Position numbers and translations under genes: made by a program | The notes under the pieces: model-generated | Seen by the model: the letters and a program-made list of their open reading frames with translations, nothing else | Database searches by the model: none | Told to the model about the DNA's origin: nothing | In this document: piece after piece, positions 1 to 64,000 of the stretch | Position numbering within the stretch: position 1 is the stretch's first letter | How the letters are laid out: each line of letters opens with the position of its first letter | Assembly (NCBI RefSeq): GCF_039654945.1 | Contig: NW_027361998.1 | Location: 4,712,001 to 4,776,000 of the forward strand | Direction of reading: 5' to 3' | DNA: 64,000 bases | Source: Dendrobates tinctorius | Taxonomy: Eukaryota

Positions 1-204
1 GGGTCAGATTCAGGCCGTGTAGCGTGCGAGGGGAATGTAGTGGTCTGGGTCAATGTACCAGCAGATTCATCGAGCAGTGGCTGGGCATCAGTGCACTTGT
101 GTCGCCCCCAGGAGTACGGTCGCCACAGTGGCATTACCTTCCTCCTAGGGAGTGTGATGTCATGCTTGGGAGCAACGAAGGATCTCTCTAGCAGGTTAAC
201 TGAT

Positions 205-680
205 TGGGCGGCGTTATTCCCACGAGTCATGACCCTCCAAACAGTGTTCATGAAGGCAAAGTGTTTGTTTTACGTGGGCAGTATGGTTGCAAAGCTGAAC
301 CTTAAAGGAATGTCCAGAAGGGCACCACCAGGAGTGGAGCCTACGGTTAAATTCGACTCCACCTGGGAAACCTCAACCATGCCAGCTACAGAACAGATGC
401 ACACATTGCAAGCTTAATTCCGTTAACGAACGAGACTCCGTCATGCCCCGCGGTCCGAGTCCGGCTTACTAGAGGGACACGTGAGGCTCTGGCACATGAG
501 ATTGGCCAATAACTGGTGTGTCATGCCCTTACATGTCCGTGGCTGCATGTGCGCTACACTGAAAAGGCCAGCGTTTGTCGCTTACAGGTGCAGATAACCC
601 GCTGAACAACGTTAGTGATGGGCATCACTGATTACAATTATTACCCGCGAACGATGATTTCCCAGTAAATGCAGGTCAAC
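205..680 (+). pseudogene. Degenerate 18S rRNA fragment (3' half) with an internal deletion
   Basis: Colinear matches to conserved eukaryotic SSU motifs: GCGGCGTTATTCCCA, GTATGGTTGCAAAGCTGAA, GAAGGGCACCACCAGGAGTGGAGCCT, TTAATTCCG-TAACGAACGAGACT, CAATAAC-GGT-TGT-ATGCCCTTA-ATGTCC, GCGCTACACTGA, CCCAGTAA-TGC-GGTCA. Many substitutions are present and the TGGTGGTGCATGGCCG segment is missing. Confidence 0.9.
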
Positions 681-787
681 CGCAGTTCCGGAATTAGGCC
701 TAACCGTCATTCCTGAAAAAATGAAAAACTTACGTATGCAAACCACAGGTGCTGTAGCTTGCTTAACAGCTCGCCAGCCGTTCTCAC

Positions 788-1383
788 GCCCAGTATGGAT
801 TACACGTGATTGCACAAAGGTGAGAAAGGGTACCGTATCCCCGGATAACATGTATGGATAGCGTACACATTCAAAATATATGTCTATACATCAGGAGGCA
901 GGCTCAGACGGTGTTAGGCCCAGTATGGCTTGCACGTGATTGCACAAAGGTGAGAAAGGGTACCGTATCCCCGGATAACATGTATAGATAGCGTACACAT
1001 TCAAAATATATGTCTATACATCAGGAGGCAGGCTCAGACGGTGTTAGGCCCAGTATGGCTTGCACGTGATTGCACAAAGGTGAGAAAGGGTACCGTATCC
1101 CCGGATAACATGTATGGATAGCGTACACATTCAAAATATATGTCTATACATCAGGAGGCAGGCTCAGATGGTGTTAGGCCCAGTATGGATTGCACGTGAT
1201 TGCACAAAGGTGAGAAAGGGTACCGTATCCCCGGATAACATGTATGGATAGCGTACACATTCAAAATATATGTCTATACATCAGGAGGCAGGCTCAGACG
1301 GTGTTAGGCCCAGTATGGATTGCACATGATTGCACAAAGGTGAGAAAGGGTACCGTATCCCCGGATAACATGTATGGATAGCG
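788..1383. repeat. 130-bp tandem repeat, ~4.6 copies
   Basis: CAGTATGG recurs at 791, 921, 1051, 1181 and 1311; units are nearly identical. Confidence 0.95.
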
Positions 1384-1822
1384 GTGTCAGGCACAGTATG
1401 GTTTTGACGGCCCAGACTACACAGCGGAGGAGCACGGAGAGGTAAAGATTGCAAATGCTGGGGCCCTGCCCAAGCAAGGGGGGCCCACTCGTGGGCGTCG
1501 GTACTGGCACTGGGCCCCTCATAGTACGGCGGTGTGTCTGACGGCGGGTGTGCACCACCACCGTCAGAGACACTTGAATGCACTATGAGGGACCCTGTGC
1601 CAGTGCCCGCGCCCAAGAGTCGGCCTACCCACCTGTCCAGGGCAACGGCACTCGCACGGTGTCGTGCGCTTGGTGGTGACCCCGGCCATGGGGGGGAGGC
1701 AGCACAGTTAGGGAGTTTTAGAAAGTGGCATATGTTGATGTTGGACATTCAGCTGATGCAAAAGGCGAAATAGGTCAAGTCCCAGGAAGAGGTGGACCAA
1801 AGCAAGCCATTTTTCTGTCACC

Positions 1823-4098
1823 CTATGTGTCATCAGGGGAAGGTGGGACAAAATCCTTGGAAACCCATGCATGGTTCATTTTAATGAAGGTTAGATCATC
1901 CACATTTTGGGCTGACAGACGGGTCCTTTTTTCTGTCAGGATTGATCCAGCTGCACTGAAGACTCTTTCCGATAGCACACTTGCAGCTGGGCAAGCGAGC
2001 TCCTGTAAGGCATATTGTGCCAATTCAGGTCAGGTGTCCAGTTTAGTGGCCCAATAGTCAAAGGGGAATGACCTGTGTGGGAGAACATCGATATGGGAGG
2101 AAAGTAGTTTGTAACCATAGTTGACAACTGCTTTCTCCTGTCACTTTCCATCGATGCAGTATTACCAGTTGTGTGAGCGGTACTTGAAAAATCAGTACAC
2201 AACATTGTCATGAAACCCCTGTCTCCAACGCCACTTCTGCTGTGTGCACCATGAACACCTCTGCCAAGCTGCCCCCGGCCCGTACGGCTCGTGTGAGAAC
2301 CATCACCGCTGCTGTGTGCTGGGAATGCCTCAAGCAACCGATTTACCAGAGTTGCTATGTTTTGTAATTTGCCTTTATAGCGTGGATCCAGGATGCTGGC
2401 CAACCAGTAGTCATCATCGTTCATCATTTTGGCAATGCGGGGGTCCCTTTTTAGGATCTGCAAGGCATAATCTGACATGTGGGCCAATGTTCCCGGTGTC
2501 AATGATGCACTGCGAGTGCTGGGTGGAGGAGCACTTTCTGGCAAATCCACATCCCTCCAGTCACGCACAAACCCTGTACCAGACCTTGCCACGCCAACAT
2601 TTTCACTTGCCCCACGAGATGCATCCTCCTCCCCTAAGTAATCATCCCCATCATCATCCTCCTCTTCTTCCTCCACCTCATCCAGGAGAGGTCCCTGAGC
2701 AGACAATGGCTGAATGTCATCAAGGATTCCCTCCTCCTCTTCCTCCTCATCAACATTGGCTGCAGACGCCTGCTCCTTAAGGTGCATCAAAGTTTGCATG
2801 AGCAGACGCATAAGTGGGATGCTCATGCTTAGGATGGCGTCATCTGCGCTTACCAGCCGTGTGCATTCCTCAAAACACTGAAGGACTTTACAGAGGTCTT
2901 TCAGCTTCGACCACTGCACACCTGTCAACTCCATGTCTGCTCTCAAAGTGCCTGGCCGTGTATCCTCCCACAAATGCATTATGGCCTGCCTCTGCTCGCA
3001 CAGCTGCTCCACCATGTGCAGGGTGGAGTTCCACCTTGTTGCAATGTCGATAATGAGGCGGTGGTTGGGAAGGTGGAGCAATCGCTGTAGCTTCTGCATA
3101 CGAACGGAGTGTACAGGCGACCGGCGGATGTGCACGCACAGACTTCGCACCTTCTGGAGCAGGGCTGTTAACTCCGGATAATTTTTGAGGAAGCACTGCA
3201 CCACCAGGTTCAAGGTGTGAGCCAAGCAAGGTATGTGGCTGAGTTTTGAAAGGGCTATGGCTGCCACAAAATTACGGCCGTTATCACTAACTACCTTGCC
3301 TGCCTCAAGATGTACACTGCCCAGCCATGACTCAGTTTGTCGCTTCAAGTACTCGGCCAGCACCTCGGCGGTGTGTCTGTCGCCCAAACACACCCTCTTC
3401 TCTCAATGGATGCCAATCTGGGTCAACAACTGGGTCATCCATCACCTCCTCTTCAATGTCATGTGCACCTTCCTCTGTGTCACCGTGTATGGTGGTATAG
3501 TGTGCGGGAAGGGGCACCTGAGTCTCATCAGGGTCAGAATCTGGCTCTGTACACTTCGAGGACATTGTAGTGCTCTGAGTGAATGTACCAGCAGAATCAT
3601 CTATCAGCGGCTGTGCATCAGTGCACTCCATGTCAGATTCATCTTGGCCTGGGTAATTCACCATTTCACTTGATAATCCAGGCATGGTATGTGAAAACAG
3701 CTCCATGGAGTAATCAGTAGTATGGCCTGCGTCATCCTTCAATCTTGGTTGGGGTGAAGGACACAAGGAAAGGTGTGGTTCATGAACATGAGCCTCCAAT
3801 GACGACTCAGTGCTTTTATTTTTTACAACTTCAGAAGAGGAGGCGATAGAGCTGGAGGCTGAGTCAGCAATGTAAGACAAAACTTTTTCCTGATGCTCTG
3901 GCTTTAAAAGCGGTTTGCCAACTCCTAGAAAACTAAGCCTTCGAAGCCTTATGGAGCCAGACGATGACGCAGGCTCAACACCTCCTTCTTCGGTCCTATT
4001 TTGCTCTTGCCACTACCATCAGATCCACCACCAACACCATCATTACCAGCTGCCAACCCCCGCCCAATTCCACGGCCTCTTCCACCAGCCTTCCTCAT
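1823..4098 (-). pseudogene. hAT (ZBED-like) transposase, frameshifted and internally deleted
   Basis: N-terminus MRKAGGRGRG (ATG at 4098). Catalytic-core motifs SDNGRN, CLAH and TRWNST, then LDPRYK and the dimerisation domain ACPAASVLSERVFSAAG, spread over several frames. The BED finger and first catalytic Asp region appear deleted near 3393. Confidence 0.9.
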
Positions 4099-4169
4099 TT
4101 TTTGTAGAAATGTAGACAAAATCCAACAAACTATATAGTAATGTAAAACAAGGTACAAGGTGTCTATAG

Positions 4170-5825
4170 GACAGGGGAGATTTTGAATTTCTGCAGACAC
4201 TAGTGGACACTGGACACTTTTGGATTGTGTGAGGCCCACTGAATATCAGAACGCTATGTCACAGGCTCGATGGCACAGGAGTGAAAAAAGTGACTACAGG
4301 ATAAGGGAGATTTTGAATTTCTGCAGACACTTGTGGACACTGGACACTTTTGGATTGTGTGAGGCCCACTGAATATCAGAGCGCTATGTCACAGGCTCGA
4401 TGGCACAGGTGTGAAAACAGTGACTACAGGATAAGGGAGATTTTGAATTTCTGCAGACACTAGTGGACACTGGACACTTTTGGATTGTATGAGGCCCACT
4501 GAATATCAGAGCGCTATGTCACAGGCTCGATGGCACAGGTGTGAAAAAAGTGACTACAGGATAAGGGAGATTTTGAATTTCTGCAGACACTAGTGGACAC
4601 TGGACTGTTGTGAGTTCATTTTCCCCTTCGTTACTGAGGCCCGAGGAACTCCCTCCTCTGGTAAAGAAAGGTAGTGAGCCTGATTGTCAAACACCTGAGG
4701 CTGATTATGATGACTGGCTGAGTGGAGTTACGGACTGGATATAAGGCTGCCGACGCCCTTCTGCCCTGCGGGTGATGTCTCTGTGGGATCCTTGGAGACC
4801 AGTCTGAATTCCTGCTCCTCCAAAGCTAAGTTTGCTGCTCGGCCTTTTGCTTTGGTGCTTTGACTTTGTTTTTGCTTTGTTTTTCTGGATTTCTGCCATT
4901 CCCTGCTGGGGTGTGCTGAATTCATTTAGCTCTGTCTTCTGAAAATACCTGAGTGCTGATTCAGTTTTTGAAGCCTAGCTGCTTCAGGGCCTTTTTCATA
5001 TCAGCTGGTTGGCCTATGTCTTTGATAGGGTTTTGGCAGATTGCAGACAGCAGCCTTCCTGTCCTTTGCTATCTAGGTAGTTTTGGGGCCCCGTCTTTGC
5101 TCAGTCTAGCTTTCTGTCTGTGTTAGTATTTTCATCTTGCTTCACCGTCATTATATGTTGGGGGCTGCCTATTGCTTTGGGGTCTGCTCTGGGGCAGTTT
5201 AGATTTCCCCTTTCTTTCTTTAGGCCTATGTATTTCTCCGGCTGTGATCGAGGGGTCTAGGGCATCGTAGGAACCCCCCACGGCTACTGCTAGTTGTGTT
5301 GATAGGTTCAGGGGTCTGCAATCTGATAGTTGCCAACTTCTCTGGTTTTCTGGACTTAGCATGTATTTCTGCTTTTGCCTCCTACGGTGACTCATTCATA
5401 ACACTGGACACTTTTGGATTGTGTGAGGCCCACTGAATATCAGAGCGCTATGTCACAGGCTCGATGGCACAAGTGTGAAAAAAGTGACTACAGGATAAGG
5501 GAGATTTTGAATTTCTGCACACACTAGTGGAGACTGGACACTTTTGGATTGTGTGAGGCCCACTGAATATCAGAGCGCTATGTCACAGGCTCGATGGCAC
5601 AGGTGTGAAAAAAGTGACTACAGGATAAGGGAGATTTTGAATTTCTGCAGACACTTGTGGACACTGGACACTTTTGGATTGTGTGAGGCCCACTGAATAT
5701 CAGCGCGCTATGTCACAGGCTCGATGGCACAGGTGTAAAAAAAGTGACTACAGGATAAGGGAGATTTTGAATTTCTGCAGACACTAGTGGACACTGGACA
5801 CTTTTGGATTGTGTGAGGCCCACTG
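4170..5825. repeat. 130-bp tandem repeat (~6.5 copies) interrupted by a solo LTR
   Basis: TTTTGAATTTCTGCAGACAC recurs at 4181, 4311, 4441 and 4571 and resumes after 5403. Confidence 0.95.
4606..5403 (+). mobile_element. Solo LTR (chromovirus-related family), 6-bp TSD CTGGAC
   Basis: TGTTGTGA...CATAACA termini. Similar to 13002-13799 and, in its 3' half, to the LTR starting at 23374. Confidence 0.9.
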
Positions 5826-6659
5826 ACGCTGTATGGTGTGAAAAAATGCACGCTCAGTACCTCAGAAGGACAAAAAAAAAATTGGGATTGCTTTTAAAAA
5901 AGCAGTTTGCAGAGCAGTGGGTAAACAGCAATGCAGCTGTCAGGAAGCCTTAGAAGGCAGCCTAACAACCAACACCGCTGATCCACCACAATATAGCCTC
6001 CCCTTGCACTGCACACACAGTGACTGGTGTGTTGTACAGGCAAAATCGCTAGCAGCAGAAGCAGTTTTTTTTTCTTCTTCCCTGCCTAACGCTCTCCCTA
6101 CAGAATCAGCAACCTCTCCCTATGCTAAGATCGGCAGAAGTAAGATGGCGGTCGGCGTGCACGCCCTTTTATAACCCCTGTGACGCCCACCAAAGCAAGC
6201 CAATCACTTGCATGCCCTTCTGAAAGATGGTGGTGACCCCTGTCTATGTCATCACGTTGCCCACAGTGTCCGTGGATCCTGATTGGCTGAAAAAGAGCGC
6301 AAAACAAACTTTTGAAACGCGACTGTGGCCGACCTCATCCTAGGGTCGGGTTTCGTTTCATGAAACCCGACTTTGCCAAAAGTCGGTGACTTTTGAAATT
6401 TTTCGACCCGTTTCGCTCAACTCTACTATCAATACAAAATTGTGAAAAGTTCCTTTGAAACTATGTCAACTAAAAGAGATTGAAAAATAGAAAGAGTCCA
6501 CATGTTGCTGGTCATGTTGCTTTGCTTTAATCAAATATATGCAAAAAGACCTGACATTTTACCGAGGTGAGATGAGAATACAGTTTTTGTTTTTATATTT
6601 GAGAGATACTTGTTCTATAGAGCACAAATATTTCCATCCGGCTTCTGACCGCAAAAAAG

Positions 6660-6725
6660 ATTTGCATAGAAATCAATCAGACTGGAAGAATTTCCATGAG
6701 TAATGGGCACAAATTGACTATAAAG
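6660..6725 (+). promoter_or_regulatory. TAS2R promoter cassette: octamer ATTTGCAT, ATTTCCATGAGTAAT, TATA
   Basis: Octamer at 6660, second motif at 6690, TATAAAG at 6719. The same order and spacing occur before the other two TAS2Rs. Confidence 0.7.
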
Positions 6726-6812
6726 AAGCCCAGATCATCTGTTCCGTAGACAAAACTTTGGGACAAGACCAGACAGGAGAGTGTTCACCTTCCAGTAGGG
6801 TTATTCTCTCAG

Positions 6813-7721
6813 ATGATGATGGAAGGTTGTGTCCAATATATTCTCGCAGCTCTGCTCTTCATGAAATGTCTGGTGGGGTTCACAGTTAATCTGATTTTGC
6901 TTGCTGCTAATTTTATAAAATGGAAAACCCACAAATCACTTAAGACCTCTGATAAGATCCTGTGCTCCTTGGCAATTTCAAGACTCGTAAGTTTTTCATT
7001 TATCGCTTTGTGGAATTTTTTCCTTCAATTCTCTCCATGGCTATTGGAAAATTATAATGTGATCTTAACCCTATATGTTACGGTTATGTTCATGTTCTAC
7101 AGTAGTCAGTCCTTTGCCACCGTCCTCTGCGTCTTCTACTGCGTGAAAATTGTAACCTACAACTGTAAGCTACTCTTCTTCCTGAAGACCAAGATCTCCA
7201 CAATGGTCCCATGGTTGATTCGCACCTCCCTGCTAATTTCACTGATTTCCAGCCTTCCATTTGGTTGGTTAGGTTATGACTTGAGGCTTCAGAAATTATC
7301 AAATTTTTCTACTGAAAATATAACAGAATATAGACTTGTTTTTCTTCCTAAAAATATTGAGCAGTACATTATATTCACTGTAGGATCCATTCCACCATTT
7401 CTATTGTTTTGTATCGCCAACTCCCTGTTAATTCAGTTCCTTGTATTTCACACCGGACGGATGAAGAGCATGGAGTCACATATTCAAAGACCAAATTTAA
7501 AGCGTCATTTTACTGCCTTGAAAAGTACAAGCTTATTTTTACTTTTGCAGATGATGTCATTGCTATGTATAAGTTTATCCTTTTTTGATAGATTCTTTAA
7601 TTTCAAGTTTTCGATCTATATTCGTTGGCTGATACTATTTAGCCCCATGTTATTCCATTCCTTGTACCTGATCTATTCCAGCAGTGAGTTAAGGAAGATA
7701 TTTGTCTTGATGTCTTGTTGA
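6813..7721 (+). CDS. TAS2R: Bitter taste receptor, type 2 (TAS2R family), intact, 302 aa
   Basis: Intronless 7-TM ORF with TAS2R motifs: SDKILCSLAISR (TM2), FATVLCVFYCVKI (TM3), FFLKTKI, ECL2 sequon NFS, HxxxM (ICL3), HFTALK (TM6), FHSLYLI (TM7). AATAAA at 7854. Confidence 0.95.
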   Translation: MMMEGCVQYILAALLFMKCLVGFTVNLILLAANFIKWKTHKSLKTSDKILCSLAISRLVSFSFIALWNFFLQFSPWLLENYNVILTLYVTVMFMFYSSQSFATVLCVFYCVKIVTYNCKLLFFLKTKISTMVPWLIRTSLLISLISSLPFGWLGYDLRLQKLSNFSTENITEYRLVFLPKNIEQYIIFTVGSIPPFLLFCIANSLLIQFLVFHTGRMKSMESHIQRPNLKRHFTALKSTSLFLLLQMMSLLCISLSFFDRFFNFKFSIYIRWLILFSPMLFHSLYLIYSSSELRKIFVLMSC

Positions 7722-10700
7722 CTTTTCAGATGTTCCTGACGGATAATTTCACTGACAATTTCTGTTGACAATTCCACTTTCCTTCAAAAACGTTATTATG
7801 TGATTAAAATTTCCATTCAATGTTTGTGTAACTCTTCCATCCATCGATATATTAATAAACTGCAGCATGCATCTTAGGTAGCATAGCATTATTAGGTAAG
7901 CAATTAAATAATTTTCGTCTTTTTGCCTTAGTTACTCTGTAAATACAGTGACACAATGGTTTTTAATTGCTTGTTTTAATGGAACTAGTTCTGGTTTTCT
8001 GAGGTTTCATTTTGGGGCTTTATATTTTAGTGTTTCATTTAAATTTTGTCACAATTTCTACTATTTGCTGAAAGTTCAGGTTTCTATGTTTTTTAATATT
8101 GTATGTTTTAAATAATAATAATAAAATGGAATTACACTTGACTATTGTCCAGATTTGTTGTTCTGCGTCATAGTGTAAGGGTCCACCAGGACCATAGTCG
8201 TAGGCGAGGACACCGGGGCTCTGGTGTCCTAGCCTCCCCTCACAGAAACATCACATTCACCATTTGTCAGCATACCTGTGCCTTCAGCTCCAGCTACTCC
8301 GGATTCTCCTTTCCGCTGTGGGAAATCCTCTCCAAATTGGTCAGAAGAAACTGAGACACTTAAACAATAACATCTTTACTGTTTTTTTTGCACAGCGCAT
8401 CCACAGACTTCACATTCTTTATTATAACAGGCGTCACCAAACAATGTTCCTTTTCTTTCCCTGCACTACTTTCATAGTCACAAAGAGCATACCCAGATCT
8501 GACCATCCCTGATGGTTCCTCAACAGATTCTCTGTGCAGCTTTACTACGGGTATGCGTCTCCCAGTCTTTTTCGCACCGGACACAAGATTATTATTCTCA
8601 GTATAAAACCACTGTAAGAGACTTCTGCCCTTCTGTGCTGCCTGCTGACTTTGTACTACATCTTTACTGTACGTTCTCACTGCTTCCGTGGGGTCCCTGG
8701 ACCGTTTTGCCCCAGCTCCCAGGGTTTCTGCCCAAGCAATGAGGTGCCACATCTATAATCTTCTCCAACTGTTCTAGCCTGCTGATTTTACTTTACCGTA
8801 GCTGTGGATGGCTGGGGTTGTCTTCATTACAGGTTGCGTGACTGCTGTGGTGTCCTGGGCCTATAGCCCATGTGTTCGGTTCGGGCGTCCCTGCCCTCTG
8901 ATCCTAATCTTTCCTGTGTCTAGCCTTACCACACAGGGGGAATGAAGAGAAAAGCAACATGCCCACAAACTGGGAACACCACAAAATGTAAAATAATTAA
9001 CAATGTTTATTAATTACAAAAGGCACATACAAGAGAAAACACACAATTTCCATAAAAACATTTAAAAACATGAAACATGAACTAGCCATGCCGTATGATA
9101 AGGCAATGACTCACCCACACCTAATCCCACACAGCCTAAATACGCAAAGCAGGCTCCAAATAAATAACCAGAACAATTAATATATAATCAGAAAAATTTG
9201 AAAATCTATTATATTAGTGGAGCCACCCAAACATATGTTATATATAGCTATTCACACCACCATATAATAAGCTGAAACTGGAAAAGAAGGCTAGCCTGAT
9301 CAAAGTGATGAAAAATGCTTGATGACAAAGCCAATAAAGACCAAGGCGTTAGCATAAAGTATATAAAGTATATAAGGAAGCAGCCAATCCTAGTCCTGTG
9401 GTGTAATAGAAATAGAGCCGCCCAAAACTTGCAAGCTCTTAGAAGAAAAATTGCACAAATCAATTGAAGAGCCATAAATGCTGCAGGGAATAGAGGGGGG
9501 GTGCAAACCCCATGCATATAGCCACAACCACTGTGGCTTCCTCAGGGGAAAATGGTGTGCTAGACTGTGCATGTGACGAATATCTATATAAGATTCATAT
9601 GTGGAAATCAATTAAATAATCAAAGAAGTTACTAACCATGGAAACCAGGGAAACTGCAGGGCGGCAGCCATCTTGTCAGTGTCATTGTACGCCAAATATC
9701 AATAAAGTTGGTTGCAAGGCCATATTGAGCGTGCGCCGAGAGAACAGATACATAGCGCATGCACAGATATCAATGAGACGTGCCTGCACCATGAAGAGTA
9801 GTGGATACGAGGTGGCATGAAAACATACTCAAATTACAAATATATTGGCAATAAGTAACATATGATGCACACTAATTAAATTTTCCTCTTAGAACCAAAC
9901 TGCGCATGCGCCAAAGAAGGTAAGTATGGCGCGTGCACCAATAAGACACCCGATCTGCAGGCGCCCAGAATGAAAGCTCACTTATAAGAAACATAATTAC
10001 ACCAAAATTGAATAAAACAATGACGAGTGGTGCATAATTAGTTATGCATACAAACTATCTAAACCCTGAAGAGATAAATAGATTATATTGTGCTAATAGG
10101 CATTCGGTGTATAGCGTAACCACAGATACAATATATTGCGCATGCACCCCAAAAGTTTTTTTGTTTAAGGACCAAAACAAACATGCGCCAAAAATAAGAT
10201 TGAAAAGGGCGCTAGCATGGATGAGACGTATAGTGTGTCGACGCCAAAAAGATAATCAAAGAACAATTGCGCCAAAGTGACTGAAGTTTGATATAAGAAA
10301 TAAGCGCAGATACAATATACTGCGCATGCGCCCAAAATATTTTTGTATCTTGAGACCAAAATGAACATGCGCAAACAAAACTTAACATGGCGTTAGCATA
10401 GATAGTTATATATGATAGAAAAATTCAAATATGATGAATACTCAATTACAATAAAAGCAGTATCTTGGATGACGTCAAAAACTAACACTATAAGATGTAT
10501 AACACAAAAATATAAAAAGCACGTACATATGATGTGTTTGCAGGTCGTGCAAAAGATGCTGCCTCAAAGAAACAATTCTATGGACACGCATGAATAAAGT
10601 AGTGCACATACAGTTGAGGGATACGACCGAATTCTACCATTATGGATACATGTTCACCAAACTCATAAAAGAAAAAAGATAGAATGGCCAACTGGTTTGT

Positions 10701-13001
10701 CTATTTGGTTTAAGCCGCGATGATAAATAATGCAATTTGTTGCAATGCAGTATAACACGTCTTTGTTATCAAATTTTGTTTTATAGAGGCTTAGATAGAG
10801 ATATGTAGCTTAGAAACATGTGACTTAAGACGCATTGATTTTTCATGACATGAGGGTACTCGGGATTCAAGTGAGCTTGGGTTAAGCCTGTAGCAATATG
10901 TTATACAGTATGTGATGTGGCCTCTAGGGGTCTCACTACGTTGATGTGTGTACTATAGAGTTTAATAACTTGTTGGTTAGTTTTTGTTAGCAGACATCTT
11001 GTAATGGAGGAATGCTTCACAAGTCTCATGTAATAAAAAGCCTGGAGCTATCCAAAGAGTTTGATCCATGACAGGAAACAAATAACAGAACAAAGCCCCA
11101 TATCTTTCCCAAATGTTCACCCCTCCTAGCCATTTTTACCAAAGACACCCCCACCATTAAATACACAAGACATATAATGGATTTAATGGCCACAACAGCC
11201 TTTTATTAACAAATATTACAAACATTTAACATTTTAAAGCCAAACATTTAACATAGGAGGTGGTCCTTGAAGCCCCAAAGTTTGAAAGCCACAACTGCTC
11301 AGAAAATCCACCTTGGCCCCAGGTTGAGTCTTACCCCCAGCCGCTCTGCACCAGCTCGGAGGCATACAGTAAACAACCTTGCCAAACTGAACCCATCCAC
11401 GGGTCCCCTGATTATCCGTTCCACGGGATTAAATCACCCCATCCACTTGAATTCCCCAATAGGGAGTCCGGGACTTGTTAAGATCCCCCCCACCGATTCA
11501 CCATTCCAAAGATCCACCGACTTCGAGGACCTCCCCCATGCCACCAACATAAATGTTTTGACCCCTTAAACATTTATGTCCCTCCACACCTTCAAGCCGA
11601 TTTTAATGCCATCTTGAATGTTGAGACACCACATATCCATACCCACTGCATTCAGATGCGCCCCATCTGATCTCCACTGTGTCCGTCATTGGACATTAAG
11701 GGGTTAATATTTCCTTTACGCTCTATGGTTGCCAAGGATATGGCTATTGCGAGTGTCCTTCTGCCTCTGTGCTTGCACGCCGAGTGTGCGTGTGCGCTGA
11801 CCTTGTGGCCGGAGATGCGGTCACGTGACTTGGTCATGTGGCCGGTCTCGGGCTTGCCTGCGCATCTGTATGCTGATGGATGATCTCCGCTGCTGGTTCA
11901 TGCTTCCGGGTCATCTAAGGTTGGGTGAATAGGCCCTATGAATGTTTCTCTTAGGTGCTGACATCCTAGTCAGTATGGATTGATGTACAATGATACATAC
12001 ATGTCTGATTAGTACCGTAAATAATGACTAGTGAGGATTTCTATGACTACCACTGTGCATGTTGGTGATTGGCTCAATTGCACAGGGGATTGTTTCTATG
12101 ACTTCCATTATGCATAATGTTGATTTGCCTAATAATATAGGGGGTTGTCCTTATGATAATGGCGCTTTCTTTATTTTGTGTGATTTTTTTTTCTTTTTTG
12201 GATTTATTTTCTATATGTATGTGTAATAGGACATGATTATATGAATCCTGTGAACAATTTTAAACTTTTATGTGTTATCTGTATTAATTGATGATGGTCA
12301 GTACCCTATTGGGATTGGTGTACGTGTAGGAAGAAGGACCGGATCGGGGGTACCTGATCTGCCCTGGGTCCAGAACTGTCAGGGCTGTCTCCTCTGTTGT
12401 CTTGGGGAAAGCTTAGGGGACCGGACCCTTACATCCGGCAGCAGGGGATGTGGCTAAGCTAAAAAAGCTACAGCGCGTGTGGTAACTGCAGAAATTGGCG
12501 GGAACAGACAGAGCACAGCAGGGACAAGTGAGTGCTCCATCCCTTGAGCATCGTAGCAGCGCAGGCCCACGCCCGAATATCCACGCTGCTATCCACAGAG
12601 ACTGTGAGAATAAATGTGACGCATAGCAGTTAGTCCCCGTAGAGCGAGGTGATGAACGCTCTGGGCCCATTAGTGCTACGAGCATGCCACCTAAGAGAGA
12701 CCGTGTGGGTGACCGTGAACTCTTTCCTGACTCCCCGATGTATATTGGCCAAGCCACATTGGGCTCAGACAGTGCTGTGGCTCGTACCCCACCTGCCACA
12801 TCAACAGATGGACTGAGGACATCGTGGAACGTATCAGAGACTGTTGCTGCCGGGACATGGATTTTTGTTATCTACAGGACTACTCTGCGCCGGCTGATGC
12901 TGCCACCATCATTTGCTTCGTGGACCCTACTGCCTGAAGACCATTGGACTGGATAAGTTATACCTTCCAGAACCATACTGTTATTACCAACGTTGTTTTC
13001 C

Positions 13002-13799
13002 TGTTGTGAGTTCATTTTCCCCTTCACTACTGAGGCCCGAGGAACTCCCTCTTCTGGTGAAGAAAGGTAGTGAGCCTGATTGTCAAACACCTGGGGCTGA
13101 TGATGATGACTGGCTGAGTGGAGTTAATGACTGGATATAAGGCTGCCGACGCCCTTCTGGCCTGCGGGTGATTTCTCTGTGGACTTCTAGGAAACCAGTC
13201 TGATTCCTGCTCATCTAAAGCTAAGATTTCTGCTTTGCCTTTTTGCATTAGTGTTTTGTTTTCCTTGCTTTTCTGGATTCTGCCATTCCCTGCTGGGGTG
13301 AGCTGAATCTCCTTTTGCCTGTTGCTCTGTCTTCAGAATATTCCTGAGTACTGACATAGCTTTTTTGAAGCCTAGCGTCTTCAGGGCCTTTTTTACTGTC
13401 AGTTTTGTTGGCTCTTATTTTCATAGGGTTTTTCACGGATTGCAGACAGCAGCCTTCCTGTCCTTTCCTATCTAAGCTAGCGTGGGCCCCATCTTTGCTC
13501 AGTCTATCTTTCTGTCTGTGTTTTGTTCTTTCTTCTTGCTTCACCGTCATTATATGTGGGGGCTGCCTTTTGCTTTGGGGTCTGCTCTGGGGCAGTTTAG
13601 ATTTCCCTTTCTGTCTTTAGGCTATGTAGTCCTCCGGCTGTGATCGAGGGGCCTAGGGCATCGTAGGAACCCCCCACGGCTACTGCTAGTTGTGTTGATA
13701 GGTTCAGGGGTCTGCAATCCGATAGCTGCCAACTTCTCTGGTTTTCTGGACTTAGCTAGCATTTCTATTTTTGCCTCCTACGGTGACTCAATCATAACA
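13002..13799 (+). mobile_element. Solo LTR, same family as 4606-5403, 6-bp TSD TTTTCC
   Basis: TG...CA termini; colinear similarity with 4606-5403. Confidence 0.9.
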
Positions 13800-14114
13800 T
13801 TTTCCCCCCAAATTAGTATTTTCCTCTCATCTGAACTGCCTGTTTTTCCCCCCATTTACCCAGTCACCTCCCTGCTTGGAGTATACCTTTCTTTAATTAA
13901 AAACATTAACCCTTGCTTTGTCTCCTGACCATCATTGCATCCCGCAACCAGCTATCTCACACATGCTTGCATCTACACTATATAGGGCTGCCATATTTAA
14001 TGTGTTGTATACTTGATAAAGGCCATTCCGGTCGAAATGTTGTATGATGGCGGAATAAAGTTTTTTTTCTATTTTTCACCTGGATTGGATGATGTTTCTT
14101 TTTTTACACTCCAT

Positions 14115-14425
14115 AGCTTTGAATTTGTTATCCTTAAGCCACTTTGTTACCTTTTTGACAGTATGCTTTGGTTCATTGTCTATTTGGAAGACCCATTTCC
14201 ACCCTGGCTGATGTCTTGAGATGCTGATTCAGTATTGCTACACAATCTTCTTTTCTCATGATACAATCTATTTTGTGAAGTGTGCCAGTCCCTCCTGCTG
14301 CAAAACAACCCAACAACATGATGCTACTACCCCCATGTTTCACAGTTGGGATGGTGTTCTAAGGCTTCCAAGCTTCTCTCTTTTTCCTCCAAACGTAACA
14401 GTGGCCATTATGTCCAAAAAGTTCA
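14115..14425 (-). mobile_element. Tc1-like transposase fragment
   Basis: The minus strand encodes the Tc1 PTVKHGGSSIMLLGCFAAGG-type and QMDNEPKHT-type motifs. Confidence 0.65.
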
Positions 14426-14600
14426 ATAATAGTTTAGGCGTAGTCCAACTATTTAACGTTGCGGTCAGTATTTTCAGCAACCTAAGTTCTAAAATGACAT
14501 TTTTTACTGAAACAAGTGTAAAGTTGTGGTTTCTCTTATTTACGTGTTGTTTGATCTGCTGAGCACTTATACTTCCAACTAGTTACAGACCGGATTAACG

Positions 14601-14667
14601 ATTTGCATGGAAGTCAACCATACTCAAAGAATTTACATGAGTAATGGACATAAAACAACTGTAAAAA
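14601..14667 (+). promoter_or_regulatory. TAS2R promoter cassette with a mutated TATA (TGTAAAA)
   Basis: ATTTGCAT at 14601, ATTTACATGAGTAAT at 14631, TGTAAAAA at 14660. Confidence 0.65.
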
Positions 14668-14707
14668 GCGCCAGATATTTCAATCTGCAGACAAGACTGG
14701 AAGGACG

Positions 14708-15615
14708 ATGAAAGTTTCTATCCAATATGTTTTTGCAGCTGTGGTCATTATAAAATGTCTGGTGGGACTCACAGTAAATCTGATTATTCTGGCTGTCAGT
14801 TTCATGAAATGGAAAAGTCTGAAATCTTTTAAGACTTGCGATAAGATCCTCAGCTCCTTGGCAATTTCCAGAGTCCTGTATTTTTCCAGCATCATTTTGC
14901 GGAACTCGACAGAGTTTTTCCATGGCTAAAGAAAATAAAAAGAGTGTTATCAGCCCTATACATTGTGGTCATATTCATGACGAATAGTGATCAATGGTTT
15001 GCCACCATCCTCTGTGTCTTCTACTGTGTGAAAATTGTAACCAACAAATATAAACTCTTTGCTTTCCTGAAGACCAGAATCTCCACCATGGTCCCGTGGT
15101 TGATGTTGGACTCTCTGGTGATTTTGCTGATTTCCAGTCTTCCATTAATTTGGTTTGGTTCTGACTTCAATCAGCAGAATAATTCAAATGTTTCTACTGA
15201 AAATACGATGGAAAAGAAACATATTGTGATTCTAAACTTTAATAGTCAGCTCTTGATAGACGTTTTAGGCTCCTTTCCACCATTAATAATACTCAGTGTT
15301 GCCATCATCATAATAATTCACTTCCTTCTAATTCACACCAGATGGATGAGGAGCGTTGGGTCACATAATCACAGCCCAAACTTAAAGTTTCATTTTAGTG
15401 CTTTGAAAATTATAAGCTTTCTTTTACTGCTACAGACACAGTTTTTTATTTCTATGGGTCTTTTTGATTCTGGAATATTCTTTCATTACAATTATTCAGT
15501 TTTAATTTTCTACATAATATTATGTAGCCGTCCTTTGTTCCATTGCTTGTACATTATCTCATCTGGCAATGAGCTGTTTATCTTAAAATGTCCCTGTGTT
15601 AGGAAACATTCTTAA
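14708..15615 (+). pseudogene. TAS2R: TAS2R pseudogene (net 4-nt deletion after TM2)
   Basis: ORFs 14708-14929 and 14944-15615 together align with the 51842 gene. Between the CGG and TGG codons there are 20 nt versus 24 nt in the paralogue, giving TAA at 14927-14929. Confidence 0.9.
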
Positions 15616-16839
15616 CGGTCCCTTTTGTATTCTTGTTTCTATGTATGCATAAATATTATAAAGATGTGTATGTGAACTAAATGATCTTAGCGATTATTCA
15701 AACAAATGGCCGCCATTTTACAGAACTGTGTAGGGCCATCAAAAGTTTAAAAACTAAACAAAATACTCACCTTACTGCAGTGCTCACCTCTCTGCTGCCC
15801 CTACACTGCACCAGCCCTCCTCTGATCCTCAGCACATCTTATCATGAGGCATATCAGAAGCACCTGGCCTAGTGGAAGAGGCCCGCCAATAAGAAAATGT
15901 GCCGAGGACCAGACGGAAAAACGGTAGAGCGTAGAGAAATTGGACAAATGAGTGGAGGAATTATTTCTTCACATTTTACTTTTATTATGCTTTTGGATCT
16001 GGAAAAAACCCAGAACATATTAAGGGACATTCAGTTTATGGAGAACAACTTTGCTGCAAATCCTTTTTCCCAGGTAAATGAGTGCAATTTGGCAAATTCA
16101 AATATTTTCAGATCCGCTCATTTCTAGTTCCAACGTCTTGATCATAATTGAAAGAAATCATAGGATGATCCACCAACAGATTGCAAGACTGAACCTAATA
16201 AATGATCGTGATTTAAGAACTCAAAACCACTGGCGACAGCTGCTCATTGAAGTGTGACATTTGAGCATTGCATAACTGCATAGCTTTGCTGTGCAGACTG
16301 GGAAAGTCGAGCAGAGTAACTTAGTATCATTAGGAGGTCGGCGAGTTATTGAGAACTTAATTTTATTGCTGTAGAACTTGATAAGGCTGCAACTTGAAAA
16401 ACTTGAAAAGCGGAAGCTGCCCTAGCTGCAAAGTTAGGAACAACTTCTTATTAAATTGCCTGTCCTGGACTTAAAATCTGATAAAATTGGTCATTAACAT
16501 GAGACCTGTGGGAATCTGAAGCATGATACCCTTACCGATCAGCTGGAATAAGCTCAGAAATAAATGGAGCCAAACAAAGCAATTTTGATTAGTGGCTGCT
16601 TTGTTTTCATTTTATTAATTTGCTTGACTTTTGTAGATTCTTTTCTTTTTTACGACAAATAACAGGTCCAATGCGTTCTCCGTGATTTTAGCGTTAGACA
16701 GACATTGATTTCATATATTATATTTGTTGTGGTGTGATATTGCGCAATAAATTGCCTTTCAAAAAACATATCGTTTTTGTAATTTTTTGATGATCTTGAC
16801 AAGGTTATCAATTTGGATCTTGACTTGAAACTACAGTAA

Positions 16840-17175
16840 GGCCAGGTTCACATAGCGTTATGGCATTCTGTTTAACAGATGCGCTAAACGGACTGCGCTA
16901 ACGCTAGTCTTCTTTTGAGTGCGTTTGTGTGTTCACGTTAGCGCAGCTGCTCCTTCTGCACTAGCCGTGACGGACCCTCGAATGCAGTAGACCGTGTCCG
17001 ATGGTCCGTCGCAGCATAACGGGACATCGCTAATGCATGCCGATTTTGACATGCGTTAGCGATGCGCTAGGTTATGGCAGTCTATGGGTACGTTAACGGT
17101 TGCGTTACATCGCGTTCATGCCACTTTGTAACGCATCCGTTAAACGGACTGCCATAACGCTATGTGAACTTGGCC
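16840..17175. mobile_element. PIF/Harbinger-type MITE
   Basis: TIRs GGCCAGGTTCACATAGCGTTATGGCA / TGCCATAACGCTATGTGAACTTGGCC with TAA on both sides. Confidence 0.85.
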
Positions 17176-19462
17176 TAATAATTAAATATATGCAAATTTA
17201 ATTAATGTTAATGTTTAGGAAATTAACTTTACCCGGTTAATTTCCAACAATTCGTTATTCAATTGGTAAATAATTGCCCACCAGTTGCATTGCAGCTAAA
17301 GAAACTCAACTATTATACATTTGGAAGCCCAAGATCTGGATCTCAATAAACAACGGGCAACAATGAGATCCAATGACAATATGGAAAGGGGTTTGCTGTT
17401 CACAGAGCAGGTGATCCCTGGGGTTGACATCATGGAGGATGGTAGCATAGGACAATGAGGCAGCTATCTGCATGAGAGAAGGAGAGGTAGAGGGAAAAGT
17501 TCCCAGGAGGTTAGTCATGACCTGGAACACCCCACCAAGTTTGCTAGGTTGGCAGATAAGGGGGTATGGGTACAGGGAGGGGTAGCACTACTGCAGAAAG
17601 ATGCATCCTCTGAAAGCCAGGGGAGTGTCTTCTCCAGTTAGGGGAAAACTGGAGTGCAGGGCATGTGTCGAGACATGGGGGTCAGTGGCTGCTCCAGTCC
17701 TTTGACCCAAGACCGCATGGTGCAGGGCTCATCCCACAACACATCTTCTTTGATTCAACACAGAGAACTGAATTCAAGAAAATTCACATCATTAATTGTA
17801 TATCGACATCAGTAATCTTTTATGCGACTTGACCCTGTGGCCTCATATAATTGCTGATCCTCACTAGCCATACCCATTAATCTATCAACCCACTCCCTTT
17901 CTGTTCTTCTAATAATTTAATCCCCCTCTACTAGCACATGTCTGACCTGCTGTGATAGCACAGCATTTTTTCTTAATTATGTCAGACGTAAATTGTTTAT
18001 TGTTACTTATTATCTGCTGCCTTTGCCGAGCAGAGATGCAGGGTCATTAAACAATGAATGTTTGCTTTATATGTTGATTGACCATTGTGTGAGTCCTCTG
18101 GCTTTGTTGACCTGCAAAACAAAGGAGGAAAAACTATGTAAATTGTTTAAATACTCAAACAATGAGAGCTAAACTCATCCCAATTTCCACTTGATCTGTG
18201 GATGATGACCTGGAACAGTGATGTGGATATAAAAAAATGATTTCTATTGTTCTGCAAGGAGGAACCAGGGAGACTGTACAAAACCACAGCCAGGAACATT
18301 CTACAGGATGTCAACTTAGGGTACCATGGTTCCAGGCTGGAATAACTCAGATCTGCTCTATTGACCATCACCTCAAAGCCAGATTATGACCCTCCAGTCA
18401 CCTGGCCACGTACCTAAATGGATTGTTTCATGAAACGCGTGTCAGGGGTTTTCCTTTTGGTAGCCACACACGTTTATTTCTTCTCTTATATCTCTTCCTA
18501 TTTTGGCATATTGGATTTATACCTGTTACTTTTTGAAGAACCTTCCTGGATTGGGATCATCTTTAAGCCTTAGTTTTAGCTGATCCTTTTATGACCTTGC
18601 AAACGTGTGCATGGGCACACATTGATCTTGGGTGAAGGTTTGTTAGTATCAATAGGCTATTTAAAACCAAGGTGTCTTTTTTATGTAGGACTGTTTTGTT
18701 TACCATTTTACATGTTATACATTATCACATTGTCCTTAAAAAGGAAAGAAATATTGAAATTGACGTAGCATATATTGCATGTAGTAAGACAGCTGTAGTG
18801 TGTTTTCTAGGTCTATGATGTAAACCTCTTGGGAATATGATCCTTTTTCATTCTTATGATGTACTAATGATTGATGTACTGAACTTAGTTGATAATAAAG
18901 GAATTTTTGAATTATTGGTAATTGTTTCATAAAGATAATAATTTTATCAATTTGGCTTGTACTCATATATGTTTAGATGATTAATTAATTGAGTGTGTGG
19001 GAGAGCCCTCACTATTGATGGTCAGTTTGGTAACTCAGCTTCCTAAGCTTGTCATTACCTCCTTACTGTGGGTGTCACAAGTGGAGATAGTCGACCATGG
19101 AAGTCCAGAAGTTGCAGCTGCTCTAATCCCAGCAAGTCAGTGGAAGAGTGAGACTCTGTAATATGTACCATCTTGGTGCATATTTTGTTGGGACTGGTCT
19201 ATATGTTACTGTCTGTTTGGTGGTTGAATAAAGGATTGCCACACTGTTTTAACCTCACCCTGTGTTGTCTAAGTAATATTATGCCCACGGTAAAAGGAGA
19301 GAAAGTCTTCAGTGAATTCACCAGCCTAAACCACAGATTCTAGGGTACTCAAAAGCAGGAGAGAATTGTAAAAGAAAAAAAAAGTGTCAACATTTTTTTT
19401 TTTTTATATATATATTTATTCCTCTTTTTCTCTGGGGCGGTAGGAGGATTTTTTTTTCTCTA

Positions 19463-22400
19463 ATGGAGATTAAGCAATTGTCTGATTGTGTTGAGCAGCT
19501 CGCTGCTGAAGTGCGGGCAATTTCCGTCTATCTCGCTCAATCACCTGCTGTTGAACCAAAAATCCCTACTCCTGATGTGTTTTCTGGGGATCAGTCTAAA
19601 TTTTTGAATTTTAAGAATAATTGTAAACTATTTCTTGCCGTGAAGCCTAACTCGTCGGGGAGATCTGTGCAGCAGGTTAAAATTGTCATCTCTTTGCTGT
19701 GCGGCAATCCCCAGGATTGGGCTTTTTCTCTGACACCTGGAAATCCTATTCTGACTAATGTGGATGCATTTTTTCAAGCCTTGGAGTTGTTGTATGATGA
19801 GCCTAATGCTATTGATCAAGCTGAGAAAACCCTATTGGCATTGAACCAGGGTCAGGATTCTGCAGAGTTATACTGTCAAAAATTCCGAAAGTGGGCGGTC
19901 CTTACTACATGGAATGACGGTGCCTTTGCAGCTCTCTTTCGGAAGGGTTTATCAGAAACCGTAAAAGATGTTATGGTGGGATTTCCTGTTCCCTCTGGTC
20001 TTGATGATTCTATGTCATTGGCCATTCAAGCTGATCGGCGTTTACGTGAACGTAAAACTACACGAGAGGCGTTGCCGCCTTTTGAACAAACATCTGAACC
20101 CATGCAATGTGATAGGGTTTTGTCTAGGGCGCAACGTCAGGAGTTTAGAAGGTGTAATAAGCTGTGTTTTTTCTGTGGAGACGTCTCTCATACTATTTCT
20201 GTCTGCCCTAAACGAGAGAAACGTTTTGCGCACACATTTGCTGTGGGCAGTGTACAACCTAAGTTCCTTTTGGCCATTATTCTGATCTGCTCCTTATCTA
20301 CATTTTCCGCTAAGGCTTTTGTGGATTCAGGAGCAGCTTTGAATCTGATGGATTTGGACTTTGCTAAACGTTGTGGTTTTCCCATGATACCCCTGCGGAC
20401 TCCTATCCCTTTGATGGGTATTGATGCTACGCCTTTGGCGGAGAATAAACCCCAGTTTTGGACCCAGGTGATAATGCGGGTCACCCCGGACCACCAAGAA
20501 AATTGTAAATTTTTGGTGCTGCGCAATTTGCATGATACTATTGTTCTGGGTTTTCCCTGGTTGCAAACTCATAATCCTGTTTTGGATTGGAAATCTGTGT
20601 CTGTGGTGAGTTGGGGTTGTCAGTGTGTTCTTAGGGACACTCCAGTTTTCTCCACCTCTCCCAAGGTTCATGATCTTCCTGATTATTTGGATGATTTTTC
20701 TGATGTATTTAGTGAGAGTAAGTCCGTGTCTTTGCCTCCTCATAGGAGTTATGACTGTGCAATTGAGTTAATGCCCGGGTGTAAATTTCCCAAGGGTCGT
20801 TGGAGAATGGTCATATTAGACCATCCTCTTCACCCTTAGGTGCTGGTTTTTTTTAGTGACCAAGAAAGATGGGTCATTAAGGCCTTGTATTGACTATCGT
20901 TCCCTTAACAAAATCACTGTTAAATATCAGTACCCGTTACCCCCGATTTCTGATTTATTTTCCAGAGTTAAAAGTGCCTGCTGGCTTACCAAGCTTGACC
21001 TCAGGGGGGTGTATAATCTTATTCGCATCAAGCACAGGGATGAATTGAAGAAAGCGTTTAATACTCCGGAGGGACATTTTGAGTACCTGGTGATGCCTTT
21101 TGGGCTCACTAATGCCCCATCTGTCTTCCAATCCTTTATGAATTATATTTTCCGGGACTTTCTGGATAAGTTTTGATCATTTATCTGGATGATATTTTGA
21201 TCTTTTCCAGTGATTGGGATTCTCATGTGGAACATGTCTGGACTGTGTTCCGGATTTTGAAGGAAAATTCCCTGTATGTTAAGGGATCAAAATGTCTCTT
21301 TGGTGTACAGAGGATTTCATTTTTGGGATTTACTTTGTCTCCGTCGGCTATTGAAATGGACCTGGCCAAGGTACAGGTCATTTATGATTGGGTTCAGCCC
21401 ACTTCTTTGAAGGCTCTCCTGAAGTTTTTGGGTTTTGCTAATTTCTATCGTAAATTTATAGGTAATTTTTCTGGTATTGTCAAACCACTGACTGATCTGA
21501 CCAAAAAGGTCGCTGATGTGGTGAATTGGTCTCCAGAGGCAGTCTCGGCATTTCAGGAGCTTAAGCGGAGATTCACTTCTGCTCTGGTTCTATGGCAACC
21601 TGATATTTCACTTCCGTTTCAGGTGGAGGTACATGCTTCTGAGATTGGTACATGAGCTGTTTTGTCCCAAAAGATCCGGTGACTTCTAAAATGAATCCCT
21701 GTGCCTTCTTTTCTCGAAAATTTTCCCCATCTGAACGTAACTATGACGTGGGGAATCGGGAATTGTTGACCATGAAATGGGCATTTGAAGAGTGGAGACA
21801 TTGGTTGGAGGGAGCTAGACATCAAGTTGTTGTCCTGATTTATCTTGAATCAGCCAAACGCTTGAATCCTAGACAGGCTAGGTGGGCCTTGTTTTTCACG
21901 CGTTTTAATTTTGTGGTCTCTTTTCTTCCAGGCACTAAGAATGTTAAGGCGGACGCCCTTTCTAGGAGTTTCTTTGCGGATTCTCTTTTTGTGACCGAGC
22001 CTACTGCCATTCTAGGTGAGGGGGTAGTTCTTTCCGCCATCTCGCCCGATTTGAGACGTGCCCTGGAGAAATTTCAGGAGGACAAACCTGAGCGTTGCCC
22101 TATAGGAAAATTGTATGTTCCTGACCAGTTGAGGAAGAGAGTAATGTCTGAAATTCATTGCTCCACGTTGGCTGGTCATCCAGGTATTTTTGGTACCAGA
22201 GATTTGGTGAGCCGGTCTTTTTGGTGGCCTGCCTTATCTTGTGATGTCAGGAATTTTGTGCAGTCCTGTGGGACTTCTTCTCGGTCTAAACCCTGTTCTC
22301 GTTCTAGTGGGTTGTTGATGCCCCAGCCGGTGCCCAAGAGGCCATGGACCCATATCTCAATGGATTTTATTTCTGATCTTCCTGTCTCTCAGAGAATGAC

Positions 22401-25400
22401 TGCTATCTAGGTGATTTGTGATAGATTTTCTAACATGATCCATCTTGTACCACTCCCAAAGTTGCCATCTTCTTCCGAGTTGGTGCCCTTGTTTTTACAA
22501 CAGGTGGTTCAGTTGCATGGGATTCCTGAGAACATTGTGTCGGACAGAGGAGTCCAGTTTGTTTCCATATTTTGGAGAACTTTTTGTTCCAATCTGGGAA
22601 TTCAGTTATCTCTCTCCTCTGCGTTTCATCCTCAGATTAGTGGGCAGACTGATAGAACAAACCAGACTTTGGAGTCCTATTTGAGATGTTTTATATCTGC
22701 TGATCAGGATGACTGGGTCTTATTTTTGCCCTTGGCCGAATTCGCACTAAACAATAGAGCTAGTTCTGCCACTTTGATGTCGCCCTTTTTCTGTAACTTT
22801 GGGTTTCAGCCTCGATTTTCTTCAGGGCAAGTGGAATCTTCAACCTGCCCAAGTGTTGGAAAAAGCCCAACGGTTTTCCAACCGGCATAGGACCATTGGT
22901 CCCCAGTTTAAGGTGGGTGATATGGTTTGGTTGTCGTCAAAGAATATTCCCATGAAGGTTGCATCTCCAAAGATCAAGCCAAGATTCATTGGACCTTATA
23001 AGATTTTGGAGATTCTTAATCCTGTTTATTTTCGATTGGCTCTTCCAGTTACGTTTAAGATCCATAACGTGTTTCATAAATCTCTGTTGAAGAGGTTTGT
23101 GGAGCCAGTAGGTCCTATGGCGGCACCTCCTGACCCTGTATTGGTTAAAGGCAATGTGGAATATGAGGTAGAGAAAATATTGGATTCTCGTTTGGCTAGA
23201 CGGAGACTTCAGTACTTGGTCAAATGGAAGGGTTGTGGCCAGGAGGATAATTCTTGGGTCTCTGCTTCTGACATTCATGCCGATAGATTGGTTCGTGCTT
23301 TTCACCGGGCCCATCCTGATCGGCCTGGTGGAGTGGATGAGGGTTCGGTGACCCCTCCTCAAGGGAGGGGTACTGTTGTGAATTCACTTTCTGGCCTACC
23401 TCTGATTACTGGTGAAGGTAGTGAAGATGGTCATATTGACAGAGGAGTCGCGAGTTCTCTTTCTGGGCTCCCTATGGTGGTTACAGGAGGTAATGGAGCT
23501 GATCTAATTAACAGAGGCCTGCCACCTGATAATGAGGAGAACTATTGGACATTGGGAGTTTCTGACTGGATTTAAGACAGCCGACTCCCTCTATCCATGC
23601 TGTTGATTTTTTCCTGTCTCCTGAGGTCTTAGTTTCCAGCTCAGTCCCTGCATGCTCAAGCTAAGTGTTCTTTCACTATTGTTCACATTTGATTTGGTTT
23701 TGTCTATTTCAGTTCTGTGTTGTCAGCCAGCCCCGACAGGGGCTGTGCTGAATTTCCATCCTTATGTTACTGTTTGTGCCAGTTTGTTTTTGTCCCTTAT
23801 TAGATTGGCCTCTCTTTGCTCTGCTTTCAGAATATACCAGAGTGCTGATATAGTGGGCGAAGTCTAGTGACTTCAGTATTTTTTCTATCAGACGTGTTGG
23901 GCATTTTTTGCAGGGTTTTTTGCGTGATTGCAGACAGTGTCTTTCCTTTCCTGTCCTGTCTAGTTAGTTTGAGCCCCATCGCTTGCTCAGCCTATTTTCC
24001 TACCTGCGTTTGTGTTTTCATCTTGTCTCACTGACAATATATGTTTGGGGGCTATCTATTCCTTTGGGGTCTGCTCTGGGTCAGTTTAGATTTCCCCTTT
24101 CTTGCTTTAGGCATATTTAGTTCTCCGGCTGTGTCAAGGCGTTTAGGATCATCGTAGGTAAGCTCCACGGCTACTGCTAGTTGTGTGGATAGGAACAGGG
24201 GTCTGCAATCTGCTTAGTTACCAACCTCTCTGGTTTTCTGTGGCTTAGAATCATAGAATCATAGAATCATAGAATCGTAGAGTTGGAAGGGACCTCCTGG
24301 GCCATCTGGTCCAACCCTCTGCTCAAAGCAGGATTCGCTAAATCATCCCAGTCAGATGTCTGTCCAGCCTCTGTTTGAAGACTTCCATTGAAGGAGAACT
24401 CACCACTTCTTGTGGCAGCTTGTTCCACTCATTGATCACTCTAACTGTCAAAAAGTTTTTTCTTATATCTAATCTGTGTCTCCTCCCATTCAGTTTCATC
24501 CCATTGCTTCTAGTCTTTCCTTGTGCAAATGAGAACAAAGTTGATCCTTCTACAATGTGACAGCCCTTTAGATATTTGTAGACAGCTATTAAGTCTCCTC
24601 TCAGTCTTCTCTTTTGCAAACTAAACATTCCCAAATCCTGCAACCTTTCCTCATAAGACAGGGTTTGCAGACCGGTCACCAATCTGGTCGCTCTTTTCTG
24701 AACTTGCTCCAGTTTGTTGATGTCTTTTTTAAAATATGGTGCCCAAAACTGGACACAATATTCCAGATGAGGTCTGACCAAAGAGGAGTAGAGGGAAATA
24801 ATGACTTCACGTGATCTAGACTGTATGCTTCTGTTAATACATCCTAGAATTGCATTTGCCTTTTTTGCTGCTGCATCACACTATTGACTCATATTCAGTC
24901 TGTGATCTATTAGTATACCCAAGTCTTTTTCACATGTGCTGTTGCTTAGACCTATTCCTCCCATTCTGTATATGCTTTTTTCATTTTTATTACCCAGATG
25001 TAGTACTTTGCATTTTTCGCTGTTAAAAACCATTCTGTTAGTTGCTGCCCACTTTTCCAGTTTATTTATATCTTTTTGAATCCTCTCTCTTCTCTAGTAT
25101 TAGCTATCCCTCCTAGCTTTGTGTCATCAGAAAATTTAATCAGTTTACCCTCAATTCCTTCATCTAAATCGTTAATAAAGATGTTGAACAATACAGGGCC
25201 CAGGACAGAGCCCTGTGGTACCCCACTTGAGACATTCTTCCAACTGGATGTGCAGCCATTTACGACCACTCTTTGGGTCCGATCACTAAGCCAGTTATGA
25301 ATCCACCTAACAGTTGCCTTGTCCATTCCATACTTAGTCATTTTTTCAATAAGGATTGTATGAGAGACTTTGTCAAATGCTTTGCTGAAGTCAAGATATA

Positions 25401-26258
25401 CTATATCTATAGCATTTCCTTGATCCACCCAACCAGTGATTCCATCATAGAAGGAAATTAAGTTAGTCTGGCATGACTTATTAGTTACAAACCCATGCTG
25501 ACTCTGTTTAATCACTTCATTCTTATCCAGGTACTGACATACATGTTGTTTAATAATTTGTTCAAAGATCTTTCCTGGTATAGCAGTCTGACTCACCAGC
25601 CTATATTTGCCTGGGTCCACCTTCTTCCCCTTTTTGAAGATAGGAACAAAATTTGCTCTTCTCCAGTCTTCTGGGACTTCTCCTGTTCTCCAAGAATTTC
25701 AAAGATTATGGAGAGGGGTTCAAAACTTTCTTCTGCTATCTCCTTCAGTACTCTGGGGTGTAATTCATCTGGACCTGGAGACTTGAATTCATTTAGGTTA
25801 GCTAAGTGTTTCCTCACTATCTTTCTGTTTATAGATATCCTGGATTCTTCTATTCCCTTAATAGGACAGTGAAGAACAGTTGATGTTACATTTCCTTTCT
25901 GAGAGAAAACAGATGCAAAATAGGAATTTAAAAGTTCGGCCTTCTCAACATCCTGTCTTACCATTTCATCATTTTCATCCTGTAAAAATCCTATTTCTTT
26001 TACTTTTCTTTTACTTTTGACATATCCCCAAAATCCTTTATTATTGCTTTTGACATCTCTTGCAAGCCTCAATTCATTGTCAGCGTTAGATAATCTGATT
26101 TGTGCCCAGCAGGTTCTGCAGACAGCATTATATTCTTCTTTAGATATGCCTCCCTCTTTCCATTTTATAAACTTTTTTTCTTCCTTTTTAGCATGTGCTT
26201 AAGTTTAGCATGTGCTTAGCTTGGTCATGCTTTCCTCCTCGGTGACCCAATCATAACA
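19463..26258 (+). mobile_element. Ty3/gypsy chromovirus (sushi-like), decayed; no 5' LTR seen; 3' LTR (23374-26258) interrupted by CR1
   Basis: Gag with CX2CX4HX4C, protease VDSGA, RT ([12 protein letters not shown]), RNase H, integrase (SDRGVQF, GPY motif) and chromodomain (YEVEKILDSR...YLVKWKG...SW). PPT AAGGGAGGGG precedes TG at 23374, and the LTR ends CATAACA at 26258. Confidence 0.92.
24248..26200 (-). mobile_element. CR1 LINE, 5'-truncated
   Basis: RT motifs [25 protein letters not shown] and C-terminal RPHLEYCVQFW. The 3' tail (ATTCTATG)n lies at ~24247-24278. Confidence 0.93.
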
Positions 26259-26592
26259 AAGATGTGATTTTTAAAAAATATATTTACAAACTTTTTAATT
26301 TTCACAATTTCACTTGCACCATTTGGGTCTTTGGAACCAAAAAAAATAATGAACAAGGAGACAAGTGATGACCGTGTATCAGAAAGTTACGCAAGGTTTT
26401 ACTGCATTTAGCAGTGATCATAGGTTGGTCCGCTAAATACTTTGGCAGTTCAGTATCTTGTTTAAGGATAGACCAATTTGGAAATAATGTTAACCATTTA
26501 TTTCCATATTCTATTATAATTTGTGATAAAATGAACAGATTTTTGAGAAACTTTTTTTTAGAAGTCAAGAGGTGCTGTCTTGCTCGACTGTA

Positions 26593-28154
26593 CAGTCATG
26601 GCCAAAAGTTTAGAGAATGACACAAATATTATATTTTCACATGATCTGCTGGCCTCTGGTTTTTATGTGTGTTTGTCAGATGTTTTTATCACATACAGAA
26701 ATATAATTGCAATCATATTATGAGTAACAGAAGGTTATATTGACAGAATGAGTTAATGCAGCAAGTCAATATTTGCAGTGTTGACCCTTCTTCTTCAGGA
26801 CCTCAGCAATTCTCCCTGGCATGCTCTCAATCAACTTCTGGATCAAATCCTGACTGATAGCAGTCCATTCTTGCAAAATCAATGCTTTTATTTTGTCTGA
26901 ATTTGAAGGTTTTTGTTTGTCCACCCGTCTCTTGATGATTGACCACAAGTTCTCAATGAGATTAAGATCTGGGGAGTTTCCAGGTCATGGTCCCAAAATC
27001 TCTATGTTTTGTTCCCTGAGCCATTTAGTTATCACCTTTGCTTTATGGCAAGGTGCTCCATCATGTTGAAAAAGGCATTGTTGATCGCCAAACTGCTCTT
27101 GGACAGTTGGGAGAAGTTGCTCTTGGAGGACATTCTGGTACCATTCTTTATTCATGGCTGTGTTTTTAGGCAAGACTGAGAGAGAGCCCATACCCTTGGC
27201 TGAGAAGCAACCCCACACATGAATGGTTTCAGGATGCTTGACAGTTGGCATGAGACAAGACTGGTGGTAGCGCTCACCTGGTCTTCTCCGAATAAGCCGT
27301 TTTCCAGATGTCCCAAACAATCGAAAAGGGGATTCATCAGAGAAAATGACTTTACCCCAGTCCTCAGCAGTCCACTCCCTGTACCTCTTGCAGAATATCA
27401 GTCTGTCCATGATGTTTTTTCTGGAGAGAAGTGGCTTCTTTGCTGCCCTTCTTGAGACCAGGCCTTGCTCCAAGAGTCTCCGCCTCACAGTGCGTGCAGA
27501 TGCACTCACACCTGCCTGCTGCCATTCCTGAGCAAGCTCTGCACTGCTGGTAGCCCGATCCCGCAGCTGAAACACTTTTAAGAGATGGTCTTGGCGCTTG
27601 CTGGTCTTTCTTGGGCGCCCTGGAGCCTTTTTGGCAACAAGGGAACCTCTCTCCTTGAAGTTCTTGATGATGCGATAGATTGTTGACTGAATTGCAATCT
27701 TTCTAGCTGCGATACTCTTCCCTGTTAGGCCATTTTTGTGCAGTGCAATGATGACTGCACGTGTTTCTTTCGAGATAACCATGATTAACAGAAGAGAAAC
27801 AATGATGCCAAGCACCAGCCTCCTTTTAAAGTGTCCAGTGGTGTCATTCTTACTTAATCATGACAGATTGATCTCCAGCCCTGTCCTCATCAACACCCAC
27901 ACCTGTGTTAATGGAGCAATCACTGAAACGATGTTAGCTGGTCCTTTTAAGGCAGGGCTGCAATAATGTTGAAATGTGTTTTGGGGGATAAAGTTCATTT
28001 TCTAGGCAAATATTGACTTTGCAAGTAATTGCTGTTAAGCTGATCACTCTTTATAACATTCTGGAGTATATGCAAATTGCAATTAGAAAAAATGAAGCAG
28101 TAGACTTGTAAAAATTAATATTTGTGTCATTCTCTAAACTTTTGGCCATGACTG
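26593..28154 (-). mobile_element. Full-length Tc1-superfamily element with a DD35E triad (Traveler-like)
   Basis: TIRs CAGTCATGGCCAAAAGTT with TA on both sides. The transposase (27782-26766) is interrupted only by TGA replacing the Trp of WPGNSPDL at 26985-26987. Confidence 0.93.
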
Positions 28155-28779
28155 TAAGCATGGCAGGTATGTTACAATTTATAACTCCATTGTAAAAATC
28201 TCTGTGTGAGATCTTGAGCCTGATGCTCCAACTCTTCATCGCTGTCACAAATCCATCTAGCGCAATGGAATTAAGCAGTGGGTATAACACAGATGGTGTG
28301 TGCCGGATGAGCTGACTTAGTATGTAAAATTGCAATTGCAAAATATTGTGGTGTGAATAAAACCATCTGGATCGACTGAAATGTTAAGGTCAAGAAATTT
28401 ATTAATACTTTGATTAATGTGACAAGAAAGGCTACAAAAAATTAATCCAATTCACGTTTAGAAACCTGCCAAATAAAAAAGCATCTTTAATAAATCTCAA
28501 CTAAGAAACACATCTAATAACTGCATGATGAACTGTTTTAATCTTTTTGAATTCCCACATAGCAACACATAGATTAACACCATTCAGGCGTTGACTGATA
28601 AGTACCACTCTCATCAGCTTACATCTGTTCTTGCCTCACCAGCATTTTAACCACAGTGCTCTGCGGGCTGCGTTGGAGAGACCCGTAGCCCTTGCCGCCA
28701 TCAAGACTGAATCCACTGAGCCATCCGACAGAAAGGCCACGGCCCCTTGAATTGTTGGAAGGGCTCCCAGAATCATCTC

Positions 28780-31700
28780 CCGAGGTGCTTCTTCTTATAG
28801 CTGAGACTCGAGTTGGTCTAGCCAGACCATCATAGATCTGGCCGTGCAAGTGGATTCCACTGCTGGTCTCAAGGATCCGACCGCCATATCCCAAGTTCCT
28901 TTAAGAAAGATGTCCGCTTTTCTATCTATGAGATCCTTAAGGGTCCCCATATCCTCAAAGGGTAGGGAAGATCTTTTTGATGCTTTGGCAACTGATGCAT
29001 CTAATTTAGAGGCTTTATCCCAATCGTTAACGGCTGGGTCATCAAATGGGTATCTCCGCTTGAGGGCCGAAACTAAGGAGCCTTTCTTTTCTGGCCTCTT
29101 CTACTACTGGAGAATCAGCTCTTAAATTTTCTCATTGCAGGGAAAGGATCTAAGTTTCTTTTACTCCAATCCCTTAAACATAATGTCTTGCATGGGCAGT
29201 TCTGGCCCAGGTTCCACTATCCCCATTGCTCCCCTGACCAACTTTACTAGTCTATCCACATGGTCTAGGGGCAGGCAGAAGCGGCCTGAGTCTTCCTTGG
29301 ATGAACAAGTCGAGAAAGATGATTCAGGGGATTCTACCAAGGAATATGATTCTGGGAGATCCTTGTCAGGAACACCGCACTACACTCGCTCACTGAGCAT
29401 GTCCTGAGTACAAAAAACCATGCTCAAAGATACCTGTGGAGCAGGGCAGCAGCGGTGACAATGCGTCCTTCAAACTATCAGGACCTGAAGCATGTGACTG
29501 CTGGGGGCGTGGCCTAAGCTCCACAGAGCTAGGAGCTGCAGGGAATCTCCTAGAAAGGTAACTACGGTACAAGTTACCAAGGGGCATAGACAGGGGCGGA
29601 AACCAGATCAAGCCGGGGTCAATGCACGAGATAGCAGGACAGTACCAAAGGGTTAGACAGAGCAGATAGTCAGGACGTAGCAATAGATCAGAAAACCAGA
29701 TGGGTAATAGACGGTACAATAATGGCAAACGATAACGGAGTAACAATAGCCAAGCTAGGAGGTCAGAACCAGAGAAGACAATAGTACCTAAAACGTGAGA
29801 CGGAGTTCAGAGTGAGGTGGGTCACTAGGTGGGTCGGTCAGACACCCAGCCAGAATAACAGTATAGCTGACAGAGAATGCTAGTCTGGAGTGAGTATAAA
29901 TACCCCTCCCAGATCCAAAGAGAGGCCAGCAAAAGTTAACCCTGTGAGAACAGGACATTAACCATGTCCTAACCATGACAGTACCCCTCTCTTAATGGGG
30001 GGGCCACTGGACCCCCAGGTTTCTCAGGGTATCTGGCATGAAAAGCCTGCACCAGTCGATCAGCGTGCACCGAACTGGCCGGAACCCACAACCGATCCTT
30101 AACGGAATATCCCTTCCAATGGATAAGGTACTGAAGTCTCCGGCGCACCCACCGTGAATCAATGATGCGCCCTACCTCGTACTCCAGTTGACCCTCTACC
30201 AACACTGGTGGAGCCACAGATGAGGGATAATAGGGACCTGTGGAAGACGTTAGAGATTTTGAAGGCGGTGGGCAACTGTAATCTGTATGCCACCGGGTTG
30301 ATCACCTCTACATTCTTGTATGGGCCAATAAATTTGGGGCCCAACTTCATAGAGGGTATTTTAAGTTTGATGTTACGGGTGGACAACCAGACTTTTTCCC
30401 CCACTGTCAACGCAGGAACCACCCCCCTCCTCCTGTCTGCAAAATGTTTGAACTTCTTCTGGGCTTTGGAGATGTTCCCCTGCACCTCCTTCCAGAGGGT
30501 TTTTAATTGTTGTACCATCCCCTCGGCATCAGGGCAATCCGAATCCATACGGGAAAATTCCCCAAACTGTGGAACAAACCCATAATTGACCTGAAAGGGA
30601 GACTTTCCGGTAGACTGATTAATCCGACAGTTGAATGCAAATTCTGCCATGGGTAATACCTCACACCAGTCTTCCTGTCTGGAGGAGGCCAGGCATCTCA
30701 GAATCTGCTCCAATGACTGGTTGGTGCGTTCAGTTTGTCCATTGGATTCCGGGTGATAGGCAGAGGAGAATGACAACGTGACCCCCAACTTCATGCAAAA
30801 CGCTCTCCAAAACCTGGCCACAAATTGCACACCCCTTTCCGACACCACGTTCACAGGCACTCCATGCAGTCGAACAATGTGCTGTATAAACAAGCGGGCC
30901 AAGGTTTCAGCAGATGGTATTGCAGGTAATGGCACAAAGTGGGCTTGCTTAGAAAATCAATCAACCACTACCCATACCACTGAGTTGCCCTTGGAAGGTG
31001 GAAGATTAGTGATAAAGTCCATGGACAGGTGTGTCCATGGTTTATCCGGAATTTGCAAAGGCACCAATTCCCCGGCCGGCCGGACCTGAGAGCTTTTAGA
31101 GCGTGCGCACACCCCACAAGTATTCACAAACCTTTTTATATCAGTACCCATAGAGGGCCACCAAAAACCCCTAGCTACTGCCCCCGGGTAGCTGCAATAC
31201 CAGGGTGTGCACTTAACACAGAATCATGAAATTCTTGAAGGAGTGTGGGACGGAATTGTTCGGGTACAAACAATTTACCTGGGGGTTTATTCCTGGGAGC
31301 TTGTGCCTCCAGAAACTCTCTCTGTAACTCAGAGGAGATTTCGACTACAACCACTCCCGGTTGAAGAATGGAGGAAGGAGGTTCTGGAGGGGACACAGAA
31401 TCAAAACTTCGGGATAAGGCATCCGCCTTTACATTTTTAGACCCTGGTCGGAACATGATGGTAAAATGAAATCGAGAAAAAAAAGTGCCCACCGAGACTG
31501 TCTGGGGGTCAATCTCTTAGCAGACTCGATATAGGCCATGTTTTTATGATCAGTGATGACCGTAATGGGATGAGCAGCCCCCTCCAAAAAATTCCTCCAT
31601 TCTTCGAATGCCAATTTAACTGCTATCAATTCCCTGTTGCCGACATCATAGTTTCTCTCGGCCGAAGAGAACTTCTTAGAGAAAAAGGCGCAGTGTTTGA

Positions 31701-34700
31701 GGTTAGTCAGGGTAGAGGGGCCCTGTGACAATACTGCCCCCACCCCCACCTCAGAAGCGTCGACCTTGACGATAAAAGGTCTTGACGAATCGGGTTGTAC
31801 CAACACAGGGGCTGTAGTAAAACACTTCTTTAATGCCAGGAAGGAATTTTTTGCGGCCACGGACCAGTTTTTTACATCTGCCCCTATAAGAGTGAGGTCC
31901 GTCAAGGGTTTCACCACCTGCGAGAACCCTTTAATGAACTTCCTATAATAATTAGCAAAGCCCAGAAATCACTGCAACCCCTTCAGGTCATGAGACTGCA
32001 CCCAATCTGTAAAGGCCTGAACCTTCCCTGGATCCATGCGGAATCCCTCCCCGGATACAATTACACCCAGAAAAGATAGTTCTTGCATAAAAAATAAGCA
32101 CTTCTCCAGCTTAGAATACAAATGGTTCTCCCGGAGTCTCATAAGAACCGTACGCAGATGGTGCAAGTGTGACTGACTGTCCTCAGAGTAAATCAAGATG
32201 TCATCCAGGTAAACGACTACGTAACGTCCAATCAAGTCAGAAAAAACAACATTAATAAAGTTCTGAAAAACCGCCGGAGCATTAGTGAGGCCGAAGGGCA
32301 TAACCAGGTTTTCAAACAGCCCCTCAGTTGTCAGGAACGCTGTTTTCCATTCGTCCCCCTCCTGGATCCTTATAAGGTTATAAGCCCCTCGTAGATCGAG
32401 CTTAGAAAACCATTTGGCCCCCGTGAGTTGATTGCATAGATCAGGAATCAATGGGAGAGGGTACGTGTTCTTAACAGTAATTTTGTTCAGTTCTCGAAAA
32501 TCGAAGCACGGTCACAACCCACCATCTTTTTTCTTTACAAAGAAAAACCCCGCTGCCACGGGTGAGACCGAGGGCCGAATATGCCCCTTGCGAAGGCTTT
32601 CTTTAATGCACTCTTTCATAGCTTGGAGCTCAGGCCCGGACAAATTAAACAAATGAGCCTTGGGTAATTTGGCTCCAGGTACTAAATCGATAGCACAATC
32701 AAATGGTCTATGTGGTGGGAGCGCCTCAGCCTCGCTTTCGGAAAACACATCTTTAAAGTCTCTCAGGTACTCCGGAATACCCTCCAGACCGACAGATGAC
32801 ACAGATACAGATTTTATCGGATTGACAAAAGAAACAGGGTTACAACACAGACCAATATCATTACATCCCCATCGGATGATCTCCCCCTTCACCCAATCAA
32901 TAAGAGGATTGTGGGGTTGCAACCAGGGCATTCCCAATACCAGTCCTGCAGGCAGATTATTCATAATGAAGTAACTTAAATTTTCCACATGAGTGGAACC
33001 CACTTTCATAGAAAAAACTTCAGACATAAAACAAATTCCAACCCGGGTAAGAGGGGATGAATCCACAGCCACAATTTTAACAGGGTCTTTTAACCTGACT
33101 GTCTCTATCTTATTAAGAGTCATAACTTGGGCATCAATCAGATTAATGGAGGAACCACAGTCGACAAAGGCGGTAGTCATAACAGGACCGCCAGCAAGTT
33201 CCAATTCAACCTGGAGCACCATTTTTATACGTGAGAAAAAATGTACCTGGGAGTCTGGACAACCTCCTCGATTGTTGCCCAGACTCAGTCGTTTCTCTGA
33301 TGGTTTCTCTGAAGAAGGGCAGGAGGGGCAATTCCTTTTCCAATGTCCAGAGGCTCCACAGTAAAAGCATAGTAGGTTGTCTCTACGGTGCCTTCTCTCT
33401 TTCTCCTTAACCGAGACTGACCCAACCTCCATGGACTCGGATACAGGTGCAGTGTCACACAATTTGGGGTATAAGGGAGACTCTTGTTGCATCATTCCTC
33501 TAGCACGGAGTCTCCGGTCCATACGGACCGCCTGCAACATGGTGTCCTCCAGGGTATCAGGAGGCGGATGTAATGCCAGAGCGTCCTGCAGATGGTCAGA
33601 CAGGCCCCTGCGAAACAACCCTCTCAGGACGGCGTCGTTCCAGGATACTTTGGACGTCCAACGTCTAAACTCTGAGCAGAACCATTCAGCAGAGTGCCTC
33701 CTCTGTGTCACACTCATCACCATATCCTCTGCCAGACGCACTCTATCAGGCTCATCATAAATGTGCCCCAGAGCCTCAAAGAGCAAATTCACAGACATAC
33801 GTTCAGGAGCAGAGGAAGAGAGAGAGAACTCCCATGCCTGTGGAGCCCCCTGAAGTAGGGAAATAATGACCCCCACCCTCTGGAACTCATCCCCGGAGGA
33901 GCGGGGCCTTAGAGAAAAAAAGCTTGCATCCTTCTCTGAAAGACCTGAACTCCTTTTTATCCCCTGAGAAAGGGTCTGGCAATTTGACCGGGGGACGCTA
34001 ATGACACATCTCTACCCCCAGAACTAGAAGCCCCGGCATCGACAGCCCCCTGCACAGTAACCACCAACTGTTGCTGGGTATGGGCCATCGTGCGCTGTTC
34101 CACATTGAGTTTATGGAACATTTGGGTCAGGTGCTTGACCTGATCAGCCAAAGCTTGTATGGGATCCATGAGGATAACACACTTTTTTTTTTCTTTTTTT
34201 CATTCAGAGAAAAAAAAAAAGAACTGAAACGGTCAGCTATAATGTCAGGAACACCGCACTACACTCGCTCACTGAGCCAGTGCGCATGTCCTGAGTACAA
34301 AAAACCGTGCTCAAAGATACCTGTGGAGCAGGGCAGCAGCGGTGACAATGCGTGCTTCAAACTATCAGGACCTGAAGCATGTGACTGCTGGGGGTGTGGC
34401 CTAAGCTCCACAGAGCTAGGAGCTGCAGGGAAACTCCTGGAAAGGTAACTACGGGACAAGTTACCAAGGGGCATCGACAGGGGCGGAAACCAGATCAAGC
34501 CGGGGTCAATGCACGAGATAGCAGGACAGTACCAAAGGGTTAGACAGAGCGGATAGTCAGGACGTAGCAATAGATCAGAAAACCAGAACGGGCAATAGAC
34601 GGTACAATAGGGGCAAACAATAGCGGAGTAACAATAGCCAAGCCAGGAGGTCAGAACCAGAGAAGACAATAGTACCTAAAACGTGAGACGGAGTTCAGAG

Positions 34701-36223
34701 TGAGGGGACAGGCCGGGTCATACACGGGAATCAAACAAGCAATGCAGTACACGCACACCAGGGGGGTCGGTCAGACACACAGCCAGAATAACAGTATAGC
34801 TGACAGAGAATGCTAGTCTGGAGTGAGTATAAATACCCCTCCCAGATCCAAAGAGAGGCCAGCAAAAGTTAACCCTGTGAGAACAGGACATTAACCATGT
34901 CCTAACCATGACAATCCTTTTGCCTAGAACATTCACCTTGAGTCAGGGATTTTATGGACTCCCTTACTTCTGTCCTGATGATGTCCTTCAGACTTGAATT
35001 GCAGTTGAGAGTCTCTTCCGCCACCTGAGGGGGATATTAACGGCAATATAGACTCTCTAGAAGCTAACGGTGCATCCCCCTCCCACTTCCTGAGACCTCA
35101 CCGTCTGTTGGAAATGGGGGGGGGCATAATCTTTTTGGACAAGAGTCCGGTAGGGGGCATCTACAGAGGGCTCATTCCCTGTGCCTTGCCTTATCTGTGC
35201 ATTTCTTCCCCTAGGAATAAAAACATAAGGAGGAGGTTGCATCACTGAGTGAACATTCACGAAGATCACTTACCAGTGTTTGCAGAAATAGGTATCGGAA
35301 TACGAGGGGGGAATTTCTCAGCCGATGCTGCTGTCTGCCATCTGGAAGAGCTTCTTCGATTGGATAGGTCACTCAACTGGCCACGACTTGTGCCATCCCA
35401 ATTTTTCTGTCGGACCTGAGGCTTCTCGGTAGCATGCTGATCTGTAGCTTCTTCTGGATGCAGTGGCTGCTGCAGCTGCTCATCATCCATTGTGAAGAAA
35501 ATGGACCTGAAGCATGGATCCCCCTGCTTGTCGGCCATATATACCTCCCCCTCTGGTATCCAGGTCAGCAGGTGATGCCGCGCCCCTCCCTTGCATCCCC
35601 CGCCCCCACAAGTGCCTGAGTCCTAGTAGGACCTAAATCAGGGCTCCAGTCCCCATAGGATGGCGGCCACCATTTTCCCGGCCCCAGAATCCCTCGCACA
35701 TGCTCAGAAGGGAGCCGGTGTCGGTGACCCGGAAGCGATCGGTGGTCCTGCCCCCGATGTCACCCGGCGACCTCCGATGGCATCGAACATGCCAGAGGCC
35801 GCTCCAGGATACCTGGAGAGAGCCACACGCACGCCTGCATCAAGACACCACCAGACCCGGGTAACATGGAGACCCCCACATTGCCAGAGGCGCAGGGAGG
35901 CCCAGGAGAATACTTACCTCGGCGCTGGCTACTACCAGAGACGGCATTCCTCTGGACCCCTCTCACTGCCGTGCCATCCATCAAGGACCACCGTGGCGCT
36001 TCTAGGACCCCCATACCAGTTGAGGTAGGAGACCCACCTGCTACCTGAGCCGACCGACCGGGCCTAGGGACATCCTGTAGTGTGTAGGATCCAGTCCCAT
36101 CAGGAACAGGAAACCAACTGATGTGTGGGAGAGGTGCTGCCCTTTTTGTATCTGTAGATTTCCTGTTCCTGAAGGGCGGATCGCCTCCCTCTCTCGTGGT
36201 GCTGTCATGGGAGTCCGAATAAA
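28780..36223 (-). mobile_element. DIRS1-like tyrosine-recombinase retrotransposon, 5' part (gag-like), split by a chromovirus
   Basis: The minus strand near 28800-29100 reads KRRYPFDD...WDKASKLDASVAKASKRSSLPFEDMGTLKDLIDRKAD, the LAP2alpha-like domain of vertebrate DIRS gag. The T-rich start TTTTATTCGGACTCCCATGACAGCACC at ~36223 resembles DIRS termini. Confidence 0.7.
29364..34913 (-). mobile_element. Full-length Ty3/gypsy chromovirus with two LTRs (34243-34913, 29364-29980), 5-bp TSD ATCCT
   Basis: Gag zinc knuckle CFYCGASGHWKRNC, protease VDCGS, RT YLDD, RNase H, integrase with GPY motif and chromodomain. The PPT is adjacent to 29980. Multiple stops and frameshifts. Confidence 0.95.
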
Positions 36224-36229
36224 AGTATA

Positions 36230-38130
36230 TTTCACAAGAATGACAAAGCTAAACAGAGTATTTCCTGCAACTGTAAAAGAAACACAGCACAATATGGAAT
36301 ATTGCAGGTAAAGCAAAACTGGCAGTATACTTTCTGCAATTGTAACAAAACCTCAGCACAATAAGGAAATTATATAAGTAAAGCAAAACTGCAATTGTAA
36401 CGAAAACTCAGCACAATATGGAAATGTCCTAAGATCACTAACAAGAACCAGAGCAACTGTTTTAATACACAAGAGCCCAAAATCACTGAACGTAGGAGTC
36501 CAGCAGCAGATGTATGAGTAAGTACACCATATTAATGAGGCAGTCCCACGATGTAATGAATCAGTACGCACACAGCACTAGGATGTAGTAGTCCAGCAAA
36601 CTTAAGGGTGAAATGCAGTTAATACTCAAAACGTAGAAGTCAGCGTGATACAGGAGTGGCAAAAACAGGAGAAGGTTGCTATATGTGCCTATAGGGCTGA
36701 AAGTCCTGCACAAGTCCAGCCATGCAGCCCAAACAGACACAGACCTTAAAGGAGATGACAAAGTCAGGATTCCTTAATAGCCACAGCAGTTACAATGGTG
36801 ATCAGCTCCACATCAGAAGTCCAGACTGTAGTTGAGAACAGCAGGGCAGTAGGCAGCAGAGCGTAGAGAGGCAAAGCACCGAGTAACGAGCAGCAGCCAT
36901 AGCAGAGTGTCCATTAGCAGATGGGCAGGAGCTCAGGAGCAAGACAGCAATACAATACTCAGGCACAGGAGAGCACACAACCCAGACTTAAATAATCAGG
37001 ACAGACAGGAAGTTCCATGACAGGGCGAGATCCAAGACTCCATCTTGGATCAGGGTGAACAGGCTCACAGGAAAATCCGGAATACTTACATTACTGCCAC
37101 CTCAGAAGCGGCCTCAGGACGATCCAGGACCAGGCTTTTCAGGATATTTCTGATGGAACAGAGTAATTTTTTGAGGAGCACAGATATTGCCCACCGGCTC
37201 CCAAGAGTTCTCCTCAGACGAATATCCTTGCCATTTGATGAGGTACTGCAGTTGATTCCAGTGGATCCTAGAGTCCAGAATCTTCTCCACAACAAACTGT
37301 TCTTGTTCGTTCACTAACACAGGCTGAGGAGGAGGTGTAATACGACCCTGAAAAGTATTTGGAGACACTGGTTTTAACAGGGAGACATGAAACACAGGAT
37401 GTACCTTCAAGGTCCTTGGCAACTTCAGACGACAGGCAATGGAACTCACCATCCCAGAGATCTTGAACGGACCAATGAATTTTTGTCCCAGTTTCTGTGA
37501 TGGAATGTTCAATCTCAAGTTTTTAGTAGATAACCACACCCTACCTTGAACATAGGTTTTGGAGGCCTGCACCTATCGGCAGATCTCTTATATCTCTCTT
37601 GTGCAGTAGACAGCGATTCCTTCAGGGTTACCAGATTCTGTCTCATTGCCGCCAACCTCTCATGAACTGCAGGTACTGGTGCATCAATCGGGGATCTAGG
37701 AGGAATACTGGGATGATAACCCAGGTTGGCAAAGAAGGGTGTTACCTTAGTAGATGAACTCTGAGAGTTGTGGTAGCAAAATTCTGCTAGCAGAAGTAAC
37801 TCCAACCAGTCATTCTGCGAATGGCTGATATAGCATCGAAGATACTGTTCCAGAGTCTGATTAGTCCGCTCCATCTGTCCATTAGTCTGAGGATGATATG
37901 CAGAAGACAAACATTAACACCAAGCACAGAGCAGAATCCCTTTCAAAACCATGGATGTAAACTGCACTCCCCGATCAGAGATGATTTAGTCTGGGACTCC
38001 ATGCAGCTAGAACACATTCTTGATGACCAGATCTACCGTCTCCTTGGCTGAGGGAAGACCAGTGCAAGGAATGAAGTGGGCAGCTTTAGTGAGGCAATCT
38101 ATAACCACCAGAATAGAATTCTTTCCCCCA
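36230..38130 (-). mobile_element. 3' fragment of a third chromovirus (integrase, chromodomain, 3' LTR from 37090)
   Basis: SAYHPQTNGQ, GPF motif and FVVEKILDSR...YLIKWQGY...SWEP. A PPT precedes TG at 37090. The left LTR boundary is uncertain. Confidence 0.8.
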
Positions 38131-38467
38131 GCGGCGTGTTGTTTGTATTTTTCTCATGTATGGGAATTGTTATTGGGTGATATGTTTAGAGTGGACACAG
38201 CAATTTGGTTTTTAAATGTATTTTAATCAATTTTGTGTGCCAATAAGTCTAATGTTTATTAATTTTGTACATTGTTGTGGTGTGCATAATTCCAGTAGTG
38301 CTTTTTTCCGTTAACTGATCGTTCTCTATTTACTACTGTTGTTGCACTCCAGCATTATATTATATGTAACTTGTTTATATTATATTGCAGTGTGCTGTGT
38401 TTTGCTTTATCAAAATAAAGGGGGTCGGCTTATACTTGGGTCGGCTTATACTCGAGTATATAGGTAT

Positions 38468-41364
38468 ATCCAAAATATCAAGCCTGCCAATAATGGCACT
38501 TCAGAACAACAAATATCCAAAAAGACAAAGAAGCATAGCCATAAAAAGTGTCATTTTTATTAAAGCATGATAGCCAAACCAGAATTTGCCCACTGAGACA
38601 GCTTTTTCAGAACAAGCTGAGGATCTCTCTCTCATAGATTTAGAGCTAGGGGCTACTCGAATCGGAGCATCAGAAGGGGATTACATAAGGTTAGGCAGAT
38701 GGAGAGAAGGGATCTTCTCACACCTAAAAACAAGCACTCAGTTGTGGACTGTCAACAAGTTAGGTTCATTGCTACATACAAAGATAGGTGGTCTGAGGTA
38801 AGATCAGCCTTGGAAAAATTTTGGCCTATACTCCTGACGGACAAATGTCTGGTTAGACATGTGTCTAAGTGGCTATCTATTACATACAGGAGGTCAGGGA
38901 ACCTTAAAGATCACCTTGTTCACAGCTACCATGGTGCCCCGGGACGTGCTAAAGCCTTTGGTTCTAAGGGCCAAAAGTGGGGCTTTTTTCCATGCAATGA
39001 TTGTGTTGCATGCCCCAATATGAAGAAAGCATCAACTTTCTCCTCTAGTGATGGTAGGAAGATTTTTCAGATTACCCAGCACATAACGTGCCATACAGTA
39101 GGGGTGATATGTACTATCTACTCGTACTATGCCATGTGCCCGTGTTGTAAGATCTATGATGGGATGACCTCTAGACCCCTAAAAGTGAGAATCAGGGAGC
39201 ACTTCAGAGATATCAGGAATGCTTCTGGGACTGAGGATATCACTACTCTAAAACCCATACCTTAACAGTTTAAAATCCATCATGAGTGCAACCCAGAATA
39301 AGGTAACAGGTATAATAGATAGGGTTTATATGGATTTGAGAGGCGGAAACCTGTGAAAGAGATTGGCTCAGGTTGAAGCCCGATGGATATATAAAATTGG
39401 TTCAATCCAACCGAATGGATTAAATGAGTGGATTAAATGAGATCCTTAGCTTTGCCCCCTTCTGGTAATGTGGTTTTAGGTTATTTTTAGAGTTTTAATA
39501 TGTTTTTTCTTTTTGCAGTGTTTTTCTTTTCTAAGTGTGATCCACTTTGGTTGACTTTACCTTGGGATATGTGATTGGTCTTTGGGAGGATATACCATCA
39601 AGATGAATGGCACTTGATACTACAATCAAGATTTTCCAGAGTCTTTATGACTTGGGACTCATGTCCACGGCAATGAACTATATGTCGTAATTCCTCAGTG
39701 TTGTATCGTGTGTAAATACATTGCCCTGTAGATAGCGTTATATTGTACCTTGTAGGGAATGGAGTGCGGTTCCATCGTCCTTATGGGGTATTATAATATC
39801 TGTGGCTCTATATAACCATTTTAATTGCAGTGTATGTATTGTAGTATCTATGTGTGTGGTGATTTTGACTATAATGTATTTATGCGTGTAAATACTCTAA
39901 CATTGTAGTAATATTTTTGCTGATACGATACTGGGATAGGTGTCCCCTGGATAGCTATATCTTTATATAAGGGACTGAAAACCTGATGGTGGCATTAGTG
40001 TATTTCAATATATGGCTTATAACAATATTTAGCAAAGTTAATACACATGTATGCATATGTACACCTTGGTGTCCCTCAGGGATCAATTGACTTTTTGATG
40101 TCACGCTTAGTATATTTGTTTTTTTACACACATGTTCACACAGGCTCGCGGTAATTGTGTCCTTCTTTAGCCCTCCCGCCTCTATCCGGGCAATACTGTT
40201 CACATTTGTGCACACTGATGTCCACGCAGTGTGCATCCGTCCGACTGTCAACATGTGCAGCTCCCCTGCTCTGACACGCCGAGTGGGGGCGTGGCCATGT
40301 GACGGGCGGCATGCTCCTGCTGTGGTGTGGCCACGTCATCCTGGACGTCCCCAGCTCCTCCCCCTGCCCTGGTGTGTCGAACGGTGGAGTGATGGAGTGG
40401 GGTGGGCGTACCAGGCTATGACGACACACGCCATACTCACACCGCTTACGGCCTTGTACTGGTCATGGCGATTTCTATTAGCCATGTGGCGTCTTAGACC
40501 CGGTTCACATCTCCTGCAACTAATGGTGCGTTTCAGATGGACTGAATGTAGCTTGTTACAGCACTAGGTGGCAGTGTTATGGATGGCTCTCAGCACACTT
40601 GTGAGGTTCCTGATGAGGAGGTGGGGGGCTATTTAAGGACATAAGCACATGATAACCACATACTTTACCCCCTTGGATGAAGCTGTGGCGAAACGCGCGT
40701 CGGGGATATTGACCAACAAGGTTGTATATTTCTCTCATGCACTCTGCACTTTATTTTGTATTTTCCTTCTCTTAGCCTGCTATTTTAGCGTTATTGTAAT
40801 CTATTGGGTATGCATAGATGCATGTATCTGTGTGCAGCGTCCATATTAGCTGCTGCTGGCATTTTCTAGAGCACTATGGGCTCATATCTTATACCCTGCC
40901 ACATGTACACATAGATTTATTCTACTTTTATATGGTGACCTAGTACACACCCTTTATATGTGCCATTTATTTGCATACTTTTGCACACTGACTACTCAGT
41001 ATATCCATTGGTACAAATATAGGGGTTATGGCTATTGCACAAGAGGTACAATACTGTGCACATATTGAATAGGTGCAGTCACAGCGGTACACATATGTAT
41101 GCAGCATTTTTTACACTCATGCTTATTTGTGCAGAGAGGAGAGTGTGAACCATGGTGGGAGGCTTTTCAATAGTCATTATGACATGTTAATAAGAGATTT
41201 AAATGTTGTATCTCCTACTGGTACATCTGTTCTCACATGTGTATACTTACCTATGTTTGGTTTTTTGGACCGGAATCTCCTTTTATGTGTTTTTATGGTT
41301 TGGCTATCATGCTTTAATAAAAATCACACTTTTTATGGCTATGCTTCTTTGTTTTTTTGGATAT
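38468..41364 (+). mobile_element. Penelope-like retroelement, 5'-truncated (GIY-YIG endonuclease region plus pLTR)
   Basis: ORF 38699-39265 has the CxxCxxC linker, a GVI...YY / IYDGMT.R..K.RIREH GIY-YIG-like motif and a later EARWIYK...PNGLNE. The 5' end carries an inverted copy of the 3' end. The 16-bp direct repeat TCGAGTATATAGGTAT flanks it. Confidence 0.85.
40668..40705 (+). ncRNA. Minimal, atypical hammerhead-like motif in the Penelope pLTR
   Basis: CCCC-CTTGGATGA-AGC-TGTG-GC-GAAAC-GCGC-GTC-GGGG gives stem I, a degenerate CUGANGA core, GAAA, a palindromic stem III and a GUC site. Confidence 0.55.
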
Positions 41365-43637
41365 TCGAGTATATAGGTATTTAAAAAATAATACAAAATA
41401 GAGAACAAAAAAAAAGAAAAAATATTAATACAATAAATACATATATTATTGTAAAACAAAAAATATACAAATAAAGTACACATATTTGCTATAACAACTT
41501 CCGGAATGAACTGACCCATAAAAATATCCCACTATTTAACCTCTTCAATGAACACCAATAAAAAAAACAAACAAAAACTTGGCCAAAAATATTCTTTTTC
41601 ATTATACCACTGAACAAAAAGTGGAATAAAACGCGATCAAAATTTTAATGTAAATAAAATAGTATAGCTGAAAATGGCATCTTGTCCCAAAATAAACAAG
41701 CCTCGAAATTGTTCCATCAGTGGAAATATAAAAAAGTTACAGCTTTCAGAATACAGCAGTGCAAAAACAATTATTTTTTCTATAGAATAATTTGATTGTG
41801 TAAAAGCGCCCAAATTTAAAAAAATACAAATGTGGCATCGCTGTAATCGTACTGACCCAAAGAATAAAGTTGTCTTATAAATTTTACCACATGCAGAACA
41901 GCATGAAAAAAGCCTCCAAAAAACAATTCCTGAATTACTGGTTTTTGTTCATTCTGCCTCCCAACACTCAGAATAGAAAGTGATTAAGAAACTTAATGTG
42001 ACCAAAAATGGTACCAATAAAAATGTTAACTCATCCCACAAAAAACAAGCCCTCACATGACTGTCAGCAGAAATATGCAAATATTATAGCTCTCAAAATA
42101 TAGCTACGGAAAGAGTTTGTTTTGCAAAAAAAAGTGTTTATTAGTGTGAGACTACAGCCAAGTATAAGAAAAAATATATAAATCTGATAATGCTGTAATC
42201 GAATCAACCAGGAGAATAAAGCCGTCTAATCACTTATACCTCACAAGGAACAGAGTAAAAAAAAAATTAAACCAATTATTGATCTTTTTCTACCTCCCAA
42301 AGATCGCAGTAAGGCTCGGCTCACATTTATCCTACACTCTACAATGACCTCTTGCACCTAAGTTTCCATGTAAATCCATGATTCAGACAGAACCTCTGAT
42401 GGAAGATTCCCTGTAATGAGGCAGAAGGAGGTACTGTGGATGCTGTCTGGCCTATGATTGTCAGTTTCCATATTTTTAAATGTGCATAATAACCAGAGTT
42501 TTGTGCAGCTCTGAAAACAAGGACACTACTGAAAAGAGGCCAGACCAGAGCCCAAAGTAAATCTGTTGCCTCATTGTGAATGAATTTCTCATGAGTTTCA
42601 TCTGAATCATGTCATTCAGAGATATAGATTGAAACTCTCATGTAAGTGCTCAGCGTAGAACGCAGGATAAATGTAATCCAAAATGTTCTGTTAAATGTTC
42701 CTAATAAAAGCTTCAACTCAATCAACAAATAAGCAACTCTCCACTCTGGTTTGTCATCCGTCAATGAAAATGTAGGGGGCTTTCAAGTTACTGGTAGCAC
42801 AACGGCTCTGGAATAGGGCTTTGGCTCCTCGGCCTCCAAAATAAATTCAGCATATTCTGCACCCCCTAATCCGAATTCCCCCTCCTTCCTGAGCCCCAGT
42901 GTGTATAAACCACAATTAACATTCACATTTGACATTTCTGTAGCGATAAGAGCCCATTTATTTATGGGGTCCATGTCTCCAAAAGCAGGAGCTGGGCACA
43001 ATAAATTGGTGCTACAATGTATGGGCACTAAAATGCATGGGCACTGCAATGGCAGATTTGCAATTTTTACTCAGCAACATCTACTGCTGCTTGCTTGTGG
43101 TAAACACCTATGGAGTCAAAATGGTCACTGGACTATAGATAAATTCCAAAGGGGTTATAATTTCCAAAATGGGTCACTTGAGGTGGGATTCTGTTTTTCT
43201 AGCACTTAGGGGCTCTTTATATGGAATCCACAAACTAGTCTAGGAAAATCTGTGCTTCAGGAGGAAAATAGTGATCTGTCCCTCCCGAGTCTCTCCGTAT
43301 GGCAAAGTAGTACTCTACAGCCACATATGGGGTATTGTCAAATTCAGCAAAATTTGTGTGTCAAATTTTTGTGCCATTTTTACTTATTTCCCCCTGGACC
43401 TAAAACAAAATTATTGTGGTAAAAATGTAATTAGCTTTTCTTCACCCCCCAGTGGTATAAAATTCTGTGACACATGTGGTGCCAATATGATCACTGCACC
43501 CCTAGATGAAATCATTAAGAGATGTAGTTTGTAAAATAGGGTCACTTATGTGGGTTCTGCTGTTAAGGAATCTCAGGGGCCAATGTGACATGGCAACATC
43601 AAACCATTCCAGCAAAATGTGAATAAAATATTCCGCT

Positions 43638-44404
43638 TAGGGATGAGCGAGTATACTCGTTAGGATTCGGTACTCGGCGAGTAATGAGGTACTCGTGGTA
43701 CTCGAATCCTAGCGAGTAAATTTCGCCTCGCAATATTCAGATCTCCTGCCCGGCATGTGCTAGCCAATCACAGTAAAGCAGCAGCATTCTTTGTTGTGGC
43801 ATTACTGTGATTGGCTGGCCGCGCAGCATCACTTTATCTCTGGAGCCCCTGGAGAGCGGTCGCATCAGCTCCACGGGAGATCGACGTGGGACCCTCGTTA
43901 TTAATGGCATTACAGCGGAAAGGTGAGTATAGGTTGCTTTATCATTTTAATTTTTTTACAGGTGATCAATGGCTTCGGGGAATTAGGTGTGTGCGGTGAG
44001 TATATACTCGATGTTATGTGTTGTATGTTATGTGTATGTACTGTATGTTATATGTTGTATGTTCTGTATGTCTTTTTTTTTTTTACATTCACCACATTAG
44101 CCGGATGATGGGAATACTACTTTCCCATCATCCGCTAATGCTGTCACTGTAGCAGGTATAGCCAGATGGGACAAGTAGTCCCATCGGACGATGCCCGCAC
44201 AGGCCCCGCACACACACAGCTCCACAGACCCCCGCACACATTCTCCACGCACACATAGTCTCCACCCACACACATTCTCTGCCCATTACTCGCATTTCCC
44301 ATAGACTTACAATGGACTCGCTACTTGTTACGAGTACCCGAGTATTAGGAGCTACTCGTAACGAGTACAGCGAGTCCGAGTATTTCACTACTTGCTCATC
44401 CCTA
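43638..44404. mobile_element. hAT-type MITE, 8-bp TSD ATTCCGCT
   Basis: TIRs TAGGGATGAGC / GCTCATCCCTA with subterminal TACTCG/CGAGTA repeats. Confidence 0.92.
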
Positions 44405-44621
44405 ATTCCGCTCCATCCCTTCTAAACTTTGCACTCTACCTCAAAGTAGTTTTCGACTACATCTGAAGTATTGGCATACTCAGAATAAATTCTGCAACAT
44501 ATTTTATGTTCCACTTTATCCTATTATCTCTTTTGAAAATTGAAAACATGAGGCTAAAGTAACATTTTAGTGGAATAAATGGAAATTTTCCATTGTCTCC
44601 CTAAAATTATACAATTTTTCA

Positions 44622-45035
44622 CATAGTAACATAGTTAGTAAGGCCGAAAAAAGATATTAGTCCATCCAGTTCAGCCTATATTCCATCAGAATAAATCCCA
44701 AGATCTACGTCCTTCTAAAGAACCAAAAAACTGTAAAATACAATATTGTTTCACTCCAGGAAGATATCCAGGCCTCTCTTGAATTCGTCAACTGAGTTCG
44801 CCATCACCACCTCCTCAGGCAGGGAATTCCAGACTCTCACTGCCCTAACAGTAAAGAATCTTCTTCTATGTTGGTGGAAAAACCTTTTCTCCTCCTGACG
44901 CTGAGAACGTCACCTTGATTGGTATAAACAGATCCTCGGAGAGATATTTGTATTGTCCCCTTATATACTGATACATGGTTATTAGATCGCCCCTCAGTCG
45001 TCTTTTTTCTAGACTAAATAATCCTAATTTTGAAT
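44622..45035 (-). mobile_element. CR1 3' fragment
   Basis: TAGTAACATAG tail. The minus strand encodes the CR1 C-terminal [13 protein letters not shown] and FFTVR motifs. Confidence 0.75.
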
Positions 45036-45079
45036 AACCTGAGGGATAAAAATGCTTGCTATACTGCTAGATGAATATA

Positions 45080-46616
45080 CACTGCTCAAAAAAATAAAGA
45101 GAACATTTAAACAACAGAATATAACTGCAAGTAAATCAAACTTCTGTGACATCACACTGTCCACTTAGGAAGCAACACTGACTGACAATCAATTTCACAT
45201 GCTGTTGTGCAAATGGAAGAGACAACAGATGGAAATTATTGGCAATTATCAAGACACCCTCAATAAAGTAGTGATTCTGCAGGTGGGGACCACAGACCAC
45301 ATCTCAGTATCAATGCTTTCTGGCTGATGTTTTGGTCACTTTTGAATGTTGGTTGTGCCTCCACACTCATGGTAGCTTGAGACGGACTCTACAACCCACA
45401 CAAGTGGCTAAGGTAGTGCAGCTCATCCAGGATGGAACATCAATGCGAGCTGTGGCAAGAAGGTTTGCTATGTCTGTCAGCGTAGTGTCCAGAGGCTGGA
45501 GGTCGCTACCAGGAGACAGGCCAGTACACCAGGAGATGTGGAGAAGGCCGTAAGAGGGCAGCAACCCAGCAGCAGGACCGCTACCTCCACCTTTGTGCAA
45601 GGAGGAGCAGGAGGAGCACTGCCAGAGCCCTGCAAAATGACCTCCAGCAGGCCACAAATGTGCATGTGTCTGCACAAATGGTAAGAAACCGACTCCATGT
45701 GGATGGTCTGAGGGTCCAACGTCCACAGATGGGGGTTGTTCTTACAGTCCAACACCGTGCAGGACGCTTGGCATTTGCCACAGAACACCAGGATTGGCAA
45801 ATTCGCCACTGGCGCCCTGTGCTCTTTGCAGATGAAAGCAGGTTCACACTGAGCACATGTGGCAGACGTGACAGAGTCTGGAGACACTGTGGTGAACGAT
45901 CTGATACCTGAAACAGCCTTCAGCGTTCCTGGTTTGGCAGTGGGGCAGTAATGGTGTGGGGTGGCATTTCTTTGGAGGGCCACACAGCCCTCCATGTGCT
46001 CGCCAGAGGTAGTCTCAATGCCATTAGGTACCAAGATGAGATCCTCAGACCCCTTGTGAGACCATATGCTAGTTCGCTGGGCTCCTAATGCAGGACAATG
46101 TCAGACCTCATGTGGCTGGAGTGTGTCAGCAGTTCCTGCAAGATGAAGGCATTCAAGCTATGTACTGGCCTGCCTGTTCCCCAGATCTGAATCAGATTGA
46201 ACACATCTGGGACATCACGTCTCGCTCCATCCACCATCCACCAACGTCACGGTGCACCACAGACTGTCCAGGAGTTGTCGGATGCTTTAGTCCAGGTCTG
46301 GTAGGAGAGCCACCTCATCAGGAGCATGCCCCGGCGTTGTACAGTAGGGAGGTCATACAGGCACGTGGAGGCCACACACAATACTGAGCATCATTTTGAC
46401 TTGTTTTAAGGACATTACATTCCACTTTAATTTTGTGTGTGACTCCAAATCCAGGCCTCCATTGGTTAATAAATTTGATTTCCATTTATGATTTTTGTGT
46501 GATTTTGTTGTTAGCACTTTCAACTTTGTACAGAACAAAGTACTCAATGAGAATATTGCATTCATTCCGATCAAGGATGTGTTATTTCAGTGTTCCCTTT
46601 ATTTTTTTGAGCAATG
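45080..46616 (+). mobile_element. Full-length decayed Tc1 element (DD34E)
   Basis: TIRs CACTGCTCAAAAAAATAAAG with TA on both sides. Motifs FADESRF, QDNVRPH and WPACSPDLNQIEH; several stops and frameshifts. Confidence 0.92.
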
Positions 46617-47447
46617 TATAAAGAAGTATAGTTTCTAAAATGGGGACACTTGTGGGGGTTTCTGCTGTTTTGTGACATGGCATCCGCAATATGCTCCAGC
46701 CAAAATTGCACTCCAGAAATTTATTGGTGGTGCTCTTTCCCTTACGATCCCTGCCAAAACAGTAGATTTCCAACACATGTGAGGTATCGGTGTACTGATG
46801 ACAAATTGCACAAACCATTTTTTCAGTCCATTTTCTGATGTTACCTTTATGAAAGTGAAAGATTTGGGGCTGAAGCAACATTTTTGTGTGAAAGATGTAT
46901 TTCTTCATTGTCACAACTAGTGTTGAGCATTCCGATACCGCAAGTATCGGGTATCGGCCGATACTTGCTGTATCGGAATTCCGATACCGACTTCCGATAT
47001 TTTTTTAATATCGGAATTCGGCATCGGAATCGGAAGTTCAGTTGATTGACGGCCTGACGTCATCATGATGCGCGGTGTGTGCGCATCATGATGCGCCGTC
47101 ATTTCGGGCCTTCCGGGGGTCTCTGCCGGCCTGCCGGGGGGCTGTGCCGGCCTGCCGGGGGGCTGTGCCGGCCTGCCGGGGGGCTGTGTGGACTGCCCGG
47201 GGTCTGTACCGGCCTGCCGGGGGGCTGTGCCGGCCTGCCGGTGGTCTGTGCACCCTGTGGGGGTCTGTACCGGCCTGCCGGGGGGCTGTGCCGGCCTGCC
47301 GGGGGGCTGTGCTGATGTCCGGGGGTCTGTGCAAGCATCGTCCGATGGGACTACAAGTCCCATCGGGCGATGCCTGCTACCATGACAGTGATTGACACAT
47401 TAGCCAATGATGGGACAGTAGTAGTCCCATCATCCGGCTAATGTGTT

Positions 47448-47477
<30 letters not shown>

Positions 47478-47478
<1 letters not shown>

Positions 47479-48365
47479 TACTACATACATACTACATGCT
47501 ACATACATACTACATATATACTACATACATACTACATACATGCTACATACATACTACATGCATGCTACATACATACTACATATATACTACATACATACTA
47601 CATACATACTGCATGCTACATACATACTACATACATACTACATACATACTACATGCATGCTACATATATACTACATGCTACATACATACCACATACATAC
47701 TACATGCATGCTACATATATACTACATGCTACATACATACCACATACATACTACATACATGCTACATATATACTACATACATACCACATACATACTACAT
47801 ACATGCTACATACATACTACATACATACTACATGCATGCTACATACATACTACATACATACTACATGCATGCTACATACATGCTACATACATACTACATG
47901 CTACATACATACTACATATATACTACATACATACTACATATATACTACATACATACTACATACATACCACATATATACTACATACATACTACATGCATGC
48001 TACATACATACTACATGCTACATACATACCACATACATACTACATACATGCTACATATATACTACATGCATGCTACATACATACTACATATATACTACAT
48101 GCATGCTACATACATACTGCATGCTACATGCATGCTACATACATACTACATACATACTACATGCATGCTACATACATACTACATGCTACATACATACCAC
48201 ATACATACTACATACATGCTACATATATACTACATGCATGCTACATACATACTACATATATACTACATGCATGCTACATACATACTACATGCTACATGCA
48301 TGCTACATACATACTACATACATACTACATGCTACATACATACCACATATATACTACATACATAC
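47478..48365. repeat. Compound TACA/TAC/CATG microsatellite (left arm)
   Basis: Low-complexity units such as ACTACATACAT and GCTACATGCAT. Confidence 0.97.
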
Positions 48366-49039
48366 AATACATTCATACAATACATACATAGACATACAGT
48401 ACATATAACATAGAGTAACATACTTACCAATACTTGTCACATTGTTCCCCGAAGCCATTGTCTTTCCGGAATAAATATTAACATAACAAACCACAAAAAT
48501 ACTCACCCACGATCCGAAGCAGTCCACGAGTGTGTCCCACGACGATCTTGGGTAGAGAACGGCAGCATCAGATGATGCTGCCGTTCTCTACGGGCTGCAG
48601 GAATCCAATGACGGAAGGTAGGTATCCTTCCGCACTGTATTCCTCCGCCACTTAAAAAAAAAAAAGTCCCTAGTCTCACTTTATGCCATTGCTGTGTGGG
48701 AATTTCCCACACAGCAATGGCATAAAGTGAGACTAGGGACTTTTTTTTTTTTTAAGTGGCGGAGGAATACAGTGCGGAAGGATACCTACCTTCCGTCATT
48801 GGATTCCTGCAGCCCGTAGAGAACGGCAGCAACAGCTGATGCTGCCGTTCTCTACCCAAGATCGTCGTGGGACACACTCGTGGACTGCTTCGGATCGTGG
48901 GTGAGTATTTTTGTGGTTTGTTATGTTAATATTTATTCCGTAGACGACAATGGATTCGGGGAACAATGTGACAAGTATTGGTAAGTATGTTACTCTATGT
49001 TATATGTACTGTATGTCTATGTATGTATTGTATGAATGT

Positions 49040-49963
49040 ATTGTATGTATGTAGTATATATGTGGTATGTATGTAGCATGTAGTATGTATGTAGTATGTA
49101 TGTAGCATGCATGTAGCATGCAGTATGTATGTAGCATGCAGTATGTATGTAGCATGCATGTAGTATATATGTAGTATGTATGTAGCATGCATGTAGTATA
49201 TATGTAGCATGTATGTGGTATGTATGTAGCATGTAGTATGTATGTAGCATGCATGTAGTATGTATGTAGCATGTATGTAGTATATATGTAGTATGTATGT
49301 AGCATGTAGTATGTATGTAGCATGCATGTAGTATATATGTAGTATGTATGTAGCATGTAGTATGTATGTAGCATGCATGTAGTATATATGTAGCATGTAT
49401 GTGGTATGTATGTAGCATGTAGTATGTATGTAGCATGCATGTAGTATGTATGTAGCATGTATGTAGTATATATGTAGTATGTATGTAGTATGTATGTAGC
49501 ATGTAGTATGTATGTAGCATGCATGTAGTATATATGTAGTATGTATGTAGCATGTAGTATGTATGTAGCATGCATGTAGTATATATGTAGTATGTATGTA
49601 GCATGCATGTAGTATATATGTAGTATGTATGTAGCATGCATGTAGTATATATGTAGTATGTATGTGGTATGTATGTAGCATGTAGTATGTATGTAGTATG
49701 TATGTAGCATGTAGCATGTATGTAGCATGCATGTAGTATATATGTAGTATGTATGTGGTATGTATGTAGCATGTAGTATGTATGTAGCATGCATGTAGTA
49801 TATATGTAGTATGTATGTAGCATGTAGTATGCAGTATGTATGTAGCATGCATGTAGTATATATGTAGTATGTATGTTGCATGTAGTATGAATGTAGCATG
49901 TATGTAGTATGTAGTATGAATGTAGCATGTATGTAGTATGCATGTTGTATGTATGTAGCATGT
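49040..49963. repeat. Inverted copy of the compound microsatellite (right arm)
   Basis: ATGTATGTAGT-type units, the reverse complement of the left array. Confidence 0.97.
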
Positions 49964-51733
49964 AATTTTTTTTTTTTTTTTTTTTACATTTAACACATTA
50001 GCCGGATGATGGGACTACTACTGTCCCATTATTGGCTAATGTGTCAATCACTGTCATGGTAGCAGGCATCGCCCGATGGGACTTGTAGTCCCATCGGACG
50101 ATGCCTGCACAGACCCCCGGAGCCTGCACAGACCACCGGCAGGCCGGCACAGCCCCCCGGCAGGCCGGCACAGCCCCCCGGCAGGCCGGCACAGCCCCCC
50201 GGAGCCTGCACAGTCCCCCGGCAGGCCGGCACAGCCCCCCGGAGCCTGCACAGCCCCCCGGCAGGCCGGCACAGCCCCCCGGCAGGCCGGCACAGCCCCC
50301 CGGAGCCTGCACAGACCACCGGCAGGCCGGCACAGACCACCGGAGCCTGCACAGACCCCCTGGCAGGCCGGCACAGCCCCCCGAAAGGCCCGTACAGACC
50401 CCAGAGAGGCTGTACAAGGGCAGGAAAGGGTTTTTCTTATTCCGATACCGGAAGTCCCATAGACTTGAATGGGACTTCCGGTATCGGAATCGGCGATACC
50501 GATACTTTTTTTAAAGATCGGCCGATACCATCCGATACGATACTTTGAAGTATCGGATGGTATCGCTCAACTCTAGTCACAACTCAATCTTATAAAATTC
50601 CGTGAAGCATATCTGGGCTCACTACACCACTATCTATACCAGCCAATTTGCATTCCAAAATTCAAACAATACTCCTTCCCTCTGGATCCTTGCTGTGCAC
50701 CCAAACATTAGTTTTCTTTCACATATAGGGTATCAGCATACTCAGGAAATTTTGCATAGCAATTTTTGTATGTTTCATTTTTTCCTGATGCCCTTTTGAA
50801 AATGCAAACTTTGGGCTAAATGAACATTTTTTTGTGGGAAAAATAAAAATATTAAGGATTAATAAACTTCTTGGATGTTGTTTTGAGCACTCTGAGGGGT
50901 GCAGGTTTTAAAGTGGTGTCACTTTTTGTTTATTTTCTGTCATATACGTAGACCTCTCAAAGTCATTTCAAACATGAGGTGGTCCCTAATAAGAACGGTT
51001 TTGTAAATTTTGTAAAAAAATGAGAATGTTTCAAAAATGATGATGATGTAAAGTAGAAATGTGGGGAAATGTTATTTATACATTATTTTGTGCAGCATCA
51101 ATAACTGGTTTAGCGCTATAAAAATTGAAAGCTTAAAAATTTAAAATATTCACCAAAATTCCAATATTTTCATATATAAATGCAAAAATTTTTTTACCTA
51201 AATTTACCAGTAACATAAAGTACAACATGTCTCAAAAAAACTATCTGAGAATAACTGGGATTTATTTGAAGTGTTCCAGAGTTACTACCACATAAAGTGA
51301 CACTGGTCAGAATTGTTAAATTTGGCCTGGCCAGGATGGTGAAAAGAGGCTTCGGGGCGAAGGGAATAATGGAATCACATTTAAGCTCATTGTGTCGGGA
51401 ATCTCAAGCTGTAAATATGCTCTGATCCTTAGGTTAACTTCATCTGAAGAGTGACATTTTGCTTTACAGTCATTTTAGTCTGGAGTTTTATAGCCTCAAT
51501 GTGGCGCTGTATAATGTATATAAATGGAACTATTCAATAAGAATTAATCAGGATTCATTTTTGTTTTCTATCCCCAACTATTTGGTTTTGTGGTTCAGTA
51601 TTTTCAGCCACCTACGTTCTAAAATGACATTTGCTTCCTGAAACAAGTGTAAAGTTGAGTCTTCTATTCTTTGCATGTTGTTTGCTCTGGTGAGCACTTT
51701 TATATTTAAAATCAGTTACAGACCGGATTAAAG

Positions 51734-51800
51734 ATTTGCATGCAATTCAACCATACGCAAAAGAATTTACATGAGTAATGGACACAAAACAACTATAAAA
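51734..51800 (+). promoter_or_regulatory. TAS2R promoter cassette: octamer, ATTTACATGAGTAAT, TATA
   Basis: ATTTGCAT at 51734, ATTTACAT at 51765, TATAAAA at 51794. Confidence 0.7.
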
Positions 51801-51841
51801 AGCGCTGGATGTTTCGAATTCCAGACGAGACTGGAAGAACG

Positions 51842-52735
51842 ATGGAAGCTTCTATCCCATATGTTCTCGCAGCTGTGCTCACTGTGAAATGTCTGGTGGG
51901 ACTCACAGTAAATCTGACTATTCTGGCTGATAACTTCTTGAAATGGAAAAGTCTGAATTCTTTTAAGACTTACGATAAGATCTTGAGTTCCTTGGCGACG
52001 ACCAGGGTCTTGTTTTTTTCCAGCATCATTTTGCGGATCTCTGTCTTTCAGTTTCTTTCATGGCTAGAGAAAACAAGGATTGTCTTATCAGCTCTATACA
52101 TTGTGGCCATATTCATGTTCCATACCAGTTACTGGTTTGCCACCATCCTCTGTGTTTTCTACTGTGTGAAAATTGTAACCTACAACAATAAGCTCCTCAT
52201 CTTCCTGAAGACCAGGATCTCCTCCATGGTTCCATGGTTGATGTTGGCCTCGCTGTTGATTTCGCTGATTTCCAGTCTTCCATTAATTTGGTTTGGTTAT
52301 AACCTCAATCTACAGATTTTTTCAAATGTTTCTACTGAAAATACGATGGTTGCAAACATTAATAATCAGCTCATGATATTCATTTTAGGCTCCTTTCCAC
52401 CATTAATAATATTCAGTGTTACCATCATCATAATATTTCACTTCCTTCTAATTCACACCAGACGGATGAGGAGCGTTGGGTCACATAATCACAGCCCAAA
52501 CTTAAAGTTTTATTTTAGTGCTTTGAAAATTCTAAGCTTTCTTTTACTGCTGCAGATAATTTTTTTTATATCTATGAGTCTTTTTGGTTCTGGAATACTT
52601 TTTATTCACAAGTATTACATTTTAATTTTCTACATAATATTATGTATCCCTCCTTTGTTCCATTCTTTGTACTTGATCTCTTCCAGCAATGAGCTTTTTA
52701 TCCTCAAGTGTCTGTGTTTTAGGAAATATTCTTAA
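51842..52735 (+). CDS. TAS2R: Bitter taste receptor, type 2 (TAS2R family), intact, 297 aa
   Basis: DKILSSLATTR, WFATILCVFYCVKI, NVS sequon, HTRRM and FHSLYLI. The start is placed at 51842 by alignment to the paralogues; the ATG at 51809 is only 15 nt after the TATA. Confidence 0.95.
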   Translation: MEASIPYVLAAVLTVKCLVGLTVNLTILADNFLKWKSLNSFKTYDKILSSLATTRVLFFSSIILRISVFQFLSWLEKTRIVLSALYIVAIFMFHTSYWFATILCVFYCVKIVTYNNKLLIFLKTRISSMVPWLMLASLLISLISSLPLIWFGYNLNLQIFSNVSTENTMVANINNQLMIFILGSFPPLIIFSVTIIIIFHFLLIHTRRMRSVGSHNHSPNLKFYFSALKILSFLLLLQIIFFISMSLFGSGILFIHKYYILIFYIILCIPPLFHSLYLISSSNELFILKCLCFRKYS

Positions 52736-53666
52736 AGGTCCCTTTGCTCATCTCTTTTACAATGTATGTACAATCGTTTTAACCATTTTTGAGTTAATCA
52801 AATGGTTGGACCAAATATTCAAGCTAGTGGCCGCCATTTGACGAAACCATGTAGAGTCATCAAAAGGATAAAAAAAACTTATACCCACCTTACTACTCAC
52901 CTCTCCATTTCCCTACACTACACCATCCCTCTTCTCCTCATCATATCTTCTTATCACCAAGCACATCGGAAACACGAGTCCCAATATGAACGCCTAGGAA
53001 TTTATCGTTCTGCATCTGTGATAACAAAATGCATCGATGACCTGATTGGGAACAGTGGAGAGCAGAGGGGTTGGACAGGTGATTGCTAAATTGAATATAA
53101 GAATTTACTTTCAGCTCGTGAAGAAAAAACTTTGTGGCAAACCATATTTCCGGGGAAAATAAGCGTAATTAGGTCTTTTTGAATTTTCCCAGATCTGCAA
53201 ATTTCTACTCCCAACTTCTTAATACTTGATCCTCATTGAAAGAAATCGTTGGATAAGTCACCAATAGCTTGTAAGATTGAACCTAATGAATGATCATGGC
53301 ATGCATTGCTGACAACATCTGTACAGCGAAGTGTAAGGGACGTTTGAGCATCTTTTTCCTTTGCATAATTGTGTAGCTTTACTGTACAGACTGGAAGAGG
53401 TAGAGCAGAATAACTCAATATCATTAGAGAATCAACAAGTTAATGACAGCTTAATTGCATCGCTGGAGATCTCAATAAGGTTGGATGGTAACAGTAAACA
53501 CTATTCACAGGTTATGGAACTTATAGATGAGTGGAACTGGGGAACAACTTTATAGTAAAGTGCCTGTCCTGGACTTAAAATTTGATAGAACTATCTTTAA
53601 AATTGGTCGTTAATTTGAGATCTGTGTGAGTCTGGAACATATCCCTTACTAATCAGCTGAAATATG

Positions 53667-54649
53667 TGTGACACCCCAGAGTCCGGTTGTCACAGTGACA
53701 TTACCTCCCTCTAATGGGTAAAGTCATGCTTGGAGGCAGAAAACGGACCCCCATGCCAGGTAATAGATTAATAACAAATTTCCTGCTGCAGGTCAGAAAA
53801 GGGAGATGCCTTATAAATTCTGACCAGCAGAGGGGGTTGGTGAGTCAGCTAGAAATCAGCTGAGAGGGTTGTAATGGAAACGAAGCAGCTGTGAGCTGTG
53901 AGGAGAAATGATAATGACAGTTAAACGTGAGGACGTGAGGTAAAGAGATCTTTCTGGAAGATCCTGTCAGATAAAGACAGGCAGCTGATCTGTGAAGAGG
54001 GAAAGGACAAGAGCAGAAACTGAGGGACTCTAGGGAAGCTAAAATGCAGCATATAGCAGACCCCTGAGTGAAGCGCTAATAAAGAGAAAAGGGACATCAG
54101 AGTCCTAGGCTGACAGGAGCTGTAAGTCCTGATAGCCGAATCTGAAAGTACAGGGGATTGTAAATTCCGGTGCATATTGAACACCTGAGGGCATGGCAGC
54201 GGATAAGGAGCCCGGGGCCGATGGTGAAGAGAACGGTACCCGTGGAATAGGCTCACGCTGACAGCTGTACACGAATAGAGGGTCGCAGCATAGTTATATA
54301 CAGCGAAGACCCACACGCATTGCGCAGAAAGGAAGGTCCTAAATCCCCACCTGGCAAGGTGGATCCCCTGAATGCCTCCAGGCGAGCCGGACTCATTCCA
54401 TCACCTGTATGTGGTACTCCGGACTGCAACCTATTACCAGTAAAAGGTAAAGAAACTGCACCTCTCTGTGTCTTTCTCTCATTTCTCTGCACATTCTCAT
54501 TTTTACCACATAAATACCACACAACTTTCCCCTATTTTATTACTGGACGCCTCTGGGCCACGGACCGGGTCTCCGCCGCCGTGACGCCGTCCCCCATGTA
54601 AGTTGACGGGCCCGGTACAGAGTACCCCCAGGCCCCAAGGGGCGCTCCA
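53667..54649 (+). mobile_element. Solo LTR
   Basis: TG...CA termini with imperfect 4-bp flanks (TATG/TATA). It is absent from the paralogous position near 16548, and its 3' end resembles that of 59304-60287. Confidence 0.75.
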
Positions 54650-55167
54650 TATAGTCTGGCTCTATAAGAGCTCAGTAATAAATGGAGCCAAACGCAGCAA
54701 CCCTATACTTTTGCTTAATGGCTACTTTGTTTTCATTATAGTCATTTGTTAGATTTTTCTTAGTTCTTATTTTAGCTTCATATAACAGGTCCATTGTGTT
54801 CGCCATGATTTTAGCATTAGACAGATATTGATTTCATATTTTTTTATTTGCTGTGGTGTGATATTTGTGTAATAAATAAAATAATTAACACATATTGTGT
54901 TTTGTATCTTTTTGATACTGTTAACAAGGTTAAGGATTTGGACATTTTAACAAATTACAAAATGGAAAATGGACTGATGCAAAGTTTGAGCACCCTGCAT
55001 GGTAGGTACCTAGTAGGGCCAACTTTTGCAGGTATTGTTTGTATTTGCCTAAAATGCAAAGGAAATGAGTCATCTGTAACTTAAGGTCTGTTAAAAATCG
55101 TTTCATTTTCAAGTTTCTTAACTTTTATATGCCACTGTAATTAAAGCAGCCGAAAATATTGTCTTAA

Positions 55168-55655
55168 AGGGAATCTGTCACCCTTTTTAGCCCCTATTAG
55201 CTGCCAGCATAGACAGCGGGGGCTTATCTACAGCATTCTGTAATGCTGTAGATAAGCCCCCGATGTAACCTGAAAGAGAAGAAAAATGAGTTAGATTACA
55301 CTCACCGGGGTCGGCGGTCCGGTCCGATGGGTGTCGCCGTCCAGTCCGGCGCCTCCCTTCTTCATGCGATGACATCCTCTTCTCCCGTCCTGTAATGGCT
55401 CTGGCTCAGGCGCACTGCTCTGCCCTGTTGAGGGCAGAGCAGAATTCTGTAGTGCGCAGGCGCCAGACTTCTCCCGACGCCTGCGCACTGCACCCATCGG
55501 ACCGACCGCCCACCTCGGTGAGTATAATATAACGTGTTTTTCTTCTCTTTCAGGTTACATCGGGGGCTTATCTACAGCTTTACAGAATGCTGCAGATAAG
55601 CCCCCGATGTCTATGCCGGCAGCTAATAGGGGCTAAAAAGGGTGACAGATTCCCT
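55168..55655. mobile_element. Kolobok/T2-type MITE, TTAA TSD
   Basis: TTAA-AGGGAATCTGTCACCC ... GGGTGACAGATTCCCT-TTAA with long internal inverted repeats. Confidence 0.9.
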
Positions 55656-56889
55656 TTAAAGCAATTCGATGAGGCAGTGAATCAGGGAGAAGTTATTATC
55701 ATGGGAAACTTTAACCTGACTATAAATTGGGGAACAGAACAGCAAAGGAAACAAAATAAAAGACCTCCCAAAACTGGTGTACGACGGAAAAAGTATTCGA
55801 GGAGGAGGGAGGAAATCTAGACAAGTGAGAAACAGGAGGAAATCACTATGGCTAAACAGAACTGTACGGGGTTCAATAAATGACTAAAAAAAGCATTTAT
55901 AGAATTAAAGCAAGAGGGGAGTGACAAGGAAATATAACAAGAGGGTATGGATGAGGCACTAGATAATTATACAGAAAAAAATTGTGCAAAAAAAAAAAAA
56001 AAAGGCAGCAAAGACTGAGACAGAGATGCTTGTTGCCAAATAAAATAAAAAATAATCCAAAAATATATTTCAACAACATAAACAGTAAGAAATTAAAAAA
56101 TGATAGTGTTAGCCTCCTCAAATATTTGGAAGAGCATTATTTACCAACAAAATCCCATGACAAATGGATACCATTATTTCTCCATTAAATATCACCTGAT
56201 TAACCTCAAAATCAGTAAAGTAGTCAATTCCCCCAGGCCCGGATGGCAGATACCCCTAGTACTGCAGGAATTAATACTGTGATAGGCAGATAATTAATTT
56301 TAATATTCTCAGATTTCATAATAAGAGGGTCTGCACTATAGGACGCATGGAGAGCAAAAGGGGCGCCAATATTCATAAAGGTGAAGAAGTCTGAACTGGA
56401 GTTGCATGCTGGTAAGTTTAACCTCTACTGTGGGTAAAACCTTCAAGGGTTTTCTAAGAGATGCCAAATTGGAGTATCTCAATAAAAATGACGTTATGAC
56501 TAAAGATGAGTGGATTGATTCATCTAAGGTCGAGTTTGAGTTTGAAATTTCTGAAATTTGTGATTTTGCTTGAACTCAAACAATTTGAGATTCGATTTGC
56601 AGTTGCCGGACATCATTTCTGAGGCATCAATAGTAAGGCGTCAGAGAGTGGGCTAACATTTTGCATTGCCACGTGGGCCTCTCCATAATGCCCTGCAGCA
56701 ATAATATCTTACAGATTATCATATCTTGTGCAGAGGTGATCAGTAGTTAGGCCAAGCCACAACTCGGGTGTCAGACGACCCAGGACCAGGAGCCCCTTCC
56801 CTTTCCCTAATGCTATTGGGCACCCTAGTTCACCCATTCCCCAGGTTACTTCTGAAGATGAAGATGCCAGGGCCATGTACCTTGCCATA

Positions 56890-57763
56890 TGTTAGGCGCC
56901 GGGATTCTCCCACTGCACAGGGTGGATCCCAAACTGTGTCACCCTCTGCAGTCTCCCATACAGCTTAAGCCACAGTGGATGCTGCTCAGCAAAGACTCCG
57001 GTCCCAGCGTCTTGCTCAGACTCATGCTGTTCACTTGGTTACTGCTGGCTCTCTAGCCAAAGCTATAGTATCTAGCGGTAGGCAGCAGCGAACAGACATT
57101 CCTGAGCCTAAGTCCTCTCATTGGTGGTCGGTCATCAGCTGCTGGTCATCAGCTGCTCGGGTGAAGTGGCAGTTCTGGATTGGTCCACGAGCAAGGTCCT
57201 CTCATACTGGACTTGAAAAAAAATGTATAAAAGGTCCTCTGGAGCGCGCGTCGGTGCGCTAAGATAATATGTGTGTTGGTGGAACAGTTACCACCCTGCG
57301 TGCATGTGTGCTGCTACTAGCTTTTGGAGTGAATGTCTAGATAGGCAGTATAGGGTGGGAACTACCGCTTGAGCTTAGCATCTGCACCGGGCATCATTGT
57401 CGCATGTGCTGACTTGCACAAACTGTGTGTCAGAGCAGGCTTAACCATCAGCTTAGTCTTCCTTGGGGGTTAAGTTATAGGGATCCCAACTAGCGTCATT
57501 TCCACTATGCTCCTGTGACGTCTAACAGGGCATAACTTAGAATGCTCTCAGTTTGTGTGCTGCTCTGTGGAGTAACAGAGTCAGGTAGCTAGCACTCTGC
57601 TCACACCGAGTGACATTTAACTTGGTGTGTTTACGGTGCTTGCTCGCAGCTACGCTCCGCCAATGTTACCTAGATGCAGTTCCTCCATCACCGCAAGGTG
57701 GACCCCTGGTTGCGATTGCACCATCTTATAATTTATATTTGGTGCAATCCGCAAACCCTAACA
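56890..57763 (+). mobile_element. Solo LTR, 5-bp TSD CCATA, inside another LTR-like sequence
   Basis: TGTTAGG...CCTAACA inverted termini flanked by CCATA. Confidence 0.85.
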
Positions 57764-57994
57764 CCATATCTCCTGAATCTTCCATTCGTATGTACCCTTC
57801 CCCCACCCAGCGAAGAAGGTGAAGTTGAGCAACATAGTACATCAACCAGATGAACAAAATAACACGAACAGAAGCAACGGAAAATACCAGACATACAAAT
57901 ATTCACTCATATACAGTATAACATAGGAATGCATCGAGGTGTGGTCGATGGGGAAAAACCAAAGTAGGAGAAGGAAATGGAATTATCACACTTA

Positions 57995-58609
57995 GGCCTC
58001 TTTCACACTTCCGTTTTTTACAATCAGTCACAATCCGCTAGGTTTTGAAAAAAAACGGATCCTCAAATTTTTTTTGAGGATCCGTTTTTTTTCCCATTGA
58101 CTTGCATTAATGGCGGATTGTGACGGATTGCTGTCCGTTGCATCCGTTTTTTGTGAGGATCCGCCAAAAGTTGCTGTCCGTCACCATCCTCAAAAATTTC
58201 AAAACGGAGCTTGTAACGTTTTTTTCTCTGGCGGATCCTGCAAACACTGATTTAACCCGAATTTCTTTCTGGNNNNNNNNNNNNNNNNNNNNNNNNNNNN
58301 NNNNNNNNNNNNNNNNNNNNNNNNNNNNNNNNNNNNNNNNNNNNNNNNNNNNNNNNNNNNNNNNNNNNNNNNNNNNNNNNNNNNNNNNNNNNNNNNNNNN
58401 NNNNNNNNNNNNNNNNNNNNNNNNNNNNNNNNNNNNNNNNNNNNNNNNNNNNNNNNNNNNNNNNNNNNNNNNNNNNAATTTCTTCATTTTCAGGATCCGT
58501 CTAAAAACGGATCCTGTGCCATCCGTTCACATCAGTTGAGAACGGATCCGCTTGTCCGCCTTTTTGGCGGATTATAACTGATGCAAAAAACTGAAGTGTG
58601 AAAGAGGCC
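57995..58609. mobile_element. PIF/Harbinger-type MITE, TTA TSD, spanning the assembly gap
   Basis: TIRs GGCCTCTTTCACACTTC / GAAGTGTGAAAGAGGCC with internal ACGGATCC repeats. Confidence 0.85.
58273..58476. other. Assembly gap (204 N)
   Basis: Run of N. Confidence 1.
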
Positions 58610-58963
58610 TTACTAAACCAAGCAAAAGTCAGAGAAAAACCAACCAAACACCTTCTCATAGCCACTAACGTCTATCCTCCCAGCCATGTAGCAAAAGCTA
58701 TCTCTGAGATGTAACAGGAAAAAACTGGGAAGAAAAAGCGCAATAGGGTCTTATCCAATAACAATGGGGTGTCGGGAAAAAGTGAGATACACTCACCTTA
58801 CTGAGTTGCTCAGTGGCAACACATAAATGGCATGTAACAGCTGCTGCACAGATACCGGGCGACAGGATGACCACAGGTTAAAGGAAAACAACGGGAGTTT
58901 TCACTCATGCGCTGCTGAGATAGAATCCTTAAAATAAAAACGCTTATTAGAACAGGTTTACAA

Positions 58964-59005
58964 GTCAACGCGTTTCGAGTTCACGCCGAACCTCTTCATC
59001 AGAGC
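58964..59005 (-). ncRNA. Minimal hammerhead ribozyme motif (Penelope-type)
   Basis: The minus strand reads CTGATGA-AGAGGTTC-GGCGT-GAACTC-GAAAC-GC-GTT: canonical core, paired stem II and palindromic AACGCGTT stem III. Stem I is imperfect. Confidence 0.65.
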
Positions 59006-59303
59006 AAACCTGGTGAGACTGTATGGAATAGCTATCTTTTATACTGTGCTTCTTGAAAAGATCGCCAAACTGGTCACATATCGTGTCAAAGTAAAAATGT
59101 GTCACGAGGATGAACACAGATGTCAGCCCCGTTACCAATTACAGAGACAAATTACAAACAACACATTGGAGTACCTTTGAAATGTCCTTACAGAGGTCAG
59201 ATGATAAAGAAAAGCACATTAATAATCAAGGAAAATGGTCATTCATAAAAATTAAAAAAATTGGTACGTTCTCTCTCTTTTGCCTTTAAAGTGCAAGCTC
59301 TAA

Positions 59304-60287
59304 TGTGGCACCGTACGTCTTTACCACCACAAAAGGGTTAAATATGAACTGTTTTGTATGTGTTTTGTGAGCAATGGGAGTTATGCTTTCTCTGCTAGAG
59401 ACCACAACACACACACACAATTTACCGTACTCCCTTACTTGTCTGAAGCTTAGAGCTTTGCAGACATGCCCTAACTGGGAGGGAGAGGAGTCGAGAGTTG
59501 TTGTTTCAGGAGTGAAGAAGAAGGGAAGATGAAGAACACTCCTGGAAGCCATGATGACATGATGACATGTGCTCCCTCAGGAGTAAAGCTAATAAGAATC
59601 AGGGAATCAGCCCCTAGGCCATCCATGCTTTCAGAGCAGGGTGGTAAGCTGAGAGACTGAGCGAGTTTATACAACTAACAGCGCAGTGTTTTCCCCAGGA
59701 AGACAGCAGCCAACTAGGATCAGTGAGGGATTGCGCAAGAAGAGTTTCACACAGGAACCAAGCTGCAAGTTGCCAGAGGAGGAAAACACAGTGAGTAGAG
59801 GCTATACTAGAAGTTCCAAACTCTGGGAAGCCTTGGTCCCTGAAGGGATTAGAATAGCAGGAAGCTTACGCTGAGTCACAGCAGAGGAAGGATAACTCCC
59901 ATTCTCCAGAGCAGATTATAACCTGGTGAGAGTTGTAATATCTCCTCTGAACTGCACCTGAACTACAGTAAATGATAAAGTGACTTTCCTTGTCTCCTGC
60001 CTTATTACTCCATGCCTTCTACTTCCATCACAATCTCTGGGGGTCCTCCCTGGTTGGAGAGGGTTAAACATCTGCACTGCCATCACCATCTACTCCCCCA
60101 GTGCCGGCTATACTACAGTCGAACACTCCAACTGGTGTCACGAATCACTACATAAACTTTATCCCTAACCAATACTCCACTTTTACATGACTGCCTGGGG
60201 CGACGGACCGGGTCACTGCCACTGTGACACATCCCTTTAAGACGAACGGCCCGGTAGCGAGTATCCCACGGCCTCTGGGGTGCGTCA
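59304..60287 (+). mobile_element. Solo LTR
   Basis: TG...CA termini with CTAA/CTTA flanks; the 3' end is similar to 54600-54649. Confidence 0.65.
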
Positions 60288-61522
60288 CTTATGTTCATCT
60301 CTCTCACCTGTAAAACGTGAGCTCTTGTGGTCCGTAGGACCTCTGCCTACTTCACATGTATTTTACGAGCAATTACAATCATTCCAGTATTGAATTTTGC
60401 ACAAGTTTATTTGCTGTGAATCAAATTTTTAGGGAAAATTCAATGGAGTTGGAGAATTCATACATCAAAATATTAGCTCAATTTTACTCATGACCCAACA
60501 TCAACATGAGTTCAAGAAGGATAGGACCTGTGAAAATAATCTGATCAGCTTCTGTGAGAAAGTAAGTTTAAGACTAGACTTGGTTGACTATGTGGATGTC
60601 CTACATCTGGACTTTTCATTAGCATTTGATACAGTATATCATAAACGGTTGGTACATGTAATGAGAACTATCGGACTAAGGGAAAATATGTCTAACTGGG
60701 TTAACAACTGGCTCAGTGATATGAAACAGAGGGTGGTTATTAGTGATGAGCTAATACTTTCGGCACTATTCGTTACTCACATGAATAGTACGCTATTCGA
60801 GATATTCGTTACTCGGTGAGTAATTAGGTATTCGCCTCGGTATTTTCGAGTGACCCGCCCAGCATAATTGGTACTTTATTTGCAGCCAATGAACATGCTG
60901 AGCTAGCTTGCCAGTCACAGTAATGCCGGCGCCATCTTTGGTGCGGCATTACTGTTATTGGCTGGTCTTACAGCGTCATAGGGCATATTTAAAGGCTGCG
61001 GGCGCCATCTTGCGCACATTGCAGCCGGAAACAGTGTAGGGAGAGCGTAGGGTGAGCGTGGTGAGAGTGATAGAAGCTTATAGGGAGAGTTATTCATTCC
61101 AAAAAGCTATTTTAAGAGCTGAAGATTGTGAAGATCATTTCTTTGTTTGGTAGGTATTGCTTAGGGAGAGATTTAATAGGAGGCAGGGTAGAAGGCAGGC
61201 ACCTGGGTGTTCTCATCATTGCAAGTACATGCTGCAGATCTCTGCGATTTTCCATTGTGTTGTATAGTTTAGCATTAGGATCAGACTGCAGGATTAGGGT
61301 GAAATAGGGAGAGTTTCATCCACTACCAAAATATAAAATCAGCTATTTGTAGTGCAAATATTATTAGGTAGCATCATCATAGACAAAACCTTTTTCTTTG
61401 GAGCTACATGATATTCTTGTGTAGCAATCTATAATTTTTTTTTCACCGCAAAATAATATTCCTTAGTGCCAGCATATAGTAACATCCATTTAAAAAGCTA
61501 ATTGGTAATTAATATTACTTGT

Positions 61523-62591
61523 CTACTTGCAGCGTATCTTCAGCAATATGGCGCCGGACAGCGCTATTGGCATGCGCGATTCTGGCCGCACTCCTGCCCC
61601 GGCCTCCAGCAGAACGTGACAGCGCTGGAGCACAGGAAAGAAGGGTGAGTATAAATGTTTTTTTTTTATGTGTGTAGTTTTAATAGGAGTGAGGGAACCA
61701 TGCATACCAGGATTGGGGGATGAGGGGACCATGCATATCAGGATTGGGGGATGAGGGGTACCATGCATATCAGGATTGGGGGATGAGGGGTACCATACAT
61801 ACCAGGATAGGGGGTGAGGGGGCCATGCATACCAGGATAGGGATGAGGGGACCATGTATACCAGGATTGGGAGGTGAGGGGACCATGCATTCCAGGATTG
61901 GGGGGTGAGGGGACCAGGCATACCAGGATAGGGGGTGAGGAGACCATACATACAAGGGTAGGGGGTGAGGGGGCCATGCATACCAGGATTGGGGGATGAG
62001 GGGACCATGCATATCAGGATTGGGGGATGAGGGGTACCATACATACCAGGATTGGGGGATGAGGGGTACCATACATACCAGGATAGGGGGTGAGGGGGCC
62101 ATGCATACCAGGATAGGGATGAGGGGACCATGTATACCAGGATTGGGAGGTGAGGGGACCATGCATTCCAGGATTGGGGGGTGAGGGGACCAGGCATACC
62201 AGGATAGGGGGTGAGGAGACCATACATACAAGGGTAGGGGGTGAGGGGGCCATGCATACCAGGATTTGAATTGAGGGGACCAGGCATACCAGGATAGGGA
62301 TGAGGGGACCATGCATACCAGGATTGGGGGTGAGGGGACCATGCATACCAGGATAGGGGGTGAGGAGACCATGCATACCAGGAAAGGGGGGTGAGGGGAC
62401 CATGCATACCAGGATAGGGATGAGGGGACCATGCATACCAGGATTGGGGGGTGAGGGGACCAGGCATACCAGGATAGGAATGAGGGGTGCCATGCATACC
62501 AGGATAAGAGGGGGGCAGCACATAGCAGGATGGGAGCCCATATACCAATAAAAATGCTCGCCACCCGGGCGTAGAACAGGTTCATAGCTAA
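61523..62591 (+). mobile_element. Helitron-like non-autonomous element containing a G-rich ~31-bp minisatellite (61690-62508)
   Basis: Unit CCATGCATACCAGGATTGGGGG(A)TGAGGGGA. The 3' end has a short hairpin ACCCG...CAGGT followed by CTAA (near the CTRR end). Confidence 0.55.
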
Positions 62592-62599
62592 TTTTTATA

Positions 62600-62875
62600 T
62601 AGCGCTAACATTCTGCAGCGCTTTACAGTTTGCACACATTATCATCACTGTCCCCGATGGGGCTCACAATCTAAATTCTCTATCAGTATATCTTTGGAAT
62701 GTGGGAGGAAACCGGAGTACCCAGAGGAAACCCACGCAAACACGGGGAGAACATCCTGGTATGTATGGTACCCCTCATCCCCCAATCCTTGCAGATGTTG
62801 TCCTTGGTGGGATTCGAATCCAGGACTCCAGCGCTGCAAGGATGCAGTGCTATCCACTGAGCCACCGTGCTGCCC
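62600..62875 (-). mobile_element. tRNA-derived V-SINE-like element
   Basis: The minus strand has an A box GTGGCTCAGTGG, a B box GATTCGAATCC and a V-domain-like TTCTCCCCGTGTTTGCGTGGGTTTCCTCTGGGTACTCCGGTTTCCTCCCAC. Confidence 0.85.
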
Positions 62876-63338
62876 CATTGGTTAAAAAATAGCATATTTT
62901 TATCTATCAGTTGTGCGACTGGCGCAATCTGGGTAGAGAAAATCAAACGACAAAATTTACCGGTGGCAATAACTTTCATTAATCCGCTGTTGCAGTGTGT
63001 CAGCAAGGCAATATTTTAAAAAATCATAATTTTCTATAGGATTAATAAATAGCGTATCTATATCTAGCAGTTGGGCGACTGGTAGGTAGAGATAAATTAA
63101 GCAAACGTCAGTTTACCAGTGGCAACAATTTTGTTGGTGGTGCCGCCAAGGCCATGTGACAGATCCGAAGGTGATTGTATCTCATTCTAGCTTCCTGTCA
63201 AAATTTGGTCAGTACGCTACACCACTAGCGAACCCAGACAAGTGCGATGATGTTGTGGGTTGGATGACAGACAAAGGATCCAGTGTGTTAACAAGCAACA
63301 CCATGAAGTCTTCCACACGGTCCAGTTTCAGTAGGCAA

Positions 63339-63420
63339 TCATAGAATCGTAGAGTTGGAAGGGACCTCCTGGGCCATCTGGTCCAACCCCCTGCTCAAAG
63401 CAGGATTCGCTAAATCATCC
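63339..63420 (-). mobile_element. ~80-bp CR1 3' tip
   Basis: Nearly identical to 24267-24348, including the ATTCTATG tail. Confidence 0.85.
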
Positions 63421-63444
63421 AGAAAGAAAGGAAAGAAAGAACAG

Positions 63445-64000
63445 TGTCACGCCTGCCATGCCGCTTTGCCCCCAGTGCCGGGTCCCTGCGGGTGCCCTGG
63501 AGGTCTCTCATGCCTTATGCTGCAAGATCCCTGGAGCAGTGTGCACATGCACCTTGTGACTGTTGTGCTGCAAGATGCCTGGAGCAGTGTGCATGCGCAC
63601 CTCACCTCATGGCTGCATGCCGTGGCTGTGTGACCAGCTGTCTCTGCTCTGCCTGCGGCAATCCTTTGTGTTCGTTAAGACCCTGATCATGTGACCTTTC
63701 CAGCACTGTCTGATGTAGCAGTCCTCTCTGTGTTTCTGGAGCCCCTGATCATGTGACCTTTCCTATGTTCCAGTACTGTCTGACCCAGCTAACCTCTCAG
63801 TTTTTCTGGAGCCCCTGATCATGTGACCTTCTCTATGGTCCAGCCCAGTCTGATCTAGCAATGCTCTCTATGATCCTGCAGGAACTGAACTGGAAGTCCC
63901 CTCCTGGTCCTGACCCAGAAGTTCAGGTGCTAATGCCCTATATCAGACCACCCCTTCCTATGGTCGGGGCCTGAGTACCGTGTTGCTTCCCTGCATGGCT
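63445..64000 (+). mobile_element. Probable LTR start running out of the window
   Basis: TGTCAC start, short internal direct repeats (CCCTGATCATGTGACCTT x3) and a TATA-like motif near 63939. Confidence 0.45.

Follow-up and report, generated by a model that had tools for sequence, protein, structure and literature searches.

A conserved octamer upstream of frog, caecilian, turtle and gecko TAS2R genes and the candidate POU-driven promoter around it

An octamer at a taste-receptor gene is already known from TAS1R4, where a conserved ATGCAAAT lies 5′ of the ORF across distant vertebrates and emerged as the top de novo motif and a candidate Skn-1a/POU2F3 site (Nishihara et al. 2023, PMC10781636). 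Oct sites were not seen in the other novel TAS1Rs (PMC10781636). The TAS2R genes analyzed here resemble TAS1R4 in carrying ATGCAAAT upstream of a taste-receptor ORF in distant vertebrate classes, again as the top motif, in our case of an 8-mer enumeration. They differ from it in that TAS1R4 is a single gene of an unrelated receptor family, the class C T1Rs, whereas the octamer described here precedes many members of a rapidly duplicating family and is accompanied by a second conserved element, box 2, and a TATA box at set distances.

Immunoglobulin (Ig) V promoters, which are served by Oct-1/Oct-2 and OCA-B, offer another parallel, being compact octamer-plus-TATA promoters that are copied whenever a member of their large tandem family duplicates. 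The octamer of light-chain V promoters reads ATTTGCAT on the coding strand, as in the TAS2Rs, and a further, putative likeness would be a coactivator that needs adenine at position 5 of the octamer. The geometry is different. Octamer and TATA are roughly 30–40 bp apart in Ig promoters, whereas the TAS2R cassette spans 59–60 bp from octamer to TATA and has a second conserved box in between. The cell type also differs, as presumably does the POU paralogue.

The POU2F3/OCA-T1/2 elements of tuft cells and tuft-like small cell lung cancer share with the TAS2R sites a perfect octamer with adenine 5, and OCA-T coactivators of POU2F3 require an octamer with that adenine (PMC12755459). POU2F3 determines the lineage of bitter, sweet and umami cells (Matsumoto 2011, as summarized in PMC10239704 and PMC10781636), and in mammals TAS2Rs mark the chemosensory lineage that depends on POU2F3. 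The POU2F3/OCA-T1/2 elements differ in being mostly enhancers mapped by ChIP or CUT&RUN in human cells, in work that does not discuss TAS2R promoters (PMC12755459), whereas the TAS2R sites are predicted ones. Our literature search found neither an octamer nor any other conserved promoter module reported for TAS2R genes, and promoters are not discussed in a 2025 survey of amphibian TAS2Rs or in a 2025 bitter-receptor review. The TAS2R octamer module therefore appears to be new, with TAS1R4 as its precedent.

The window and its three TAS2R genes

The window, by which we mean the whole 64,000-nt stretch of Dendrobates tinctorius DNA that was analyzed, contains three TAS2R genes, all on the + strand (Table 1). 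Genes 1 and 3 each consist of a single-exon ORF of about 300 aa with a full-length PF05296 match, the combination by which we recognized TAS2Rs. The proteins nearest to gene 1 are frog TAS2Rs, the closest being one from Ranitomeya imitator (81–83% identity). Gene 2 is an apparent pseudogene, because it carries a 4-bp deletion relative to gene 3 followed by a stop at 14927. A previous, sequence-only reading of this DNA had described an octamer, an octamer-like box and a TATA box before three TAS2R genes. Pfam supports the identity of the genes downstream, with the qualification that gene 2 is frameshifted. The distance from cassette to ATG is 107–153 bp in all three genes. The pseudogene retains a perfect octamer and box 2, with TGTAAA at the position of the TATA box.

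Table 1. Positions of the TAS2R genes and of the upstream features in the window.
Feature	Position	Strand	Basis or remark
TAS2R gene 1, intact, 302 aa	6813..7721	+	Pfam PF05296, E 4.7e-38
TAS2R gene 2, apparent pseudogene	14708..15615	+	4-bp deletion near 14910, stop 14927-14929
TAS2R gene 3, intact, 297 aa	51842..52735	+	Pfam PF05296, E 1.4e-36
Conserved proximal promoter block (candidate), gene 1	6620..6735	+	blastn to genes 2/3; nhmmer
Second, weaker conserved block	6550..6589	+	about 100 bp 5′ of gene 1 octamer; counterparts near 14500-14540, 51625-51665
Octamer ATTTGCAT (reverse complement ATGCAAAT), gene 1	6660..6667	+	sequence match; top enriched 8-mer
Octamer, gene 2	14601..14608	+	perfect match
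Octamer, gene 3	51734..51741	+	perfect match
Box 2 (GA-ATTTCCATGAGTAATGG; octamer-like ATTTNCAT, then GAG + TAAT), gene 1	6688..6706	+	29 bp 5′ of TATA
Box 2, gene 2	14629..14647	+	17-mer match
Box 2, gene 3	51763..51781	+	17-mer match
TATA box (TATAAAG), gene 1	6719..6725	+	94 bp 5′ of ATG
Degenerate TATA (TGTAAAA), gene 2	14660..14666	+	
TATA box (TATAAAA), gene 3	51794..51800	+	48 bp 5′ of ATG
Predicted initiator region TAGACA, inferred	6747..6752	+	28-33 bp after TATA first T

A perfect ATTTGCAT occurs on the + strand at exactly the three positions previously given for it, 6660, 14601 and 51734, and box 2 follows each of these octamers by the 30–31 bp that had been claimed. The 17-mer ATTT[AC]CATGAGTAATGG, allowing at most 3 mismatches, was found exactly three times in the window, at 6690, 14631 and 51765, where 0.51 occurrences were expected. 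The octamer itself is less rare. The two strands of the window together carry 10, where 5.5 would be expected, and a count of 10 was reached in 6 of 100 shuffles, so the count alone is not significant and it is the association with genes that matters. One-mismatch octamers also lie 5′ of the main site, as ATGCAAAA in inverted orientation at 6539–6546 (gene 1) and as CTTTGCAT at 51667–51674 (gene 3).

By blastn, genes 1 and 3 align only over 6647–6729 (78.6%) and over the coding sequence (71%), in agreement with the earlier observation that the wider flanks of gene 1 do not align. The sole non-coding match of gene 1 to gene 2 is 6620–6735 (76%). Genes 2 and 3 are more alike, and their shared homology begins 263 bp 5′ of the ATG. 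Retrotransposon gag/protease ORFs occupy intergenic DNA between the TAS2R genes, and between genes 2 and 3 (47443–49996) there are mirror-image ORFs on the two strands, at 47443–48413 (+) and 48995–49996 (−). Upstream of gene 1, a high-copy repeat at 5800–6447 turned up in numerous contigs from each of three small same-species runs. A search of sequencing runs listed no RNA run containing the gene, and the contigs of the three runs matched this repeat only, with none on 6448–8200, and repeat coverage ended sharply at about 6447, some 210 bp 5′ of the gene 1 octamer. Given this boundary and the lack of alignment beyond the cassette, the cassette sits in a small island of retained DNA.

The octamer among sampled TAS2R genes

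The comparison set comprised 24 TAS2R genes from 13 species, namely the genes of the window and 21 fetched genes from 12 species, which were picked by protein similarity and not by promoter content; the sample is one of amphibians and sauropsids. Frogs were represented by Ranitomeya, Hyla, Eleutherodactylus, Engystomops (three genes), Ascaphus, Spea, Xenopus and Rana, and other groups by the caecilian Rhinatrema, the turtle Mauremys, the sparrow Zonotrichia and the gecko Heteronotia. A protein profile search with two bird sequences returned almost only birds, and one sparrow locus was used.

We scored all canonical 8-mers within the 400 bp preceding the ATG across 21 independent groups, with close copies collapsed, against the remaining non-genic DNA of the same loci. 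The octamer ATGCAAAT/ATTTGCAT ranked first among the 6220 observed 8-mers, occurring in 15 of the 21 groups where 1.10 were expected (P = 1.9e-16). 8-mers overlapping it ranked next, and the variant ATTTACAT came fifth (8 groups versus 1.19 expected). Perfect octamers were present within −400 to 0 in 17/24 genes, compared with 1/24, 3/24 and 1/24 in three 400-bp bins farther upstream, 1/24 in coding sequence, 1/23 at +1 to +400 after the stop and 0/23 at +401 to +800. Measured from the ATG, the sites range from −105 to −243 and mostly read ATTTGCAT on the coding strand, with both orientations found among Xenopus, turtle and Rana. An eighteenth gene, the first Engystomops TAS2R, has its octamer at −489 as a result of a minisatellite insertion, and in 6/24 genes a perfect octamer was absent within 500 bp upstream. 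Xenopus and turtle have a second perfect octamer, inverted, 50–70 bp 5′ of the proximal octamer or octamer-like site.

The element had been proposed as a feature of the amphibian TAS2R family, a scope that is too narrow. Perfect octamers precede TAS2Rs of caecilian, turtle and gecko, and the sparrow has only the one-base variant ATTTACAT. In Xenopus, Rana, caecilian, turtle and gecko the octamer persists where nothing else aligns. Around the octamer, the string CAC-ATTT[GA]CAT-[CT]CCTG is common to the caecilian (L008 ~9784), turtle (L009 ~9809) and sparrow (L011 ~9803, 13536) loci; turtle and sparrow have A in place of G, which makes it ATTTACAT, a variant also found in frog box 2. These shared flanks, CAC before and YCCTG after, point to an element that predates the amphibian–amniote split. 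Judged by the sequences sampled, the element is broader and older than first proposed.

Conservation and spacing of the cassette

Nine frog copies of the cassette were aligned, and identities were calculated as pairwise means. Over seven independent copies the octamer reached 0.96 and box 2 0.76; the spacers fell to 0.50–0.52 and the flanks (25 bp before the octamer and about 38 bp after TATA) to 0.41–0.42. The TATA box, scored in neobatrachians only, reached 0.72. Over the frog comparisons as a whole the ranges are 0.76–0.81 for box 2, 0.50–0.55 for spacers and 0.41–0.47 for flanks. The expectation that the motifs would be better conserved than neighbouring bases was thus borne out. An alignment of six independent genes, Ascaphus among them, covered 1.4 kb of upstream and coding sequence; no 8-nt window in it was more conserved than the octamer, and the only ones to equal it were three in the most conserved coding stretch (7125–7163). 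Fourfold-degenerate sites compared with Ascaphus are near saturation (identity 0.30–0.46), and those of neobatrachian paralogues are still 54–80% identical. For this reason we discarded the argument that the neobatrachian block must be constrained because it aligns; alignability proves little here, and the case for constraint rests on the contrast between motifs and spacers, the latter looking neutral, and on the deeply diverged taxa. Taken together, these data show that the octamer is restricted to 100–250 bp before the ATG, selectively conserved and ancient. They also support the view that the cassette is a conserved cis-element that accompanies each gene copy.

An nhmmer profile of the cassette, searched on both strands of the window and all loci (327 kb), matched only upstream of TAS2R genes, with the gene 1 match at 6657–6730 (E 1.5e-19). 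Over these 327 kb the cassette is therefore not a dispersed repeat, and a transposon as its carrier was rejected. The search also recovered a copy on which the profile had not been trained, 492 bp before the first Engystomops TAS2R (E 1.8e-5); its octamer is perfect, and a degenerate version of box 2 follows after exactly 30 bp. At this locus (Engystomops pustulosus, L004 4290–4790) a minisatellite of about 350 bp with a unit of about 16 bp separates the cassette (octamer at 4292) from the ATG.

The second, weaker block upstream of gene 1 aligns with gene 2, gene 3, Hyla and Eleutherodactylus. Over the 200 bp before the octamer, gene 1 and Hyla align with z = 10.5, and the string TGACATTT of this block occurs in 6 groups versus 0.84 expected. 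Between TATA and ATG, an CAGGAGAG element was seen at 6782–6792 and at homologous places in L002, L003 and L004 (Engystomops), that is, in 5 independent groups versus 0.6 expected; it is missing from genes 2 and 3, together with about 52 bp. We also considered AP-1-like (TGAGTAA), PBX-HOX-like (ATCAATCA, spacer 1) and ETS-like (GGAAGT) sites and set them aside because their bases are not conserved among copies.

Box 2 has a narrower distribution than the octamer. Apart from Ascaphus, only the neobatrachian genes nearest to the window's own showed it, and it was not seen in the sampled Rana, Xenopus, Spea or non-frog genes. Ascaphus keeps it weakly, with 12/16 positions matching at the same 30-bp offset from an intact octamer, a match whose P, once offsets are allowed for, is roughly 1e-3. 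An old origin is probable for box 2 too, on thinner evidence than for the octamer.

Within the window the octamer-to-box-2 distance is 30, 30 and 31 bp, which had suggested a positionally fixed pair about three helical turns apart that might bind cooperatively. Outside the window this spacing breaks down, to 25 bp in Ranitomeya (through a 5-bp deletion), 35 in Hyla, 39 in Eleutherodactylus, 31 and 30 in Engystomops and 30 in Ascaphus. A spread of 25–39 bp rules out strict helical phasing of the two POU-like sites. The fixed three-turn spacing is instead a product of recent common descent, which predicts identical distances within the window, so that their agreement is not independent evidence. 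Box 2 and TATA, by comparison, are 28–29 bp apart in 8/8 neobatrachian copies, and 39 bp, or 10 bp more, in Ascaphus. The geometrically constrained pair is box 2 and TATA, not octamer and box 2.

The TATA box had been placed 59–60 bp after the octamer in all three genes. This is true of TATAAA in gene 1 (59) and gene 3 (60), and gene 2 has TGTAAA there instead. TATAAA is also present in Ranitomeya and Hyla, and TGTAAA in one intact Engystomops gene. About 29 bp after TATA, most neobatrachian copies have YAGACA or TATACA, which is absent in Hyla and in the third Engystomops gene. From TATA to ATG conservation is patchy, without a conserved splice acceptor.

A candidate promoter and its reader

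These observations led us to propose, with somewhat better than even confidence, that the cassette is a proximal TATA promoter that each TAS2R copy carries, that it is POU-driven, and that POU2F3 with OCA-T is its likeliest reader. The proposal combines a predicted start site, a presumed promoter role and a candidate factor, which differ in strength. On the sequence evidence, the promoter reading is quite likely and the reading of the octamer by a class II POU factor is rather likely; that the factor is POU2F3 specifically is a tentative assignment, to which we give slightly less than even weight. In this proposal, TATA would set the start about 30 bp downstream, near 6748 for gene 1 and 51822 for gene 3, with a predicted unspliced leader of about 18–64 nt. 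A POU-domain factor would occupy the octamer, a perfect, high-affinity site (ATGCAAAT on the opposite strand) that lies about 60 bp 5′ of TATA, and a second POU molecule or a homeodomain-type partner would occupy box 2, the octamer-like ATTTNCAT plus GAG-TAAT that sits between octamer and TATA at its rigid 28–29 bp from the latter. Acting together, the two factors would bring coactivators to the machinery bound at TATA, in the manner of octamer factors at immunoglobulin V promoters. The likeliest octamer reader in chemosensory cells would be POU2F3 with OCA-T coactivators, and tandem duplicates that keep about 110 bp may thereby be expressed in the bitter/tuft-type lineage. A depletion of upstream ATGs in the predicted leader (6 in 548 nt versus 32 in 900 nt 5′ of the predicted start) was dropped as evidence because the motifs themselves contain ATG.

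That the cassette is a functionless, neutral remnant copied along with gene duplications is highly improbable and already close to refuted. Common descent would predict the identical spacing within the window, and neobatrachian fourfold-site divergence of about 35% is near the overall identity of the cassette. Neutrality does not, however, account for an octamer at 0.96 beside adjacent spacers at 0.50, for octamer conservation equal to that of the best coding motif, or for an octamer that survives in Ascaphus, where synonymous sites are saturated, and in the unalignable upstream regions of Xenopus, Rana, caecilian, turtle and gecko. Nor would it place the octamer first among 8-mers (P about 2e-16) while matched flanking bins hold it in only 0–3 of 23–24 genes. 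It is also improbable, if less so, that the cassette is functional without being a core promoter, acting as a proximal enhancer, leader or first exon while transcription starts elsewhere. The start site in the promoter reading is a predicted one, several copies have an imperfect TATA, that of Ascaphus is 10 bp farther from box 2, and cassette and ATG are separated by a minisatellite of about 350 bp in one Engystomops gene and by 209 bp in another. Against this stand the TATA or TATA-like string 28–29 bp from box 2 in 8/8 neobatrachian copies, most of them with an initiator-like string about 29 bp on, and the patchy conservation and lack of a conserved splice acceptor between TATA and ATG. An octamer in either orientation (Xenopus, turtle, Rana) suits a DNA-level site better than an RNA element, and ATG triplets in the cassette would be upstream start codons if it were transcribed.

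A rather unlikely alternative, though one to be taken more seriously than these, keeps the same promoter and changes its reader to another POU protein, such as the ubiquitous POU2F1/Oct-1, or a class I, III or IV factor at box 2, with specificity coming from the second block or from distal enhancers. The consensus octamer is common to all class II POU factors, including the ubiquitous POU2F1, so the sequence does not single out POU2F3. The CAT-N3-TAAT layout of box 2, which we take to be typical of class III/IV POU sites, also counts in favor of another reader. Besides tongue, frog liver, gut, skin and brain express TAS2Rs (PMC11798467), and expression therefore extends beyond taste tissue. 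In the mouse taste scATAC data the enriched POU motifs carried the labels Pou5f1 and Pit1, and motif accessibility was uncorrelated with the gene score of Pou2f3 (PMC10239704). On the other side, the same mouse study found Tas2r loci to be open selectively in type II taste cells, with an enrichment of POU motifs among the peaks of these cells (PMC10239704). No POU factor other than POU2F3 is known to be needed by the bitter, sweet and umami lineage, to the extent that Matsumoto 2011 is reported in later work. In addition, the adenine at position 5 that OCA-T recruitment needs is kept in all perfect octamers and even in every variant site (TTTTGCAT, CTTTGCAT and ATTTACAT). POU2F3 with OCA-T accordingly remains our preferred candidate reader of the proposed TATA promoter.

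The question that these data touch is how bitter-receptor genes are activated in the correct cells. The octamer recurs from tailed frogs through to turtles and geckos and is thereby a strong and testable candidate for the switch behind taste-cell expression, and the parallel with the TAS1R4 octamer hints at a shared cis-logic of the POU2F3-dependent taste lineage. A module of about 110 bp provides a concrete target for mutation, a candidate factor in POU2F3 with OCA-T, and a small promoter for bitter-cell transgenes. At its widest, and on balance doubtful, the hypothesis is that an octamer-centred proximal promoter is the ancestral, tetrapod-wide TAS2R cis-code, at least 350 million years old and read directly by POU2F3 with OCA-T. 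Any duplicate retaining about 110 bp would in that case come on automatically in the bitter/tuft-cell lineage, and the lineage-specific, TATA-locked box 2 would tune which copies fire, or in which tissue. If true, such an ancestral cis-code would help explain how the family could grow to hundreds of genes amid transposon turnover.
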